This document shows positions 1 to 64,000 of a DNA stretch of 64,000 nucleotides, piece by piece; within the stretch, counting starts at the first letter, position 1; each line of letters begins with the position of its first letter. Made by a program: the position numbers and the translations under genes. The stretch spans positions 55,244,001-55,308,000 of the forward strand of contig NW_024704742.1 in assembly GCF_018977255.1 (NCBI RefSeq), read 5' to 3'. The notes beneath the pieces were generated by a model, which was not told the DNA's origin, ran no database searches, and saw only the letters and a program-made list of their open reading frames with translations. The DNA comes from Callorhinchus milii (lineage: Eukaryota).

Positions 1-75
1 CTGTGTCTGCCCTCGATCCCCCTTGGTGGGAAACTGATCGTCGGTCCTGTTAGTGAACCACGAAACACTGCCTTC

Positions 76-585
76 AATTCCCCTTTCTCTCTCGGCTCTC
101 CCCCCTCTCCCTCATTCTTCTTCTCCCTCAATCACTCTCTCTACCCTCTCTTACGTACTCTTTCACACACACTCTCTTCTCTCACACGTTCTCTCAATTT
201 CTCTCTCACTCCCCTTCTCACACCCTCTCACATTCTCTCTTCCCTCTCCCACTCCATCTCCCCTTCTCAATCACTCTCTCCCTCTATCCCTCTCTCTCAA
301 TCTCTCTTCCTTCCCCCCTCACATAATCTCTCTCTCACTCCCCTTTCTTACCTCTCTTTCACACACATACTACACACATACTATCTCCCCACTCTTCCTC
401 CCCCCTCACTCTCACACTCACACTCTTTCCCACCCCCCCACTCTCACATTCCCCCTCTCTCAATCTCTGCTCTCTTCCTCTCTTGCTTCCGCCCCCCATC
501 ACAGTCTCTTTCTCCTCCTTTCTTACTTCTCTTTCACACTCATACTATCTCCCCCTTCCCCATCCCTCCTCCACTCCTCCCCCAC
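76..585. repeat. CT/CA-rich polypyrimidine low-complexity tract
   Basis: About 500 nt of degenerate (CT)n/(CA)n with almost no G on the + strand. This explains the S/L/P/H-rich ORF at 53..679. Confidence 0.95.
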
Positions 586-1259
586 TAGAGACTGTAAGCT
601 CAAAATCCTGACACAGGACACACCTGCTTTAACATATAACCTTCTGAGTCAAAAATACTACCGACTGAGTCAGTCTTAAATATTATAAAATCATTTAAAT
701 TATTAGAGGTTCTTTGTTTTGTTGGGTACACACATGTGTAATGTTCTGCTATTCTAAATAAGTGAAACTTAAGTCTGAAACAATGTTTTTTGCAATCGCT
801 ATGTGCAGAATTCTACCAGTTAATTTAAATATAAATAATATTTGTATGTGTTTGTATGGTAAACCACCGCATTGCACAGGATTGGTATTCTGAAACAAAA
901 GTGGTCACATTTCCCAATATGTTAAGTTTACTCTCTACAGGTTATTTTTGTCTCATGCCCCCTTGTGAGGCTCATTGGAAGGAAAAAAACAGCAAGCTCT
1001 ATGGACCAAATTACCTGTTGCTATGCTGTAATACTCTATGATTTTACAGGTTAAAATTTATACTTTCAAATATTTGGAATGAACGATCAGAATTGTAATT
1101 TATATTGAGCATTTCACAGATGGAGAAATAAACCCTATGTCTGTGGGTTCGGATCTGATCCAACTCCCCCCCAACAATTTTTTTTTGAAAAACTGAACCA
1201 GTTTCTGGGAAAATCAATGATCCGTAGAGAGGAGCAGTTGAGTGCATAATAAAAAAAGC

Positions 1260-1900
1260 GAAGTTGTTCCGGGTGTGAATGTGAATAACCGGCAGAGCGA
1301 TGCTGGTGGTCGCAGTGTTTGATCTCCGGGTGGTGGAGGCGGTGGCACTACCCGGAAGTTTGCCTCAGGTTCAGCCTGAAATGGTGGCGGGCGGCGGCGG
1401 CGGCTACTGCGCCTGCGTGCACCGCCCCCCCCACCCCCCCCTCTTCCGGTTCCGTCTCTATGGTTTCAGTAACGGCTCCATTAGCGGAGGCGAGGAGTTA
1501 CTGGTCACGGTTGTGGGGTTAACGCGGGAGAAGCCCCGCAAAGCCCGGCAACTGGAGGCCGCTCGGCCGCGACCGTTACTGGCTCTCAGTCACACACACA
1601 GAGAGAGAGGGCGGCGGCGAGTGACGGACGAGCTGTGACCGGGGATCCATTCCTCTCGATGTTGGCGGCTGCGCTGCCCCCGTTACGCAGGTACCAGTTG
1701 GGCTGAGGGAGGGAGTCCGGGGGCCCGCGGGGCCGCTTCTCAACGGCTTTGTCGGTCCGCCTTCTGTGCGAGGGCCCGGGTTTGTCGGCGGGAGGGCGGG
1801 TTCGCTGTCGCCCAGTGCTCCCGCCGCCGCCGCTCAGGCGGGAGCCGCGCTTTGGCCTCGGCCCCACACGGGCGGTTTGGGGAAAGGTCTTGTTCTGCTT
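1260..1900 (+). promoter_or_regulatory. PCM1: CpG-island promoter of PCM1
   Basis: Abrupt GC- and CpG-rich island in AT-rich DNA, upstream of the first coding exon. It contains an ETS/GABP site CCGGAAGT (1352-1359), an inverted CTTCCGG (1443-1449), an NRF1-like TGCGCCTGCG (1408-1417) and GC boxes. Confidence 0.85.
1440..1690 (+). other. PCM1: PCM1 non-coding exon 1 (5' end approximate)
   Basis: Donor-like CAG|GTACCA at 1690/1691 inside the CpG island. The transcription start cannot be determined from sequence. Confidence 0.55.
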
Positions 1901-2003
1901 TCCGCGCCCTCCCGCTCCAAACTGTCCCAAACTCCACCGTGTTGGGAAAAACATACTTCCTTCCATTGGATTCTTTCCCGTGACAATTCATCCTTCGATG
2001 CTT

Positions 2004-2582
2004 AATAATAATAATAATAATAATAATAAACCCTGCATTTGATACAGCGCTTTTCACCTCTTCGAGACGTCTCAAAGTGCTTTTTGTGAACTTTCATTTT
2101 ACTGCGCTCTGATTTAGTCCGAAGCCAATGGTGTGAATTGAACGTCTCGTACTTGTTTTTACGATTGAGAGTCGGGTTGTCAACGACGACCGAAACCCCG
2201 GCCCCGGAATGTTGATTAATTTTTACTTGTTTTTTAAAACAAACCGCGAGTTAAAAGTTTACGGGATATGTAACGTAGCATCACGTCGGGATGTGTGAAG
2301 GATATTTGCGTAGTAATAGTAAACCCTGCATTTGATATCGCGCTTTTCACCTCTTCGAGACGTCTCAAAGTGCTTTTTGTGAACTTTCATGTGACTCTGG
2401 TCTGGTTCAGTTAGAAGACGTCTCAAAGCACTTCGCAGAATACACTGTGAAGTGAATTGACCGTATATTTGTGGGCGAAACGCAGCAGCCAATTGCACAC
2501 AGCAATGTCCCACAAACAGTCATGGATTGAAGTGACCAGTTTAATTGTTTTGTTTTTCTTGAAGGATTATTATTATTATTAA
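2004..2582 (-). mobile_element. Cluster of 5'-truncated Deu-type SINE pieces, with (AAT)n and a local duplication
   Basis: Reverse complement of the SINE tail at 2027-2097 and 2320-2390, and of the SINE body at 2413-2582. Confidence 0.85.
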
Positions 2583-3048
2583 TACTACATGATAAATGCA
2601 GTGGCAAAACATCATTATAATAGGGTATTGTCACCCCTGAAAACCGGGAAACTTTTTCATGATTGTATAAACATGATGTGAATTATGTTCCCCCCCCCCA
2701 CCCCCCGCTGTTCAAGCAAGGTGGTTTAGAATCTGCTCTTTCGTTTTACAATTTGATCTTAGCAACTACTGGAAATCCATTTGCTGTTTGTAAATAATAC
2801 TTAATATTGCATTTCCTTTTTAAGAAGAGATTAGTATGTGAAACCTGCAGGTATAAAAACGTTTGAGAAGATGCGATACTTAAAAAAAAAGGAGAGTTCA
2901 TTGATTCGGATGATTTAGTAATAGTATCCGTGAAGATATGTATTTAACGCAGCAAAATTGCTAATTAAAGAATATGAAGGTTGAGAAAGAAACCTGGAAA
3001 GCAACTTACATGTGACTACTGAATGTATAATTTTTTCAACTCCTCATA

Positions 3049-3170
3049 TTATAATAAGAATAATCCTTGCATTTGATACAGCGCCTTATCATGTCTTCGC
3101 AATGTCTCAATGCGCATCACACAATATTCTGTAAAGTGAATTGGCTGTATATTTTGGGGGCAAAACCCAC
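3049..3170 (-). mobile_element. SINE 3' tail fragment
   Basis: ataatccttgcatttgatacagcgccttatcatgtcttcg... matches the family tail. Confidence 0.8.
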
Positions 3171-3353
3171 AAGATACTCTTTGAGTTTTCAGCATATGAA
3201 AATGCTGGTCAATGAAAAGTTTTATAATAGATTCCAATTTTTAATATCTAATGCAGAATGTTTCTGATGGTATTAGAATATGCTGTAATGATATTGTACT
3301 CGCCTGTTAAATATAAAAACTGAAATACTGACTTTGATATTTAGTGAACAAAG

Positions 3354-3458
3354 ATGGCGACAGGAGGCGCTCCCTTGTTTGAAGAAGGCATTGAAGGGCA
3401 AGACTTGCCCAACCGTACTGTGAACAGTGGAAGTCTCGATGATCGACTTAATAACAGG
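3354..3458 (+). CDS. PCM1: PCM1 exon 2 (start codon)
   Basis: aagATGG strong Kozak context; [35 protein letters not shown]; donor gtaaga. Confidence 0.95.
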
Positions 3459-6400
3459 GTAAGATAGAATTATTTTATTAGGGGTTTAAAAAAATTTAGG
3501 TTAATGTTAAATTAGTGAAACTTTTATGAATCTGTAGTGATGTAGAAATTGTATTAGGCTACTTATTTTTTTCAGGACTTTAAATCTACTGAATTGAAAT
3601 ATCTAAATAAATGCAATCTGTTTAATGTTTTAGGTTGATGGCCTTTTGTCAGAACTGAACTGACAAAAGGTTATCGACCTGAAATGTTAACTCACTTTCC
3701 TCTCTTCATAGATGCTGCCTGACCTGCTGAGTTCTCCCAGCAACTTCTATGTTTATTTTAGGACAATACTCCAATGTTACAGTATGTTGCTTGTTGGCAT
3801 ATTCTCTTTCTTTGCAACATCAAGGTCTTGATAAAATCTGTACGTAGAACATGATGAATAATTGTAAAACTTGCCAGTCAGAATCACTAAAATCAATTTC
3901 AGTTCTATTGTGCTCCAGGTAGCTCAACTCTCTTAGTTTGGACTTTAGCTTGTAGGGTGGAGGACATGTCTTGCTGCTCCATGTCTTGAAGAATTAGAAG
4001 GATCTTTTAGCTGTAACCAATACTTTCAGTTGCTGAAGATCAGCTTGACTTTGTTAGGCATGTCTCATCTGAATCTGTGGCATCCCGTTAACTCCATGGG
4101 ACACATCGTGGCGCATTTGAGAGCTTCTCTCATGACTCGTAAGTGGAATTATGTTTTGGAACATTGCTCTGGACATAATATGCAGTAGATCCTTTTATTA
4201 CATAGTGGTGAAGAGAGCCCCATAAACTCTCAAACAGAGCTTGGATGGGGCACAATCGTTGACCTGTGCAATGCACAGAGCTTCCTGCGCATGGCCAGCT
4301 TTCTGTGCGACAAAATGGCGATTTTCTGGGTTCAGGTCACTGCTGATATCACTTCTTCCACGTTCATAATGTGCAGGGAATTACTTCAGTAGAGACCCAA
4401 TCATCTTTTTTAGTATTGAGAAGTTAAAATGATCTACTTCTGTGTGGTTAGATCGCCACTGACTTATTTAAGTGAACTGGCCGGCTTATTGACCGCATTT
4501 TCACGCCAGTTTTATTCAAAAGCAATCCTGAATTCTAACTAAACATAATGAAGTTTCACTGTTATTAGTAGTAACTGAGTATTTTTATAACTGAAATAAT
4601 TAACTTAAAAGAGTTTATTTCAGTAGAGTTTGTAATGTTGAATATTCTTCAGCTGCAATGAATTTTTTGTTGTAGCAAGAATTTTTCTTTTTGAATCCTG
4701 CAATCCTGTCTGCGGAGACGAGGTGCAAGAGCAAGGTATAAATCCTTTACTGAACTGCTGCAGCTCAGTCATTGTGTAACAATCTTATCCACTAATGGCT
4801 ATTATGAATATTCCAGGGTCTGTTGCTCTGAAATGGAAAATTGATCTGTTTAAAGTTTTCGTATCTTATGTTTTAACTCTGTTTGCAATTTCAAAAAGTA
4901 TAAAATACTTTTAATGGAGTTCTTCAAATAATCTCAGGTGTCTTTTTCTAAAGGAAATTGAAACATTTCATAATATGTTTTTGATTTTTCTAAATATCAA
5001 TGGTGCTACCATTTTAAAAATCCAGCGTGTTGTAAAGGGCCAAGGTCAAAGAGATGGAACATATATGTCCTATTTTTCACAGGATTGGGGTCTTCAGTAT
5101 AAGAAAGCGAATCGATCATCTGAGAAGAACAAGAAAAAGCTAAGTGCAGGCAGTGAAAGCCGACTTACAAATGATATCTCTCCTGAATCCTCTCCCGGGG
5201 TTGGGCGCCGTAGGACAAAAACTCCAAAGACTTATCCACCCACAAAGCATCCATCTCAGTTTTCTGTTCCGGACTCTGCAGAGTTTGAGAGGCTCAAGCA
5301 GCGAATAAACTTCAGTGATTTAGATGAGGTATGTAAATGTAAGCTTTTTTTGGAGGTTTTATTTTGGTAGTTATTTTATCAACTGTTCGAAATGTTAGTG
5401 ACTGATATCGTTTAAACAATTTGTGTATTTTAAATTATTTTAAAAAATGAATATATGATATAGTAAACTTATTTGTACAATGGGGTTTTCCAATTGAATT
5501 CCTAGTTTTGAGAAGTTGAACTAGCCTAAGGCTTAGTTGGGGTCTTGCCAGTTTGAGTTTGCTTTCACTTTGAGAATCAAGGTAGTAAAAAGATAGATTG
5601 TGCTAGATTGATGCAAATTCTTTTCTAAAAATGAAAAAAAGAAGGAATTATGCATGCAATAATCAGAATTAACATTCAATAATTTTTATTAATGGAAATG
5701 TGTTCTATTAAGGTAGTAATAAAGCTACAGAAATGTCAGAAGTAACATTTTTTGCCATGAGTTGAAAACCTACAAAATCATCTTTCCTGAAAAGTAATGC
5801 GTTTGCACGTACCTAAGTAGTTAAGACCAGTTACTGTATTAATTCAGTAATATTGTCAGCTTGTATCTACAGTGTAGAAATGGGAGGTGTGCTGCACTTG
5901 CCCAATCGTGCTCAGGTGACTTGTATTCCTTGGCCCAAGACAATTGGGAATGCTGCCAGGAGCTTTACAAATAAAATTAGCATCAGATTTTGGAAGCTGT
6001 TAAAATAACGTTGCTATAAAAAAANTTACAATGATTGACTTGTGCCAAAATTTTGAAAAAGTTATTCAGGATAGATTATAATGAATAGATTAAAAAACAG
6101 ATTGTATTTCATTGCCTTCTTGTGGGTACATATTTTAGGTATTGTGTTCGCAGGGCTCATCGGGCTGACAAGAGTGAATTTCATGAAAGTGACTTTGCTT
6201 GGCATGATTTTCAGTCATGGATGTTGATTGGAAGGTGTCCAAACCTGTAAACTTCAGTAACCATCTGGGAATTGATAAGTTGGTTCTGACTTGGACTTTC
6301 CACAGTTGGAAAGTTTACATATCTTCTTGTAATTCCATAATTTCTTGTGTAAATGTGTGTAATGATTTACACCCATCACACCATCGATTTTAGGATCCTC

Positions 6401-9400
6401 ACACTTGTTTTCAAATCCCTTCATGCCCTGGTATCTCCCTACCTCTCTGACCTGCTTACCCCCCAACCCACTACCTGCTGCATCCGCTTAACAGGTTCCA
6501 GCCTTCTGCGTGTCCTTCATGCCCTCCGTTCCACCATCAGTAACTGCACTTTCAACCACTACGCCCTGAAATTCTGGAACACTCTTCCTGTATCCCTCTG
6601 TCTTGCCCCATCCTTCCTTCTTTAGCGAGCTGTATTGCCCTGCGACAATTGGGAAGAACATTTTTAAAGTTTCAGCAACTGAAACTCTTTCAACACGTGG
6701 TCATTGACAGTCTTAGAGTGTAGCAAGACAGTAATACAGGATAGAAGATGGCAAAAAACACACAAAATATTTGTTACAAGCAACGATTCATTGAAATCGT
6801 GTACATTTTTGAAGTCTATTATATGCAGACTGAAGGAGGAAATAAGTTTTCAGGCGAGCAGTTTTTAGTCCAGTGGATTTGCATGGTTTTGACCTAACCA
6901 CTGCTGAATACCCAGTTGATTATCATTCCGGAAATATTCAAAAAGCAAAATGCCAACTCTGCAGCTCATGTCCTCTCCCGCATTAGGCCCCATCACCCTC
7001 ACCCGGTTCCACTGGCTTCTCATCCCCCAGAGGATAGTTCAAAATCCTTGTCCTCAAATTCAAAGCTCTCCACAAGCTTCTCCTTCCTACCTCTACGACC
7101 TGCTAACCCCATATCAACTTCTCCGCTACCTCCGCTCAGTAGACTGTGGCCTGTTCCACCATCGGAGGTCAGGCTTTAGCTTCTCTGCCTCCACGCTTTG
7201 AAACTCCATCCCACATTCCTTTTACCTCACTCCCTCCCTTGCCTCCTTCAAGGTGCGTCTCAAAAACCTCTTCGGGCACCCTCCATGATCCCAACCCCCA
7301 GCATGGGTCCAAATCGGTGACTGTCCAGCGTCTTGGGATGTCCTCCTGACATGAAAGGCGCTATACAAGTGTAATTTTGCATTGTATGCTAAATCTTAAA
7401 ACTGCTAACTGTTCTCTTCATGTGAAATTTGTGAAGAAACCATTGGTGAAGGGTTTATACATCCACAAAATATGCAGTCAATTCACTTTACAGTATATTC
7501 TGTGAAGCGCTTTGAGTTGTGTAGAAGATTCTATATCAAATTGAAGGATTATTATTATTCATTGCTTCAAAGTGTACATGGTACAAAATCTACATTTAAC
7601 CAGAAATCTAAATTAATTTTATAATAATAACCCTTGTATTTAATATAGAGTCTTATCGTGTCGTTGAGACGTCTCAAAGTGCTTCACAGAATATATTATC
7701 TGTATTTTGTGAGCAATTATAATTTAAATTGACTAATTTAAGGGAACACTTGATTAATTCTGTTCAATAACTCTTAGATTACTTGATGACTGACTCGGCT
7801 ATAAAGGAAACAATAGAAATGCAGATACATCATATTATAGTTTTTTTTAACACTGAATGCATATTGATTGTAACATTTGTTGGTTAGCGGAGCATTGGGA
7901 GTGATTCTCATGGTCGAGCGACTGCTGCTAACAACCAACGTCCACCTGTTGAAAATAGGAAGCCATTCAACTTTCTCCAACAGCAGATTAACAGCAATAA
8001 AAGCAAAGCACCCATGTTAAGTCCACGAAGCAGAGAAACGAGAACTACTGCTCAAAGACTGGATTTGTTTGTTTCTGTAACCAAGGATTCATTGCAAATT
8101 GATCAGCTCTCGCTTGCAGATGAAAGAGGAGAACCTGCTATAGAGAGCAGTCAGGTATGATATTTCAGTGGTTTAATTAAAAGTTTAATCTTAGTTTCTC
8201 TTGGCTAATAATAATAATCCTTGCATTTGTGATAGTTTGTTATTTGTGCATTTGCCCACAAATATACAATCAATTCACTTTGCAGCATATTCTGAAACAT
8301 TTTGAGACGTCTAGAAGACGTGAAAAGCGCTATACCAAATGCAAGGATTATTAGTGCAGTGCTTTTCATTTCATGACTGTAAATGTAGGTAAACGAGGCA
8401 ACCTAAGTAATGTAAATAGTGTATATTTTCTTTTGACTGGGTGATGAAGTAATACAAATAAATTAGTTTGATTAAAACATTAATTCTACAGTTGTAAAGT
8501 GTCTCAGAATAAATTGTGAATTATTGAATATCATAATCCTTGTATTTGAAACTGCCTATAAAGTCAATGTTTCTAAGTGCTTCACAGGTATTTGCTGTAA
8601 AAGTGCAATGACTATGTGTTTGTAGGTGAATGCCAACCAGTTTGTGCACAGCAATATCCTACATACAGTGATTATAAGTAAATTACTTTTTTGTAGGGGG
8701 GTGTTGGCCAGGACACTTGGAGAAACTTTCTTCAGTTTTCAACCAGTGTGGTCCACCTGGATAGGCAGATGAGACTAGTTTAAAATCTGAAGAACAAAAT
8801 TTCTGGCGATGCATTGCTCTCCAGCACTTCATCAATTGGCACCAGGCTTACATCAGCATCGTGAGGTTACAGTACAGGTTCACACTCCAGTGAACTTGTA
8901 CTATGACCTCAAAACCCTGATATAGGGCTGGTGCCAGTTGGTGCTTAATTCTGGGTGTATTTCTGCTGTGGATTCATAACTCTGGGGGGACTCTGCCCAA
9001 TCTTATTTCATTGAGCAGACAGCAGAGAGATTGCTTTCAGTGTGAGATGGATTAACTCTTAGAGTGCAGAGAAGAAAAGTCTAATTCACTGTCCTACACA
9101 AAAAAAACACAGGAAGTTAATTTGTAAATGTCATTTCAGGCAACAATGTGAATAAGATCTATCATTGATGCATACCTCCTTTCATTTTTGGAAATGATTT
9201 GATAAGCTAATTCACTGGTGCAAGCTTTAGCAGAATGAGTTTTTTTCCACTTTACATTAACTTAAATTCCGTGAGTGTAACTTTGGGGAGAACTGAAAAC
9301 CAAAAATCTAGGAGCTTTGTAAAAAGAGATTAACATTTGGAAGAACAGATGTACTGAAAGGCATCTGATGCTCAATTTTACTCTGAATCTTTTCTATGAA

Positions 9401-12400
9401 ATGTTTGCTGAAATAAGTACTCACAAAGCTCCAAAACACATTTTAAACTAAATTCGTAAAGTAGACACATCAAAGGTGATGCGGGAACTCTTGAGTAAAT
9501 GTTCATTAATAATTGTAAAGCAGTGATACCACTTTACATGTATTCCTTTTGTACAACAACAAAATTACATTTCTGAAACTCCAAGATGGCTGTGAAACTA
9601 TGTGCCTTACAAGGATAAAGTTTCTATCCTCTTGTATTTGGTAATTATCAGCATAAGATGTTTTTATGAAGCATTGTTCCCTTGCATTTTCTATTCTCTT
9701 CTCTCTTTTGCACCCAAGCTTATCAAATTTCCACAGTATTTCCTTATAGGGGTTAACTTATTCTTCAGGGAGGACAAGATGCACAACTTAGTTTGGCAGT
9801 TTCTGATTGTAAGATAATAGATTTAATTTAGCATTTGTACAACTGTGTGCCAACTATGCCCTGCTAATTGAGGTGGTCGAGACCGAATCCATGTCGGCTT
9901 TCAAGAGGTAACTGGTGGGCTATCTAAAAAGGAATAATTTGCAGGTATATATATATAATGAACAATAAATAATTCTTACGTTTGGAATTGCACCTTTGAC
10001 GTCGGAAGGACATCCCAAACCGCTTCTCTGGATATTCTCTAAAGTGCAGAGATTGTGTGTGTAGGTGAATGCGGCAGTCCATTTGAACACAGCAATGTCC
10101 CACAAATATCCATGAAGTGAATGATCAATCTTATTTGGGAGATTGTTGGTCCAAATTGCAGAAAAGGCATGTAAATTGCGCTGAATGGATGTCTCTTTCA
10201 AAGCCAGTATAGATGTGGTGGGCTGAATCGCCATCTTCTGTGCTGTAAATTTAAATTCAAGTGTGCATATATATATATTTTTAATAAATAAATCAGTGAT
10301 GTGGAACAGACTGCAGCTGAGTGTCTTTGTCAAGCTGTTTCTTAGATAATGTATGGCAATTGATTTAGGGTTGACTGTAATTCAGTCAGTCACAGATATC
10401 TAGTAGAAAGAGGCAGGTGGTTAAGGTAATTGTTCCTTGACATCAATGTGTTAGAAGATTGACCATGATGAATAAAACCAACAAAAAATATCACACAACT
10501 CCTTTTAAGATATACTTATGTTTGGATTTTGACAAATAGATTGTAAGCAGACTTATTCAGATTCGTGATTATATCTGCAAAGCTCGTTCCATGCGAGATG
10601 ATCTTATGGAGAAAAATGAAAGATCTGCTAATGTGGAGCGTCTGTCTCAGCTGATAGAACATCTAAAAGAACAGGAAAAGTCTTACATGAAATTTTTGCA
10701 GAAGATGCTGGTATGTTTGCTTTTTAAAAAATGTGTATACTTTTCACAATGAAGGCAAAGAGTTCCCACATTGCCTGTACAGCCTGATTTCACCTATTTG
10801 TATATGGGTTACAGCTTTTTGTAGCCTCCATTTCCCTTTTCACCACTTGATGTTGGTGGCTCTTGTTGGGTACAATTTCACAGATACTCAGGTGGCTATT
10901 CTGTGAATATAGACTTTTAGCAGGTCATTTAACCATGGGATATATTACAACTTAAATGTGATATGATTGCTATCCACATCCACTTATCCATTTCCAGCAT
11001 TGGTTACTATTAATAATAGTCATCCTTAAATTTGATCTTGTGCCTCTCACATCAGGAGGACATCTCAAAGCACGAGAGGAAGTGCTGTAAAGTGTAGTGA
11101 CTGGACAAACCACGGCAGCCAATTGTGCATAGCATTGTCCCTCAAACAGACATGGATTGGGTGACCAAATTATCTTTTTTTTAAGGGATTATTAGTCCCA
11201 GAAATGTGATCCGCCAGTCGACTAAACAAGTTGGTTCTACTTGCTGCAAGGTAAGCAGAGGTGTGTGGAGTAAGGAAACTTGCCCAACATTTCGCCCTGC
11301 TGGAAATCAAACCCAGGTCATCTTGCTTACCAGGTGTTTTAGCCACTAAATTACAGGACACCTGGAATTTAAATCTGACAATTAAAAAACATCCATTACT
11401 AATTGAGGTCAATACTATTGTGGATAAACAGTGTGGATAATTAGATATGTAAAATGCAAATTGGTGGCAGTCCTAACTTAAAAAAAATTCTGCCATCAGG
11501 AGTTATACTTTCACTTAATACTTAATACATTCAGTGCCCCCCCCCTCTCTCTCTCATCTCTCTATCTTTTATTCTAAATAATAATGAAGTATCCCAAATT
11601 AGGGGTAATCTATCCTAAATTAGGGGTAATCTAAATCCAGTGCCTAGTGGGTGCAAATTCACAGCAACATTCTGCTTTCAGCGAAGTAGTTGATTGGTGA
11701 TCTTGCTGAAAGTCCATGAGAATGAATGGCATAGGAAATGGGGAAAATGCCATTGAAGTAAAATAATTCAGTAGCAGATGTTATTGTTCTGTGTCATTGA
11801 TAACTAAAATCATTAAATTTATTGCATGAATCTGCTAACTTGATTTTTCAATTTAAAATGTTTCAGGCGAGAGAGAATGAAGAAGATGAAGTCGGCACAA
11901 CAGATTCAGCTGTTGGTTCTGGATCTGTGGCTGATAGCACATCTCTGAATATAGATGTACAATCTGAAGCATCAGATGCCACGGTAAGTTCTAATGTATT
12001 TATTGATAAGCTCCATAAATAACTGGTTTTAAAATACTTGAAGTTAATAGACAATTATAAAATGCAGACTAAATTTTAGTACTAGGTTGTAAGCATTGAG
12101 ACGACAGGTTACGCTGAAATATTTTCTTCACCTTTTGTTTTTGTTGTGAAGGAAGTGTGTTTAAAGTTAGACCAGATTTTGTGTAAAAGCTGTTTTTTTA
12201 AAGCTTTCGTTAGTGATTTAATTATTCACGAATGTCTTAACTAAACTGTTTGATAAAGGAGGCATCTCATAGTCTGAGAGTTCGGCCCCGCATTGAGGAC
12301 AATCTAGGAAATACAGCCTCACAAGCACAGGGTTCTTCAGTTACTTCAACTCCAAAAAGGGAAACTGACAGGCTTGGTCTGAATGACAGGCGATTCTGGC

Positions 12401-15400
12401 ATAATAGGATTAATGGCCAAGAGCATGGAATTTCCTCCAAGGTACCATTTCATTGCATAGTCTGTGAAACTTCTAATGCATTAATCGTTTCAAATCTTAC
12501 AGTTAACCCTCTCCTGATCCTTCCTTACTTTGAACATTTTACACTGTTTCTGCCATTAGAGAATGTAAAATTGCATGTTAAAATTAAGAGTGAAAGAGTT
12601 GGGTTGAACTAATTTAATATATAAACACTTGGAATTTAAAGGATGGCAAAAATGTACCAGCTGAAATAAATGTTATATCATTTATTTCAAGTTCTCGTTT
12701 TACACTGAGAATTTGTCAATATTACAGTCTTCACGCACACCCTACTACATCAAGTATGAACACTTGTACATTGTTTATTACTAAAAGAGAAGATGAGGGA
12801 GATGGTCGTGCTGTGTAAACATGGGTACTAAAGTTTTGCAATTGGGATTCTGATTTAAATTGGATTTGAGGTGTGTGAAATTTCCTCTGGAGCCAATCTT
12901 TGTCAAAAAAATTGCTTCTTGGAGAAAAAGAAGATCTGTGTCCATTGCTTAATTTCCCCTGTCCTCAGCATTTTATTACAAACATGTCACACCTCCACCA
13001 ACTAACCTATTCTGCAATTATACATAAAGTGAATTATTGATTCATAACTCATTTTGTTCATATTTGGATCAAATATTGTGCTCTATGTGATATTTATCAC
13101 TTCAATGCATTCCTTTGCCTTTGCCTTTCCCCCTCCCCTTCCCGTGATGTTCTCAATTGTGAAGCCTGAGAAGCTGGCCAGTTAATTTGAGGATTTTTTT
13201 GAGTCAGATTTTCCTAAAAACTGGTATCCTCCGAGCCAGCAAGTGAAGACTGAGCAAGAAGCACAGTCGTTCTCAAACTTCACCATTGAGAAACTTGTGT
13301 AGGGAAGCTATTTCCTTTTCAGTGTGCATTGTATGGACCACAAGTTTTGGCTGTAGTTGATTTCAAGGATGTTTTCCTTTCTTGGCACTTTGACCTCAGA
13401 GATGAGGCTTCAAGTTCATGAAAAAACTACCACTGCAAAGTACTTCTCCTTTGACCATATCTTTGCCTCTAGGGTATTGAGAAAATTGTTTCATCTTGTA
13501 GCAAATCTACATTTACGACACTTGCCCCTTTGTCTGTATTTAATTAACTAATTTAGGTGTCTGACTGAGTGACACTTTGGTCAGCTTTGATGGGTTCTTT
13601 TTCCTTGGAGCTCTTTACTCATAAATTGTGAAAAAGACTTTCTGCATTGAAACTGAAGCTTTAGGAAATCAACCCTTTTATGTAGCACTGAAGAGGTCAC
13701 ATAAGTGACATAACAAATAATGGTAAACATCTTAAAAGGCTTGTGTTTTTAAAAGTATTTCCATAGATAACTGAGTGAGCTATATCTCATGGTTACTTAC
13801 CAGCATTGCTATTTGAGAGGCATAGTAGCCTCCCTATATTCTTGTCTCAAAGTGAGTGTCTGAATTTAATTCAGACTTCAGTTCCAGACTTGTTTCATTT
13901 CCTTCACTGGTAAATCAGAAAATTAATGTTTACTATCAGATCTGTGATCCTTTCTCTTTTGATTCTTCACAGCACTTCAAATCTGAGAGCAAATCAAGGA
14001 TTCTTCTCGTTTATGCCCTATGGTACAGGGGTTGTCGTTAAACATGTTGAACAAAGTAGCTTATTGATTAGTGATTTTTGTTCATTGTTGTGTTGCAGAC
14101 AACCATTTATTTTGTAAGAAATTAAACAATACAGTATTCTGGTACAAAGTTGTGGTTCATTTATTTGCAAATATTTTACAAATTGCATATTACGTTTTTC
14201 GATAAACTGCAGACTGTATTGACTAGTTCATTTATGTTTTTTACAGACAGATGATCAGCGTCATGATGCAAAAGAAGAGTTGGAGAACTTGAAAAAGCAA
14301 CATGAACTTCTGAAAAGAATGTTGCAACAACAAGAGCAACTAAGGGCACTTCAGGGCAGACAGGCAGCACTTCTGGCACTGCAAAACAAAGCCGAGCAGA
14401 CCATAGCTGGAATGGATGAGTCTGGTATGCAGAATCAGATTCCAACGTTTAAGTCATTTGGTTAATAAGCTTTCTATAATGAAAACTGGCAATTATGAGA
14501 GAAAGCCATAAAAGAGGATTTTGTGGTGGGAAATTTACCAAAAACATGCATTTAAAAATGCTCTTTGTGTGGGTACTGTCTTGGAGTGTCTTAACATGTC
14601 GAGGTTGATGTCAAGCCGGGGAGAGTGGGTAGGTGACGATCACAATTGAATACAGTGCTTCATACAGTTCTGTGCCAGCTCCTGAGTTCTTTTGACTGAT
14701 TTAACAATGCACTAAGTTCCCTCTTGATGCAAGATGAAATCTGAAATGTGGGAGACACTGCTGGAATAGTTTGGATGAGGGAAGAGTTATTTATTTAAAC
14801 CAAATAATTTTCTTTATCGAGCCCCAGTTTGGAAATTTAAGCTCCTAGATTAAACTAACACTCCAGTGCATTGCTGGAGAAACTGTTGTTGGAGGTGTTC
14901 TTCAGACAAACCGTTCAACCCATCTCCCTGTTCAAGTGGATGTTAAAGATCCTATGACATTGAGGCACCAATATTTAAGATAAATTGGTCATTCACTTAG
15001 CTGTTTGTGCAGCGTGTGCAAATTAGCTGCTGTATTTGCCTATGAATAAGATCTTGAATACACTTAAAAATTAGTCCCTATATCAAATGCAAGAATAATT
15101 ATTATGTTGTGCTTGGTTTAATAAGAGGATCAATCAATACATTTCAGTCAGTTGTTAACTGCAATATTATTCAAATGCTGCTGGTTGCCAAATTGAAAAA
15201 TGCCAACCTTAGTCACAATTTACTTTTTTGGGGTTGTAGTTACATATGTTGTGGCTAGTAACACTAAGTTTCTTTCAGTTCCGTAATATACCACACCAAC
15301 CTGCATTTATATAACGCCCTTCCCACAGGATAGTGTCACAGTACGCTTAATAGTAGACGGAATTTGACGCTGAGCCAGAGAAAAGGGAAGTGACTAGACA

Positions 15401-18400
15401 CGGTTGAAGAGGGAGAGCTTCAGCTGCAATCTGAAGTCTGGCAAGGAAGGGATAAGACAGAGGGATTGAGACAGAGTTCCAAAGATTTGGGGGAGCAGTG
15501 GCTGAAAGCATAGCTGCTGATGGTGAAGTGGTGGGAATGGGGCAGTTGCAGGCTGGAGCCAGTTGAGCAAAGTGGGCGGGTAGAGGAGTGGGGTTTCAGC
15601 GGGTTGGAGGGGTAGGGAGATGCTGGAGCATTAAGTGATTTGTACATGAATGAGGTTCTTGAAACAAAACTGTTCTGTCATGGAGAGCCAGTGGAGCCTG
15701 GCAAGAACAGGGTATTGGGGGTTTGGAGCCTGGTATGGATGAGAACAGATGCAGCAGAGTTTTCAATCATTAGGATTTTAAGAATGGTAGAGTTGGGGAA
15801 ACCGGCAAGGAGGCCATTGGAAAAATGTATATCAGCAAAAAAATACTGAGGAATTAGTTGGAGGAAAATAACATTTTGATGGAAAAAAATTATTGAACCT
15901 GGAAATTATTTCAGTCAGGTACAGTTTTAAAAAATATTCACTGTTAGACTGAGTAGATTTAGAGAAGTGCTTATTGTCTAGGGGTGACACTGCTCCAGTA
16001 TTATGTAGAGATTTGCTGAACACCCACACCAGTCCAGACAAGACCTTGCCAAACTTAGTACCTTGGTTCCTTAGCTACTGATCCATGATACCCATGGTGC
16101 AGCCATAAATGAAGAAAAATTCAATAAAGAAAAATGTATTTCATTGGCCAACCAAAAAGGTTGGCCCTGCTGCTCTGTTGTGCATATCTTCTTGTTTCTC
16201 ACGTAGATACAAATTAATATTTTTCTTTTTCCAATAGTTGTAACTGAAACAACTGGAAGTGTTTCAGGACTAAGTATAACTTCAGAACTCAATGAAGAGT
16301 TGAATGATTTGATCCAACGGTTTCACAATCAGCTTCGCAACTCACAGGTACAGACATTTTTAACGCAGCTGTCTGGGTATGAATTTGTAACAACTTTCAA
16401 AGTTTGATTTGCAGCATTTTGGATGTTGCTGTATAATACTTCCATTTGATATGGCTCCTAATCACATCAAAACTTCTCAAAGCACCAAAATGCAGTTATA
16501 TAGGAAAATGCTGCTGCTCATTTTCACCATCATTGGCCCACAAACCATGTAGTTTGGTGAGGAAGAAGTATTTGTCAGGAAACTGGAGGAATTTCCTATT
16601 CTTTAAAGCCTAATAATTGCAGCAGAAAGTACTGATCGTAAGGTAACATCTCTGAAGTCGAACATTTATGATAATATAGCATTTCCTCATTATGATACTG
16701 GAGTGTCCTCCTAGACAATGTCCTCCTAGACAATGAATTTAAGTGCTGATTTGGAGCTCAAATCCACAATCCCCTGACCCGGAGGCGGGACTGCTATCAG
16801 TTGACCCAATCCAAATGCATGCTAAACCTTCTATAATATTTCTGGCTGATTGCTGCGCTTTATTCACTTGAGGCTTGAATTCATTTGGGTGTGTTGACAC
16901 CCCATTCCCCTTTACACAGCCTCAAAATCTTTCTGATGGATGGATGTAACAACTGTTTGGCTGTTTTCCAGTATTTCATAGCTTCTCAAAAGCTTGCTCC
17001 AAATTTAGCACAAATATTTGATGTGACTAATTGAAAAATGATCCTATTTACAGGAATGTCCAAGTTCAGTTCTCCCAGAAGCAGAGGTCATTCTGGTTCT
17101 GTTCAGGATTAGCAAAGCTGAAGAGCTCCTTTATGGGGTTGATGGAGGAAACAATTAGGGCCTGATCAAAAATGCGAATAAGTTAGGAATAAATCAAATC
17201 GTTCAAATCGAGATTTAACATCTGTCTGATTTCACTTTTAGCCATCGGAGCTCTCTAATTGTATCTCCTTTTTTGGATATCTCTACCAGAGGGAAGAGTT
17301 GACCACTATCTCACTTGTCACTCCCCCTCATATTAAGCACCTCAGTCTTCTCAAGAGCCTTAACCTCAGATCCTTCCTATTCCTAGAAAATATAGACCAA
17401 GCAAAAAGCATGTGAAGGGTATTGACTAGTTTAATTTCTGCCTCTGTATGTTCTTGTGTTTTCTGTTTAGGGAAAACTTTTCTCTTTACCAATTTGGTTA
17501 TGATTTATCATCAACGGCAAGATAATCAAATTGCTTTTACATCTACTGACTGTGAAAAGCCAGTCGGATCCCTGGAGCGTTTCCTTTATGACTCATCAAT
17601 GCAGCGTATCGGGAGCTCATTTTCATATTTATAATTTCAATTTAATAATGCTATATTTGGATAAACTTTTATGGTTTAAGGAAATTTTATAAAAGCTTTT
17701 CCCAATGGAATTTTCCAAATGTTAACTTTTTTTAGTCGCAGCCCGTCCCTGACAACAGGAGACGAGCGGAATCTCTGTCTTTGACGCAAGAAGTTTCCAG
17801 GAGCAGAGATTCCTTAACTTCAGAACATTTGTCTGAAGAAAAAGCCCAACTGGTCAATAAGCTGAAAGTTTTGCAAGAGAAAAAAGAAAGAATGGATAAA
17901 CTACTGGATGAGTTGCATACACTAAGAGACCAGCATCTTAACAATTCCAGTAAGTGCTTGGACAAAATCTTCAGTGTAGTGGCTTGTATGTCGATATTAG
18001 AATGACATTGCATTTACCTTTCAGCAGGAAAGTGAGGTTGCTGTTGGCTTAAGGCTGAGCTCAAAGCTTAAACAGTTTTTTCTTGTTGTCTTCAGGGGCA
18101 CAATGTAAATGGAGATGTCCAGCCGTTATTGTCAGACTCTTGCAAGCAATGTTGGGTTATGTTAGTAACCACAATGTAGAGGTCTGAGTAGCTGACTTTA
18201 CTGATTATATAATTGTAACTTGATTTTTTTACATCAAAGAGGGAAAATGGGGCTTCGGGAGAGGATCTAAACTTTTGAGGTGGGTAGGAGAGGAGGAAGC
18301 AGAACAGAATAAGGGACAATCGGATGGATTTGAAGTGGAAAGGTTGTGGTTAACAGAACTGACATTAAAGAGGGGGGAAGAAGTCATTTTTGAGATTGAC

Positions 18401-21400
18401 TACAGACTTCCAGTCAATAATGAGTAACTCTGGAGTATCATATTCAAATGAAAATAAAGTGTATAAGGAATCAAATGTAATTGGTAATCTTGACTTCAAT
18501 TTACACGGGATAAATTGGGTGGTCTATACTGCCAGTGAAAATATGTCTATTGTCATATCTATTAACTTAACATTTTTTGATAATGGACTGAATGATATTT
18601 ATACTGGATGTGGGGAAGGACAACCTGAAAGCTTTTTAATAAATATATTCAAGGAAAACAATTGTTAGGCAAATTGTAAAACCTTGAAAGGGGAGTCATG
18701 CTTTAAACCCTTATAGAGGGAGGTACATAGTATCATCAAATTGTACATACTGGGTTTTAGGGTTGTTTCCAGCTTCTTATGACGACCTCATGCCCTGGAA
18801 AATGGTCATTTTGCTTTTTGAGGCACTGATGGGACCAGCGCTAACTTTTTTGGGGCTGAGTAAATGTGTTTCATGCTCATGGGTTTCAATGACGTGCCTT
18901 AAGTCAAATTTTACAGCATCAATTTATGTAAGAGCAAAAGATAAACCTGTGAACTGATGAAGCATTATAGGACGTTCTGAATGAGAACAATGAAGTAGCA
19001 ATAAAAATGTGGAATAATAAGAGGCTATTAGAATGTTTTTATGGAAGGTAGTTGATGTCTGACAAAGTAATAGACTTCTTCAAATAATTGACTTGGTGCA
19101 CAGGGCACCTCAGCAGATATTATAAAGTTAAAATTTAGGAAAACCTGTGGTAAAGTGCTGCTCAGCTAATTGATTGACAAGGAATAGAATGGGGTGGGGG
19201 AGGTAACAAAGTGGATCAGAAATTGTCTGATGAGAGGATGGAAAGAATAGCTATATGTGGAATTCTACCAGTATTAAAGGAGATGGCAAGCAGAGTACTT
19301 AAGGTGTTGTTGTTAGGGCTTCTATTGTTTAGATTATACCTTAGAGCAAGGTGGGTAGCCCACCATTAAAAGTAGATGTGCAAAGTAAACATCCAGTCAT
19401 TATTGAGTTTATTCCAGCGATCCTAAATTTTGGTCGTTGTTCATTTGTTTTCTAGTTCCATCAAGTGGCCCTGTTGCATCTGGCTCATCTCAGAGAAGCA
19501 TCGATCAAAGCACAGCTGCAGCACCAACTGGAACAGTTGCTTTAATCAATAGAGAACCCAACAGCATGGCCTCTTCAGTCTGTGTTTTGGATTCCATAGC
19601 CTCACATCATGAGAGTGACGAGGAGGAAAATCCTAACCCCAGGGAGAAACTGAAGTATGACTTAGAGCATAATTTAGTTAAAACCCATTGAATGCATCAA
19701 AAGTTTTGCAGTTACTATCTCTGGTCAGAATACACTCACTTGTGTTGCTATGGCCCTTCTTATACACAATGAGTTGCAGTGAATAGTTCAATTGAGGACT
19801 CTTCAGTGTAAAATCTATTTATTATGATTTGCTTCCTGATGACAAATCTCACATGGACAAGTATTCCTGTGTGAGAACTGTTTGAATTTACTTTTGTGGT
19901 TTTGTTACATTCAGAATTTATTTCAGGGTAAGTAATGTGGACAACTTCTTAGTTTCTGGTGCTTTCTATCCTTTCCCAGCACCAAAGAAATTGTCCAATT
20001 ATGTCTTCTAGTGCTGCAACTAGAGCTAAACTTTACAATGCTAATACTATTCTGAGAATAACAAATAACCATAAGATTTTATTTCTGCTTCAAAGAGCTC
20101 AACATTCATACAGTATAGATTTAAAACATAATATTTTCTGTTAGGAATCTAGAACTTCAAAACTCATACATTTTAATAACTAGAAGTCCAAGTTATTTTT
20201 GGTGCCTTGTTCCTCTTTCTGATTTCTCTCCTCTTAATAGAATCCAAAAGTCAGGAGCTATTGTTGAATTTGCTCAAGATCTTGGTTTGGCTACTGTTGG
20301 AATATTGTGCACAGTTTTCGTTACCCCATGACAGGAAAATATAAATGCAACAGAAAAGGCAAAGCATAAATTTATGAGCTTGTAACTAATGATGAGGGCC
20401 ATCAAGGATGAGAAGAGATTTTAAGTTTATGGAGATTCATTGAAAAGTTAGGGCTGTTTTCACTGGAGCTGAGAAGGTTAAGATGTGACCTAATGGATGC
20501 CTTTGTGATTATGAAGGGGTATGATAGAGTAAATAGTAAGAGGTTATTTCTATTGGTCGGTGAGTTAAAAACTAGATGACACAAATCATTTTTTTTAAAT
20601 TAAAAGATTCAAAACAATTTCTTTACTCAGAAGGTGGTAAGACAAGCATTATCGACCCAAACTGGAGTAGAAGTAGATTTCATAAGTTGTTTGAAAAGGG
20701 ATTGGATACATTCATGAAGAAGAATATTAAAAGGTAATGGGAGCAAACAGGAGAGTAGGAATGGATTGGTTCATATGGAGAAAATCTCTCAACAAAATTA
20801 CATTTATATCGCGCCTTTCATGTCAGAAGGATGTCACAAAATGCTGGGAAGTAAGTGTTTACAATCAAGCAAGGTGGAGGGCAAAAAAAATTCTTAATAA
20901 TAATAATCAGTCTTGAGAGGCTGAATCATTTCATTCTTCTCTGTCATAAAATGCCTGGCCTCTTCTCAATTGGAGCTAATATTAGCAACTCAGTAGAGTG
21001 GCAGATCACAGGTGCAGATCCACACCCAGTACCTCTGGTGGAGCTTTAGTCTACACAGATGTGCCATCCTACTGAAGTCTAAAAATATGTTGCAGCTGCT
21101 ATCCTAAAATTATATTTGAAATATGCCTTGCATTGCTATCTAAGGTGTTTGCAAGGGAAGAGATGTGAGCAAGGTGATCAAATGAGTATCAGTGACTAGC
21201 AGTATGTCACTGTCTTGAGACTTCAGAGGACCCCTAACTAAAAAGCTTTTATGGCTAAGATCAGTAACAGCCAAAGCAGCTTGCCTTTTGATGAAAGTGG
21301 CTGTGTACAGTCAATTACCTTTTAAAGTTTAAATTATTAAAATGTGTTTATAAGTAATCAATCCATATTTACTTTTGTGTATAGTGTATGAGTGCTCTGC

Positions 21401-24400
21401 ATTGCAGATTTTGAAAAAGAGCAGTAAAATTTGAACAGGTGTGCTTGACAGGTGGAGGCATGGGAATGCAAGCATGGTAAAATGTGTAAACCTAGACCCC
21501 AAATTAACAGTGTACAGGTAAAAATGATGAATTGAGTTCATAAAAATATTAAGTGTTTTGGTTTCTTGTCATTAAAGTGATATTGGCCATTGTACTTAAT
21601 ATTTTACGTGGATCAGAAATTTAAAACTGGTAATTTAGAGGAATTGCAGCATATCTGCGGCATTATGGCAATATCTACAGTTTCTCCACAATTTCAAACG
21701 GGTTCTGCTCACATTGTTATACTTTTTAACAAAAAAAATATTGTAACACGATATCAGGCGTTTGAGAGAGAATAACTTGCAAATCTACCTATCAAACTTC
21801 GTAGTTGTTAAATCAATATTGAGTAAAGAGTTTCCACTCACTAAATTTAAAATAGTTTTTCTTTAATTTGTGATCGAGTCCAATTGCACCATGATGAGTT
21901 ATATAAAAATTATTTACTCAGGAAATTGAAAGAAGTTCACAAACGGCTAAATGAGTTGCGTGAATTGGTTGATTACTACCAGCAGACTTCAGATATGATG
22001 ACTGATGCTGTTAATGAAAACACAAAAGAGGATGAAGATGATGAGACTGAGGAAGAATCTATGTACTACTCCGATCAGGAAAATCCAGAAACTGTTACGA
22101 ACATCAGGTGGGCAAAACTAAAATTGAGTTTGAATCTGATTATTGGATACGTGTTGCTACTCATTCAATTGGTCTACCTTGGAAAAGCAACTTTGATGGG
22201 ACAGAAGAAATGGAGGGACAATCTATTGCTAGCTATTTTGTGATTAAACTTGCTTCACCAGTGAGTTTAATCATAAATAAAATGTGCTGCACGATTAGGT
22301 GTCTTGATTTAAGTTGTTGTAGTATCACCATCATCGTCTCTCTACTGTATCTTGTGATTGAGCTCAGCTCAAATTAACCCAGATGCTCTTGGAGGTTGTG
22401 AATCTGACCAAGAAGAGAAGAGCTTGTGCACACCTACTAAGAATGTTTGATAACAATAATCCTTGCATTTCATATTAGTACCTTTCATGTCAGGAACATG
22501 TCTCAAAGCGCTTTAAAATATACCCTGTAAAGTGTAGTGGCTGGGTATTCTGGAGGCGAATACTACAGCCAATTAGCAATGACCCACAAACAATCGTGAA
22601 GAGTTCATGATTGTTTGTGGGACATTGCTGAAGGGCAAATTGGCTTTATGGGACATTGCCATTGGCCAATGTCACACCAGGTGAAACTCTCCTCAGTTTA
22701 ACCTCTCTGAAGGATGTCACCTCTGGTAATGTAATACATACCCCTGCACTGCATTGGAATCTCAACCTAGACTTGTGAAGCTTCAACATGGGGCTTGAAC
22801 CCTTTCATATCTTGGAGGCAGGAGTGCAGTTGACTGAGCCAGGCTGAAACCTGGCAGTGAAGAATTTGTTGGTCACTATTCTTAAAACTTGTTACAAAAA
22901 GTATCTTCCATTTCTACAAAACAAGTTTTGTAAAGAGTGTTTAGTGGAGCCACACTGTAGACCTAAATTAGAAGGCGGAGCGTTTACATTGCTGCTATAT
23001 CTATCCATGATCTGGTTATTTCTGACCTACTTGGATCATGATCACTCATCGGGCTTTATGATCGAAGCCTCCAAACTGATAAACCAACTATATTGCCACT
23101 AGGATCTATGCCTACTACAGCATAAGCCTTTTTGTGAATTGAAATATTGGAACATGAGAGACATTTGAATTGATCCCCTCAGGTCACTGGATGTATTCTG
23201 TTGGCAGGATTAAAGCCTTCAGTACTTAATATATTTTGATTAGTATTTTTGACTTCATCTTAATTAATTGTAATGATTATGTCAATATGAGCAGTTATTG
23301 AAGACTACATTTTACATTCACATTTTAAGAACTAGTTTAACTTTTTCAGAAACCCACAAAGATGTGATAACTGGTCTGAAACCAATACTGCTTCCAGGTT
23401 GCCAGCAGTTCACGGAACCAATAACCATGATGATCGATTCCTGAACACCGACTGTGAAATCAACAATAGGCCAATAAATGTACGGAGCCTGAATGTCCCA
23501 CCTGCATCAGGTAAACCTCATATAATCTCATCTTGAATGTAACATCAGTGGTTACTGGATGCTGTTTTAACACAAACTAAATAAGTAATTCTGTTGTGAA
23601 AAGGTTTACTTTATTTTTAAAGGGTTCTGAGTAAACTTTCAATGTTGTTCTTGAGCCTTGTTTTTACTGTGATTGTCTATATTGAGTCTTTACTGAATAA
23701 CTTGCATATTGATGTGTTGCAATATTACAAGAATGTTTCTACTAATTATACAGATTCTCACTATAATGATAGTGAAAAAGATGATGACGACGATGAAGAA
23801 GAAGAAGATAGAGATGTTAATGAAGCACAAGAAGAGATTCAAGGGGAACTTGCAAGTGAGGGAACTGTATCAAGTCGGCGAAGTAGTTATGTTGAAGAAA
23901 ATGGACAGGATCTTGAAATTCAACAGAAAATAAACAGACTAAATGCTGCTAAGCAGAAGCTGAGGCAATTGCAGGAACTTGTTGCTATGGTACAGGTAAA
24001 TATCTATTTCAAGTCTGATCTTGTAACTTTTTAAGTTGTTGCTCATCTAGATATATACAAAGTATTGATAATCTGTAAGTGGAAAAGTATTTGTTATTGT
24101 ACTTTTGCCCTGATCGTGTCTAAAGATGAGCATTCTGTATATATTTACAGTTCGTTGAACAGTCATTATAGCTATGATGATTATTTTCCTTCCCTCACAT
24201 CACACACGTGTAGTACTTTTTCAACCGGGATTCTAAATAGTCACCAGGAGGGGATCCCTGGCTGAGACTGATTGTGACACCTAGATTGTTATTTTGTAGG
24301 GACATATTAACAATGCAGGTTGAGGAATGAACCCAGCAACTTTCTGAACTTTGTAAACATCTTGTGAAAACCTCTTGAGATAAAGAATATAATTAAAAGC

Positions 24401-27400
24401 AGGCAGCACAAATTTTTACAACAATTTACATTTATACAGTGCCTTTCGCAGTGGGAGAACTTTCTAAAGCGCTTAAAGGAAGGTCGTGTGTAACCAATCA
24501 TATCAAATTATTTGAAGAACAGATAAAGTAGATAAGGGAATGCAGTGAATGTATAAATAGATTTTCAGAAGACCTTTGATAAGGTGCCACGTTGCTGTTT
24601 GTGGTCAAAATAACTGGCCGGTCGTATAGCTTCTCCTTGCTACCTACATTTTCTCTTTGCAGGAAGCTCCAGATGCTACTGGTGTTAATATCCCTAATGT
24701 ATCTGGGCTTTCCTTAACTGGCGAAGATCAGAATAGTCAGCAACCAAACAACGCTAGAACAAATTCATCTAGAAGTCCAAAAGAAGTGACACTGGATGAA
24801 AAAGATAGGTAAGGGATTATTGCATGCTGGTTGCTTATGCTTGTCAGTCTTTTGAATGGAACTACCAATTTGGTGGTTAGATTTACCATAGAGGAGTAAT
24901 TTGGTGGTGTGGACTTGAACTAAGAATAGCTGGATTGCGAATGATTAAGTTACTAGTCTGTTCTTATTGGCAGGCAGGAAAGCTTAATGTAACTGGACTC
25001 GAATTGAATCTAACTCTTGAGTTCAAAGGAACATGTTTCAAGAAATTGCACAATACAGCCCAGCCCTGTACCTGTGTGAAACAATTCATTATTTTCTTAA
25101 TCGGCCTTGTAGCTCAGTGGTCAGAGTGCTTGCCTTGCAAGCGAGACACCTGGGTTCAATTCCAGGCAGGGCGAAACCTCGGGCAAGTTTCCTTACTCCA
25201 CACACCTAATAATAATTGTTCCAAAACAAAGCAATAATAAATTGGTCATTTTCAATCCACGACTGTTTGTGAGACGCTGCTGTGCGCGATTGGCTGCTGC
25301 GTTTCACCCACAAATATACGGTCAATTCACTTCACAGCATATTCTATGAAGCGTTTTGAGAAGTCTAGAAGACGTAAAAAGCTCCATATCAAATGCAAGG
25401 ATTATTATTGTGTTGGATCTCGTTTCATTATAATTCATTGTGAAATTATTTCTGATGCAAAGATTTCTACAATGTTCATTCTAATTGCAAAATTCTGGTT
25501 ATTTCAATTGATCAAATGAGAATAAATCAACAATCTTAGAACATTTTTATATTTTTAATTGATATACTTCTGGTACAGATGAAATCTCCCCTGTGCTGCA
25601 TCTTTCCTGATTGTCTTGAGGGAATTGCAGCTATCCGTCCATGTCTAAACACTGCACAGTGCAACGCATGGGAATGTTACTGCATTGACACTTGTCTCAA
25701 ATTAGTTAACATACAACTTTTTCTTATTCTAATAATCCCTTTATTGAGGGGCCATCTTATTACTTTGTACAATTCTATGGTGTGACATTGTCCTGGCTCA
25801 GGGTAACTTGAAAATTTTGTATTGAGGTAACTTCTAGAGTTTGTTTCTCAACTGTAAGGGTGTGTTGAATTAAGAATAATTCTTCTCAATATGGATTTGT
25901 TATGTAACAGAGAGAAATTCTATGAAGCTAAACTTCAACAACAGCAGAAAGAACTGAAGCAGTTGCAAGAAGAAAGAAAACGGTTGATGGAGATTCAAGA
26001 GAAGATTCAACAACTGCAGAGATCATGTCCTGACCTACAGGTGGTTGGAAGCTTTAATTAATTTTAAAATGCACTATATTCAGAAGGACATTTTGGTCAC
26101 TATTATATGAGTATGGTAATTTTTTTTTCACCCGACTACATTTAATTATTTTTTCTATATCATTTGATAAAATATTCCATTCTTGACTGCTGTTAAGATG
26201 TGTGCAAAAAAAGGATTTAAATATATGTTCCCTCTCAGGTTAAAAGAATAAAGTAAAATCATGTAAATTGATAATGCCACTAATTATTGGATTTTAGTGT
26301 GTAAGAATGTCATACTTAAACATTATGTAATCATTGGTATGCCAATGATGTGGTCAGATGGTTTCAAAACACATGCATGTTTCTGCTTTATAATAACTTG
26401 GCGGTTGTAATCGCTTTAAAGTATGATGGAGATTGTTGTTATATATGATTGTACACTATGTATGATTGTACTTTTTTAATGTATGCAGTTATCAACATCG
26501 AGTATAGGAAACCTGTCGAAAATAAAAGTGCCGGTGGTTACGTCTACTCCTGCAGCCAATGGACAAGGTGCAACAGCAAAGGCTTTGCCTGATCCAATTG
26601 CTGCACCGCCTCCTGACAATGAGGTAATCTCTAAATTTAAATGTGTTCTTAGATTTTGGTTTGTAAGTTGCATCTGCATTTAGGAGTTAAAATCGGACAC
26701 CTTTTCAGGTATATATCATATTGTAATATTAGATTGCTCTGCTTCTTGAAATGTTGGTACATAGCCTGTTATTGTTATTCTCAAAATGTATGGCCCTGTA
26801 ATTTTGTTTGTACATAATAGCTGTGGTCTGAGATGCGCCGACACCAAATCCTTCGTGAAGAGTTGCGCCAAAGAAGAAAGCAACTTGAAGCCTTGATGGC
26901 TGAGCATCAACGTCAAAAAACACTGACTGAAACCACTTCCATCACTGCCGCATCTATAAAAAGTGATGGGGCGGAAACACAGGGAACTCAGCAACTCAGC
27001 AGGACTGAAAGGTTAGAGGCAAATTTATTTGATTAAGCCTTTAACCTTCGTCACATCCATGTTTCCTAGAATTGTGTTGATTAGACTTGTAACAATTGTT
27101 AATCGTAAGGATGTTTAGATGTTCAGTGTCTCTTGACTAATAGTAACACGTAAAACTTTAAAAACTATTCTATGAATTCTGTTCCTTGCTGTATCTAGAT
27201 AGCTCTTGGAACTATTTATTTTTATTAATTGCTTACAATATAATAGGTCTTTCTAATAAAATGCCCTCAAAATGAGTTGTTCACAAATTGTGCAAATTAG
27301 CTGCCATGTTTGCTTCCAATATACAGTCCCTATACTTTACAGTGATGCATACAGCACATTTTCATTAAATAAAGGTGAGCGCGCTTCTTAATGAGTTAAC

Positions 27401-30400
27401 GTGGTGATTATTAATTCAGGCCTCTATTAATGTTGGCAGGACCACAGCTACTTGGGGCGGTTCAACTCAAGGTGCACTGGATGATGATGATGATGAAGAG
27501 GAAGAAAACATTGGTGGTGGTGGTGATGATGATGACGACGACTATCCATCTGATGAAATTGTACAAGCAGAAGAAGAAGAAGAACTTGAGACAAGTTCTC
27601 ATGAAACATACACAGTTTATCCAAGTCCAACTAGAAGTCAAGGAGCACGTAATTCGAGAGGTTTTAGGCACAGGTAAAATAATACTGTGGATTCCTCCAG
27701 TTGTTTCCCAGAGATTTGTTTTTTTTATATTACTAGAATTTATATTATTGATATGATTGTACATGATATAGATACACACATTTACTTAATGTTTAAGTAT
27801 GGCATTCGGCTAAATACTAAAATCCAGTAATTAGTGACATTGATTTACATGATTTTACTTTATTCTTTTAACCTGCGAGGGAACATTTATTTACATACAT
27901 TTTTTGCACATATCTCAACAGTAGTCAAGAATTGAATATTTTATCAAATGATGTTTTATCAAAGCAATTTTGCTTTAAATTTGTTTCACAATTTAGACTA
28001 TTATTTTCTCCTTTCTACCTCATTCCAATACCAAAATCGCAAGACTTTTGTGGTATGTACTTGATTGCAGCTTTTAAACCAGTTTTCATTGACATTTAAC
28101 TGGTGGCTAAATACTTGCTGTGCTTTCCCTTCTCATCCCACACACTCTTCTGTAGGTTAAAGAATAAACAACCATATTCTGCAGATGGGAACTATCGTTC
28201 TTTTCCAAAACATAAACAACGGAATGTTAGCATGCGACGTCAAGAGAATCTGCGGTGGGCAGCAGATCTCTCCTATGTAGAGGAACGAGAACACTGGCAG
28301 GAACAAGTAAATCAATTGACCAGACAGCTGGAATTCAGTACAAACATGTGTCACACCCTAATGCAGGACCAGCAGGTAAGTTGCTGTACTGGGGGATTGT
28401 GTGTAACCATGCCTTCTTCATTCTGTTAGAACCGTAGAAACATACTCCCTTTTCCAGGGTGTTCTGCTGATAATCCATTTAATCATTCAATGACAAAAAA
28501 CTGTTTTGAAGGTTTGATTGAAAATTGCTAAAGTTCAGTTAAAAGCATTTCTTTGTGATGGCACGAATCCCAACCTTGAATTGCTTTAGACAGGCATTCC
28601 TGTCTAAAGCTCCTGTGGAGTCCTGTAGCTCAGTTAGAGCACTCGCCTCGCAAGCGGCAGGGTGAAACCTTGGGCAAGTTTCCTTACGCCACACACCTGA
28701 CAATAATTCCTCAAGAAAAAAAACAATAATAAATCACGACCATTTGTGGGACACTGCTGTACGAAATTGGCTGCCGTATTTTGCCCGCAAATATACAGTC
28801 AATTCACTTTACAGTCTATTCTGTGAAGTGCTTTGAGACATCTAGAAGACGTGAAAAGCGCTATATCAAATGCAAGGATTATTATTCCAAACTACAGTTA
28901 GAAAAGAGCCTGTATCATTGCTTCATAAAGCCAGAAAAGGCTGTCTGGCCACAGAACTGTTTGTGAAATTCATTAAGTTTAAAAAAAAATCAATTAAAAA
29001 AATTACTACGCCAGTTTTCCCCTGTACTGTCGTTTGTTCCTGTAACGGAAAATAATGTCTGATCAAAGAATTGATGTGCTATTTAGCAATTATTTTCTTT
29101 CATGCTGGCTAAATTCCAGCAGTACACAAACACGCAGTCTGAGGTCCCCAAACTTTGACTCTTGACCAATTTGTGGCTAATTCTCAAAAATAGAATCTCC
29201 GACAATACAGCAGTACCCCAGCATTGCACTCATGTCACCTTGGACTGTAAGCTCAACCCAAAATAAGGAGACTCCTATTCAAAGTAAATGGCCGTTGCAC
29301 TCGACAGTTTGTGAAAATGTCTTGTTTGTATCTAAAAGATACACAAGCTAGCAACATAAAAGAGCTGCCAATTATTTTCTTCTGAGCATCTGTAAGTGCC
29401 CGATGCTGTATAATTGTTTGCTGAAAGTTGCCATCGAAAGTTTTATCATCTGAACCTTTTTTGTTGACTTTCTCTTGACTCCATGAGATTCAAACAAAAT
29501 GTTCAATTTACAAAGGGGTACCATTTTAAAAGTTAATTCATTTTACTGACCCTTGATCATATTGCAGTTTAGTATTGTATACATCTGAAAATAATTTTCT
29601 TTATTTTTATACAGGCACTTTCTTACCTTCTGCAGACTTTCCTAACTGGTCCTTACAATATAATGCCTAGTAATGTTGGCTCACCACAAGTGCACATCAT
29701 AATGCACCAGTTAAATCAGTGTTACACACAATTGGCTTGGCAACAGAACAATGTGCAAAGGTGTGTTTATGGTCTTAGATAAGTTGTGCAGAAATATATC
29801 TTAACTTTTGCTACTACTTGAAAAATTTGTAACATGGCAATTAGTTTAGAAAAGTAAGACAATTAGCATGTTTTGTAGAAAAACTGATTTGTATTAAAGT
29901 AAGCAGTGGCATTTTATAAAAGTTTTGTTTTGCACAGAAGTTTAGTGTGGGTTTCTGATACTTTATTCCTACTGGGAACGAGGAGAGTTGTCCAGCTTTG
30001 TGCGCCATTATCCAAGACTCATGTTACTCAAATCCTTATCACATGTACATAGTTAAAATATTAATGAGGACCTTCTGAATTGCTGTTTAGCTAGTAAGGG
30101 AGCCTTTTGCTGCTTTTTCATCCCTAGTTTGCCTTCAGAGTTATTGTAATACTTTTGGACTCTCGCATATGTTGCTGGTTTCCATCAGAAACACTTTTTT
30201 GGGGATGTCTACTACCCAAATAATACAGCAAAAAAGACCCAGAAGCAAAGCCACCTGATATTCAGACACATCTCGCAGCGTCTAGTACTGAGTAATGAAA
30301 ATCACAAAAATAAATTATGAGTAGTGGTTGTCTCATGGCATTGCTATACTTATGAGCTAAATGTCAATTAATTTGCACAAATACAGCACATTGTTACAAG

Positions 30401-33400
30401 GGTCTTCTGGAAGTCCTAATGCAAGGTGAATTACTTAAAAACAATGGACACCTCTATGCTGCAATATAAAACCAACATTACTCATCACATTCATTCTTTA
30501 AATTCTTTATGATGTTGAAAAGGAGCTTCTTCCTTTACCTAACATCGACATTAATAGCTAACTCAAATGTCTGTAGAGGAAGGAAAAGAAGAATCAATTA
30601 ACTATTGTTCCCTTAAAAATGCTTTTATATTACATTGCCTACAGAGGAAAATCTGTCTGCAATCCATGATGAAAAGCAAACAAAGTTCCCACTGTCACAT
30701 CACAGACTCAGTCACTGTCACATTGCCAGAGTGAGTTGTCTCCATCTCCAGAATGAAAGAGTTGGCGCTGGAGTGAAAGGATGTGCATAATGCATTGTAC
30801 ATGTGCAAAAAACAGTTTATTTTCTGGATTGGTGCTCGGATTGCAAAACTGGAGGGAAAAAAAGGATGGGAGCAAATTGCTTAATATTCAGACACATCTC
30901 CTGGCCTTTTTAGTATTTGGTACCAATGATTGGGGAAAATTAAGTTCTGAACATTTGGTGCCTGCTTAATGTGTCTGATCTCCCCATGGTGCAAGCATCC
31001 TCTTGGAAGTGCAAGGCAAAGTCTGCAAATGGAAAAAGCGGCATTAGATTGTTGCTTCTCCCTTTGGCAGCAGACTGTGCTGCAGGACTTTGAGATATAG
31101 AACGATGATCAAAAGGCAGTGTTAAATGGGAAAGCAAACTTATTTTAGGAGGTTTATAAGGGTAGGGAGAGACCTAGCAAGGCAAAGTAGTTTTAGAAGA
31201 TTTCCAGTGGATAAGGGAATGGATTAGGTGGCTGAATGTTCAATCACTACTAGTGGAGTGAAGAGGATGGGGAGCAAGCAATAGACAAGTGACAGAATTG
31301 CAGAGTATGTGGCTGGAGAAGATTGCAGGGGCATGGTGGGATCGAGTCTGTTTGAAGACCAGGACAAAATCTTAAATTTGGTTAGCGTTTTGGCAGAACC
31401 TTTTGCAGGAGAACTTGAGCTGCAGAGTTCTGGATCAGTTGAAGCGTCTGGAAAGTGGAGTTGGGGAAATGTACTTGGTGATGTGCATTGGATGGATGCA
31501 GTTCTTATATTTTTATAATTATTTTGCTGAAGATGAATCTCACCTAAGCACTGATCCAGTCTGAGGCTTGATGGTAAATGCTAAAAAAAATGTTATAATT
31601 CATCCCAACAGGCTGAAGCAAATGCTGAATGATCTCATGCATCAACAGCAGCAAGATAAGAAGCCTGGAAACCAAAGAGATAGCACAGTGCCACCACCTT
31701 CTCCCAGTGATTTTGTCTTTTCTGCATTCAATTACCCTCATAATCCTTTAAATCCTTTGTGCATGCCTGGATTTGCAAATTACTCTCCTTTGACTCCAGG
31801 TAAATGTTATGTAGAAATAGCTTTTTGAGATAGTGCAAATAAGATTGTGTAAGCAAAATGTTTAATATTAGTGGAATAGAATAGAGAATTAAAATGTGTT
31901 CAGAAGAACATAAGATATTTAAGGGCCAGAAAAGACCTTCAAGGTGAACAAGTTCATACTGTTTTTGATTGTTTTATCACAACTGAATGCGGGAAAAGGA
32001 GAGGATTTTTTTTACACACAGTTGATGGAACATTTAATGAGCCTCAAAAATGTTTACTGAAACTAATTCCATAATGTTTTAGCACTCTATTGCTCATGGT
32101 AGACGGATTTCTAAGTGAGATATATTTAGAGTAAGATCCGCAAGTGCAACTATTTTAGTATGACCTGAATGAAGAGCAAAGTGCTGTGTGACCAGAAATC
32201 TTATCCTCATCAATGAGTATTGCTTTTCCACTTTTCTTTAAGGTACAGAATGGTTTTGCAACTTACTGAAAACTTTTTTTTGCTGTTATAGGTTTCAACT
32301 TTAACCCTGTATTCCCTCCTGGGTTCCGTGAACCATCTCAAAATGTCAATGCCCAAGCCAGTGAGCAGCAACCACCTCTATCTGAACATGTCACCTCTGG
32401 AAAAACAGATTACTTGGCATTCCCCAAACCATTTGAAAGTAATTCTCCAAACTGCAGAGAGAACATATGGTACACATTATTTGACTTTGCATTGTATTTT
32501 GCTGCTTTGGCTTTGTGAAAGTATTCTATATTGTATTGGACTGTATTTGTAGTTTGATGGATGGGGTAAAGATCAGTCACTTATATAGAGAATGGTTGTA
32601 CTGGAAATAATAGTTGGAAATACAAAACCTGATGCTGGAGAAGGCCAATTTCTTCTTTCTTAACAACCACAAAACACAGATTAAGTCTTAAAGAAATTTC
32701 TGTGCACCTTTGTCGCGCCATATAACATTCTCTCAGTGCTCATAAAGTGCATTAACTACTGTATTATGTTTCTATTCGGATAATTATCCAGTTCCTAATA
32801 TAGATGCAAAACTTGAATATCCAAACTTCATTTTTTTTAAAATCAGGGTACAAGAAGAAGCCAAAGACGAAGCAGAGCGGAGTGAATTGGCATGGCTAAC
32901 TGATACAAGTGAAAGACAGCCATCCAGACAAACCGAAGCATGCACATCTGTACCACAGTTGAATTTAAGCAATTCAAAGCAACATGTCCACGGCAAGAAT
33001 AGGAGGAATTTTGAAGAGGAATCACTAGAAAGTTTTAGTAGTATGCCAGATCCAGTTGATCCCACCACTGTAACTAAAACATTTAAATCCAGAAAAGCCT
33101 CTGCACAGGCCAGTCTAGCTTCGAAAGATAAAACTCCAAAAGGAAAAACTAAGAAGTCTATACTCAGTGGCACATGAGCCAGGATATTCGCACAGGTATT
33201 ACTCCTGCTTTTGGTAAGTTTGTTTTGATATGTACCTTTAAAGAATTTTTACTAAGATTGTGTATTTGGTGATTAGAATATTTTAATAGATTTTGATTCT
33301 AGTTTAATATAGCAGCTTGAAATTAGAAATATATAAGTGCTTCCTTTCGTTTCTACACTATCCTGAAAATGCCCTATGCTTCGGCAAACCTTGTGGGGCG

Positions 33401-36400
33401 TTATGTTCTCTGTGTGATTTTTCAGATGAACACGTGCAAGTACCAGTTGAGCACTACCAATTGCCTTAATTGTTCTCACATACTATTAAGGACAAGCCAT
33501 GCATTGGAGAGGTATTTCATTTTCACCCAGAGCCAGAAAATAATTTGTCACTCCCTAGGTGTCTGGCTGCAAGTAATCCCTCGTTTGAACCATTTGCTCC
33601 TTTTTTAAAATATATATATATATATATTTCTGAAATAGTTTTATGAAACAAAGTGATTGCTATGGTTTGTTGTTTTCACTATTGGTATTGAGAGTTGCAA
33701 AATAACATGCAAAAAGCTAAACCCAGAATAATAGTTTCAAAAGTGAAACAGTAGCAGGACAAGAGAACCCAAGAAGTTTAATAGTATTCTAGGTTTTATA
33801 CATAGAGGCATAGAATACAGAAGCACATCAATAATGCAAAGTTTTGTACAAATTACTGGTTTGGCCACAACTGACGTTTTGGGCGCTTCATTTCAGAAAA
33901 TATGTTAAGATTTTGGAGGGGCCTCGTCTGTTTTTCATTAGAGCATAGAAGGTTGAGAGGAGACGTGATAGAGCTGTAAACAATTACGAGGGGTTCTGAC
34001 AGAATGAATAGGGAGAATGTATTTCCATTCAGAGGGGAGTCAGTCATTCGGGGTCATAGTTATACAATAGTCACAAGGAGAGCATAGATTAAATAAATGT
34101 GGAATGCCAAGTAAGGTGGTAGAGGCAGAGTCCATTGTGAGTTTCATGAGAAGTAAGGTATACACAGTAGAGAGGCTTGAACAGTTATGGGGAGCAGGGC
34201 AGTGAGATTGGTGCAGATTTGATAGACTGAATTTCTTGTATTCACAGTTGTGAATGTGATATTTAGGACTCACACCAGGATACCTTTTTAAAATGTATTT
34301 TTAAAATCTGAGAGTAATCAATAGCTCGAACATGTTACCTTGAACGATGCTTGAGGCCACATCACTGGTCTCGTTTAAGAAACTTCTAGTTTCTGTCGTG
34401 GAAACATGGTAGAATTGTTTTTTGTTTTGGCCAGTCTGGAGTCTGACACATGAAAAAACCCATCAAAGAGTTCCACTATACATGTAAATTTCCATGTGAA
34501 ATAGAATAGAACAGGCACTGGAGAATTTTGTAGAGTAATTGGTAGAAGTTGGCAAGAGTCGATGCTTTGAGACCCCAGGTATTGGTTTTGGTACTGCTGG
34601 TATTCAACCAGCTAAAACCACATTGTTTATCCAGTTGGTAATTGAGAACACTGATTGGCAATCATCCAGCGACTTGTCCAGTATCATTCTTACCTATTAA
34701 GGCTTTGATGTCCCTCCCAAGTCCTGCTGACGATCGAGCCTGGTTGGTCTGTTATTGTCCCTCAAGCATGGCATACCTGCTTGAACCAGATTAATGCAGC
34801 CACCACTGAGGGTCTGAAATGATATACTGCAATACTGTAGTGGACATATTGATTTCTGAAAATGTTACGGATGGAAAGACAACATTCAGCTCAACTAGTC
34901 TGTGCAGTGCTGATACTTCACAATAATAATACTACTTGCATTTTATGCCACTTATAAAGCAAAGAAAATCTAGGTACATGTGGTAAACTAACTCAGTCTC
35001 CAGTGCATGCTTCCTTGGATAAATATACTCTTAAATTTAATATTGGGTTTAAAATTTGTATTTATCTAACAACTACCTCAGTCTTCCTTGACTTGTTACC
35101 ATAGGTCTCCTAAATTGTTAATTCCCTCGCTTCATGGTTTGTAGAAAATGTCTGGAAATTGAATGCAGATGGGCTTCAACATCTCAAATTGGGACTTGAA
35201 ATCAATGTTTTGCAAACATTCCTATCCACTCTTCAAAATATTATAGAATAATACAGGGTGAAAATGGACCATTCGGCTTAACTAGGCTGTGCCACTGCTA
35301 ATACTACACATTGCAACTATTAAATCATAGAAAATCTAGGTACCTCTTTGCTCTTGTTTAATACAAATGTATTGGTTGGTTTACAGTTATGATAAGACAT
35401 GTAAACTACAATGTCTAGAAAATACACTTTTAACAGACCAATCTTGCAATGTACATTGAAAGATTATTAAGCCTTTACTGGAGAGGTGTAGGCCAGAATA
35501 CATAAGTTATTAGACATGGGGGGATATTTTTGAACTTATTATTGAGCTTATTTGTATTTTATCTATTAGGTTTTGAAACTAGAAGTGCCTCCAGTACTAA
35601 TGAAACCTGCAAAGATAAGGTCTGTCATTCCACTCAGACAGAAGAATTTCTGAAACTTAGAATTCCAAAGACAACTTATGAACCGCAAGAAAAGTCAAAA
35701 CGAAAGAAATCAGTTGATCTTTCCTCTGGTATGTTGTTGGGACACAAGAGTACTTTAAAATGTTCTTTTTACATGTATTCTGAATTGTGTCTTGTTATCA
35801 TTATTAAGCATTAAAGAATATTTCATACCTATACCATAGAAGAATTTATGTAGCTAATCTGGAAGCATGCATATACGGATAAAATGAAACATTTGGAGCA
35901 CCCAACTTGATTCTGAAGATTTTAGCTTGATTAGTTTTTACTCAAAAAGAAGCCAGGTAAAGAGTGGGAAAAGTCGCCTCCTGTGCTATGATTTTATCAT
36001 AGATTCAAAATGTTTCTAGGTGCAAGTGGTGATCTCCAAAGAAAGAATCCGAACACCAAATTTGAGGATAGTTCCTACTAGACTGATGATGTTAATTGGT
36101 TTCTTGAAGTTCTATGTAATTTCCTCCTTGTAAATGTTGAAACCTAAATTGGACACCTCAGTTTCAGATTACATATCTGCCATTACATTGCCATTTTCCC
36201 CTCTTTTATCACCACCCTGGATTGCACGCCTGCTGTTCTGTTTGATTGTTTGAATGACATCAAGTCCTAAAGAGCTGCAACTTCCTACGGCTTAAACTGG
36301 CACAAGACTGAAACCTTTTGGGGTCTCACCAGCAACTGATTTTTCTGATTCCATCAACCGCCTTATTTGTTTGTTTGGGTGTAAAATCTCTATGCCTTAT

Positions 36401-39400
36401 ATTCAACCCTGAAGATACTGATGCCTTGTTTCTGAGCTGGTTATTTTTCAAGATCCTCATTCTAGCTGTTTAATCCCTGAAATAGGCTTTATGAATCCCA
36501 GGCTTTATGAAATTTTCTCCAGCCCTGCATTCCAGCTCACATCTTCTGCTCTTTTGACTCCATCTTATTGATCATTTTTCTGCTCTACCATCAGAGCTGA
36601 ATCTCTCAGTTGCCATACCCCTAAACTGCAGAACTCATTTTTCCAAAACGGCTTTTCCTGCTCTCTTTGCTTTTAATAATCTCGTTAAAATCTAATTCTG
36701 CAGTCACCTAAGAATTGCTCACACATCAATCTCTGTCCCTACTGTTTATTGTTGAGTGCTTCAAGGTGTTCCTTTATATGAAAGCTGCTATAATACAAGT
36801 TGTGAGGTAATACTGCAGAGTGACTTTTTCCTTATCCTAATGTTACTTAACTGCTTTAGTTAGAAGGTCTTAGTATTATTTACAGAATATTCAAAAAATT
36901 GCCTTGATAACCATGACCTTCTTTCCTGCCACCTCTTTCCCCCTCCCAGCCCCCAGCACGTGTAGAAATCTCCAGACCAAAGAAATTGAATGATTCAGGG
37001 TAATACTCCAAACTGGAGAAAACAAAATAGATTCATGAATGCAAAATAAATTTCTTAAGCAACGTGATTCAACGTAAATAAATTCAACATAATTACAAAA
37101 TAATATTGTTTCATTGATCATTAGTACTAGATTACTTTCTCATACTGGTGGTGCCTTGAACATTTTATAAGACTAATTTTCCAGTTTATATAAAATAACA
37201 GAATTTAGTGCTGGAAAAATTAAAGTATGTATAAATGCTAAATGTGCGCATTTCTTAATTAATGTTAAATAAAGTGTCCTTAAAGTTAACGTCTCATTTG
37301 CATTTCGACATTTTTATGATTTATAAATATATCCTTGCATTTGATACAGGGCCTTGTACATTGGGAGGATATCTCAAAGTGTTTCATATAATCTAATGTA
37401 ACATGTAGTGATTGATTTTATAGGCAAATTATTTCTATAGTTTTATCTTTCGGGGAAGTGCGAGGAGGTTTTCCATCAGCCACAAACTACCAGTTTGTCA
37501 ATAGGAACACAAATTAATGGTTTTCAGTTAAAGAAGTATTTTATTCTCACATGTAGTTTTACTTCCATTGATATAATGATAATTAGAAGAGGTTTGCATG
37601 CTGACTTGTGCACTGAAATGTGATATTCAGCATATATTTCAGTGCAGTAATAGATGCTACCTGCACATTTAAATGTAGATTGGCCAATAAATGGCAATAT
37701 GGGAGCTTTTGTAACTTTTTAGCAAATATAATTACTACTTACAGAAGGGGAAGAGAAAAGACAAATGCATTCAGGAGAGGAGATTTATAATTTAGCAGTG
37801 TATTGAAATATTCATTCCCATGCACGAATAAACAAATCTGGTACAAAACATTTAACAAACATGAAAATAGCTAATTAATGCTCGACTTGCTGAAGTAAAA
37901 CTGATGAATTATCCATGATTCATTTCATGAGGAAATAACATTTCTAGTAAATGAAGGAATTTGAAAACTGGTTACATTTAGGATCTTAAAACCTGTAACA
38001 TTTTAATAATGCTTTGCTGCTCCATTATTTAAAATGAGTATTACATAACTCCACTATTTTTAATTTTGTGTGCATGTAATATTTCTTAACTTTGTTGAGC
38101 TTCATTTCTCACTAACTCCTTTTCTGCAGTACAGTAGATACATTTTCCAGTACAGTGTAGAGTGTTTAGTTTAAATCACTACTTGTCTGTCTGTCCTCCT
38201 TTCCTACAGCACATGCTAGGGGAACACTGCTCGAATCTAACAGAAATGCATGCACTGACGCACCAGGTAATGTACTGAACTGTGGACATTTATTAGCTCT
38301 TTCTGTTGTGTTGTCTTTATATTTTTTTCTTAATTTACCAATTTCCAGATTTTTCACAAAGCAACAGTTTTGATCTATTTGCAGCTGATTATTTTTCTCA
38401 ATTTACTACACAAATTGTGAAAATTGTAAAATTTGCAATTACACCAAGTTGAACTAAAATAAGGTATTTGATAAAGCTGCAAAATCAGTGGTTAACACCT
38501 AATGTTATTGACCTGGTCTAGCTTCTACAGAAAGTTTTGTCAATTAGCAGGAAGAGTTTAGTGGAGGGCGGAGAGAAGAGGATACTTTTCGATATTGCTG
38601 AACCATGTCTTCTGAGTTTACAAATCTACAACAAAATTAAATTTTTCTAGTACTTTTCATATCAGAAAGAATTCACATGGTGCTGAATGAACAGCATTAT
38701 GTGCACAGAGACCTATGATCACTAAGCCCTACCTTTAAATTAGAGGGATAATGTGGAATATTACTTCATTGGAAGGGGGACAATTGAATACAATTTACAC
38801 GTTTCTAGCACCTTTCATGGCCTGAGGATGTCTCACAGTGCTTGACAATTCTGCCTGGGCACACTGGAGCTGAGAGTGGGAGCTGAAGGGAGCAAGAAGG
38901 AAAAAGATATCAGAAAGTGTGGTCAGAGAGGTTTTTCTTCAGCTGTATATTGAAAGAGGGGAGGAAGGGAGCAAGTTAAATGTTTAAATCTCGTTGAATA
39001 ATTGAAACATGAAATATCTTCTCATACCAGTTAATGTATTGGAGGTCTATTATTTGTATTGAATAAGAAAGAAAGCTGGTAAAGACGATTATGAACATAG
39101 ATACTTTGGAAGATGACAAATTCCTAGATTTAACCAAATTGATGCTAATTTGTTTGAATCCTGCTTTCTGTGTTACAGAAACTGGCAGTGACTTTTCACT
39201 CTTTGAAGCTCTGCGTGATACCATCTATTCTGAGGTCGCAACTCTCATTTCTCAGAATGAATCACGACCCCATTTTCTCATAGAACTTTTCCATGAACTT
39301 CAGTTGCTGAATTCAGATTATCTTCGACAACGGGCTCTTTATGCTTTACAGGTACTGAAGCCTAAATGTTAAATTACAATAAGATTTTGTTTTTGTTCAT

Positions 39401-42400
39401 TTTTTTAAAAACATTGTCATTCAATGCAGGATATAGTAACTAGACATCTTTCAGAGAAGAACTTCAAGGAAGGAAAGCACAATTTATCACACGCCTCAGC
39501 TGTATGGATGGCATCAAATTCAGAGTTGACTCCAAGTGAAAGTTTGGTTTCAAGTGATGAGGTAAATATCTGTTAATACATAAAAGGCAGGAAACCATAT
39601 CAACTATTACTATAAATTAATGCCCGCTCTCTGTCTCCCCCCTCTCTCCCCCACCCCTCCATCTCTCACTGTCAATCTGTCTCCACTCCCCCACTCCACC
39701 TTGCCATTTTTCTCTCTGTTGCTCTCCCCTTTTCCAACTTTGTGTCTCTCCTTCCCCCCTATCTCTGTCTGTGTGCCTACAATCTGTCTCTGTTGTCCGT
39801 GACTTGTTTGAATCTCCCTATCTCTGTCTGGGCTTCACCGTTCACTAATGACATCATCTGCTTGACGACAACAACACCTTGCACTTATATAGCGCCCTCC
39901 ACGCAGGGTAGTGTCTCAGAGCGCTTCACAGTGGTGGACCCTGATTCCGAGCCGGGTGGGGAGGTGGCCGTAAGCACGGTCGAAGAGGAAGGTTTTCAGG
40001 CAGGACTTGAAAAAGGGAAGAGAGGGGGCAAGTCGGAGGGATTGAGGGAGAGTGTTCCAGAGTTTTGTGGCATAGTGGCTGAAAGCACGACCTCCCGATT
40101 GCGGGGTCGAGAGACGAGCAGGAGGCCGGTGCAAATCATGTGGAGGTGCTGGGTCGTGGATTGGGGAGTGAGAAGGTCGGAGAGATAGGGGGGTGCCAGG
40201 GAGTGAAGGGATTTGACCACATTTGACTCCTATTAGTGAGCACCATTATTACTTAGCACAGTGTTACTAAGTCCTGCCGATAGATATTATTTTCCAACTA
40301 AAAATAACTGAAGTTGCAGTGATTGTGGCAAACACTGCAGCTTTTTAATTTTTTTAGGAAATTCCAGGGTCTACTTTAAATACGAAGCAGACCCACACGC
40401 ACTTTGGGTGTTTTTTCTTTTATGATTCTATTTCCACTGCATCTCTTTTACTTGTTCCTGTGCAATTCCTTATTTTGGAATCTTAAAATTCTATTAATGC
40501 AGAGTACTGATGTAAGTACAAGTTGTGTTCAGTTTTACCAACTCTTTTTAACATTAGGAAGCCTCCAGAAAAACTCCTGACAACCAGGTTATAGATGTTC
40601 AGCAAAAGGAAGATGCAGAATATATAGAATCCTTGGAAAATGCCAGCACATTGTCTACTTCTTCCAACTTGGAGCCTTTTGCTAATGATGATCTAGGTAA
40701 GTTTTCCTGACAGGTGAATATTAAGTATTTTAACAAGTATAGATAATTACGTAAAGTAGTGCGCTTTAAACACCAGCGCACTACATTTGAAGGCCTGGAG
40801 GTCTGCCAAACACCCAAGGTCACCACCTCTTACTTCTTGCGGCTGCAACCGCACACAAAAGCCGAGGGACTCGCACAGACACACACTCAGTTTAAAAAGA
40901 GACATTCTCACAGATACCAAGTGACAGGTTCACAGACAGAGAGAGGGACACGGACAATGACCAAAGTGGTGTCTTGTGGTGAGCAAAGCCCATTTCCCGC
41001 TCATGCTGCACACAGGCGCATCTAGAGCCACTTCACCCACAGTAGCATCGTCGAGCAAACAACTGGCAGCGCGCAGAGGCCCGGGGGCGCAAGCGACTGT
41101 TTTTACAGCTTTTTTTACAACTGAAGACAACTTGTAGTGGCGGGGGTGTTTTTTTTAGCAGATTCTGTGGAAAAATTGCAGCCCACTTCTCTGTTGGCCC
41201 AGGTTGTACCTAACGTAGGGCTGGTCATGTTTTTTGAAGATTCTATATTTGAAAATAACCCTGATGAGTTTTTTGTAACTAATCGATACTGTTCTAGAAA
41301 TGAGGACCAAGTTGTTTTGTAAAATTTTCAGTTTTTCTCCTGAGAATTTCTGCTTGCATACTGTATCAATGCCATGTGACCTCATTTCTAAAGGTAAACT
41401 GCTTGTAGAAATGAAATTGACTGCAACCGTTTCATTTTTAGCCTTCAAAAACAGCATTTTTGTGTTCTGCCAATTTATTATTTTTATTATCACCTGTGTT
41501 CAGGTTTGAGTTGTATGTGTTTTGTCTGAAATTTATATAAAGGCAGAGGTATAAAGTTTTATTTCTGCCTTTTTCTATAGCTTGTGCTTTTTACAAATAC
41601 AGGTAATACTGTCATTCATTTAGACAAAGCATTGTCTAGGATGAGGGAGTATGAGCGCCTGAAAATTGAGGCTGAAAATAACCAGAATCCAGAAGTTTCT
41701 ACCGACACCCTGGAGGGTGCTGCAGGTAACCTAGAAAGGAAAGTTATTAATATCATGCTGCTTAAAATTAGGTAGGTGTGTACCCTAGTATGGAGATTAA
41801 AAGGACAGCTGGTACTTTTTTAACTAATTTATTGTATTTTAACAGAATCTGGAAAGCTAAGTTTATGAAGAAGTCATTATGTCTTAACTGAATCTGGGAG
41901 TGTACAAGACTAGAAAAGACGATTGCATTCCTTTTGGCTGGTTCTGAAGTTTGATAAATACCTGATGACAGGGTGGCACATTTAGCAGCCCACTGCTGCA
42001 GACGCCCTGGGGGATGATTTTATCCGGCCTACGAACACAGTCACTGTGTCCGCAGCCAGGCTTGGTCTGATCCAGCGGGAAACAAAGCGACACGAGATGG
42101 CAGTCAGCAGCAGAACCTGTCAATCATTCAAATAGCAGAGAGACATACAGACAGCGATAGACACACACACACACAGGTACAGACACACATATACAGTGAG
42201 AGATACAGATATAATAATAATAATCGTTGCATTTGATATAGCGCCGTATCATGTCTTCGAGACTTCTCAAAGCGCTTCACAGAATATACTGTAAAGTGAA
42301 TTGACTATATTTTTGTGAGTGAAACGCGGCAGCCAAGATGCATATAGATACAGAGAGACAGACACCTCATCACTGGCTGTATTGTTTTAAAATTTGTATG

Positions 42401-45400
42401 AATTTTTACATTGCCTATTTAAAGTTTGCATTGTAACCAAAATACAGTGAAATTAAGTAATATGTTACACTATTTAAACTATAGGATTTCTATATGATTC
42501 TTAATGCTTATGTTTCTGGAAAGGAAGCACAAAAATATTGCTTATGCGGCCTGTGGACATTTCTAAAATCCAGCATCCGCCCTCAACAGCCAAAAGGCTG
42601 GACCAACTCGCCTTATGATATATGCCCCTCCATTGTTTCTAGGTTCAAAAATCGGTGGTGGCAATTTAGAATGTATTGGCCTCCACGGTCTTGTTTGATG
42701 CTCTTTTATATATTTACCATCTTCCCTATAAAACCTTCACTGCTTAATTCCTGTGTTTGTGCAGTAATCTGGAGTTTATTAGCAGGAAATGACCTTGTTA
42801 GAATATATTTTAAAAAAAAACATTCTTTTTCATTATATTTTCAGGTATGGAATCGACTGCAAATGGCTGTACAGCAAATTGCATTACTGATGCTGCTGAT
42901 GTTCCTTGCCCTCGCATAGACACACAGCAACTGGACAGGCAAATAAAGGCCATCATGACAGAAGTGATCCCATTTTTAAAGGTGAACTGCACTTAGAAAT
43001 AAAATAGCTTGCAACCATGTGGTGTGTATTTTTGTACATTCATTTCCTAAACTGCTTTCTATCAATGTGTATACCTTGAAGTTAACAATTTACTCTGGTG
43101 ACAATTTCTTCAAACAATCCAGCCCCATTTATAACTTGGTATTTGGGGTTTATAAAATCAGAGCTGTTTTAACAAGTCTGCAAAATAAAAATGGCTCCCG
43201 TTCTGCTTCAGGAATGTCAGGTGGCTGTTAACATTGTTTCCTGCACAGGAAGCCAGCAGGTCAGTCAGCCATAACTGCTCTTGAAATCTTTTTAGTGGCT
43301 ACTTACAAATAATGTACAGCACGGAAATTGACAACACAACAACCAGTGTATGCCAGTGTTTGTACTCCATATGAGTCTCCTTGTTCCTTCCCATATTCTT
43401 CTACTCCCCTCTTCTGCATGTGAAAGTCTAGCTTCTTCTTGAATGCATCTATACTACCTGATTCAACCACTGCTTCAGGCAGCAAGTTCCTTAGTCTCAC
43501 TGCCGCCTTCCTGAAGTAGTTCCTCCTAAATTCTCTTTTTGATCCCCTAGTCGCCAACTTATATTTGTGTCCCGTTATTATGGACTACCAACCAGTGGAA
43601 ACAGTCTATTTACATTCACGTTATCAAAACCTTTTATAATTTTAAACATTTTTGTTCGGCCCCCACTTAGTGTCTCTTCTCTAGCAAAAAAGGGCCCAAC
43701 CTATTTGGTCTAACCTGACAGCAATAACCTGTCAGCCTTGGTATCATCTTCGTGCACCAACAACAGAACAGAATTACATTTACATAGCGCATTTCACATT
43801 GGGAGGACGCCCCAAGACACTGGACAGTTAGAGTTTCGGACCCGACCTGGGGGTTTAGGATCGGGGAGGGTGAAGGGCAGAGGGGAAGTAGAGTGATCAA
43901 AAAAACAGTCGAAGAGGCGGATTTTGAAGGAGGCAAGGGAGGGGGTGAGGCGGAGGGACTGCAGGATGGAGTTCCAGAGAGTGGGGGCAGAGTGGCAGAA
44001 AGCCTGTTCGGTGGGGCAAGCGAGGCAGGGGATGTGAAGCAGCCCATTGAGCAGAGGGAGCGAGCAGGATGGTAGGAGGTCGCAGAGGTAGGGGGCAGCC
44101 ACTATTCTTTCCATTGCTACTATATTCTTACAGTGTGGAGACAAAANTTGGACACTTAATGCCAGAAGTGCACTAGTGTACTAAGTGTACTTCTAGTACA
44201 CTTCCACAACTGTCTAAACTGTAAACCGACTTGTGCTATGATGATGCAATTGGTTTGAACTATAAATGCAAATTTTCTCATATTGACTTTTGTTTCCAAA
44301 CTTTCAATGGGTAATATTTCATGTTTTACAAATATTAGCTAGTGTCAGCAAATCTGCTAGCTCTGAATCAAATAGTGTATTACAAATCCTTTTTCCATTT
44401 CTATAAAGACATTTTATTTGTATCCTTAAATAAAAGGCCAAAATCTTTTGTTTTGGACATCACCAAAGGTGATGAGAGAAGGTGAGAAAAATACGAAAGA
44501 CAGAAAACTGAAGGATTAAGCAGTTCCATGAATTTGAAGTCTTGGATTAGAATGAATTAGAACAGATTTTTCCATAAATTGGATTGCAATGTTGTGAGCA
44601 AAGAGGAAGAGAATATAAACAACATATTTGAAGGAAGATGAGAAAGATTCTGAAATATGAACTATGAAAGAAGGATTGCCATCTTTTTATTATAACCTAT
44701 CCAGAAGTGTGAGATTTGGATAGATTTGGCCTATATAGAGAGTTGGCATTGAGAGGAACAACAGATTTGGCATGAAACTGGGTCTTTTTGAGGTAGTTTA
44801 TCAATCAACGGGACATGGGCATTCTGTGAGATTATACAGCATAATAGGTTTAAAAAAAACTAATAAATTAAGAAGGGAGTATCAAACGTAATGAATTTAT
44901 AGTAGTTGTTGATTGGTCTTTTAAAGAAATTACCTTTGAAGAGCTCAAAGTGATGAGACTTTCATTGCCCTATCAAAGGAAGTAATTAATATTGAGGTTT
45001 AGTAACTCGACCGTGCCTTTGGTCTCCCTCCCACCTCTCCGCCTTCCCTCACCCCTACACCACCCCTCCCCCATGCTCTGGCACCGACACCTGACTGTTC
45101 AGCTCTTTGGGACGTCCTCCCGAAGTGAAAGGCGTTCTAAAATGTAATTTGGTGGTGTTGTGTTTCACTGCAAGAGGATTGAGGATCACATGATTTGAGG
45201 GAAGTCAATTGTTGAGTGGAATCAGCTATTTAACTTTTGAGTCATCATTGACACTACTTTATTATATTTTGATATTTACTTATATTTGTGTTTTGTCTTT
45301 CATAGAGTACGAGAAATTACAGGACAAAAGGAGTTCATTGAGTGCATTGAACATATGCTGATGAAAGCTATATATTCTAATCCAAATTTCATGTTCTCTT

Positions 45401-48400
45401 TCCAAACGGTTCTATATTGTTAGCCTTCAGATATATATCCAGCACCTTGTTAAATGTTCAGTCTTAACTTCAATGGCCGCTAGTGGTGTTATATCCTGTT
45501 ATCGTTGGGTTATAAATAGGTGTTAATCATCAAAAGACAGGTGCCCATGTGCTTATTTGAGCGCAGTCCTCCAATAATAATCCAAATCAAGGAAACAAAT
45601 TACTTGAAGATGAAACCAAAGGTATAACCATAAATCTCATTATCCAAGCATTTTGATGTCTTGTATCTACTTATGATTGTTTCTCTCTTTCAGCAACACA
45701 TGGATGATTTATGCTCCCCGCAGCTGCTAATTGCGATCAGGAGGATGGTTCTCACCCTTACGCAGCAGAATGATGAAAGCAAGGAATTTGTCAAGTTCTT
45801 TCATAAACAACTTGGTGCTATACTGCAGGTTAGGGCTTTATTTGGCCATTTGTATTCATTATTTATTTGTAGAATCTTGTAGTGTATTGGTTAGGGCACT
45901 TGTCTTGCACGCGAGAGAACCTGAATTCGATACATTAGGCAAGTTTCCTCACTCCACACGTCTGTTTACCTAGCAGTAAGTAGAAACCAGTTGTTAGTCG
46001 ATTGGCGGTTCACTTTTTCGGGGGTAATAATCCCTTCCAAAAAACATAATTTGTACACTCAATCCATGACTTTTTATGGGACACTGTTGTGCTCAATTGG
46101 CTGTTGTGTTGTGCCCACAACATACATAGTCAATTCACTTTGCAATATATTCTGTCAAGAGCTTTGAGAAATCTAGAAGTGGAAGACGAGAGGAGAAACT
46201 GACAGCATAGCTGGACACAACCAGGACTGCAGAGATGGCATCAATGAAGACATGCCATCCGCAGTCTTGAGAGGAGAAGGCTGGCAACATGGACCAAGAG
46301 GAAATGGACCAGAAAACGAGTCTGAACCTCCCAATTGTTCATTCACTAGCTTTTCTCAGTGTTTGGAATAAGCGTGACAGACATTTTGTCAAGAAAGGAC
46401 TGGACATGCAGAAGGTGAACAATTCTAGAGTGTCCAACAGACAGGCGATCAAGATCATGTCTCCAAACAGCATTGCTTTTTAAGCATTAATGCGCAAGCC
46501 ATAGGGACATGATAAACAAATACTGTACATAGTTTGTAAAGCATCCATGTAAAGTGTATCTTTGAAACATTCTATGTCCAAATTATACATACAGTTGTTT
46601 GATATGCTTAATTTCTTTCAATCATAACTTGATAATGAGGTCAACTCATTTATGTGGTCAACATTACTCAAGTCTTTTTGCTGATTTTATTAGTGGGATT
46701 CCATTTCATTTAAAACTGCTTCACTTTACAAATATTTTCAAGATATTCATAGGCGCTACAGTATAATAATCCTTGCTTTATTACGTCATTGAGATTTCTC
46801 AAAGCACTTTTCAGGATTTACTGTATTTGTATGAAAAACGGCAGCTAACTTGTACACAGCAATGTCCATAAACAGCCATGAAGTGATTGACTTTTTTTTC
46901 CCCCTCTGAGGGCTTGTTGACCACGATACTGGGAGAAACCTTGTTTTGAATAGTGACACTGAATCTTTAATATCCACCTGAAGTTCGGTTTAATATCTCA
47001 TCTTAAGAATGGCATGTCAAAAATGCTGTGGTCCCTTATCTGTGAGCTCAAGCCTTATTTTTTTGGCTTGAAAGTAATTACCCATGAAGTGCTTTGAGAC
47101 TTTTGTGCTATAAAAATGCAATTTTTTTTCTTCATAGTGTACTTTTAACAAGTTTAAGATACAAAACCTCAATGCACAGAAGTATAACAGTATAGGCATT
47201 TATATTTCATAAAGCTATAAACCAATTATAAACATCTACACCAATTTATTGAGCTGATTTATGTGTTAACTACCAAATGACAGTGCACCAAATAATAATA
47301 CTTGCATTTGATATAACACTTCTCACGTCTTCTAGATGTCTCAAAGTGCTTCACAGAACATACTTAAAATGAATTGACTGTATATTTGTGGGCGAAACTC
47401 AGCAGCCAATTGCTCACAGCAGTGTCCCACAAACAAGCATGGATTGAAGCAACCAATTTATTTATTTTTTTCCTTGAGGGATTATTATCAGTCATGTGGA
47501 GTAAGGAAATTTACCCAAAGTTTCGCCCTGCCGGGAGTCGAACTCAAGTCTCTCACTTGCGAGGTGAGTCCTCTAACCATTGAGCTACAGAACTCCACGT
47601 GAAGTCCTTCATGACGAACAAGAAGAAAGCCTAATTAGACTTTGCACTGGAGGGTTCCTAGTGGAGCCACTCTACCCAATTTCGGAACAGGAGGGAAGAA
47701 TATTGGAAGAGAGAAAATGTCAGTGTTTCATAATTGAAATGTACTGGTACATGTAGCTATGTTAATAGTTTGATTGAACTGAGTTGTATTCAAACAGTCA
47801 GGACATACACCTGAAGCTTTTGCATTTGTCTATTCAGGATTCTTTGACAAAGTTTTCTGGTAGAAAACTAAAGGAATGTGGTGAAGATCTGCTTGTGGAG
47901 ATTTCGGAGATCCTGTTCAATGAGCTTGCTTTCTTTAGACTTATGCAAGACTTGGATAACAGCAGTTTGGCCGCAAAACAAAGATGCAAAAGAAAGCTGA
48001 AGGAGGTGGCATCTTTTAAACATTCTTTTACATCTGAGGTTTGTATTAATCATTGTATTTTCCAGCTGTTAATCATTTACAATCCAACTGCATATTTCCA
48101 AAACTTTCAGCAACCTCCTGTATGTACCCTAAGGGCATCCATCAAGGGAAGGCTATCTGTTGTTTGATAGATTTCATCTGTGAATGTCCCCATACCAAAC
48201 TCTGGTTAGAACCTCCCAAATTGTTTTCCTTGAAGGCCAATTGAAAAGTGCAGCCGCAAATGTTCTGCAATATCTGCTACAAACAGTCCACTCCGCTATA
48301 AAGACACGCACACTGTTTCTGTAAGAGTGTGTGCGCGTCTCTGTGTGTCTTGAGAGAGTGTGTGTGTGTGTGCGTATGTGTGTGTCTGAGAGTGTTTGCG

Positions 48401-51400
48401 TGTCTATCAGAGTGTGTGTGTATCTGTGTGTGTCTGTGTCTGAGAGTGTGCGTGTGTCTCTTGTGTGTCAATGTGCGTGTGTCTGAGAGCATGCGTGTGT
48501 ATGTGTGTCCCTGTGTGTCTCCGAGAGAGTGTCTGTCTAAGAGTGTGTGTCTAAGCCTCTCCGCTTTACTCAATCTTCACAGACCTGCCCTTGCCTGGTT
48601 CGATTCCAATCTATCTCACCGTCTCCACTTTGTTGCCTCTAACGGTTTCTCCTCCAGCCCCGCACTGTCACATCTGGCGTCCCCCAGGGCTCTGTCCTTG
48701 TCCCTCTCTTTAATATCTACAGTGGTGACATCATCCACAGCCATCGGGTCAACTTACATATGTATGTGGATGACACCCAACTCTATCTTTCTGCCTCCAC
48801 CCTCAACTCCAGGACCACTGCTGTCCTGACAGACTGTCTGTCGGACATCAAGTCCCGGATGAGGGCAAATTTCCTACAGTTGAATGTGAACAAAACTGAG
48901 GCCCTCCTGATTGCCTCACGTCAGCGCCTCAGCACCTCAGGCTCTGGCAACATCAACCTCCATGGTTGCTCACTACAACTTACCAAGCCAGTCAGGAACC
49001 GAGGTGTCTTGTTCGACCCTCAATTGTCTTTTCTCCCCACATTCAAGCCATGACCGCTCTGCCTTCCCTCACCTCCGGAACATCGCCCGACTCCGCAACT
49101 ACCGCACCCCTCAGGCCGCTGAAACATGTTCATGCCTTCATCAGCTCCAGGCTCGACTATGCAAACGCCCTGCTTGTCGGCCTTCCCAACTCCTCCCTCC
49201 ACAGGCTGCAGATAATCCAGAACTCTGCAGCCCGTGTCCTCTCCTGCACCAAACTCCATGACCCCATCTCCCCCACTCTTGCCCGACTCCATTGGCTCCC
49301 TGTCCTTCAGAGGATCCAGTTCAAGATCCTGGTCCTCGCATACAAAGCCCTCCATTGCCTCGCCTCACCTTACCTCTGCGACCTCCTACCAACCCGCCTG
49401 CTCCCTCCGCTCAGCCGCTCCGGTCTGTTCCACCTCCCCTGACCCACCCGCCCCAGCATTGGCGAGAGAGTCTTCAGCCACTCTGCCCCCAACCTCTGGA
49501 ATTCCATCCCCCAATCACTCCGCCTCGCTCCTTCCGTAACCTCCTTCAAGTTCCGCCTCAAGACCCTCCTCTTCGACCATGCCATCGGCCACCCACCTTC
49601 CCCCCTCCCTTCTTCCTCCCCTGACCCCAGGTTGGGTCTGAAATGCTGTACACTTTCCAGCACCTTGGGATATCCTCCTGACGTGAAAGGCGCTATACAA
49701 ATTAATCTTGTTGGTGTGTGTGTCTTGTGTGCCTGTGAGTGTGTGTGTGTGTGCCTGTGTGAGTGCCTGCGCGCGTGCCTCTGCATGTTTCTGTGTGCAT
49801 CTCTGTGCGTGCGCGTCTCTATGTGCCTGTGAATGCGTATGTCTATGTGCTTGTGAGTGTGTGTGTTCGTGTCTCCCTCCCCCGTTTATAATTTGACAGG
49901 CAGTATATATGTGTGTGTATGTATATATATATAGACAAACAGTAAAGTTTAACAATCTGAATTCAGCAACAACTCCACACCGGGGTGGCGTGGCATATTC
50001 AAACCATATGACCATATAAAAATACAATATAACGACACAGATATATAAATCAAATAAATTAGAAACAACAGCATACTCAGGAATTGCTCATTACTCCAGA
50101 CAAAACAATAAGCCCGAGAACAGCGGCGATCAGCCTCTGGAAATTCCTCAGGGATAACTGATGCTGTAATACAAAACTTAATAGGTACTGGATCCCGGTA
50201 AACCCTCGGACACAACCAATCCTATAAGAACAATACATAATTACAGAACTATCACTCAGAATCACAGAGAGTGGGTCCAGCAAACTCAACAGAAACAATC
50301 AGCTCTTAGCCCACCACCTCACTCATGCTGCCTAACCTGACTTCTGCATTTCAAATGGACCAATTACCACTACTGTTATTACTTCTCTGCCTAGCAAACA
50401 TATTACGTGCTACTACTACTCTTACTTTTTTTAATGGTCACTTACTGGAGGTAAATTGCTTCACCCCTATACACCCCTTCACAAATATACAGTCAATTCA
50501 CTTTACAGTGTGTTCTGTGAAGCACTTTGGGACGTCCTCCCGACGTGAAAAGCGCTATATCAAATGCAAGGATTATTATTATTATACACATAGATACAGT
50601 AGAATTGATATCAATTCCACTGTGAAGTGCGCTGATCCTCTACACAACTCCCAATTATTTCAAAGTTACATCTTTTATTTGTTTCTAACTCCACTTCCCC
50701 TTGTCACAGTGATAGCCCCCTCCCTTCACTGGCTCCTTTGCACAGAGAGAGATGTGGACTTCTTCTGGGCAGCCTTCCACAGTCTGTTCGTTTCTCAGCC
50801 TTGAGATAGGCAGGTGTCTGAGGCTGTGGCCTTTTATTTCTGTGGTCCATTGTTCTTACATCTATGCTCAAGGAATCGATTGTTCATTATCTCAGAGGAG
50901 TGAACATCTTCCCAGGAATATATGAAATGTAATCGGAAGCTAACCTCAACCCATCCAGCAAAGCTACTTTTAACCCCCAATTATTTTGGAACATTCAGTT
51001 GCTGCTATCAATATATTAATGTATCTGAGGTGATAGTGTATATTTCAACACCCCTCTCCCGAGGGGCCATCCAGGTTTGTTAAAGAAAGCATTTTTTTCC
51101 AAAAATCTAATGTGTTATTTTTTCAGGTTTATTTTTAGCAATAAGGTGAAAAACTATAGATTGACAGTAAAAATGTATCTTTCAGTAGCACCAATCAATT
51201 CCCCTCAATTTTCTGCAAAATTTGTCGAATTTCCCCACAATTTTTGACAAATATTTCCATAATTTTGGATTGTCCCTGATCATGACTTGGTTCACTGCAG
51301 CAATGGTGGCTGCCTGGTTAATATACCCAGCTTAAGCAGATTGTCATTCCAGGGACCAGACACCTGGAAAAAGGATCATGGTCATGATGGAACACATTGC

Positions 51401-54400
51401 AACCGCATTCTGCCTCAAGAACCCTCCTCTGTGCCTGCGCTATATCCGAGGCAAATAATATCGCAATTTTTTTATTAGTGTAATTGGACTGAAAAGCACT
51501 TATCAGAAAAAGTGTAAAAGTTGTCTTTCTGCAAAATGAATCTCCGAACGTAAAGTGCATCTTCTGCAGGGAATCTGATGTGCAACCCATTGACTAATTA
51601 GAACTTGTTACTGACTTGATCACCTTGTAATCGAGTTCTTGTAGGTCAGTTTTTGATTAATAACGAAACTTCTGTAGACCGAATTATCAGTCATGAGAGT
51701 AAATATTGTTTGGGAGCAAAAGCATAGACAATGTATGTGATTTTTTGATGAATTAAAATTGCTGAGTACTGGACTCCTGACTAGAAAATTGGAACATGAA
51801 TTCCAGTCTTAACTAGCCTCAAAACTCTTGGAAGATGAATGGTATCCCCTACTCATGCTTTCTGATGGGTCGTCAAGGGATGGTCATGGAAGACATATAT
51901 ACAAAGAAAACAGCAGGAGATTGCTGTTTGACAAATTGACTTGACATTATTATTTAGCTTTGGTTTGAATTTACTTATCGCAGCTTTATTATAAAATTCA
52001 TCCTCTAGGAAAAACATTTCAAGAGCGATGTGTCCTCTGTAGAAGAGTTTGAAGATGAAGACAAAGTAAGTTGTTGTAAAAGCCTGTAGAATATCAATAC
52101 TTGATGTGAAAAGGTTTTCTAAAATGTGACTATTATTGATAATTGTGGGGATGATGAGAAATTTGAAAGTGTAATGTATTGATTTACACTGGTGTTGATT
52201 ATCACATTGTTGAAATTTGCCCCCTGCTAATAACTGAAGACATTGACTGGTTCGGATATGGACTAGTTAGTGGAGTACCAGTTTTATTTTATGAAAAAAT
52301 TCACTAAATTCTGACTTTGTAGGATAAGGATGAAAGTGAAGCTGCTATCTCAGAAGAGCCTACAACAAATGAATGTACTGAAGCTAGGATTGAAATAAAA
52401 TGTGACCTGTCTGACCGAGAGGATGATGAAGACAGTGAAGGGATGCCTGCAGCATGCGTCTCCATAAGTAAGAGTTTGTTTTCTTTTTCTTCTCTACTCT
52501 TCTGTTTGCCACTTTGGAATGGTTTGACAGCATTTTTTCATAAATGGTTCTGACGACAACTCCAAATGAGAGAACGCGATGGACATCTTTCCTCTCCACT
52601 GAAGAAACACTCAGTGGATCCCTCCATGCTTTCCAGCTAATTCCATGCTTTCCAACTAACTAACCCATCTCCAACCTGCTTTTCCTTTCCATCGTGACCT
52701 CCCAGCTCCATTCCTTCACTCACTCTTGATTCTGTCCTATCTGACATCACCAAGGGTACCTTGGTCAAAATCATTAACAATGTTCTCTCCACCTGCGACC
52801 AGGCTTCCTCTGCCTCCTTGTGCTCCTCACACATTTTGCTGCCTTTATTACCTCGACCACTGTACCTTTCACCATCGCTGTTCCTCTTTGATCTGTCTCC
52901 ATTGCTCTGCCCATTCATAGTTTCATTCTTGCCTATCCGAGTCTTTACTTTGTCTTCTCCAATGACTTCTGCGTGGCATCCCTCGGAACTGTCTTCTCCT
53001 TTTCCCCGTCTATATGCTCCTCTTGGTGATCACAAAAGGAAAAGTCATGGATACACAGTGAAAATGTTTTTTTGGGGATTGAACATGAACTACGTAGCTC
53101 AAAGATATTGAAGCCAGCTGGAAAAAAACAATCATTATTTATTAAGGTTATACAGCTTCAATGGTCATCAAAAAGGGGATTTTTTTTACTTCTATATATG
53201 TCGACATATCATTGTCTATCTGCATATAAAAATAAGATTTAAATCATTTTTCTGCGAAGAAACCTCTAGCCAGCTTTATCCTTGAAAAATATCCTGTACG
53301 GAACCTTTACTTGAAAAGGCTGCAGGGAGGACAGCAAAAGCAGACTATTTCCTATTCATTAAAAAATGAAGCCTGAATTAGATGTAAGGATTAGTTAAGG
53401 CATCTTCTGCAAATAGAGCTAACATTGATTTGAACCACTAGAGTCATATTCAGAGTAGGTCCAGTAATCCATTAATCAATCTTGTAATGGTCCAGATAGG
53501 CTACCAACGAAGGCTGATATCAGGATCTGGATAAAATGGCTTGGTAGGTATGGTAGTTGTGAATATAAGCAGGTTGCTTATATTAATGAAACTGATGTTA
53601 TCAATTTTTCTTCAGTATTATATATTTTAATCTGAATTTTTTGAGGGAAAAGAGCTTCAATTTTAGAAGCTGACCTGCTTTTAATTCTTTAATAATCATC
53701 AGGTCTCTCTAAGGCCGAGACTCAAGCGCTGACTAATTATGGCAGTGGAGAAGATGAGAATGAGGATGACGAAATCGAGGATTTTGATGCTGGAACCGTG
53801 GATGTTCAAACTTCACTACAAGCTAGTAATGAAGCTGCTGATGAAAACTATAATGAGCAGGTATTAATCTTCATTAACATTATTAATATCATTGGCAAGC
53901 AACAGATGCTTTTGCTGCTTTTCCACAGCTGGGAAATTGTTTTCTCCATGAGTGTTTCACAACTTTACATAAATTTAGATTCAAAATGGATTCAAATGAA
54001 AATAAATAGTTACTATGATGATAAATTTTATTCAGAATGACTATCTTCACTATGCTTTTATGTGTGTCTCACTATTAGAATTATTTGGGAGATATTTCAG
54101 TACTTGTCATTTTTAATTGATAACTTGAAAAGTCACCAATGCTTTTGCTTTGAATGAAAATTGATGGCTTTCATTCTAAGTTATTTGGATCTCAGAATAT
54201 TAAGCCTGTTACACTTTTTCAGCTGCTGCTTGTAAATAATTCTAGTGCTTTACAGATAAACAGTATAGGGCTTACTTGGATTTATAGGTAAATACAACAG
54301 CCAGTTTCCTCCTAGGATGGCAATTCAAATATTGCTACCAGCAAGGAGCTGACTGAGCTCAAATCCCATTACACAGAGGATACAGTTCAAGATCCTGGTC

Positions 54401-57225
54401 CTCACCTTCATAACCTTGCTTCCTCCCTATTTCTGCGACCTCCTTACCCTCTACCGTCCTGCTTGCTGCCTCCGCACAGCAGGCTACAGCCTGCTTCACG
54501 TTCCCCACCTCGCTCGCACCACTATTGGTGGACGGGCCTTCTGCCACTCTGCCCTCACCCCCTGGAACTCCATCCCGCAGTCCTTCTGCCTCGCCCCATC
54601 CCTTGCCTCCTTCAAGACCCATCTCAAGACCTTCCTCTGACCATGCTTTCGATCTCCCTGCTTCCCCCGTCCCCCCGCCCTCCACCCTCCCTGATCCTGA
54701 CCCGCAGCTCGTGTCCGAAACTCTGTCCAGCGCCTTGGGACATCCTTCTGATGTGAAAGGCACTATGCAAATGTAATTTTGTTGTTGTTGAAGCAAGCTC
54801 ATGCCACAGTAGTCTCAAAAATTTACTTTTCTTAGCCTTCTGGATGTGATTACTTAGTTCATGTTGCAGTAACATAAGTACTCTTAACAGCTTCTGTATT
54901 TAAGCAAGAATATAGTGTAACTTCGGTTTGTATACTTTTTTTCTTTATAGGGCAATCATGTTGAAGTTGGTAAGAATGATGTGGTCAGTCAGACAGAGAA
55001 AACAAATACAGATGTAGTTAAAGGTAAACCTTTTCAGAATTTCTCTTTTAATACAATTTTTTGGATGTAGATTTTTTTAAAATCCTGGATTAATTTTGTT
55101 CAGTTCATCTACCTAAGCAAAAAGGACTAAAACTATAGAACTGTTTTTCTCTCCTTTACAGCTGAAAATGAGAATGATACAACTTTAAGTCTCGCTTCTG
55201 AGTGTGAGGAAAGCACCACAACTAGTGCTGATAATGAAAACACTACAGGGGGATTAAAACCTTCTTTACCTTTATGTGAAAGTGTTAACACTTTAACATC
55301 AATGCAGATGTCTCTAGAAAATGACTTGGAGGGAACACCAGAGAGTTCATTGGCTGGCAGCCCTGACACAGACTCTCCTGTACTAGTTAATGACTACGTA
55401 AGTCCAGATCATCCAATATTGAGCATGTTTTATAGAGTTTTTCACATGGAAGTTTATGAGTGCTTAAAACTTGCATTCTTTTGAACTCTTTAAGAACCAC
55501 ACTCACTCTGGCTTGTAAATAAATGAAGGGAATCAATAAGCTACTTCTTCCCTCTCTTAAAGGGTTCTAAAAAGCATAGGACACAGAAATTTACACTGAT
55601 ATTAGAATTGGGATGTTGGATGGTTGATCGGTTCAGTATTTAAATACCCTTGTTATGCATGGTTAATAATAAAATTACATGACTAACTTTACTGTCTGAA
55701 TAATCGACAAATATCAAACATTAAATTGATTACATATTTTCAGCTGCGAACCTAAAGATTTGTAAGATAATTATTGTTTTAAACATGGTAGTGTTGCATG
55801 AAGGAGTACTATATGGTGCCATGCAATGGTGAGATGTCAGTTCTTGTTCCTCCATGCTGCCAATCCCTAATTTCAGTCTGGCTACTATGGGAAAGTACTA
55901 GGTGGAAACTGTGAACCTCACTAAGAGGGTACACAGATCAACCAACAGCATAGACTGGCCATGAGCTTACCTATTTTTTGTATAATAATAATAATACTTG
56001 CATATGATATAGCGCCTTATCATGTCATTGAGACTTCTCAAACCTCTTCGCAGAATATAATGTAAAGTGCATTTTGTGGGTGAAATTTATAGTCAATGTT
56101 ATGAGACCAGAAAATGGGAGAAAAATAAAATAATTATAAATGATAAATCACATCTTCACTTTTAATAGGAAGCTGGATCTGGAAATCTGAGCCAGAAATC
56201 AGATGAGGATGACTTTGTTAAAGTTGAAAACTTGCCTCTTAGACTTTCAGTGCTTTCAGAGGTAAGAGCTCATTTAAACACATTGTAAAGTTTCCCATTT
56301 GTTGGAAATAACTGATTTGTTGTTTTAAATGTAGGTATTTCAAATTTATTTTGATCTCTCACAGGCTGAATTGATGAGGAGAATTTCAGAAGAGGAACAG
56401 AATAATAATTTAACTTGTGCTCTGCTGGATGCAGAGGTAGATGGAGCACAAGAGCTTGCAGGCAACTTGGAAGCTCTAAAGGAACCAGGTGTGAGAATGC
56501 CTTTCAATATTATCTCTTTTGTAAAATTATACAGCAATTCAGCTTCTCTATCTTGCCAGTTTATAAAAACTTGTTTTGTCGACTTTAAGCTGAAGGAAGT
56601 TGAAACTCATCCAGGACTTGTTCAGACTTGCCTATTGTGTCAGATATCAGTTGACCTCCTGCATACTGTTGATACTATTCCCAGATTTGTGGATGATATC
56701 ACCAAGTGGGAGCTGTAGATATAGGGAATTGTTGATCAAGCCCTAAGGTACACCGCCACAGGTGTAGGGGTTGGATGAGAAGCCATTGGCGGAAACAAAG
56801 TGGAGGTGGTAGGACAAGCAGTAATGCAGATGACTTCCATTTCCACTCTTTATTTGAAGTCCACTGATGGACCTGTCCTCTTCCCTATCAGACATCAAGG
56901 CCTGGATGAGCTGCAATTTCTTGCTACTTAATTTGATTAAGATGGAAGCCATCCGCCCTACCAATCAAAAAGAAAGTTAGTCATTTTTGGAAAGGAATTT
57001 TTCTTTGAAAAGAACAGGAATTTGGAAGATCTTTTGGGTGGTGTTGCTGCTGTAAAAATGTTTCTGCACTTTGGGATTAGGGAATAGGTCTACAGCTATC
57101 AAGGCCAGTGTTGTGCTGAAGTGGATTAAACAAAGCTGTTTTTGTTCTTGTTTATTGTGAATTACCTTCAGCATTAACCCATTTTTTTCCCTTTTGTTAC
57201 AGAAAATGGAGCCAGAAGTGCATAA
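3354..57225 (+). CDS. PCM1: Pericentriolar material 1 (centriolar satellite scaffold), 40 coding exons, about 2150 aa; apparent frameshift in exon 24
   Basis: Manual splicing gives [12 protein letters not shown]...[19 protein letters not shown]...[22 protein letters not shown]...[36 protein letters not shown]...[14 protein letters not shown]...ENGARSA*, colinear with human PCM1. All introns are GT-AG. Exon lengths sum to 6461 nt, one short of an intact 6462-nt frame. Confidence 0.97.
3622..3760. mobile_element. Penelope-like terminal fragments in inverted arrangement
   Basis: ctgacaaaaggttatcgacctgaaatgttaac...gatgctgcctgacctgctgagttctcccagca resembles the abundant shark Penelope-like repeat end. 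An inverted partial copy lies at 3622-3658. Confidence 0.65.
5083..5328 (+). CDS. PCM1: PCM1 exon 3
   Basis: cag|[15 protein letters not shown]...[11 protein letters not shown]|gtatgt. Confidence 0.96.
6370..6622 (+). mobile_element. L2-clade LINE 3' fragment
   Basis: Encodes [25 protein letters not shown]...[13 protein letters not shown], typical of the L2 ORF2 C-terminus. Confidence 0.8.
6948..7378 (+). mobile_element. L2-clade LINE 3' end
   Basis: NSAAHVL... ORF2 remnant followed by the tail tgaaaggcgctatacaagtgtaatttt. Confidence 0.82.
7888..8154 (+). CDS. PCM1: PCM1 exon 4
   Basis: tag|[16 protein letters not shown]...[10 protein letters not shown]|gtatga. Confidence 0.95.
10540..10710 (+). 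CDS. PCM1: PCM1 exon 5
   Basis: tag|[15 protein letters not shown]...[14 protein letters not shown]|gtatgt. Confidence 0.95.
11010..11360 (-). mobile_element. tRNA-derived SINE, long subtype, near full length
   Basis: On the - strand: tRNA-like head, gggcaagtttccttactccacac, a middle segment shared with 45957-46020, Deu-like core, L2-like tail. Confidence 0.8.
11867..11983 (+). CDS. PCM1: PCM1 exon 6 (symmetric, phase 0-0)
   Basis: cag|[39 protein letters not shown]|gtaagt. Confidence 0.92.
12259..12441 (+). CDS. PCM1: PCM1 exon 7 (symmetric, probably alternative)
   Basis: aag|[18 protein letters not shown]...GQEHGISSK|gtacca; 183 nt, open frame, weak acceptor. Confidence 0.75.
14247..14424 (+). 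CDS. PCM1: PCM1 exon 8
   Basis: cag|[46 protein letters not shown]...MDES|gtatgc. Confidence 0.94.
14850..15105 (+). mobile_element. Old Deu-type SINE fragment
   Basis: cactccagtgca...gttggaggtg...gtggatgttaaagatcc...ctgtttgtg...gtgcaaattagctgc. Confidence 0.65.
15292..15820 (-). mobile_element. L2-clade LINE 3' end
   Basis: Reverse tail tgcatttatataacgccc; - strand ORF remnant [11 protein letters not shown]...AFSHCSPK. Confidence 0.78.
16238..16347 (+). CDS. PCM1: PCM1 exon 9
   Basis: tag|[36 protein letters not shown]|gtacag. Confidence 0.95.
17736..17949 (+). CDS. PCM1: PCM1 exon 10
   Basis: tag|[17 protein letters not shown]...[12 protein letters not shown]|gtaagt. Confidence 0.94.
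19456..19654 (+). CDS. PCM1: PCM1 exon 11
   Basis: tag|[17 protein letters not shown]...NPNPREKL|gtatga. Confidence 0.88.
20290..20770 (+). mobile_element. CR1-clade LINE 3' fragment
   Basis: ttggaatattgtgcacagtttt...ttagggctgttttcactggag...agaaggttaaga...gattatgaaggggtatgatagagta, typical of the CR1 ORF2 end. Confidence 0.8.
21922..22107 (+). CDS. PCM1: PCM1 exon 12
   Basis: cag|[33 protein letters not shown]...VTNI|gtgggc. Confidence 0.94.
22453..22845 (-). mobile_element. Old Deu-type SINE
   Basis: Tail at 22453, Deu-like core, and head-like gggcttgaaccc...gactgagcc at the right end. Confidence 0.7.
23350..23510 (+). CDS. PCM1: PCM1 exon 13
   Basis: cag|[10 protein letters not shown]...[20 protein letters not shown]|gtaaac. 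Confidence 0.92.
23754..23995 (+). CDS. PCM1: PCM1 exon 14
   Basis: cag|[12 protein letters not shown]...[24 protein letters not shown]|gtaaat. Confidence 0.93.
24663..24808 (+). CDS. PCM1: PCM1 exon 15
   Basis: cag|EAPDATGV...[23 protein letters not shown]|gtaagg; phase 0-2 fits both neighbours. Confidence 0.88.
25103..25409 (+). mobile_element. Full-length tRNA(Ala)-like SINE, short subtype
   Basis: A box TAGCTCAGTGG, TGC anticodon-like loop, B box GGTTCAATTCC, Deu-like core ctgtttgtgagacgctgctgtgcgcgattggctgctgcgtttc, L2-like tail ending in (TTA)n. Confidence 0.9.
25911..26040 (+). CDS. PCM1: PCM1 exon 16
   Basis: cag|[43 protein letters not shown]|gtggtt. Confidence 0.95.
26157..26330 (+). 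repeat. Left arm of a roughly 170-bp inverted repeat (partner 27782-27954)
   Basis: Reverse-complement match along its whole length, with a perfect 33-nt core (26236-26268 against 27843-27875). Confidence 0.95.
26489..26623 (+). CDS. PCM1: PCM1 exon 17
   Basis: cag|LSTSSIGN...VTSTPAANG...PDNE|gtaatc. Confidence 0.92.
26821..27011 (+). CDS. PCM1: PCM1 exon 18
   Basis: tag|[31 protein letters not shown]...SRTE|gttaga. Confidence 0.94.
27440..27673 (+). CDS. PCM1: PCM1 exon 19
   Basis: cag|[22 protein letters not shown]...RGFRH|gtaaaa. Confidence 0.92.
27782..27954 (-). repeat. Right arm of a roughly 170-bp inverted repeat (partner 26157-26330)
   Basis: tttttgcacatatctcaacagtagtcaagaattgaatattttatcaaatga is the reverse complement of 26160-26210 with 4 differences. 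Confidence 0.95.
28156..28375 (+). CDS. PCM1: PCM1 exon 20
   Basis: tag|[14 protein letters not shown]...[16 protein letters not shown]...TLMQDQQ|gtaagt. Confidence 0.95.
28617..28886 (+). mobile_element. tRNA-derived SINE, short subtype, B box deleted
   Basis: ggagtcctgtagctcagttagagc...gggcaagtttcctta...aaatgcaaggattattatt. Confidence 0.88.
29615..29760 (+). CDS. PCM1: PCM1 exon 21
   Basis: cag|[48 protein letters not shown]|gtgtgt. Confidence 0.95.
31612..31799 (+). CDS. PCM1: PCM1 exon 22
   Basis: cag|[12 protein letters not shown]...[12 protein letters not shown]|gtaaat. Confidence 0.93.
32292..32469 (+). CDS. PCM1: PCM1 exon 23
   Basis: tag|[10 protein letters not shown]...[15 protein letters not shown]...|gtacac. 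Confidence 0.92.
32847..33195 (+). CDS. PCM1: PCM1 exon 24 (apparent frameshift near 33151-33162; alternative donor at 33213)
   Basis: cag|VQEEAKDE...[49 protein letters not shown], then TGA at 33175. The shifted frame reads [12 protein letters not shown] to phase-1 donors at 33195 and 33213. Confidence 0.85.
33880..34215 (+). mobile_element. CR1-clade LINE 3' fragment
   Basis: ctgtttttcattagagcatagaaggttgagaggagacgtgatagag...gtggtagaggcagagtccatt. Confidence 0.75.
35570..35728 (+). CDS. PCM1: PCM1 exon 25
   Basis: tag|[14 protein letters not shown]...HSTQTEE...SVDLSS|gtatgt; phase 1-1. Confidence 0.92.
38210..38266 (+). CDS. PCM1: PCM1 exon 26 (57-nt cassette exon)
   Basis: Strong pyrimidine tract, then cag|(A)[18 protein letters not shown]|gtaatg; phase 1-1. 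It resembles the AHARR...SNRNAC.EAP alternative segment I recall from vertebrate PCM1 isoforms. Confidence 0.82.
39179..39351 (+). CDS. PCM1: PCM1 exon 27 (start of the conserved C-terminal domain)
   Basis: cag|[57 protein letters not shown]|gtactg. Confidence 0.97.
39430..39561 (+). CDS. PCM1: PCM1 exon 28
   Basis: cag|DIVTRHLSE...[19 protein letters not shown]|gtaaat; preceded by a 78-nt intron. Confidence 0.95.
39868..40220 (-). mobile_element. L2-clade LINE 3' end
   Basis: - strand [15 protein letters not shown] and [38 protein letters not shown], plus tail. Confidence 0.88.
40558..40696 (+). CDS. PCM1: PCM1 exon 29
   Basis: tag|EASRKTPD...[19 protein letters not shown]|gtaagt. Confidence 0.92.
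41603..41725 (+). CDS. PCM1: PCM1 exon 30
   Basis: cag|[24 protein letters not shown]...EGAA|gtaacc. Confidence 0.92.
41925..42610. mobile_element. Possible non-autonomous hAT-like DNA element with a nested SINE tail (42213-42340, - strand)
   Basis: Perfect 11-bp inverted repeat CCTTTTGGCTG (41930-41940) and CAGCCAAAAGG (42587-42597), with Charlie-like subterminal tgcggcc motifs. No target-site duplication seen. Confidence 0.4.
42845..42981 (+). CDS. PCM1: PCM1 exon 31
   Basis: cag|MESTANG...[27 protein letters not shown]|gtgaac. Confidence 0.94.
43345..44150 (-). mobile_element. CR1 fragment interrupted by an L2 3' end (43757-44099)
   Basis: CR1 ORF2 remnant [14 protein letters not shown] / TKMIPRL...[11 protein letters not shown]...[23 protein letters not shown] is split by L2 sequence (APYLCDLL...[12 protein letters not shown]) with its tail. 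Confidence 0.85.
45694..45828 (+). CDS. PCM1: PCM1 exon 32
   Basis: cag|[45 protein letters not shown]|gttagg. Confidence 0.96.
45872..46179 (+). mobile_element. tRNA-derived SINE, long subtype
   Basis: tRNA-like head, ggcaagtttcctcactccacacgtctgtttacctagcagtaag middle segment, Deu-like core; tail truncated. Confidence 0.82.
47291..47596 (-). mobile_element. Full-length tRNA-derived SINE, short subtype
   Basis: - strand ggagttctgtagctcaatggttagagg...gagttcgactccc (A and B boxes)...aaatgcaagtattattatt. Confidence 0.9.
47838..48038 (+). CDS. PCM1: PCM1 exon 33
   Basis: cag|[41 protein letters not shown]...FTSE|gtttgt. Confidence 0.95.
48325..48550. repeat. Degenerate (TG)n microsatellite
   Basis: Direct inspection; a second such tract lies at 49714-49870. 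Confidence 0.92.
48553..49713 (+). mobile_element. L2-clade LINE, about 1.15-kb 5'-truncated copy with a reverse transcriptase remnant
   Basis: Frameshifted ORF2: YVDDTQLYL...[11 protein letters not shown]...[19 protein letters not shown]...[12 protein letters not shown]...[16 protein letters not shown]; tail gtgaaaggcgctatacaaattaatcttgttg. Confidence 0.93.
50478..50586 (+). mobile_element. SINE 3' tail fragment
   Basis: cacaaatatacagtcaattcactttacag...aaatgcaaggattattattatt. Confidence 0.82.
52009..52065 (+). CDS. PCM1: PCM1 exon 34
   Basis: tag|[19 protein letters not shown]|gtaagt. Confidence 0.87.
52323..52467 (+). CDS. PCM1: PCM1 exon 35
   Basis: tag|DKDESEAA...[21 protein letters not shown]|gtaaga. 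Confidence 0.92.
53703..53860 (+). CDS. PCM1: PCM1 exon 36
   Basis: cag|[40 protein letters not shown]...NEQ|gtatta. Confidence 0.95.
54360..54790 (+). mobile_element. L2-clade LINE 3' end
   Basis: PYFCDLL...[36 protein letters not shown]; tail ending in (TTG)n. Confidence 0.88.
54951..55023 (+). CDS. PCM1: PCM1 exon 37
   Basis: tag|[24 protein letters not shown]|gtaaac. Poorly conserved, but phase 0-1 bridges exons 36 and 38. Confidence 0.78.
55162..55397 (+). CDS. PCM1: PCM1 exon 38
   Basis: cag|ENENDTT...[21 protein letters not shown]|gtaagt. Confidence 0.92.
56169..56261 (+). CDS. PCM1: PCM1 exon 39 (contains the LIR motif)
   Basis: tag|[31 protein letters not shown]|gtaaga. Confidence 0.96.
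56365..56488 (+). CDS. PCM1: PCM1 exon 40
   Basis: cag|[16 protein letters not shown]...[13 protein letters not shown]|gtgtga. Confidence 0.93.
57203..57225 (+). CDS. PCM1: PCM1 exon 41 (stop codon)
   Basis: Pyrimidine tract, then cag|(E)NGARSA TAA; compare the human terminus ETVGAQSI*. Confidence 0.9.
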
Positions 57226-57894
57226 CTGAGTATTCTCTGAAATTCATCAACTTCTTGTTTATTTGACTGTATGAAATGTGATTTCTCTTTTATGGCTAAA
57301 GAGTTATTTTTTTTAAATAGCCTTTTGCTAGAATTGTTGCTCCTTTATAGATTGTGTTAAGTCTGACCAGGATTTCTTGGTCGGCTCTTGTGCAAGCTAC
57401 TATGTAAAGAACATTTAATTATTTTCTAGGTCAATAGCCTAATTAATGTTATTAAAGCAACTTTTTTAATGAAAAGCTGAAGTCCCACGACAACACTATG
57501 ATTTGATCTTTAGACTGCCTGTGATGCAATTCATTTTCACTTCTCGGTACCTTTTAGATGCATTGGGAAGATCAGCTTGTTTCTGAGGCAATTGATCTTT
57601 CATGTAGTCCCAGCTGTGAACCAAGACCTAGGTTTTATTGTGCCTGCTCTCAAAGTGGAGATATTGTTTTGTAACAGTTTATTGCATGTAAATAGTTTTA
57701 CTGTCAACACTGTGCTTTTATGCAGATAAGTAACCATATAACCATAGCAAACCTATGGCTTATGTTGACTTCAGCATAGCTATGTATACTGCACATCAAC
57801 ATGATGATTCAAATTTTAACATGGACAGTTGCATTCCAGTATAAATAAGACCCTCTGTGGTTGCTGAAATGTCCACTTCACGTACTGTCCATTT

Positions 57895-57900
57895 AATAAA
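57895..57900 (+). terminator. PCM1: Candidate proximal poly(A) signal of PCM1
   Basis: AATAAA about 670 nt after the stop codon. Confidence 0.4.
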
Positions 57901-59270
57901 GCTTGCAATCAACCAAATGCCTCTGCAGATCTAAAGTGGTGTTCAATTGACAGTCAGGTATATTAAAGGAAAAGCTTGCTGCTCCTTCGTGAACAGTGAA
58001 AAGGACCCCATAGCTTTTATCTACTGGGGGTGAAAATTAATCACAGGTTTTCCACATTCAGTGAATTGCTGATATTAAAGTTTAGTCTGTTTTCTTTTAT
58101 ATCCTGTTACAAATTTGAAATGGACAAAATATGATTCACATTTAAGAGAGCTGATTGCTGTTCTACTGTCAACAGCAACAAAATTACATTTGTAGAGCGT
58201 CTTTCACATCAGGAGGTCGTCAACAGTTGCTGTAAAATCCATTCTTAAACAACACTATTTTTATGCACGTCATATAAACCAGGCTAATGGTATGTATATC
58301 CCTCTGCGTCTTCAAAAGTGTCAAAATGAGCACTGCTACCAAATTTTACTCAAAGGCGATTTGCGATTGTATCATAATGGAGGTGGGTGGTATTGCATGT
58401 TCATGGTATTTGTTGGGTGGGATGCAAGCAAATTTTACATATGTTCACTCTAAGGGATAGTGAGTTTATGATTTGTACATATAGAACAAAGTTCCATAAA
58501 CCCTAGTGGCTGAGATACATAAATGCTGTGTTCACATTTGCAATACCATTACATTGTACAATCTTAATATTTGAACAAAGATACTTTGTTGCAACAAATG
58601 CTTTCTCCAAGCCTGTTGTCAGCAGATGAGCTCCATGCTCCAAAACATGAACCCCCTCGTAAGAAATGCTTTGTTGTCACAATTGAGTCTTGAGATTTGA
58701 CTGTGGCCCCAGATTGTTTGCAGAATTACAAAGGGTGTAGCGAAATGTGTTTTAATCTAATTAATGGTTACATCCAATTTGTTACTCCTGAAACTGGTCA
58801 AGTTATCTTGAACCTAAAAATATGAAATAATATTCAACAAAGGCTTTAGTTCAACCATTGTCCCTACACTGATCCTTTACAAAATATTTTAAATCGCTTG
58901 AAGGTAATGCATTTAACCAGATATCTGCAATTTGGTACAGTATAAATCAAAAAAACATTTCAGTAAGAACTGCCTGGGAAATCTTATTAGGAGTAGAAAA
59001 GGATTACCATGAACAAGGATTATCTTATTCAACACTAACCTTTAGACTAATTGTGCTATTTCTGCTGGTTGCAAACAGACACAAAAAAGCCTTTGCAGAA
59101 TTAAACCAACTAAGGTCATCTTTCAATGATTTGTATTTTTGTCTTCTTAGATGGTTGTGGTTTTGCATTTAATTTAAATTTAAACTGACAGGCATGTTAG
59201 TGTTATGTGGTCAGTTCTTAATCTGTGTTTTGTAATGTATGATTTAAAAATGTTTACTATGCAATTTCAA

Positions 59271-59276
59271 AATAAA
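59271..59276 (+). terminator. PCM1: Candidate distal poly(A) signal of PCM1
   Basis: AATAAA with upstream TGTA elements and downstream T/GT-rich sequence; repeat-rich DNA resumes shortly after. Confidence 0.5.
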
Positions 59277-59581
59277 GCAACACTCTTGATTTGAGTTGGA
59301 AGGGCCCATTAGTTTATTGTTGTGAGGAGGCTGAATCCCAGGATTGCATATACTCTACTGGGTTTTGTTTAAATAAACCATAAACCCTTATATCAGCACC
59401 TAATATTCTTAAATTGTTTGTGAAAAATATGCTTATAAGGTTTCATGCTTGCAAAGCAGTTGACTAAAATTAATCCTGAATGCAACAATGTACATCTACA
59501 TAGCACATTTTGTGTTAAGAAGATATCTGCTTTACAGGATGAACTGGGAGCCTGAACAGGAGGAGGAGGGGGGAAATGAAA

Positions 59582-59715
59582 CATAGAAACAGGAGTAGGT
59601 CATTCAGCCCCTCGAGGCTGTTCCGCCTTTCTATAAGATCATGGCTGATCTGTACCTCAACTTCGATTACCTGCCCTTACCCCATATCTCTTGATACCCT
59701 GATTGAACATATCTA
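59582..59715 (-). mobile_element. CR1-type LINE 3' tail (shark-like)
   Basis: catagaaacaggagtaggtcattcagcccctcgagg...aagatcatggctgatctgtacctcaac. Confidence 0.75.
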
Positions 59716-59719
59716 TCCA

Positions 59720-60390
59720 CCTCAGGAGGCTAACAGCAGGTGAAAGAAGTTTTAAGGTAAATTTTGGAGATTGTGATCAAACAGAATGGCAGAAGACTCA
59801 GCCATCCATAGTGAGGCAGAACATTTCAAGGAAATGTGAATCAGGCTCCTGTTTGCTGCTTGGAGGAAGTGGCCGTGATAGGAGGTCACAGACTAGTTGG
59901 ACATTTGGAAGCGAAGACAAAAATCATGAATTTGATCTGCTGGAGGATGGAGAGCTTGTGTTGAGCAAGGATGAGAATAATGGTTGGAGTTCTGGTTGAT
60001 CTTTAGTCAAGCCTGGAGGTGGTATGGAAGAAGGTCAGAGGAGGGGAACAGAGATTTTGAGGTGAGGGAAAGCATCGTGAGAACCCAGTTGTAAGGTTTG
60101 AAAGATCATTGGGAGGTGAAGGGTTGAACAAGACACCCAACGTTCCACACTGGTGCCTTGTGGAGGAGTGAACCCCTGAGCCTCAGTCTTATTGACACTT
60201 AGCTGTCGAGTTTGAACATCAAGACTTCCTAACTGAGGGCCATCACCAGTCAGCACAGCAATGGTCCTGGAATTGAGAGATAGTCGAATCATCTGCATAC
60301 ATGCGGAGGTGAACCCCATGCAGGACCACAGAGGCCTGGAGGGATGGGAGGAGGAGCCAATGAAGACAACTGGCATTGCCAAGAGTGAAA
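59720..60390 (-). mobile_element. Degraded L2 fragment
   Basis: - strand catggggttcacctccgcatgtatgcagatga... and QLSVNKTEA, similar to the copy at 48.7-49.1 kb. Confidence 0.65.
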
Positions 60391-61040
60391 TCAGGAAAGG
60401 ACAAATCAGAGTATAGAAGTCAAATTGAAATTGAAATTTGCAGAACAGCAGCTAATTTCCTGGTTAGAATTCTTATGGAGTTTCATGTGACATATTTGGT
60501 GGTCACAATGTCCCCTCCCAAGTGATTACAATCTTAGAGACCCACTGCCAGTGCATCAATCTCTGGTATCTGTAATTTCAACATATAAAAGGTGGAGTAG
60601 TATTAATGGACATCCACACATCTATATGCAGCACTGCTGCTCCCTGGGATCAGGTAGTTTCCTAGTTAGAATTCTTATGCACAACCACCAAATGCACCTG
60701 TACAACTGCCACTTCACATCTCTAGTCAGTTATACAAAAAGCCATACACAAAGTATATAGGTTGTGGCAGTAACGAAACAAAATTTGTTGTGTGGGTTTT
60801 AGCCACAAAATAGTCAATTCACAACTTTAAGGTGTATTCTGTGAAGCACTTTGAGATGTCTCAAAGACATGTTAAGTCATTATATCAAATGTAAGGATTA
60901 TTATAAGTGTCAAATAGTTTTGCAACTGAAACATTCATTCAAAAATGGGATTTGCAAAATCTACTGGAAATTCCAATCTCATAACTGGGCCAACTCCTGC
61001 GCCACATCTAGTAAAAAGTACTTGTAAAAATAGTTTGAAG

Positions 61041-61046
61041 TTTATT
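61041..61046 (-). terminator. Candidate poly(A) signal of the GTF2E1-like gene
   Basis: TTTATT on + (AATAAA on -), about 620 nt past the stop codon and outside a SINE. Confidence 0.3.
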
Positions 61047-61357
61047 TAAAATCTAGTAAACATTTTTTACTTTTGGAGTCTGCATAGTTCCAATGAGCTA
61101 ACCATGGAGGGCACTGAAGAGGTTTCCTGGAAGTGCAAATGTTGCAGGAAGGGGTGTGCAGTGTTCTTGAGGTATTTGTAGACCATATAAGATGCATTCA
61201 TGCACTCAAATAGATTACTAGTGGTAAATTAAAAAGCACGACAGCCTCATGATAAACCTGAAACTTGGTGGAATCTTAATTACTGTGAGCTAACTACATA
61301 CTCTTGGGCTTCGCCCATAACTGCTAAACACTGATGCATCCATCCATTTACACTGGC

Positions 61358-61552
61358 AACAATAATACTTCATTTGATATAGTGCCTTATCACGTCTTCA
61401 AGAGGTCTCAAAAGCGCTTCACAGAATTGCTGTGAAGTGAATTGACTTGTGGGCAAAACACGGTAGCCAATTGCGCACAGCAGTCTCCCACAAACAGTCG
61501 TGAATTGAGTGACCAAATTATTATTTTTTATTTATTTTGAAGGGATTATTAC
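61358..61552 (-). mobile_element. 5'-truncated SINE in the probable GTF2E1-like 3' UTR
   Basis: Family tail and Deu-like core on the - strand, ending 115 nt from the stop codon. Confidence 0.82.
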
Positions 61553-61666
61553 CCCAGGAAAAAAAAGGTGGATAGCTTCTGTAACTTAATTTCCATATTG
61601 ATACATGTATTTCAATATAGTTACATTAACAGAAGCAGTGAAAGCAAATACTACAGCTTTTTTTAC

Positions 61667-62055
61667 TCATATTGCTTGAAACATTTCTTGGCCAATATGA
61701 ATGTAACTCTCTCGCTCTTCATCATTCATCAAGGATACTAAATCAGGGTTTTGGCTGACTTCACTGTAGAGGTGGGATTTTCCAGCAATAAAGACTGTTG
61801 GGTCATTTTCTTCAAACTGATATTCTTCTTCTTCAAGATCCAAATTTGAGCCTAGTTTTGCATTCTTGGTTTCTTCCTCCGATGCACTCGTATCACTGTC
61901 TGCCTCACTTCGATTGGCATTTGATGTGGAAACAGCTTCAAAAGACACTTTTTTCTCATGAACCAGAAGTGTTTTGATGACTTCATTATTAAAGGAATCA
62001 CTCTTGGAATTTGCATTTCTATCAAGGGTTTCAGGCATTTCAATAACAATTTGTT
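61667..62055 (-). CDS. GTF2E1: GTF2E1-like last coding exon (acidic C-terminal domain)
   Basis: tag|QIVIEMPET...[14 protein letters not shown]...[28 protein letters not shown]...FQAI TGA. Confidence 0.9.
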
Positions 62056-64000
62056 CTAGAGTATGAAATCAAGAAACAAAATAGAATCAAAACACATTTC
62101 ATTTCTTAACTTGCCAGTTGCTTTGAATGTTGACATTATGTAGGAGGATCAAAGTTTTCAGCCTTGTGTAAAAAATAGTTAAGATGTCTCAACATTTATT
62201 GTTATAGTCATTCAGAAACATAATTTCCAATGTCAATATCTGAAGTGCCTTACATTACAAGTAGCACCTTACTACGACTATTACAACAAAGGAGACAAGG
62301 GACTATTATATATAAATATGCACAGTAACACATTGGTATAGCAATTTTTGTAGGCCATTTGCACACAAACTCCTTTAAAAAACAATAACCAATTTAATTT
62401 TGTTGGCCAGGAAATTGTGAGAAAGCCCTTTTTTAAAAAAATAAATGTGTCAATTGAACAACTCATCCAAAAGACATAGCTCAAATAATGCAGTGTCCTC
62501 CATTTATTGTAACAAAGTAAGATTTAGCCTGAATATGGATCATTGCTCAAAAAATACATTTCAAATGAAATCACAATAATCTTTAAATTTGATATAGATT
62601 TCTCAGACGACATGTCAGATATTGTACTCACCAGGCCAACTGCTCATTGCGCCCAAATTGTGTTCTTCAACAATATTTTCAGTCATCCATTTGAGCTGTT
62701 CTTTAATAGGGTTTTTAATTTTTTTAGTTTCAGGGTCTTGGACATTGATGTCAACATTTTCCACATACATATCACCATAAATGGAGGCTTTGCTTGACCA
62801 TTTTTCCACAGAGCCATTGAAATTTACAAAAGAGTATGACTTCTGATTCTGGCTGAAGGAAATGTGACCAACAATTTTTCATACATTAGTATTTTTCAGT
62901 TATTCCTTACATAGATGTTTAAGGACAATTAGTCATATTTAATGAATAGAATAAAAACATTGTTTTTTCAGGGTCAACTAGTCTATGCCATATACCTTCA
63001 TTAACAAATAGTAAGCCGAGTTATGCCATACTGGTCATGTTAAGTGATCTTCGTAGATTCTGTATATTAGCATCACTGAATTCATGTGGGCAGGGATATT
63101 ACTGTGATATCAATCTGAAAGCACATGTTATCAGTTATCTTCCATGCTCCTGTGCTGAACTAAATTACTCATCTACTATTGGAATACAGAGAGAATGCAT
63201 TGTAGGAAAACATAGTAAAAAGACCAGGAAATATTTAGCTTAGGGTGTAGCTTTGGAATGCTCCAATATAAAATACCTTAACTCTGGAATCTCCATTGGC
63301 TGTGGTTCCAGAAGCACATATGGAATTGTAATATTTTCCGTTTCATGCAGGAGTGCATAGATGGGTTCAATCTGTTCATTGAAAATTGCCAGAAGGGTTT
63401 GAGCATCTCGTTCAGTTAACACTGAGGATTCTTCCACTTCAGTCTGGCAGTAAGTGCAATTTAAGTTGCCTGTAGACATTACAGAGACAGAAATGGACAA
63501 GGAGAAAATTTGTAGAACAAATCGTTAATTGCTACTTTACATAATGAGTACAGTTCAACAATTAAAACACATTTGTATAGCACCTTTCATGTCAGGATAA
63601 TGTCCCAAGATACTGGGTCAATAGATAAATGCATTTTTAATGGTCCAGTCCCAAAGTTCAACATACCTGTGTAAGGATCAAACAAATGATTAACTTCCAA
63701 ATCGGAGAAGATGCTGCTACATGATGGACAATTGAAAGACAATCTAGTGGATGAATTCCTCTCATCAGCTTCAATCTTTCTGCGTATATGGTCTAGTTTG
63801 TACTTCACAACATCCACCAGCAGTTTGTAGTTGATATAGTAGTAATTGTGCCTGAAGCTTTTCCCATCAGCGCTCCTCTCAACTTGTGTGCGACTTTTGA
63901 TGAGCTTGTCGGATTTCAGCGTGTTCAGGATGGTTCGAAGCTGCTTCTTCTCAAACTTCAGGAGCAGCTGCAGATCCTCCTCCTTCACACAGGGGTAGCG
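61667..64000 (-). CDS. GTF2E1: General transcription factor IIE subunit alpha-like (GTF2E1-like); last four coding exons, 5' part outside the window
   Basis: Spliced translation [32 protein letters not shown]...[30 protein letters not shown]...CPSC...CTYC (zinc ribbon)...[12 protein letters not shown]...[14 protein letters not shown]...[12 protein letters not shown], colinear with TFIIE-alpha. Introns are GT-AG with consistent phases. Confidence 0.93.
62632..62852 (-). CDS. GTF2E1: GTF2E1-like penultimate exon
   Basis: cag|QNQKSY...[24 protein letters not shown]...[13 protein letters not shown]...WP|gtgagt. Confidence 0.88.
63277..63469 (-). CDS. GTF2E1: GTF2E1-like exon (second zinc knuckle)
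   Basis: cag|[13 protein letters not shown]...[24 protein letters not shown]...[11 protein letters not shown]|gtattt. Confidence 0.92.
63667..64000 (-). CDS. GTF2E1: GTF2E1-like exon (winged helix and first zinc knuckle), cut by the window edge
   Basis: ...[24 protein letters not shown]|gtatgt. Confidence 0.93.

What the first reader, a model, noticed from the sequence alone, without database searches (positions are those of the whole stretch)
26157..27954. Roughly 170-bp intronic inverted repeat brackets PCM1 exons 17-19: candidate circRNA or exon-looping element
Seen: 26157-26330 (intron 16) is the reverse complement of 27782-27954 (intron 19). It includes a perfect 33-nt core, and several differences remain G-U pairable on the sense strand. 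The arms sit about 160 nt upstream of the exon 17 acceptor and about 110 nt downstream of the exon 19 donor. They are AT-rich and resemble none of the SINE, L2 or CR1 families in the window. Established: reverse-complementary intronic matches flanking exons promote back-splicing and form ADAR substrates. Inference: the pre-mRNA folds into a long stem that loops out three exons. This would give a 560-nt circle (135+191+234), or exon 16-to-20 skipping, which is out of frame (phase 0 to phase 2) and would trigger NMD. A26195 faces C27916, a possible editing site.
Basis: partly seen in the sequence, partly recalled or inferred. Interest (0 to 1): 0.75.

Follow-up and report, generated by a model that had tools for sequence, protein, structure and literature searches.

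The report
Inverted intron copy around PCM1 exons
A 172-base piece of one intron of the elephant-shark PCM1 gene has a backwards twin three exons away, so the RNA could fold into a loop, but it looks like an ordinary DNA-copying scar and the transcripts seen are spliced normally.

Summary
The inverted repeat is real: 26159-26330 against 27782-27952, 152 of 169 aligned bases matching, in the introns either side of three PCM1 exons of Callorhinchus milii. It is not a repeat family (2 genome-wide matches, against 6573 candidates for a SINE control), and a DNA run argues against mis-assembly. It folds into a strong stem in silico. Nothing shows function. The differences between arms look neutral: 6 G-U, 2 A-C, 9 transversions, and duplex energy is matched by 62% of neutral simulations. 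RNA contigs show canonical splicing through exons 16-20; no back-splice, skip or editing was listed, but contigs and a cut table cannot exclude minor forms. Such pairs are common here: 4 non-repeat local inverted pairs in 200 kb of control DNA, one inserted into a SINE. The left arm carries a 6-nt repeat at both ends and abuts an 8-bp hairpin, which fits a template-switch insertion. Best reading: a neutral templated inverted insertion that may leak some circular or skipped RNA. The scan noted similar cases earlier in this genome (TBC1D9, CLNK, SEL1L3) and in others. Conservation in other cartilaginous fishes could not be tested.

The parts
26159..26330 (+). Left arm of the inverted repeat, in intron 16 (26041-26488); probably the inserted copy (inferred)
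   Evidence: two matches genome-wide
27782..27952 (-). Right arm, in intron 19 (27674-28155); probably the template (inferred)
   Evidence: spanned with both flanks by one DNA-like contig 27569-28180
26236..26268 (+). Perfect 33-nt core of the left arm (partner 27843-27875); length expected by chance at this divergence
   Evidence: P = 0.25; 2 matches genome-wide at up to 3 mismatches, 0 for the reversed control
26159..26164 (+). 6-nt motif shared with the template end and repeated at 26330-26335: microhomology / target-site-like duplication
   Evidence: P about 0.01 within 2 nt of both ends, 0.096 with looser ends; noticed after the fact
26330..26349 (+). Perfect 8-bp hairpin with 4-nt loop starting at the last base of the left arm
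   Evidence: 0.25-0.28% of positions have such a stem starting within 3 nt; -6.4 kcal/mol as DNA
25911..26040 (+). PCM1 exon 16 (ends in phase 0)
26489..26623 (+). PCM1 exon 17, 135 nt
26821..27011 (+). PCM1 exon 18, 191 nt
   Evidence: (100% to four C. milii PCM1 entries)
27440..27673 (+). PCM1 exon 19, 234 nt
   Evidence: 234 nt between exon 18 and exon 20 in contig 15 of run X5; GT..AG joints at both ends
28156..28375 (+). PCM1 exon 20 (starts in phase 2)

Best explanation
The repeat is the scar of one local templated inverted insertion. A polymerase (replication or break repair) paused near the small hairpin in intron 16, switched by a 6-nt microhomology to the opposite strand about 1.6 kb downstream in intron 19, copied about 170 nt backwards and returned, duplicating the 6 nt. 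The two arms have since drifted apart neutrally (about 11% corrected divergence). In pre-mRNA that still holds both introns they can zip into a roughly 155-bp stem, so a small by-product flow into a 560-nt circle, an NMD-bound exon 16-20 product or A-to-I editing is plausible (about even odds), but the normal mRNA dominates and the structure is not maintained by selection. Shown: two copies only, neutral-looking substitutions, canonical major mRNA, similar pairs in control DNA. Inferred: the mechanism, which arm is new, and any by-product RNA.
For: Two matches genome-wide for either arm or either whole intron and for the core at 3 mismatches, against 6573 candidates for a SINE. Substitutions 6 G-U / 2 A-C / 9 transversions fit the background spectrum (chi-square p = 0.24), and 62% of 400 neutral simulations give an equally or more stable duplex. 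In 20 spaced 10-kb control stretches: 4 non-repeat inverted pairs of 40 nt or more and 6 direct ones; one (L023, 116 nt, 92%, 2.2 kb apart, 2 matches genome-wide) interrupts a SINE copy, where other copies have about 33-50 nt in place of 132-146. Junction features at the left arm. Inverted insertions near their template with junction microhomology occur as germline variants in humans (PMC8421209, passages). Canonical junctions at depth 171-239 and one unbroken 1421-nt contig across exons 15-20.
Against: No outgroup: the empty ancestral site was not seen, so direction and age are inferred. The junction features were noticed after the fact, are not independent of each other, and none of the 4 control pairs shows an 8-bp hairpin at a junction or a 6-nt end repeat. 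The human study only looked for templates within 100 bp, whereas the arms here are 1451 nt apart. Seventeen substitutions give little power, so weak selection would be missed; the G-U to A-C ratio leans the way selection predicts (6 to 2). It is the highest-scoring of the 15 listed inverted pairs that bracket five exons or fewer, of 54 in the gene. The control sample is small and from one chromosome.
Confidence: 0.72

Rival explanations
1. Whatever its origin, the stem is used and kept by selection: it drives a regulated 560-nt circPCM1 and/or loops out exons 17-19 to send transcripts to NMD, tuning PCM1 dose.
For: Arms lie 158 and 108 nt from the back-splice sites; 155 of 172 left-arm bases pair with the right arm in the minimum-energy fold of 26041-28155, duplex -203 kcal/mol against about -20 for each arm alone. 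Inverted repeats of 30-40 nt suffice in plasmids (PMC4201285, passages); such matches promote both back-splicing and skipping in C. elegans (bioRxiv 2021.02.28.433292, passages). Skipping gives a stop 9 nt into exon 20.
Against: Neutral substitution pattern and energy. No back-splice or skip among the 15 joints shown, and unbroken canonical contigs in X1 and X5. Both flanking introns are short (448 and 482 nt), so intron 16 may often be spliced before the right arm is made (inference). A cross-mammal study argues that most such circles are splicing by-products (PMC8516420, abstract and passages).
Confidence: 0.1
2. The arms are two old copies of a rare or extinct small transposon family that landed independently in opposite orientation.
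For: The genome search loses diverged copies: it missed the known 81% partner of the L013 arm. The 6-nt end repeat of the left arm could be a transposon target-site duplication.
Against: The arms are 90% alike, yet no third copy at similar identity exists; two independent insertions of a two-member family within 1.5 kb are very unlikely. No terminal inverted repeats or internal palindrome in either arm, no end repeat at the right arm; no hit of a two-arm profile in 264 kb beyond one E = 0.084 match.
Confidence: 0.06
3. The pair is older than it looks and is kept alike by gene conversion between the arms, or is a relic of an inversion with staggered breaks that was later reverted.
For: Close inverted repeats can convert each other (general knowledge); the mismatches leave runs of 19 and 33 identical bases.
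Against: The longest run is within chance (P = 0.25). The enclosed exons have the gene's own orientation, so an inversion origin needs a second, reverting event through a gene-disrupting intermediate.
Confidence: 0.1
4. One arm is an assembly artefact.
For: None found; no single listed contig spans the whole left arm.
Against: The arms differ at 17 places. Four further runs hold 0.86-0.94 of the sampled words of 25900-28400. In X12 one contig spans 27569-28180, and two others cover 25386-26262 and 26312-26543 without differences; an X1 contig bridges 26236-26431.
Confidence: 0.02

Closest known systems
Reverse-complementary intronic sequences flanking circularizing exons (ZKSCAN1, HIPK3, EPHB4 inverted Alus; GCN1L1 inverted DNA-transposon repeats; Liang and Wilusz 2014, PMC4201285, passages read)
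   Same: Complementary stretches in the two introns next to a block of exons, close to the back-splice sites, far longer than the 30-40 nt minimum.
   Different: Arms are single-locus DNA, not transposon copies; no circle has been seen; flanking introns are short.
C. elegans zip-2 reverse complementary matches (Cao, bioRxiv 10.1101/2021.02.28.433292, abstract and passages read)
   Same: One pair of matches could promote both back-splicing and skipping of the enclosed exons.
   Different: zip-2 matches are 13 nt, conserved in five species and shown by deletion; here conservation is untested and the differences between arms look neutral.
Microhomology-mediated templated insertions (MMB-TI; PMC8421209, passages read)
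   Same: Inverted copy of a nearby template with microhomology at a junction, carried in the germline.
   Different: Longer (172 nt), template 1.45 kb away (that study searched within 100 bp), old and diverged; ancestral empty site not seen.
circRNA as by-product of young inverted repeats (Gruhl et al. 2021, PMC8516420, abstract and passages read)
   Same: A probably lineage-specific inverted pair that decays without sign of selection.
   Different: The pair arose by local copying rather than by transposon insertion; species is a chimaera, not a mammal.

Membership tests
Repeat-driven circRNA locus | Reverse-complementary sequences in both flanking introns | tested here: met
Repeat-driven circRNA locus | Arms can form a stable duplex in the pre-mRNA | tested here: met
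   in silico only: 155 of 172 bases paired; co-transcriptional timing not modelled
Repeat-driven circRNA locus | Back-splice junction present in RNA | tested here: inconclusive
   none among 15 of 853 joints shown; contigs drop minor forms; library type not on record
Repeat-driven circRNA locus | Circle depends on pairing of the arms | not testable with these tools
   needs minigene or genome editing
Selected long-range RNA structure controlling skipping (zip-2 type) | Substitutions biased toward keeping pairs | tested here: not met
   G-U vs A-C p = 0.14; spectrum p = 0.24; energy matched by 62% of neutral simulations; low power
Selected long-range RNA structure controlling skipping (zip-2 type) | Conserved across species with compensatory changes | not testable with these tools
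   no relative genomes offered; the one PCM1 locus found elsewhere lacks intron 16
Selected long-range RNA structure controlling skipping (zip-2 type) | Skipped transcript detectable | tested here: inconclusive
   not listed; an NMD target would be rare
MITE / interspersed repeat pair | Many copies in the genome | tested here: not met
   against control; diverged copies near 80% can be missed
MITE / interspersed repeat pair | Terminal inverted repeats within each element | tested here: not met
   no self-palindrome within either arm
Templated inverted insertion (template switch) | Single inverted copy close to its template | tested here: met
   two copies, 1451 nt apart
Templated inverted insertion (template switch) | Microhomology at the junctions | tested here: inconclusive
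   6-nt repeat at both ends of the left arm (P 0.01-0.1) and adjoining hairpin; post hoc
Templated inverted insertion (template switch) | Empty ancestral site in an outgroup or other allele | not testable with these tools
   no outgroup; shown indirectly only for control pair L023
ADAR substrate | A-to-G changes in RNA over the duplex | tested here: inconclusive
   X1 contig 26236-26431 has 0 other letters over 95 nt of the left arm, depth 7, may be DNA; A26195 not covered by a listed RNA piece; 34 rows of differences not shown

The most novel reading that the evidence does not exclude
A transposon-independent, locally copied inverted repeat has been recruited as a splicing switch that makes a regulated circPCM1 and an NMD-bound skipped mRNA; more broadly, local template-switch insertions, which may number in the thousands in this genome, would be a steady source of new exon-looping structures in a slowly evolving vertebrate.
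Probability: 0.08. Interest if true: 0.55.

Novelty: new member of a known kind. Interest (0 to 1): 0.2.

Why it matters
As it stands, little: it is one more exon block bracketed by complementary intron sequence, with no sign of use. It is a clean candidate locus if anyone profiles circular RNA in cartilaginous fishes (a search for 'Callorhinchus milii' with 'circular RNA' listed 5 of 7 matching papers, none on that subject by title or abstract start). If the stem were shown to be used and conserved, it would be a case of a splicing switch born from a local copying error rather than from transposons, acting on the main centriolar-satellite scaffold. The more general point is that single-locus local inverted copies look frequent in this genome, which lowers the surprise of each one.

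Tried and rejected
No listed sequencing run is on record as RNA; X1-X8 are guessed to be RNA and all are assembled contigs. Laying X1, X5, X8 and X12 on 24550-29850 included two SINE copies that swamped the tables: 838 joints and 34 difference rows were not shown, and even the exon 17-18 joint visible in the pieces table is missing from the joints table, so absence from the tables is weak. In X8 the exon 18-19 contig has depth 106 against 22 and 10 for its neighbours and exon 17 is uncovered; contig depth cannot rank parts of a gene, and a 17-19 circle would cover exon 17, so I drew nothing from it. Rfam on 25900-28400: 7 matches, all far below gathering scores, none over the left arm and one grazing the right arm's end: not a known RNA gene. 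A profile of the two arms could be run only over the 264 kb held, not the whole genome. The control sample stayed at 200 kb, all on one chromosome. Metagenome scan for orthologous introns: 3 loci of 594 candidate stretches, one a distant PCM1 fragment that starts inside exon 18 and so lacks intron 16; its matches to this region at E below 0.05 are exonic only: uninformative. The 120 homologues were found with exon 18, so they cannot show isoforms lacking it. Open frames across the circle junction reach 143 codons from an ATG and the circle is not a multiple of three: no endless frame. Literature: 'PCM1' with 'circRNA' gave 38 papers, 20 listed, none on a PCM1 circle by title or abstract start; the one I opened (PMC8248110) names PCM1 only in a reference; 'PCM1, alternative splicing, exon skipping, centriolar satellite' gave 6, none on this block by title or abstract start. 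I opened no supplements; circRNA lists in supplements may well contain PCM1 circles of other species. I did not establish whether the control pairs bracket exons (ORF list for L013 was not followed up).
Full report
Observation. The repeat is there. Local alignment of intron 16 against the reverse complement of intron 19 gives 26159-26330 against 27782-27952, 152 matches in 169 columns, 17 substitutions and 5 gap bases, score 237 where 500 composition-matched resamples reach at most 38. The arms are 26-27% GC and 1451 nt apart. The 33-nt perfect core exists but is no longer than shuffling the mismatches gives (P = 0.25). A26195 faces C27916 as stated.

Gene context. The exon at 26821-27011 is 100% identical to four entries labelled Callorhinchus milii PCM1, and tblastn maps about 35 coding blocks along the + strand. 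Boundaries are 25911-26040, 26489-26623, 26821-27011, 27440-27673 and 28156-28375; introns 16-19 are 448, 197, 428 and 482 nt. The arms lie 158 nt before the exon 17 acceptor and 108 nt after the exon 19 donor. The circle would be 560 nt; exon 16 joined to exon 20 stops 9 nt into exon 20, while skipping exon 17 or 19 alone keeps the frame.

Copy number. Each arm, and each whole intron, finds only the two arms in the 992-Mb genome; the core with up to 3 mismatches finds 2 places and the reversed control none. A SINE from the window gives 6573 candidates in the same search. The search has a limit: it missed an 81% partner in a control case, so old diverged copies are not excluded. Neither arm has terminal inverted repeats or a credible Rfam match.

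Assembly. Four runs of about 890 million letters hold 0.86-0.94 of the sampled words. In X12, which shows no spliced joints, one contig spans 27569-28180 across the right arm, and two cover 25386-26262 and 26312-26543 without differences; an X1 contig covers 26236-26431. Mis-assembly is very unlikely.

RNA evidence. Three runs guessed to be RNA (X1, X5, X8; contigs only; 3 of the 10 such runs listed) were laid on 24550-29850. GT..AG joints 15-16, 16-17, 18-19, 19-20 and 20-21 appear at depth 171-239 in X1 and X5. In X5 one 1421-nt contig runs from exon 15 through exon 20 with exactly 234 nt in the place of exon 19. In X1 the mRNA contigs break at the exon 19 start and in exon 21, where intron-containing contigs join, and not at the exon 17 acceptor or exon 19 donor. 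No back-splice or 16-20 skip is among the 15 joints shown, but 838 were not shown because SINE copies swamped the table, and assemblers remove short low-depth junction paths (my knowledge). So canonical splicing is the major form in these libraries and minor forms are untested. The only listed RNA-like piece over an arm (95 nt of the left arm, depth 7) shows no change from the genome; it may be DNA.

Can it pair? Yes in silico: 155 of 172 left-arm bases pair with the right arm in the minimum-energy fold of 26041-28155; duplex -203 kcal/mol at 37 C and -303 at 10 C, against about -20 and -48 for each arm alone. It is the highest-scoring of the 15 listed inverted pairs bracketing five exons or fewer, of 54 pairs of 60 nt or more in the gene. 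Any recent inverted copy would fold like this, so it is not evidence of function. Intron 16 is short and may be spliced before the right arm is transcribed (inference).

Is pairing selected? On the sense strand 6 differences are G-U, 2 are A-C and 9 are transversions. G-U against A-C gives p = 0.14; against the background transition share of 0.61 from 647 repeat pairs the three classes give p = 0.24; and 62% of 400 simulations that scatter 17 neutral changes over the arms are as stable or more. Power is low, but nothing points to selection. Corrected divergence is 0.108, near the 7-10% seen between the control SINE and its closest copies, which suggests a lineage-specific age (inference). Liang and Wilusz found that G-U wobbles can inhibit circularization (PMC4201285, passages), so they do not favour the circle either.

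How unusual is it? In 20 evenly spaced 10-kb stretches of the same chromosome there are 195 inverted and 170 direct local matches made of repeats, and 4 inverted and 6 direct pairs of 40 nt or more not matched elsewhere in the sample. Of the 4, two were confirmed as two-copy genome-wide (L023, L012), one returned only itself (L013) and one was not searched (L006). L023 resembles the PCM1 case (116 nt, 92%, 2209 nt apart) and one arm interrupts a SINE: other copies have about 33-50 nt where it has 132-146. That shows local inverted copies being pasted into ordinary repeat DNA. One pair of 100 nt or more in 200 kb would scale to thousands per genome, with a very wide margin (my arithmetic, one chromosome). 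The PCM1 pair is longer than any of the four. Earlier notes of this scan describe similar local inverted copies at TBC1D9, SEL1L3 and CLNK in this genome (unchecked by me).

Origin. The first 6 nt of the left arm recur at 26330-26335 (P about 0.01 within 2 nt of both ends, 0.096 with looser ends), and a perfect 8-bp hairpin starts at 26330 (0.25-0.28% of positions; about 1% over four junctions). These two features overlap, were noticed after the fact and are absent from the four control pairs. They fit a polymerase pausing at the hairpin, switching by microhomology to the opposite strand in intron 19, copying about 170 nt and returning; the hairpin could instead be a snap-back product of the same event. 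Inverted insertions near their template with junction microhomology are described as human germline variants (PMC8421209, passages), though searched there within 100 bp. Without an outgroup the direction is inferred.

Comparison with what is known. It is laid out like a repeat-driven circRNA locus (PMC4201285) and like the C. elegans matches that promote both back-splicing and skipping (bioRxiv 2021.02.28.433292, passages). It cannot be filed as either: no product was seen, the bias toward keeping pairs was tested and not met, and conservation could not be tested (no relative genomes; uninformative). Gruhl et al. argue that many circles are by-products of young inverted repeats (PMC8516420, abstract and passages), which is the reading that fits here if a circle exists. 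I found no paper on this element or on a PCM1 circle at these exons in the searches (listings only, one paper opened, no supplements).

Verdict. Real, single-locus and able to pair; most likely a neutral templated inverted insertion (0.72), with about even odds of some by-product circle or skipping and about 0.1 for a selected switch. New member of a known kind; interest 0.2.

Noticed in passing
L023:7263-7377 and 9587-9700 (G000:C1:108007263-108009700): Two-copy inverted pair, 116 nt, 92%, 2.2 kb apart; the left arm interrupts a SINE copy, a clear case of a local inverted insertion.
   Followed up: partly
L013:2406-2494 and 5095-5183; L012:1651-1719 and 1972-2041; L006:443-482 and 2046-2085: Three further non-repeat local inverted pairs at 81-85% identity. 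Between the L013 arms, near 4727-4823, is a stretch with a pyrimidine-rich acceptor and a GT donor that looks like an exon by eye; not tested.
   Followed up: partly
window 25909-28372, run X8: The exon 18-19 contig has depth 106 against 22 (exons 15-16) and 10 (exon 20), and exon 17 is uncovered. Contig depth cannot rank parts of a gene; worth a look in raw reads for an exon 18-19 circle.
   Followed up: no
window 27660-27673: Public C. milii protein models P0001-P0004 lack the last two codons of exon 19, whereas RNA contigs support the donor at 27673 and a 234-nt exon; the models look slightly wrong here.
   Followed up: partly
window 27119-27467 and 28861-29641: Low-depth contigs in run X1 run from intron 18 into exon 19 and from intron 20 into exon 21: unspliced RNA or DNA in the library.
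   Followed up: no
window 27605 and 27663: Two differences from the reference inside exon 19 in run X12 (A to G, T to C), one contig at depth 6: probable alleles.
   Followed up: no
window 8830-8943 and 22575-22629: Self-complementary intronic stretches (114 nt at 74%, 55 nt at 87%) seen in the window self-comparison.
   Followed up: no
protein P0070: A tortoise PCM1 model joins the exon 16 and exon 18 sequences directly, lacking the in-frame exon 17 segment; may be a cassette exon or a model error.
   Followed up: no
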